A stretch of 13,105 nt of DNA from an uncultured bacterium (GTDB lineage Bacteria; CAIJMQ01), in assembly GCA_964573245.1 (NCBI GenBank), contig CAZNJA010000020.1, forward strand, positions 10,608-23,712, given 5' to 3'. Below the pieces are notes generated by a model. The model worked only from the letters and a program-made list of their open reading frames with translations, searched no databases and was not told the DNA's origin. Position 1 is the stretch's first letter. Each line of letters begins with the position of its first letter. The position numbers and the translations under genes were made by a program. Below, piece after piece: positions 1-13,105 of the stretch.

Positions 1-1769
1 AGTTCCAGCCAAAGGCCTTCTTCTTTTTTGATAACTGCTTCCAGATATGTATAGCGCTGACTACGGTCAAGAGTCCAACTGGAGGAATCGTTAATGAATA
101 TGTCGCGGATTTCTTCCCATTCTTTTTTATGGGCTTCACAGCGCGTCTGTATTTCTTTTATTTTGGAATTAAGTTTCCCTCTTTCAAGCCGGAGTTGTTT
201 TAAGATTTTGCGGTCGGGCGCTTTATGGGATACGGCTTTGTGTTTTGGTTCGCGTTTTATATTTTCCTCTTTGCTTAATTCTTCGCGGAATTTTTGTTCT
301 ATTCTATATACATAATCTTCATAGTTACCCGGATAACCGAGGATTGTGCCGTCTTTTACTTCTACGATTTCGGTTGCAAGCATATTGACGAATGTGCGGT
401 CGTGGCTTATAAAAAAGATTGTGCCGAAGAATGTTCTTAAAGCTCTGCCGAGTGATTCCGCGGTTTCAAAATCCAGATGGTTTGTCGGTTCATCAAGAAG
501 AAGCACATCACTTTTGGATAGTAGCAGTCCTGCAAGGCATAATCTTGCTTTTTCGCCGCCGCTTAGAACGGAGACTTTTTTCTTCACATCACCGCCTTTA
601 AAGAGGAAGTTTCCGGCAAGGTTTAAAATGTCCTGATGGCTTACGGAACCTTTCGCTTTATTGGAAAGATGGGTATATACGTCATCTTTGGGATGAAGCG
701 ATGAGAGGATATGCTGGGCGTAATAACCTATTTTTAAGTTACTGCCCCATTTGTAGGCGCCGCCTTTTGTCTCCAAATCACCGGCAATCGTGCGCATGAA
801 TGTTGTTTTGCCCTGTCCGTTATCGCCTAATACCGCGATATGCGCGCCACGGTTAAACTGAAGATTGATTGAAGTTGCAACCTGATGGTGGGGATAACCG
901 ATTGCAAGGTCGGCGCAGTCAAAAGCCATGAGATTGCTTATTTCCACGTTGGGAATTTTGATGCGCACGTTGTCTAATTGATGGGCGACATCTATGGTTT
1001 TTAATCTTGCGATTTTTTTCTTGAATGACCTGGCTTGGCTTGCTTTTGTGTTTTTTGCGCCGAAGCGGTCTATAAATGTCTGCAATTGTTTTTTCTTAGC
1101 GTTAATTTTTTTGTTATGGCATTCTTTAAGGCGGATTTGTTCTTCCTTGAAAACCAGATATTCTTCTACGTTTCTGGGATACAGGGTGCATTTGCCGTTT
1201 TCTATTTCTAAAGTTTCGGTGCAGGTTTTTTTAAGGAATTCCCTGTCGTGTGAGACGATTAGAAAACCGCCGCGGAAATCCTGCAGAAATTCTTCCAGTA
1301 AAATAAGTGTCCTAAGATCAAGATAGTTTGTGGGTTCGTCAAGGATAAGGAGGTTGGGGTCGCGAAGAAGCATAGAGGCAAGTTTCAAGCGCGTCCTGAA
1401 ACCACCGGAAAGGACGGCTATTTGATGGTCCAACATTTCGTTGGTAATCTGGAAGCGCGCGGCTATTTTGGCGCACTGCCAGGGTTCTTTGTGCGTGTAG
1501 CGCACGAGAAAATCCATAACGGTTTCGTCGAGTTTGAAAGGGTCGTGTTGCTGTAGATAAGCCAAGCGGAAGACGGCGCTTTTTTGAATAGTTCCGCTAT
1601 CTTGTTCTTCTTGACCGATGATTATTTTGCATAGGGTTGATTTACCGGAACCGTTGCGGCCTATAACGCCTATTTTCTGGTTTTCCGCAATAGTAAAACT
1701 CACGTCATCAAAGATGGTTTGCAACCCGTATGCTTTATGAATATTGATTAGTTGTAATAATGTTTTCAA
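1..1769 (-). CDS. ABC-F family ATP-binding cassette protein (ribosome-associated, YheS/Uup/YdiF-like); 3' end outside the window
   Basis: Manual translation from TTG at 1769 (GAGG upstream): MKTLLQLINIHKAYG...GRNGSGKST (Walker A1)...LSGGFRTRL...LILDEPTNYLD; second cassette GDNGQGKT...LSGGEKARL...LLLDEPTNHLD; no transmembrane segments seen; C-terminal coil ends ...EGLWLEL at the window edge. Absent from the ORF track because the stop lies outside the window. Confidence 0.93.
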   Translation of the reverse strand, partial: MKTLLQLINIHKAYGLQTIFDDVSFTIAENQKIGVIGRNGSGKSTLCKIIIGQEEQDSGTIQKSAVFRLAYLQQHDPFKLDETVMDFLVRYTHKEPWQCAKIAARFQITNEMLDHQIAVLSGGFRTRLKLASMLLRDPNLLILDEPTNYLDLRTLILLEEFLQDFRGGFLIVSHDREFLKKTCTETLEIENGKCTLYPRNVEEYLVFKEEQIRLKECHNKKINAKKKQLQTFIDRFGAKNTKASQARSFKKKIARLKTIDVAHQLDNVRIKIPNVEISNLMAFDCADLAIGYPHHQVATSINLQFNRGAHIAVLGDNGQGKTTFMRTIAGDLETKGGAYKWGSNLKIGYYAQHILSSLHPKDDVYTHLSNKAKGSVSHQDILNLAGNFLFKGGDVKKKVSVLSGGEKARLCLAGLLLSKSDVLLLDEPTNHLDFETAESLGRALRTFFGTIFFISHDRTFVNMLATEIVEVKDGTILGYPGNYEDYVYRIEQKFREELSKEENIKREPKHKAVSHKAPDRKILKQLRLERGKLNSKIKEIQTRCEAHKKEWEEIRDIFINDSSSWTLDRSQRYTYLEAVIKKEEGLWLE

Positions 1770-1812
1770 AATTTATCCTCACATTGTGAAAATATTATAT
1801 TTTTACATGAAG

Positions 1813-1845
1813 AAGGCTATGGCCGATGTTATTGACCATAGCCTT
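1813..1845 (-). terminator. Stem-loop downstream of the zinc-ribbon gene, probable intrinsic terminator or mRNA-stabilising hairpin
   Basis: Arms AAGGCTATGGCCGAT (1813-1827) and ATTGACCATAGCCTT (1831-1845) match at 13/15. The minus-strand tail CTTCATGT is only weakly U-rich. Confidence 0.55.
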
Positions 1846-1889
1846 TAAGTCTTCTGATTCTTATGCTAAAACCAAAGAAATCTCTTCTT

Positions 1890-2048
1890 TTAACGACCTT
1901 CGCCCCTGCGTTTTGCAAAGCACTCTTTGCAGTATATCGGACGGTCATCTTTGGGTTTGAATGGAACTTCGCATTCTTTTTTGCATTCTGCGCAAATTGC
2001 TTTGTACATCTCACGCGGAGCTCCGCCACCACCTTCTTGACATACCAT
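1890..2048 (-). CDS. CxxC-x17-CxxC zinc-ribbon domain small protein (52 aa)
   Basis: AAGGAGGT Shine-Dalgarno 4 nt before ATG 2048. Translation MVCQEGGGGAPREMYKAICAECKKECEVPFKPKDDRPIYCKECFAKRRGEGR*; C19xxC22-x17-C40xxC43 with the family's REM...VPFKP...RP(V/I)YC signature. Confidence 0.93.
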   Translation of the reverse strand: MVCQEGGGGAPREMYKAICAECKKECEVPFKPKDDRPIYCKECFAKRRGEGR

Positions 2049-2089
2049 TGTTACCTCCTTTTTTGGCTTTATTAAAAACTACAATTTTG

Positions 2090-2118
2090 ATTATAGGACT
2101 TTTACAAAAGAATTTCCA
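2090..2118 (-). promoter_or_regulatory. Putative sigma70 promoter for the zinc-ribbon gene
   Basis: Minus strand TGGAAA-17 bp-TATAAT, with the -10 box about 40 nt upstream of the ATG. Confidence 0.45.
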
Positions 2119-2123
2119 TCAAT

Positions 2124-3209
2124 TTAATCTTCATTAATCACGCGAATCAGTTCAAGGAGCCGCCCATAATCGCGACAGTTGAATTTCATCACCAGACGGG
2201 GAAGGTTTAAATATTCTTGTTTCTGAATCTCTTCTTTTGTAGGTGAAGAAAGTTTGATATCGCCTTCGGTTAAAATATCCTTGAAGTTTTGGTTTATGAG
2301 TTTTAGTGTTTTGTCTGAAAGAGTTTTGTTTAGCCGAAGGACAGTCAGACCCGAAGTATAGCGCAGGGAGTGATACACTCTATAAAAATCTTCTATATAT
2401 TTAACCGCCTCATCTACATTTTCTATAATTTTAAAAAGGCTAAGGTCTTCTTTTTTTATAAAACTGTTTTTGACTAATTGGTCATTCAGAAATGCTTTCC
2501 ACTGCACCCAGTATGTTGAGCCCTGCGGCTGCATTAAAATTACGGGTCTTGGTTTGGATTTGCCTGTCTGGATTAATGTGATTGCTTCGAATCCCTCATC
2601 ATTTGTGCCAAATCCGCCCGGGAAAAGCGTGGTTGCATCGGTTTCTTTTATGAAGATGAGTTTCCTCGTAAAGAAATATTTGAAGTTTATTAGTTTTTGT
2701 TTCTCGTCTATGTAAGGGTTGGGTTTTTGTTCAAAAGGCAGTCGGATATTTAACGCAAATTCCTTTCCGTGTTCTGCTCCTTTGTTGCCGGCTTCCATAA
2801 CGCCCCCACCTCCGCCGGTTACAATCATATAGCCCTTTGCGGTTATTTTACGCGCAAATTCTTCCGCCATTTTATATTCGGGCGAGGTATTAGCCGACCT
2901 TGCAGAACCGAAGATTATGACTTTTTTTACGTCTCTATAAAGAGTGAATATTTTAAAAGAATAACGTAATTCTTTAAGCGCATTGTTCACAAGTTTGAGG
3001 TCGCCTTTGTCGGATGATTCAAGTCCCAATTTTACGGCAGTGGTAAGTATTTCGCGGAGCAGTTCTTCGGTCTCGGCAGAAGAGGATAGTTTTGCAAGTT
3101 TGGATATTAATTCGTCTGTTGCCTTATTACCGATTTCGTATTCTCTGAATATCTTGGCCATATCAGGTAATTTTGTCTTTTGTTCTCTATATACTCTACC
3201 TTTTTCCAT
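2124..3209 (-). CDS. LOG-family (Rossmann fold) nucleotide 5'-monophosphate phosphoribohydrolase-like protein, long form with N- and C-terminal extensions
   Basis: Motifs FGSAR, TGGGGGVMEAGNKGA, LPFEQKPNPY, FKYFFTRK, PGGFGTNDE (PGGxGTxDE variant). ATG 3209 preferred over TTG 3230. Confidence 0.88.
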   Translation of the reverse strand: MEKGRVYREQKTKLPDMAKIFREYEIGNKATDELISKLAKLSSSAETEELLREILTTAVKLGLESSDKGDLKLVNNALKELRYSFKIFTLYRDVKKVIIFGSARSANTSPEYKMAEEFARKITAKGYMIVTGGGGGVMEAGNKGAEHGKEFALNIRLPFEQKPNPYIDEKQKLINFKYFFTRKLIFIKETDATTLFPGGFGTNDEGFEAITLIQTGKSKPRPVILMQPQGSTYWVQWKAFLNDQLVKNSFIKKEDLSLFKIIENVDEAVKYIEDFYRVYHSLRYTSGLTVLRLNKTLSDKTLKLINQNFKDILTEGDIKLSSPTKEEIQKQEYLNLPRLVMKFNCRDYGRLLELIRVINED

Positions 3210-3273
3210 AATAAATTTCCACACTCGCAATTGACAGGCAAGTTATAATAGATTTAGAAAAGTGAGGCAAAAG

Positions 3274-3687
3274 ATGAGAGGAAATCCGATTATAGTATGT
3301 GTTGTAGTTGTTGCGGTTTTATTGGCCGGTTGTGCTACCACATCAACAAGAACAAGAGCCGGCGCAGGCACGGGCGCAATCCTCGGCGGTGTTGCGGGAG
3401 TTCTCATAGATAAGGACAATCCATGGCGCGGCGGAATCGTCGGAGCCGCAGCAGGCGCGCTTATAGGAGGAGCGATCGGCAATATAATGGACCGCGCGGC
3501 TGAAGAGGCTGCAGAAGAAGACAGGACCGTTCAATATACCAGAACATATGATGACGGCACACGGGAAATAGTCAGAGCAACACCTTCCGGATATAGCGAA
3601 GACGGCGATTATAGATTAGTAAGAACACAAGTAATTCGCAATGGTGTGGTGGTGGAAGAGAAAGTTAAAAGAGTTCCTATGGATTAA
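3274..3687 (+). CDS. Glycine-zipper outer-membrane lipoprotein
   Basis: GAGG upstream of ATG 3274; hydrophobic signal ending in lipobox LAG-C; glycine zipper GAGTGAILGGVAG...GGIVGAAAGALIGGAIGN; short beta-rich C-terminus with no OmpA domain visible. Confidence 0.85.
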   Translation: MRGNPIIVCVVVVAVLLAGCATTSTRTRAGAGTGAILGGVAGVLIDKDNPWRGGIVGAAAGALIGGAIGNIMDRAAEEAAEEDRTVQYTRTYDDGTREIVRATPSGYSEDGDYRLVRTQVIRNGVVVEEKVKRVPMD

Positions 3688-3768
3688 TGCATAAGTTCAA
3701 TAAAAAATTGCCAATTTGGGGTGTGTTCTTTCTTAATTCCAAAAACATATTTGCAATTTCCAGACAGA

Positions 3769-4776
3769 TTATTTCAGATACCCTTCCGTAAATTTTATTA
3801 TATTGTTCATCATGCCGACTGTCTCCACAGGATATTTTCCCACTGCCGATTCGGCGGAAAGCATAACGAAATCGGTCCCGTCTATTATGGCATTTGCCAC
3901 GTCCGTTACTTCTGCTCTGGTAGGAATGCGGTTTTCGGTCATACTTTCGAGCATCTGTGTCGCAGTAATGACGAATTTTTTGGCTTTGTTGCACTTTTTT
4001 ATTATCATTTTCTGTATGACAGGAATTTGGTAAACAGGAACTGAAACTCCCATATCTCCGCGCGCTATCATAATCCCGTCAGAGGTTTTGATTATCCCGT
4101 CTATATTTTTTATGCCTTCTCTGTCTTCTATTTTTGCGATGAGTTTGCATTTCGAATTGGGTTTAAGCAGTTTTCTCACATCCAGAATATCGCTTACCTT
4201 ACGCACAAAAGATTGTGCTATATATTCGACGCCGTGTTCTTCGCAAAAGAGAATATCTTGAGTATCTTTTTGGCTGATGCCGCCGAAATCAAGCTTTGCC
4301 TCCGGAATATTTATCCCTTTGTATTTCTTCAAAAGTCCGCCGACAAGAACTTTGACTTTTAGACTATGTTTAGTTCGCCCGATTACTTGCAAGGAGATAT
4401 TTCCGTCGTCTATGAATATATGTTGTCCGTTTTTTATCGTCCGCAGGGAACCTTTATAATCGAAAGGAATAGTTTTATAGCCGCCTTTTATTTTTTCCTG
4501 TGTGAGCCAGAAGATATTGCGTTTTTTCACTTCAAGCGGTTCGGCAAGTTCACCCACTCTTATGCGGTGTCCCTGTAAATCACCAAGAAGTTTTACCCCC
4601 CTGCGGTATTTTTTATTCAGAAGACGGACTATTTCTATTTTGTTAAGCAAAGTCTTGCCGCTTCCGTGCGAAAAATTAAGACGCGCCACGTCCATGCCTG
4701 CAAGCATCATTTTTCTGATAACGGTTTCGTTTGCGGACGCGGGCCCTAGAGTGCAGATTATTTTAGTCTTCACCAT
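3769..4776 (-). CDS. pyk: Pyruvate kinase, short form (A and B domains only, no C-terminal regulatory domain)
   Basis: [58 protein letters not shown]; 335 aa, ending just after the last barrel helix. Confidence 0.93.
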
Positions 4777-5269
4777 AAGAATTCTTAATAAGTCTGGAAC
4801 TTGACTGAACTTTTTCGCCGCCTACTTCAGTAACTATTTTTATGCCTAATTTGTCGCATATTTTCTTTTCGGGAATATTATCCAATGTTCTGTCCCCGCC
4901 TTTGGCGAATATATCGGGTTTAATCAATTTTAAAGTTTCGATTACGGTTCCGTCTTCGTCTATCGAGATAATCGCTTCGTCAACACACCCAATTGCAGAA
5001 ACTATTTCCAAACGTTCCTGCTGGTCCATGAAAGGTTTGCTTCCCTTTATTTTTACTTGTTTATCGTTATTGACGATAACTACAAGACGGTCACCGAGTT
5101 TTTTTGCTTCTTTCAAATAACGAACATGCCCTTTGTGAACAGGGTTGAAATAACCCGATACGCAAACTGTTCCGCCTATCAATCTTTGGCTGGCAGGCCC
5201 GCCTGCCAACGAACTTTTTTGGCGGGCAGGCTTTCGTAAGAAGCGGGCAGGTATTTTTTTACTACACAT
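4763..5269 (-). CDS. Cytidylyltransferase-like HxGH nucleotidyltransferase (TagD/RfaE-C-terminal/FAD synthase-like)
   Basis: [40 protein letters not shown]; overlaps the pyk start by 14 bp. Substrate cannot be assigned. Confidence 0.85.
5171..5251 (-). repeat. In-frame tandem array of three CCTGCC(C/A)GC-initiated units, two of them palindromic, inside the nucleotidyltransferase gene
   Basis: Units of 21 nt (5231-5251), 33 nt (5198-5230) and 27 nt (5171-5197), each a multiple of 3. The middle unit is the hairpin CCTGCCCGCCAA-9nt-TTGGCAGGCGGG. The array encodes [27 protein letters not shown]. Confidence 0.8.
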
Positions 5270-5285
5270 TGTCCGACATCTCCTT

Positions 5286-7718
5286 TTATTTATTTTTATT
5301 CTGCAAACCTTTTTTATCTATATACTTCTTACTTACAATTATGGCAAGCCGCGCTATAAGGTAAGAGGTTGTGGATTCCGCTCCCTGATTTAAGTTAATA
5401 TGCCCCTCTCCTACTCCGTCGTAGCATCCGCCTGTGGTTCTGTCATAGACCATCTGCTTTAGAACATTGTCACCCAAAAACCAGTTAAAAGCCACATGCA
5501 TAAGTTTTTTGTAAGAATCTTTTCCGGTTACCAAACATGCGGAGGAAAGAGCGCAAACCATTGCCGACACATCTTCGGGCTGCTGGTCGAAATAACGGCG
5601 CTGCCCCGTTCTGTGATGCCAGCCGTCCTGACCTGTGGGTATATACATTCCGTTTACAAAAGTATGACTTATCAGAAAATCCAGCGTCTTTATGCCTATA
5701 TCAAAGTAGTCGCTATTGCGGGTTTGTTCATATCCCAAAATAAGCGCCTCGGGTAAAACGGCATTGGAATAAGTAAGATAATTTTCAAACCACTGCCAAT
5801 CTGCCGAAGACACGCCGCGATAAAGCGATACCAATCTGTCGCAAAGAACAATTAATATCTTTTCCGCCTTAACTCGCCACTCGACTAACAATCTTTTTTT
5901 CGTTTCGTCTTCAGCTCGACGAAGCGGAGGCAATAAAGGAAGCGAAGCCGAAGAGCTTGGACCAGACGCATCCAAATCCCTCCTACCTTCAATTGCTTTA
6001 ATTCTTCTTAAAAGCAGACAAACCCCTTTTATATAAAAAGCGGTTGCCCTGGGAGATTCAAACATTTTATGTCTTTCTATTCTTTTATTTAACAGGGATA
6101 GAGCTTTGTTTTTTATGCCCTCAGGAAGGGAATCAACCGAGGCGACAACCGCCAATGCCCACATAGCCCGACCGTTAGCATCATCAAGGTTTTCTTTTTT
6201 GTTAAGCTCAAAATCTATCGTTCTGTCGGACTTTACATAATTATGAAAAATGCCTCCATTCCCGCTTTGCCCCTCTGAGTTGGGACCTAATAAAAACTCT
6301 ATGAAATCCAAATATATTTTTATACGATTGATCAACCCTGTTTTCTGTTTATCAAGATAGGTTATCTTAATAGATTTTCCGAGTTCGTCGTAATATAAGC
6401 ATGCAACTATCAGAGCGCGGGCATTGTCATCAAGTGTATAACCCGATGAAATATCAGGCAGGGACAGTTTTGCGAACTGTATGATACCGAAATCATCTGT
6501 AAGGCAGAACATATGACTAAGATTAATGCGGGGTATTTTTTTATATTCGCTTACTTCGGCGACATTATTTGAATATTTAGAGAACAATTTTGAATACTCA
6601 AGGGCAACATTATCCCAAGTCATATTGCGAGTTCTAAAATAGGCATTCTTCCCAAGTTGTTCCCTTAGTTGGAGCTCTTTGAGAAGTTTTATGATAGCTT
6701 CGGCATAAGAATCAGGATCTTTAAAATTTACCAATATTCCCGTTTTCTGTGTTACGAGTTCCTTAGCTTGCGCAAAAGGGGTGGAAATTACAGGTCTGCC
6801 CACACCCAGCGCATAGGAAAGCGTGCCTGAAACAGCCTGATTGGGGTCAAGAGATGTTGAAATATAAATATCCGTCGCCTTTAAAAATTGAAGCAGTTTA
6901 TCAAGGTCAGCATATTCATTATAAAAGTTCACGTTGGAGGAAAGTTTGAGAGCGAGGACTTTTTCAATCAAAAAATTACGGTAACTTTCTCCTTCTTCTT
7001 TTAGAACTCCCGGATGAGTAACACCCAAAACGATATACAAAAAATCAGGGTAAGCATTAACAACTTTAGGAAGCGCCTCTATGACATATTCAATCCCTTT
7101 GCCTCTGCTCAAGAAACCGAACGTTAAAAGAGTCGTCCTTTTAAAAAAACTTAAAACATACTTTTGTTTTATACTTGAGATGTAGGGCATAGAATGAATG
7201 CCGTGGGGAATGCACGATATTTTATCCTCGCTTATTCCGTATTCCCGAACAAGTATTTCCTTGGAACGGTTAGTCATTACAATCAAACCACTTGATTTCT
7301 CGGATATCAACTTGACCACGTCATAAAGTTTAGGATTGGGCGAAGGCAAAACACTGTGAAAAGTGATAATAGACGGTCTCTTAAGCGCATCCAAAAATGC
7401 AAGAAGGTAAAAGCCATATTCTCCTCCGAAAATGCCGAATTCATGCTGTATATTCACAAGTTTTACATCATCCATTGCGTTAATTTCTTCGGCGGTTTTA
7501 ATATATTCCTGCCGGGAATTCTGATCTATCTGGAAGATGACTTTTCTCGGGTAGTGATAACGCGATATATCATCTGGGTTGATCGCGGCTATCCTGGACT
7601 CAATAACGGGTTCAAGTAAATTATCCATCGTATCCGTAAGGTCTTGGGTAAAGGTAGCTATGCCGCATTCTCTGGGCGGGAAAGTGGACAAATAAATAAT
7701 TTTAAGTGTTTTTTTCAT
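5286..7718 (-). CDS. Family 4 (GT-B) glycosyltransferase fused to a C-terminal six-hairpin glycosidase-like helical domain
   Basis: N-terminal FPPRECGIATF, IQHEFGIFG, IPHG, TFGFLSRGKG, QAVSGTLSYA..G.P.ISTP; C-terminal DDFGIIQFA, GYTLDDNARAL, WFE..LTYSNA, FDQQP, GGCYDG, NLNQGAEST. Confidence 0.88.
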   Translation of the reverse strand: MKKTLKIIYLSTFPPRECGIATFTQDLTDTMDNLLEPVIESRIAAINPDDISRYHYPRKVIFQIDQNSRQEYIKTAEEINAMDDVKLVNIQHEFGIFGGEYGFYLLAFLDALKRPSIITFHSVLPSPNPKLYDVVKLISEKSSGLIVMTNRSKEILVREYGISEDKISCIPHGIHSMPYISSIKQKYVLSFFKRTTLLTFGFLSRGKGIEYVIEALPKVVNAYPDFLYIVLGVTHPGVLKEEGESYRNFLIEKVLALKLSSNVNFYNEYADLDKLLQFLKATDIYISTSLDPNQAVSGTLSYALGVGRPVISTPFAQAKELVTQKTGILVNFKDPDSYAEAIIKLLKELQLREQLGKNAYFRTRNMTWDNVALEYSKLFSKYSNNVAEVSEYKKIPRINLSHMFCLTDDFGIIQFAKLSLPDISSGYTLDDNARALIVACLYYDELGKSIKITYLDKQKTGLINRIKIYLDFIEFLLGPNSEGQSGNGGIFHNYVKSDRTIDFELNKKENLDDANGRAMWALAVVASVDSLPEGIKNKALSLLNKRIERHKMFESPRATAFYIKGVCLLLRRIKAIEGRRDLDASGPSSSASLPLLPPLRRAEDETKKRLLVEWRVKAEKILIVLCDRLVSLYRGVSSADWQWFENYLTYSNAVLPEALILGYEQTRNSDYFDIGIKTLDFLISHTFVNGMYIPTGQDGWHHRTGQRRYFDQQPEDVSAMVCALSSACLVTGKDSYKKLMHVAFNWFLGDNVLKQMVYDRTTGGCYDGVGEGHINLNQGAESTTSYLIARLAIIVSKKYIDKKGLQNKNK
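5865..5972 (-). repeat. Probable GC-richer in-frame insertion (about 36 aa) with an imperfect hairpin in the GT4 fusion
   Basis: Low-complexity peptide DASGPSSSASLPLLPPLRRAEDETKKRLLVEWRVKA; inner inverted repeat CGTTTCGTC (5901-5909)/GACGAAGCG (5918-5926), 8/9 paired. Boundaries are inferred. Confidence 0.55.
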
Positions 7719-7724
7719 TTTTAA

Positions 7725-8759
7725 TCAAAAATTGTCTTTGTTCTTTTTTAGTTCCGTCAAAAGTTCTTCCATATCCATAGATTTTGCCGCAATGCGCTTA
7801 TCTGCCGCGCCATAATAAATATACAACCTGCCGTCTTTTAGGATGGCCCCCGTCGGAAAAACAACATTGTTGACATCTCCCTGCTTTTCCCATTTTTGAC
7901 TCGGTGAAAATAAAGGACGTTTTAGCCGCGCGATAATTTTAGTCGGGTCATTAATATCCAATAATGCCGCGCCGGCATGATAAATTCTTCCAATGCGCGA
8001 ATCTTCTACGGCATGATATATCAAAAGCCATCCGTCTTTTGTTTCGATAGGCGGACAACCGCCCCCGATATTTCTGCTTTCAAATCTGGATACAGAATCG
8101 AGAATAACATATTTGCCCAAATTTTTAAGATAACACCTCCAATAATCATCGGTTAGCTCTTTGAAATCATCAAAATATATAACCTGAATTCCGGGAAGTA
8201 TGCGGTGAACCAACGCAAATTTGCCGTTAATTTTTTTAGGAAATATAAAAGCGTCTTTTTCCCAAAGCAGGATATCATCGCCTTGTCTGTCTTTTATATA
8301 TGATGCAAATATGGAATATTTCTCTCTAATCTTGACCTTTGAACAACAGAAGAGATTACCGGCTTCGGCATAAGTAATACGCGGAGAAATTACTCCATGC
8401 TTTGTAAAATTTACAAGGTCAGTACTTGTAGCATAAGCAATAAGCGCATTCTTCCCATCATAAACGGTATAAAAAAGATAATATACTCCGTCAAGAAAAA
8501 CAATCCTCGGGTCTTCTATGCCATTCTTTTCGTAATCGTACTCCGGGAAAATAACGGGTTTATCCAACCTTAGCACAACCTTATTGTCTACCAACTGGCA
8601 ATAACCTATTGACGAATCCATATCACCTTTCCTTACTCCTCTGTAAAACATATGAGTTATACCGTTTAGCTCAATGCAAGCGGGATTTAAGACCGCCTGA
8701 TTATCAAATCCATTCTGCGAGCTTTCAAGTATTATGCCTTCGTTTTTAATTTGAACCAT
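7725..8759 (-). CDS. GH130-like (DUF377) five-bladed beta-propeller glycoside hydrolase/phosphorylase
   Basis: VLNPA, MFYR, GIEDPR, YTVYDG, EKDAFIFP, HRI, IGGGCPPI, LLIYH, YHAGAALLD, E..GDVNNVVFPTG, YIYYGAAD. Confidence 0.9.
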   Translation of the reverse strand: MVQIKNEGIILESSQNGFDNQAVLNPACIELNGITHMFYRGVRKGDMDSSIGYCQLVDNKVVLRLDKPVIFPEYDYEKNGIEDPRIVFLDGVYYLFYTVYDGKNALIAYATSTDLVNFTKHGVISPRITYAEAGNLFCCSKVKIREKYSIFASYIKDRQGDDILLWEKDAFIFPKKINGKFALVHRILPGIQVIYFDDFKELTDDYWRCYLKNLGKYVILDSVSRFESRNIGGGCPPIETKDGWLLIYHAVEDSRIGRIYHAGAALLDINDPTKIIARLKRPLFSPSQKWEKQGDVNNVVFPTGAILKDGRLYIYYGAADKRIAAKSMDMEELLTELKKNKDNF

Positions 8760-8798
8760 TTATTGCCCCTTTCCTATTAGAAATTAATTTTGAATGCT

Positions 8799-8827
8799 AT
8801 TTTAACATTTTTAAAAGCGAATCGTAA
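8799..8827 (-). promoter_or_regulatory. Putative extended -10 promoter for the GH130-GT4-NTase-pyk operon
   Basis: Minus strand TTACGA-17 bp-TAAAAT with TG one base upstream of the -10 (TGtTAAAAT); AT-rich context, so it could be chance. Confidence 0.4.
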
Positions 8828-8995
8828 TTGAACCTATGACAAAAACAACTTCGCAGATTGAATTGATTGAAAACTGCTCTTAAAAAAATTCACTTTTCCC
8901 CCTTGCGTAAACCGCTTGAAGATTTCCTGAAAAATCTTCTTCGCACGCTTCGGGATGAGTTTTTATCGCCTTTTGTATTCGCTCCTTGCCTAATC

Positions 8996-9026
8996 GCCCC
9001 AAAATTCTCTTTGATAATTTTGGGGC
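8996..9026. repeat. Inverted repeat with an 11-bp perfect stem
   Basis: GCCCCAAAATT (8996-9006), 9-nt loop, AATTTTGGGGC (9016-9026). The right end continues GGGGCAGGC, the reverse complement of GCCTGCCCC. Confidence 0.8.
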
Positions 9027-9050
9027 AGGCTGCGGAGTTAATTCGCCCAT

Positions 9051-9091
9051 ACAACTTACGTTGTCCGCCTACGGTGGATAACGTAAGTTGT
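9051..9091. repeat. Long inverted repeat immediately 3' of tRNA-Arg
   Basis: ACAACTTACGTTGTCCGCC-TAC-GGTGGATAACGTAAGTTGT: 19-bp arms with 17 Watson-Crick pairs and 2 G.T pairs on the plus strand. Confidence 0.85.
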
Positions 9092-9103
9092 GAGCTCATT
9101 AAG

Positions 9104-9177
9104 TGTCCCTGACAGGATTTGAACCTGTGCAACCGACTCCGGAGGCCGGCGCTCTATCCGGGCTGAGCTACAGGGAC
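9104..9177 (-). tRNA. tRNA-Arg(CCG), CCA not encoded
   Basis: GTCCCTG acceptor pairs with CAGGGAC; D arm GCTC/GAGC; anticodon arm CCGGC-CT CCG GA-GTCGG; T arm ACAGG-TTCAAAT-CCTGT; discriminator A followed by CTT. Confidence 0.96.
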
Positions 9178-9180
9178 AGC

Positions 9181-9202
9181 TTCTCTCACCTTCGTGAGAG
9201 AA
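9181..9202. repeat. Perfect 9-bp hairpin in the tRNA 5' leader
   Basis: TTCTCTCAC-CTTC-GTGAGAGAA, 3 nt from the mature tRNA 5' end. Confidence 0.75.
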
Positions 9203-9345
9203 AAATCAAAAATAAAAAATAAAATATTAAATATCCGAGTCAAAATTAAAAACTATTTATATAATAAACTTAATTCAATTTAAAATCCAATTCCACGGAG
9301 TTTTTCTTGCAAAATGGCAGGCGGTATGCTATATGTAGCGCTACT

Positions 9346-11604
9346 ATGCATATCAGATTTACCATGGTTTTTCTGTTTTTTACCCTTATTCTTTCCCCGA
9401 ATCTCAATGCCGATGAAGTTATTCAGAACGGCCTGCCGTCCCGCCTTGACTCGTCGTCTTTGGCGAGGCAGGTAAAAATAGAAGGTGAAAGGGTAGAGTA
9501 TCTCATAAAAGACGACTTTATTATTGCGATAGATAATGCATTCATCGAATATAAAAACATAAAGATTTTTGCGGACAGACTGGAAATAAACATTGATGCC
9601 GAAGAGGTCAAAGCCATCAATAATGTCTATTACGTCAAAGGACAAAATACCGTGCACGCTAATGAAATGTTTTACGATTTGAAAGAAAATAGAGGCTATT
9701 TCGCCGGCGATATAACAGGTTACTTCCCGCCCTGGCACTGGACAGGAAAAAGAATAGATGTTCTCTCGGAAAATGAATTTACTTTAAGCCGCGGCAGTTT
9801 CACCACCTGCGACCGCAAATATCCGCATTATCATTTAAGTTGTTCCAGCGCAACACTTAACCTTGAAGACAAAGCAACCGCAAAAAATATGCTTTTTTTC
9901 CTATACGGTGTCCCTATTTTTTATTTCCCTTATTATCATGTTTATATAAAAAACCCTCCTTACGGATTAGTAAATTGGGTGGGATATTCCGAAGAAAAAG
10001 GGTGGATGGATCTCGCCCATTACAACTGGTATGTGAATGATAACCTTAGAGGCAGAATATATCTGGACTATCTTGAAAATTTGGGCTGGGGACAAGGATT
10101 TGATATAGATTTGGAAAATGAAGGCGGCAAAAATTATATATATGCATATTATATGGATGAAGACGATGATTTCTACGAGCGGGACAGCATAAAAAGATAC
10201 GGCGGAACCGTCGAAGGAAACGACAAATACAAAAGATGGAAAGGCGTGTTCAAACACAGACAAGAATGGCAAAACGACTTAACGAGCATTATGAAAATAG
10301 AAAGATTTTCCGACGAGAATTTCAACAAAGACTTTTTCTTCGAGGAGATGAACAAAGGAGAGGAAAAATTTGCGTTAAGCAGAGCCCCCGAAAATTATTT
10401 CGCGCTTGAGCAAATAAAACCTGATTACAATTCCGTTTTTTATCTAAACGCCGCTTTGAACGATTTTGAGTATTTGGTCCAAAGACAACCAAGCATTTTC
10501 TTTGCCACAAGAGAACAGAGAATAGAAAATTCACCGCTTCATTATAAAATAGAAGCAGATTATTCCCACTTTAAAGAGGCATTTCCCGAAGAAGAAGATA
10601 TCGACGCAGACACGGAACTCGACCGATTTGATTTATTCGGCAAGTTATCTTCTCCTCACAGGATAAGCAACTGGCTCACAAGCGAGCCGTATCTCACCTT
10701 TAGAGGAACAGGATACAGCGAAAACGCAGAAGAAAAAGCGGTATTTAGAACAACGGAAAGTGTCGGATGGAACTTAAGGAGCAAACTCGCAAGAAAGTAC
10801 GGAGACGTTCAACATATTTTTCAGCCGCAAATAGGATATTATTACAGGCCCGACCCGAGTATTCCTAGAAACGAATTAATAAGACTTGACCCGATAGACA
10901 GGATAACTTCACAGAACGGATTTTTCGTCGAAATTATCAACCGTCTGAAAATCCCAAAATACGAACAGACAGAAGAGTATTTCCCTCCCGAAGATATGGA
11001 CGAAATCTATTTAAGAGAAGCCCAGCCCATTATATCTCCTTCAATCCGCTCGGATTCGCCTGCCGATTTAATAAAGACAGACAAAACGACATACACAGAG
11101 CCGTTTAATCTAAGGATTTTTTCAAATTATTCAATAGAGGAAGAGCAGTGGGACCACGTTTTCATAGAAAACACTCTTAATCCTATATCCGGAATATCTC
11201 TTGTTTCAGACGCCACATACACACCGCAAAAAGACCGATTCGAAATTGTAAATTCAAGTCTGGGAATAAGCAAATGGGAAAAAGCCGGCGGTTCTTTAGG
11301 ATTAAGTTATTACAGAACAGAAGATTTATACCGCGCAAACGGGACTATATGGTTCGACTTTTTGTTTAATACGCAACTGCAATTTTCAACGACATACGAT
11401 ATAGAAAATGAATTTATAAGAAGCGGCGGCGTTTATATAAAGAAACCGCTTCATTGCTGGACAGCGGAACTTCAAATGAACAATTACAAAAGAACCAAAG
11501 ACGAGGAATACACTTTCGAAATTTTTCTGACTTTGAGCATAACCGACCTTTCGGGATTTAAACTTCCGTTGTCCACAAGCATTACGCCGACAAACAAAAA
11601 ATAA
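9346..11604 (+). CDS. lptD: LPS-assembly protein LptD family outer-membrane beta-barrel
   Basis: Signal peptide MHIRFTMVFLFFTLILSPNLNA (ATG 9346 preferred over TTG 9307); jellyroll motifs IFADRLE, GSFTTCD...PHY, GVPIFYFPY; aromatic-rich barrel; C-terminal LHCW motif. Confidence 0.82.
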   Translation: MHIRFTMVFLFFTLILSPNLNADEVIQNGLPSRLDSSSLARQVKIEGERVEYLIKDDFIIAIDNAFIEYKNIKIFADRLEINIDAEEVKAINNVYYVKGQNTVHANEMFYDLKENRGYFAGDITGYFPPWHWTGKRIDVLSENEFTLSRGSFTTCDRKYPHYHLSCSSATLNLEDKATAKNMLFFLYGVPIFYFPYYHVYIKNPPYGLVNWVGYSEEKGWMDLAHYNWYVNDNLRGRIYLDYLENLGWGQGFDIDLENEGGKNYIYAYYMDEDDDFYERDSIKRYGGTVEGNDKYKRWKGVFKHRQEWQNDLTSIMKIERFSDENFNKDFFFEEMNKGEEKFALSRAPENYFALEQIKPDYNSVFYLNAALNDFEYLVQRQPSIFFATREQRIENSPLHYKIEADYSHFKEAFPEEEDIDADTELDRFDLFGKLSSPHRISNWLTSEPYLTFRGTGYSENAEEKAVFRTTESVGWNLRSKLARKYGDVQHIFQPQIGYYYRPDPSIPRNELIRLDPIDRITSQNGFFVEIINRLKIPKYEQTEEYFPPEDMDEIYLREAQPIISPSIRSDSPADLIKTDKTTYTEPFNLRIFSNYSIEEEQWDHVFIENTLNPISGISLVSDATYTPQKDRFEIVNSSLGISKWEKAGGSLGLSYYRTEDLYRANGTIWFDFLFNTQLQFSTTYDIENEFIRSGGVYIKKPLHCWTAELQMNNYKRTKDEEYTFEIFLTLSITDLSGFKLPLSTSITPTNKK

Positions 11605-11664
11605 ATTTCATCGGGATTGTTGTAAAATACACTAACGGACAAAGCAAAAGAAAGTAGGCTCATT

Positions 11665-13105
11665 ATGCCTGAATCCATACGGAAAAAATCACCGCAAAAT
11701 AGATTCCTGCTCATTCACGGAAATTCATTGGCGTACAAGAGTTACTATTCCCTTGCCTCCCTCCCGTTCGAATTGGGACAAAGGGAAAGCACAATTTCCC
11801 TTTTTGCAAAAATAATCTTAAAACTCTTAAAAGATTACGAGCCGATGTATTGCGCTGTCGTATTCGATAAGCCATCGCCTGCAAAAATAAAAAAATCAAC
11901 GTTCACATTAAAAACATTTCATCCCGCAATGCCAAATTCTTTACTGAAAGAAACCGCTTCTTTTAAGAAAATCCTGAAATCACTCAATATCCCAATCATC
12001 CAGGAAAAAGGATACAAAGCATCAGATATAATAGGGAAATTGGCTAATTCTTCCGCAAAAGAAAAGATAGAAACGATAATTATTTCCAGCAACAAAGATG
12101 TCCTTCAATTAATATCGGAAAACCCCGAAAGAAATGGTATTTCTAACGGGGTAAACATAAAGGTAATAAACCCTTTCCAGAATTATAAAGTTTACGATAA
12201 CAATAATATCAGACGGGAAATCGGAGTAAATCCCGGGCATATTCCGGATTTTTTGGCTCTTACGGGAGAGAAGGAAGCAAATATCCCGGGCATAGAAGGG
12301 ATAGGCGAAAAGAAAGCAATCAAACTTCTAAAAGAATATTCAAATATAGAAAATATTACTGAAAAGGCGCCGGATATGAAAGAACACAGAACTACTCTGC
12401 AACTATATAAAAAAATAGCGCTGATAAACAAAGAAGTTCCGATTGGTTTCGATTTGGAAAAATATTTACTTAAACCTTATAACATCGAAAAAATAACAAA
12501 GGTCTTCCGGAGTTTGGGGCTCGTGCGTTTACTGCTGGATTTTTCAGGCTATAAAAAGTCGGAAAACGCAAATTACAAAATTATTCTTACAGAAAATGAA
12601 CTTGATAATTTGGCAAAGCAAATGGCAGAACAAAAAGAAATAGCACTCGATACCGAAACGACTTCCGTATCCCCTACCCGCGCAAATTTAGTCGGAATTT
12701 CGCTGTCTTTCAAAGAAGGCGAGGCGTATTACATCCCTATCGCGCACAAATATTTGGGCGCGCCCAAACAACTGGATTTAAAATTGGTTCTGGAACGATT
12801 AAGACCTGTTTTGCAAAACCCGAAAATCAAAAAAGTCGGGCAAAATATAAAATATGATTACACTGTCTTGAAAAGGGCAGGACTTGAGATTAAAGACATA
12901 AATTTCGACACGATGATAGCATCTTATCTTATAAATCCGGTAAGAGGAGAGCACAACCTTTCGCATCTTGCCCTAAAATATTTGGGTTTTAAAATGCTCT
13001 CTTTTACAGAGCTTGTAGGGGATAAAAAAACAATAGCTGAAATAGAAATTGACAGAGTGGCGAATTATGCTTGTGAAGATGCCGATTTTACTTTTAGGAT
13101 AAAAA
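11665..13105 (+). CDS. polA: DNA polymerase I, N-terminal 480 aa (degenerate 5'-3' nuclease domain plus 3'-5' exonuclease domain); continues beyond the window
   Basis: Open frame from ATG 11665 to the edge: FLLIHGNSLAY, AVVFD, NIPGIEGIGEKKA (helix-hairpin-helix), ALDTETT (Exo I), GQNIKYD (Exo II), FDTMIASYL, YACEDAD (Exo III). Confidence 0.93.
   Translation, partial: MPESIRKKSPQNRFLLIHGNSLAYKSYYSLASLPFELGQRESTISLFAKIILKLLKDYEPMYCAVVFDKPSPAKIKKSTFTLKTFHPAMPNSLLKETASFKKILKSLNIPIIQEKGYKASDIIGKLANSSAKEKIETIIISSNKDVLQLISENPERNGISNGVNIKVINPFQNYKVYDNNNIRREIGVNPGHIPDFLALTGEKEANIPGIEGIGEKKAIKLLKEYSNIENITEKAPDMKEHRTTLQLYKKIALINKEVPIGFDLEKYLLKPYNIEKITKVFRSLGLVRLLLDFSGYKKSENANYKIILTENELDNLAKQMAEQKEIALDTETTSVSPTRANLVGISLSFKEGEAYYIPIAHKYLGAPKQLDLKLVLERLRPVLQNPKIKKVGQNIKYDYTVLKRAGLEIKDINFDTMIASYLINPVRGEHNLSHLALKYLGFKMLSFTELVGDKKTIAEIEIDRVANYACEDADFTFRIK
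12120..12156 (+). repeat. 33-bp palindromic in-frame insertion in polA with an AAAC direct repeat
   Basis: ACCCCG-aa-AGAAAT-ggt-ATTTCT-aa-CGGGGT (12122-12152); AAAC at 12120-12123 and 12153-12156; adds PERNGISNGVN. Confidence 0.85.

Follow-up and report, generated by a model that had tools for sequence, protein, structure and literature searches.

The polA locus and its division between contigs

The window, the whole 13,105-nucleotide stretch of DNA analysed here, closes with the first 480 codons of a polA gene (11665..13104, plus strand), which encode a FEN-like and a 3'-5' exonuclease domain in an ORF that is still open at the window and contig end. The remainder of the gene, the polymerase domain, was located on contig C91 (2578-3804, minus strand) of the same genome (G000; labels of this form denote genomes throughout) from a PF00476 match of 531 bits in an open frame containing the polymerase motifs DYSQIELR, RRKAKAVNFGIIYG and QIHDELLFE intact. 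The polA gene of this 110-contig metagenome-assembled genome is thus divided between two contig ends, with approximately 10 residues missing from the assembly. The phylum name, Candidatus Ratteibacteria, is taken from the source naming of a protein from a congener, and all Ratteibacteria genomes compared were metagenome-assembled.

Together the two pieces present the three-domain architecture of Pol I, with FEN-like, DnaQ-like 3'-5' exonuclease and family-A polymerase domains (PF02739, PF01367, PF01612 and PF00476). As originally predicted, the proofreading exonuclease domain (12574..13101, plus strand; PF01612, DNA_pol_A_exo1, residues 304-479, 121.7 bits) is intact, with the DEDDy proofreading motifs DTETT (12649-12663), QNIKYD (12841-12858) and YACED (13066-13080) all in place, and the 480 codons in the window hold no stop or frameshift. 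A broken polymerase domain downstream would have pointed to a pseudogene, but the domain was looked for and found intact on C91, and polA is therefore not a pseudogene; the same follows from the orthologue of a congener, which is one intact 888-aa ORF. An apparent internal TAG in the congener gene proved to lie upstream of the start codon of this ORF.

The original prediction had also raised the possibility of a specialised PolA paralogue, and a gene broken over two contigs of a 110-contig assembly might be suspected of being an assembly or contamination artefact rather than the housekeeping Pol I. Against this, a PF00476 profile search of the genome returned a single match and no second polA, the contamination estimate is 0.01, and the protein occurs in five genomes of three families whose groups are resolved in the tree. 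When searched with NF004397, the Pol I equivalog, the full-length congener orthologue P0002 scored 959.1 bits against a cut-off of 720, the 480-aa fragment in the window alone falling under this cut-off (327.8 bits) because it is partial. Gene order around polA is moreover shared with congeners on both sides, as judged from a LigD phosphoesterase gene (G000 and G001) and from an upstream 765-aa ORF without a Pfam family (9307..11604, plus strand), used here as a synteny marker, which over its C-terminal 254 residues has 74% identity with the gene that precedes a polA lacking the FEN-like domain in the congener G001. A second paralogue or an artefact is thus scarcely credible, and the window gene encodes the single orthologous Pol I of a Candidatus Ratteibacteria genome.

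Metal site, arch and fold of the N-terminal domain

The FEN-like N-terminal (PIN/resolvase-like) subdomain spans residues 14-186 (11704..12222, plus strand; PF02739), and the N-domain was aligned using HMMER with Taq Pol I (1TAQ/1BGX) and M. smegmatis Pol1 (6VDE). Relative to Taq Pol I, six of the nine metal-site carboxylates are changed (D18H, E117K, D119S, D142N, D188E and D191A) and three are retained (D67, D120 and D144, which are D68, D121 and D145 here), such that the eight- or nine-carboxylate cluster of competent bacterial FENs is reduced to D68, D121 and D145, plus E202 in place of an Asp. The inactivating pattern had originally been read from the motifs LLIHG, GYKASD, SSNKD and TGEKEAN, all of which, like the proofreading motifs, are found in the translation exactly where they had been placed, and the alignments to both Taq and M. 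smegmatis Pol1 uphold the changes at catalytic positions. The accompanying count of five altered carboxylates, however, needs correcting, since the motif list itself implies six, of which five are non-conservative and one is D to E.

All of these changes lie on the plus strand. H18 (11716..11718, within LLIHG at 11707-11721) replaces Taq D18, the equivalent of FenA D9 at site I (M1), whilst D68 (11866..11868; Taq D67) is a kept carboxylate. K118-A-S120-D121 (12016..12027, within GYKASD at 12010-12027) stands in place of E-A-D-D (Taq E117, D119 and D120), with only D121 retained, N143-K-D145 (12091..12099, within SSNKD at 12085-12099; N143 codon at 12091-12093) in place of D-K-D (Taq D142 and D144), with D145 retained, and E202-K-E-A205 (12268..12279, within TGEKEAN at 12262-12282) in place of D-x-S-D (Taq D188 and D191). 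The former helical-arch segment KIKKSTFTLKTFHP (11884..11925, plus strand) has lost the Tyr and Arg of the Y-K..R motif, FRHEAYGGYKAGR aligning against KIKKSTFTLKTFH with Y to L and R to H changes in the Taq alignment, which bears out the predicted replacement of this motif; the arch Lys is present in G000 and variable among its relatives (S, I, R and D). This degeneration is reflected in the PF02739 (5_3_exonuc_N) scores, which were 100.7-103.5 bits for the PolA domain compared to 188.8-190.4 bits for a stand-alone FEN of the same genome.

Where ExoIX has its site-I set, Asp10, Asp51, Glu103, Asp105 and Asp128 (PMC2650880), the present domain has H, D, K, S and N. By alignment, replacement has affected four of the five predicted site-I ligands, additional ligands of site II, and both Tyr and Arg of the arch, so that metal-dependent flap cleavage by the Pol I N-domain has very probably been lost, to judge from homologues. 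In M. smegmatis FenA, alanine substitutions at the corresponding residues lower flap activity to 0.2% (D9A) or to ≤0.1% (D146A and D208A); D125A is said to eliminate it, and the D125N and D208N variants are described as nuclease-dead (PMC5934675).

The fold, by comparison, is kept, as had been predicted for the domain and its HhH motif. An H3TH/SAM-fold subdomain, NIPGIEGIGEKKA, is conserved at residues 188-273 (12226..12483, plus strand; PF01367, 5_3_exonuc, 69.9 bits), with G201, N206, P208, G209, G214 and A218 as invariant H3TH residues. The AlphaFold2 model of the N-domain had a mean pLDDT of 84.9 and a pTM of 0.85, and every top Foldseek match to it was a FEN-family structure (query-normalised TM 0.64-0.73), ExoIX structures among them; the former arch segment is modelled as short beta strands with moderate confidence. 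Pfam matches above cut-off, the model and the Foldseek matches thus agree on the PIN-like fold and H3TH motif of the bacterial FEN family.

Distribution, selection and deletion across Ratteibacteria

A degenerate PolA N-domain was found in all five Ratteibacteria genomes carrying such a domain, which belong to three families, and in none of 22 homologues from other phyla. The same was true of 11/11 Ratteibacteria proteins and 0/110 other Pol I proteins in a large protein database; all nine carboxylates are kept in 22/22 of the other-phylum homologues and in 110/110 of the non-Ratteibacteria Pol I proteins, five of the latter being gapped in the alignment at the first of these positions. On these alignments the pattern is not attributable to chance. 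The His at position 18 is invariant in the 12 Ratteibacteria PolA N-domains compared, and within family f1 the replacement residues H-D-K-S-D-N-D-E are invariant even at 53-57% identity, with an E or D conserved at position 204. Between families the catalytic positions vary (K/S/G at 117, S/E/D at 119 and D/S at 144), and the Pol I tree recovers the Ratteibacteria family groups. In a screen of 301 genomes for low PF02739 scores, in which single-FEN genomes were assessed by best E-value only, the five genomes with the weakest best matches all proved to have contig-end fragments or split matches rather than degenerate domains. Full-text literature searches turned up neither a Pol I described as having a degenerate FEN domain nor any account of replication in Ratteibacteria. 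The Pol I of Rhodothermus marinus is reported to be without 5'-3' exonuclease activity.

Values of dN/dS were computed from the two close pairs with DNA, G000/G003 and G006/G007. For G000/G003 the ratios for the FEN-like, exonuclease and polymerase domains were 0.083, 0.077 and 0.097, which are rough because dS is near saturation (about 1.4), whilst G006/G007, the better estimate of the two (dS about 0.6), gave 0.113, 0.055 and 0.068, the FEN-like domain being relaxed roughly two-fold relative to the other Pol I domains. This check on relatives, proposed at the outset, places the degenerate domain at 0.08-0.11, compared to about 0.06-0.10 for the exonuclease and polymerase domains. Amino-acid identity of the FEN-like domain runs parallel to that of the other domains and stands at 41-46% across the diversification of the phylum, compared to 54-59% for the polymerase domain; of 300 positions, 53 do not vary among the three families, and these cluster in helix alpha-1 and the H3TH motif. 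No full-length PolA has an interrupted reading frame. The dead FEN domain is maintained by purifying selection.

What is being maintained could in principle still be a nuclease. The acidic residues left (D68, D121, D145 and E202), together with E/D204 of f1 and the invariant His18, may form one remodelled metal site, acting through one metal or His chemistry and with altered activity or specificity, for example as a weak one-metal FEN in the manner of ExoIX, which is described as having one metal site (PMC3783174). The invariance of H18 in three families and of K118, S120, N143 and E202 in f1 would suit such a site, as would strong selection on the domain, and flaps are cut with fewer carboxylates by ExoIX-class FENs and by T5 FEN D201I/D204S, which retains endonuclease activity despite its missing site-II ligands (PMC2650880). 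However, site I, which ExoIX keeps, is precisely what was lost here, with one of five positions remaining; the Lys that replaces Glu would repel metal or occupy its site; single changes in FenA at three of these positions each leave ≤0.2% activity (PMC5934675); and the family differences at 117, 119 and 144 are easier to reconcile with a decaying site than with a newly defined catalytic centre. We consider retained nuclease activity, remodelled or weak, to be unlikely.

Two further members of the genus, G001 and G002, which are placed within family f1 in the Klenow-region tree, have a PolA of 612 aa alongside a canonical FEN, the original N-terminus (MNNK or MTNKF) being joined to the linker and the upstream gene unchanged. 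Their sequences show that this lineage deleted the FEN domain in frame, giving a Klenow-like Pol I, and from this clean deletion the role of the domain is dispensable. The domain might be a functionless relic, decaying neutrally towards deletion and still present simply through the rarity of in-frame deletions or through a loss of Pol I stability once it is removed. Such a relic would be consistent with conservation of the remainder of Pol I in G001 and G002, with P0011, the nearest relative of the G000 protein in the tree, whose annotated N-terminus is truncated and without PF02739, with variation at the catalytic positions among families, and with a dN/dS about two-fold above that of the catalytic domains in G006/G007. 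Yet ratios of 0.08-0.11 are far below 1, a neutral stretch of 290 codons would have gained stops and indels where every full-length member is open-framed, and the domain has outlasted the diversification of the phylum at 41-46% identity, its fold still predicted with confidence, which makes its being a mere relic improbable.

Proposed flap removal in trans and comparison with known systems

A canonical stand-alone FEN of 296 aa with all motifs is encoded by G000, and such a FEN was found with full motifs in eight of nine Ratteibacteria genomes, the ninth being 64% complete; both RNase HII and RNase HI were also found in G000. The possibility that the stand-alone FEN is a recent duplicate of the PolA domain is not supported, the FEN-domain tree, which was read without support values and has the PolA N-domain clade on a long stem, splitting the two into separate Ratteibacteria clades. 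In the other two-FEN genomes (n = 15) the copy in the longest open frame scored 168.6-211 bits and the second copy 86-180 bits, G043 being the only one in which the short stand-alone copy was marginally ahead (178.3 vs 177.1). The Ratteibacteria polarity, a degenerate Pol I copy with a strong stand-alone FEN, is unusual and reversed relative to the two-FEN genomes sampled.

The reading we favour, with a probability of about 0.78, is that the Pol I of G000 carries a phylum-wide fused pseudo-nuclease FEN domain and that the stand-alone FEN has taken over the removal of flaps. The original prediction, in which the domain was retained in non-catalytic form and removal relied on a stand-alone FEN or RNase H, is thus supported by the FEN, by RNase HI and HII and by purifying selection, the loss of activity being inferred. 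The N-terminal domain would have turned pseudo-nuclease before the three families diverged, retaining the FEN fold and H3TH DNA-binding motif whilst losing the metal site. Under the resulting division of labour, Pol I would contribute gap filling with proofreading, and 5' flap and primer removal would occur in trans through the canonical stand-alone FEN with help from RNase HI and HII. The domain would most likely be kept up because it binds or positions DNA in a structure-specific way where there are flaps and nicks, or because Pol I needs it structurally; it is probably a DNA-binding module. More tentatively, and less probably than not, it might be a dedicated pseudo-nuclease under selection, sensing a 5' flap or nick in front of Pol I but leaving it uncut, thereby governing strand displacement and passing the flap on to the stand-alone FEN. 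If true, one whole bacterial phylum would have fixed a division of labour resembling that of polymerase delta and FEN1, and Ratteibacteria would display the whole path in living lineages, from an active fused FEN through a fused pseudo-FEN to loss of the domain. In a bolder variant, the invariant His18 and the leftover acids may constitute a new catalytic or ligand-binding centre.

In the textbook account, Okazaki primers are removed by the 5' nuclease of Pol I itself. Ratteibacteria would offer a test bed for the non-catalytic contribution of the FEN domain to Pol I and for how fused enzyme domains get lost, and tallies of 5'-3' exonuclease by domain presence would score their Pol I as nuclease-proficient. 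One survey describes 5'-3' exonuclease function as nearly universally conserved in Pol I, its main-text survey passages making no mention of an inactive FEN domain in Pol I orthologues (PMC12926913). It does describe Pol I orthologues with a dead 3'-5' exonuclease, and actinobacterial PolA2/APEX, in which a vestigial 3'-5' exonuclease domain is re-used as a scaffold bearing a beta-clamp motif; these resemble the present case in keeping a vestigial nuclease domain within an A-family polymerase, but the domain affected there is DnaQ-like and here FEN-like (PMC12926913).

E. coli ExoIX/Xni is similar in that a FEN fold with partly replaced carboxylates exists beside a complete FEN, but there the degenerate copy is stand-alone, keeps site I and has lost only site II (PMC2650880), whereas in Ratteibacteria it is a Pol I domain lacking four of five site-I ligands as well as site-II ligands. 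The domain accordingly falls outside the Xni/ExoIX subclass, scoring 103.3 bits with the NCBIfam Xni model against a cut-off of 261 and not keeping the site-I carboxylates. Group (iv) of Allen et al., a Klenow-like Pol I with a separate two-metal FEN as in Mycoplasma genitalium (PMC2650880), shares flap cleavage only in trans and is matched exactly by G001 and G002. These are the only genomes here with a Pol I free of an attached FEN domain; G000 and most of the phylum differ in that the entire domain persists as a module which is conserved but putatively inactive, and the G000 state falls between groups (iii) and (iv), outside the four listed (PMC2650880).

A parallel is found in B. subtilis, which also has two FEN homologues and in which the discrete FenA is the major flap and primer nuclease, as we infer for the stand-alone FEN here, whilst the FEN of Pol I is weakly active and its 3'-5' exonuclease inactive (PMC10191290). 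That work argued for a discrete FEN as the potential main nuclease, with the nuclease of Pol I then perhaps free to diverge (PMC10191290). Ratteibacteria would be a natural completed case, in which the fused nuclease was dismantled yet conserved phylum-wide and one lineage then lost the domain, and they reverse the B. subtilis arrangement: there the exonuclease is dead and the FEN weak, whereas here proofreading keeps its motifs and six of the nine FEN-site positions have been replaced.

The polA gene and its surroundings

The last ORF of the window (11665–13104, + strand), open to the contig end, encodes the N-terminal 480 residues of PolA (DNA polymerase I), with Pfam matches to the 5'-3' exonuclease N-terminal domain PF02739 (residues 14–186, 100.7 bits), the H3TH/SAM-fold domain PF01367 (residues 188–273, 69.9 bits) and the 3'-5' exonuclease PF01612 (residues 304–479, 121.7 bits). 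The window maps to G000:C20:10608–23712, in a genome (G000) of 1.46 Mb (110 contigs, completeness estimate 93%) whose sole family-A polymerase domain (PF00476, 531 bits) occupies one end of contig C91 as a 408-codon open frame that begins EFDKVFYELEMPLV and carries DYSQIELR, RRKAKAVNFGIIYG and QIHDELLFE. The downstream polymerase domain is therefore open rather than broken, and the second polA that the original prediction had offered as an option was not found in this genome. Since the unassembled gap between the contig ends is ~10 residues, judged against the intact 888-aa orthologue of the congener G003, and since flanking gene order agrees with congeners on both sides, polA of G000 is one gene of normal length broken by assembly alone; that a gene divided between two contig ends is instead a paralogue or an assembly artefact is extremely improbable.

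Upstream of polA, a 765-aa ORF (9307–11604, +) shares 74% identity over 254 residues with the gene upstream of polA in the congener G001; it matches no Pfam family and has a faint LptD-like NCBIfam match (19.9 bits), and a similar C-terminus also precedes polA in G003. Downstream, both G000 and G001 carry a LigD-type 3'-phosphoesterase gene, a stand-alone 126-aa DNA ligase D 3'-phosphoesterase in G000 (C91:2008–2388, minus; L003:922–1302; PF13298, 137 bits) with its G001 counterpart at L035:2680–3102. Elsewhere in the window, a pyruvate kinase ORF (3769–4776, −) of only 335 aa contains the barrel domain alone (PF00224, 370 bits), and the PK C-terminal domain was found neither there nor in overlapping 105-aa and 107-aa ORFs (3677–4044). 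An 810-aa protein (5286–7718, −) has GT4 glycosyltransferase domains spanning residues ~100–370 only, its C-terminal ~440 residues having no Pfam match, and is flanked by GH130 mannoside phosphorylase-like (7725–8759) and cytidylyltransferase-like (4763–5269) genes.

Metal-site substitutions in a retained fold

Every motif quoted in the original prediction was found where it had been placed, and the proofreading motifs DTETT, QNIKYD and YACED are intact. Catalytic positions were placed by HMMER alignment to Taq Pol I and M. smegmatis Pol1. Taq D67, D120 and D144 are kept, and D18, E117, D119, D142, D188 and D191 are replaced by H, K, S, N, E and A respectively, so that six of the nine metal-site carboxylates are altered, five non-conservatively; the predicted substitutions are thus real, though five had been counted. 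Alignment of the arch segment FRHEAYGGYKAGR to KIKKSTFTLKTFH shows that its Tyr and Arg are gone, and the H3TH motif (NIPGIEGIGEKKA) is intact.

In M. smegmatis FenA eight residues bind metal: D9, D60, E123 and D125 (M1), D125, D146, D148 and D208 (M2), and D148, D205 and D208 (M3). There, D9A reduces flap activity to 0.2%, and each of D146A, D148A, D205A and D208A reduces it to ≤0.1%; D125A reportedly abolishes activity, and the D125N and D208N proteins are described as nuclease-dead (PMC5934675). The residues of G000 PolA at these eight positions, mapped by conserved motifs and the offset from the Taq alignment, are H, D, K, S, N, D, E and A. ExoIX-class enzymes have a reduced ligand set yet keep site I (Asp10, Asp51, Glu103, Asp105 and Asp128 in two-site nomenclature; PMC2650880), whereas it is this site that is destroyed in G000 PolA, where the residues are H, D, K, S and N. 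The alignments therefore give a strong inference that nuclease activity has been lost; a remodelled active site that still cuts is unlikely.

An AlphaFold2 model of residues 1–300 (32-sequence alignment; mean pLDDT 84.9, pTM 0.85) predicts that the 5' flap nuclease (FEN) fold is retained, with two short strands (pLDDT 72–75) in the former arch region (70–90). Top Foldseek matches in the PDB were all FEN-family (plastid exonuclease 9L55/9L56, E. coli ExoIX, Taq, FenA and M. smegmatis Pol1; query-normalised TM-scores 0.64–0.73).

Spread, constraint and deletion in Candidatus Ratteibacteria

The phylum, whose name one source attaches to the G003 protein, was sampled as nine species genomes. PolA carries the N-domain in five of these (G000, G003, G005, G006 and G007, from three families) and it is degenerate in all five; G004 (84% complete) and G008 (64% complete) gave no PF00476 match. 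The metal-site strings H-D-K-S-D-N-D-E-x (family f1), H-D-S-E-D-E-D-D-L (f2) and H-D-G-D-D-E-S-D-L (f3) share D18 to His, loss of the Glu, a changed D142 and loss of D191, and the arch is rewritten in each; the presumed inactivation is thus older than the family split. In a 5.8-billion-protein database the 11 closest proteins (45–100% identity) are all degenerate, the replacement residues being invariant within f1 except at the ninth position. The other Pol I proteins among the matches listed (≤36% identity) read D-D-E-D-D-D-D-D-D in 110/110, five with an alignment gap at the first position, and homologues from other phyla in the genome collection keep all nine carboxylates (22/22).

For G006 and G007, the better estimate since dS is near saturation in the other pair, dN/dS (dS 0.58–0.70) is 0.113 in the FEN-like, 0.055 in the 3'-5' exonuclease and 0.068 in the polymerase domain; for G000 and G003 the values are 0.083 (dN 0.12, dS 1.45), 0.077 and 0.097. 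Identity to G003 drops in step across the three domains (80/81/83% for G000, 58/64/73% for the database protein P0009 and 42/47/54% for G006), and 53 of 300 positions are invariant across 12 Ratteibacteria N-domains, concentrated in helix alpha-1 (H18, N20, AYK, Y27) and the H3TH region. The FEN-like domain has therefore been under constraint, if somewhat weaker than that on the catalytic domains, throughout the phylum's history.

The 612-aa PolA proteins of the congeners G001 and G002 begin like the full-length proteins (MNNK..., MTNKF...) and then pass directly into the linker (...YKKPDHVDYKTIL), a clean in-frame deletion of ~280 codons with the upstream gene unchanged. In a Klenow-region maximum-likelihood tree both nest inside f1 with P0008/P0009, where the dead domain is still present, as their sister (support 78), so the deletion is derived. 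The domain is thus dispensable in at least one lineage, as a relic without function would be; given the constraint elsewhere, we regard a relic as improbable. The closest relative of G000 PolA in this tree, P0011 (799 aa), has a called N-terminus without PF02739: the first ~125 FEN-like residues are absent and SSNKD, GEKESN and the H3TH motif are present, which could be a further, partial deletion, the result of a frameshift or an artefact of gene calling.

Stand-alone FEN and known arrangements

G000 encodes a 296-aa stand-alone FEN on contig C53 (PF02739, 188.8–190.4 bits) with the motifs LLDAS, FRH..YKKNRPPMP, GYEADD, SDKD and GDSVDNIPG, together with RNase HII (131.9 bits) and RNase HI (56.5 bits). 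The stand-alone FEN scores 322 bits on the NCBIfam Pol I model, aligned to its first 282 positions, about equal to the 327.8 bits of the whole 480-residue PolA fragment. A secretin gene lies upstream, and coaE and rho downstream (L002:283–3840). Canonical stand-alone FENs occur in eight of the nine phylum genomes, the exception being G008, and form one clade apart from the PolA N-domains in a FEN-domain tree. These results support the original interpretation of a retained, non-catalytic domain with primer removal in trans. The most likely reading, with a probability of roughly 0.78, makes the N-domain a conserved pseudo-nuclease that probably binds DNA structure-specifically or has an intramolecular structural role instead of cutting, and the stand-alone FEN, with RNase H, would remove primers and flaps.

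Among genomes at least 90% complete, 300 of 301 have a PF02739 match, the five weakest best matches being gene fragments. In all 15 two-FEN genomes outside Ratteibacteria the longest-frame copy scores 168.6–211 bits and the other 86–180 bits, the short stand-alone copy being marginally higher only in G043 (178.3 vs 177.1 bits); in G000 this polarity is reversed (PolA domain 103.5 vs stand-alone FEN 190.4 bits). The second copy of G116 (164.8 bits) itself lies in a 906-aa frame; this genome has open frames of 902 and 906 aa, each headed by a FEN domain (186.9 and 164.8 bits; C2:82549–83040 and C17:36076–36567; L062, L075), suggesting two full-length Pol I-like genes.

A full-text literature search found no description of a Pol I with a degenerate FEN domain, and the consulted main-text passages of a 2026 survey of >3000 complete genomes, in which the 5'-3' exonuclease function is described as nearly universally conserved, mention no Pol I orthologue with an inactive FEN domain (PMC12926913). 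A B. subtilis study proposes that, given an active discrete FEN, the Pol I nuclease may become unnecessary and diverge (PMC10191290). Allen et al. distinguish four bacterial groups by their FEN content (PMC2650880); G001 and G002 belong to group (iv), and G000, with a fused, probably inactive FEN and a separate two-metal FEN, falls outside the four groups as described there: a phylum-wide natural intermediate from the fused to the split Pol I/FEN arrangement.
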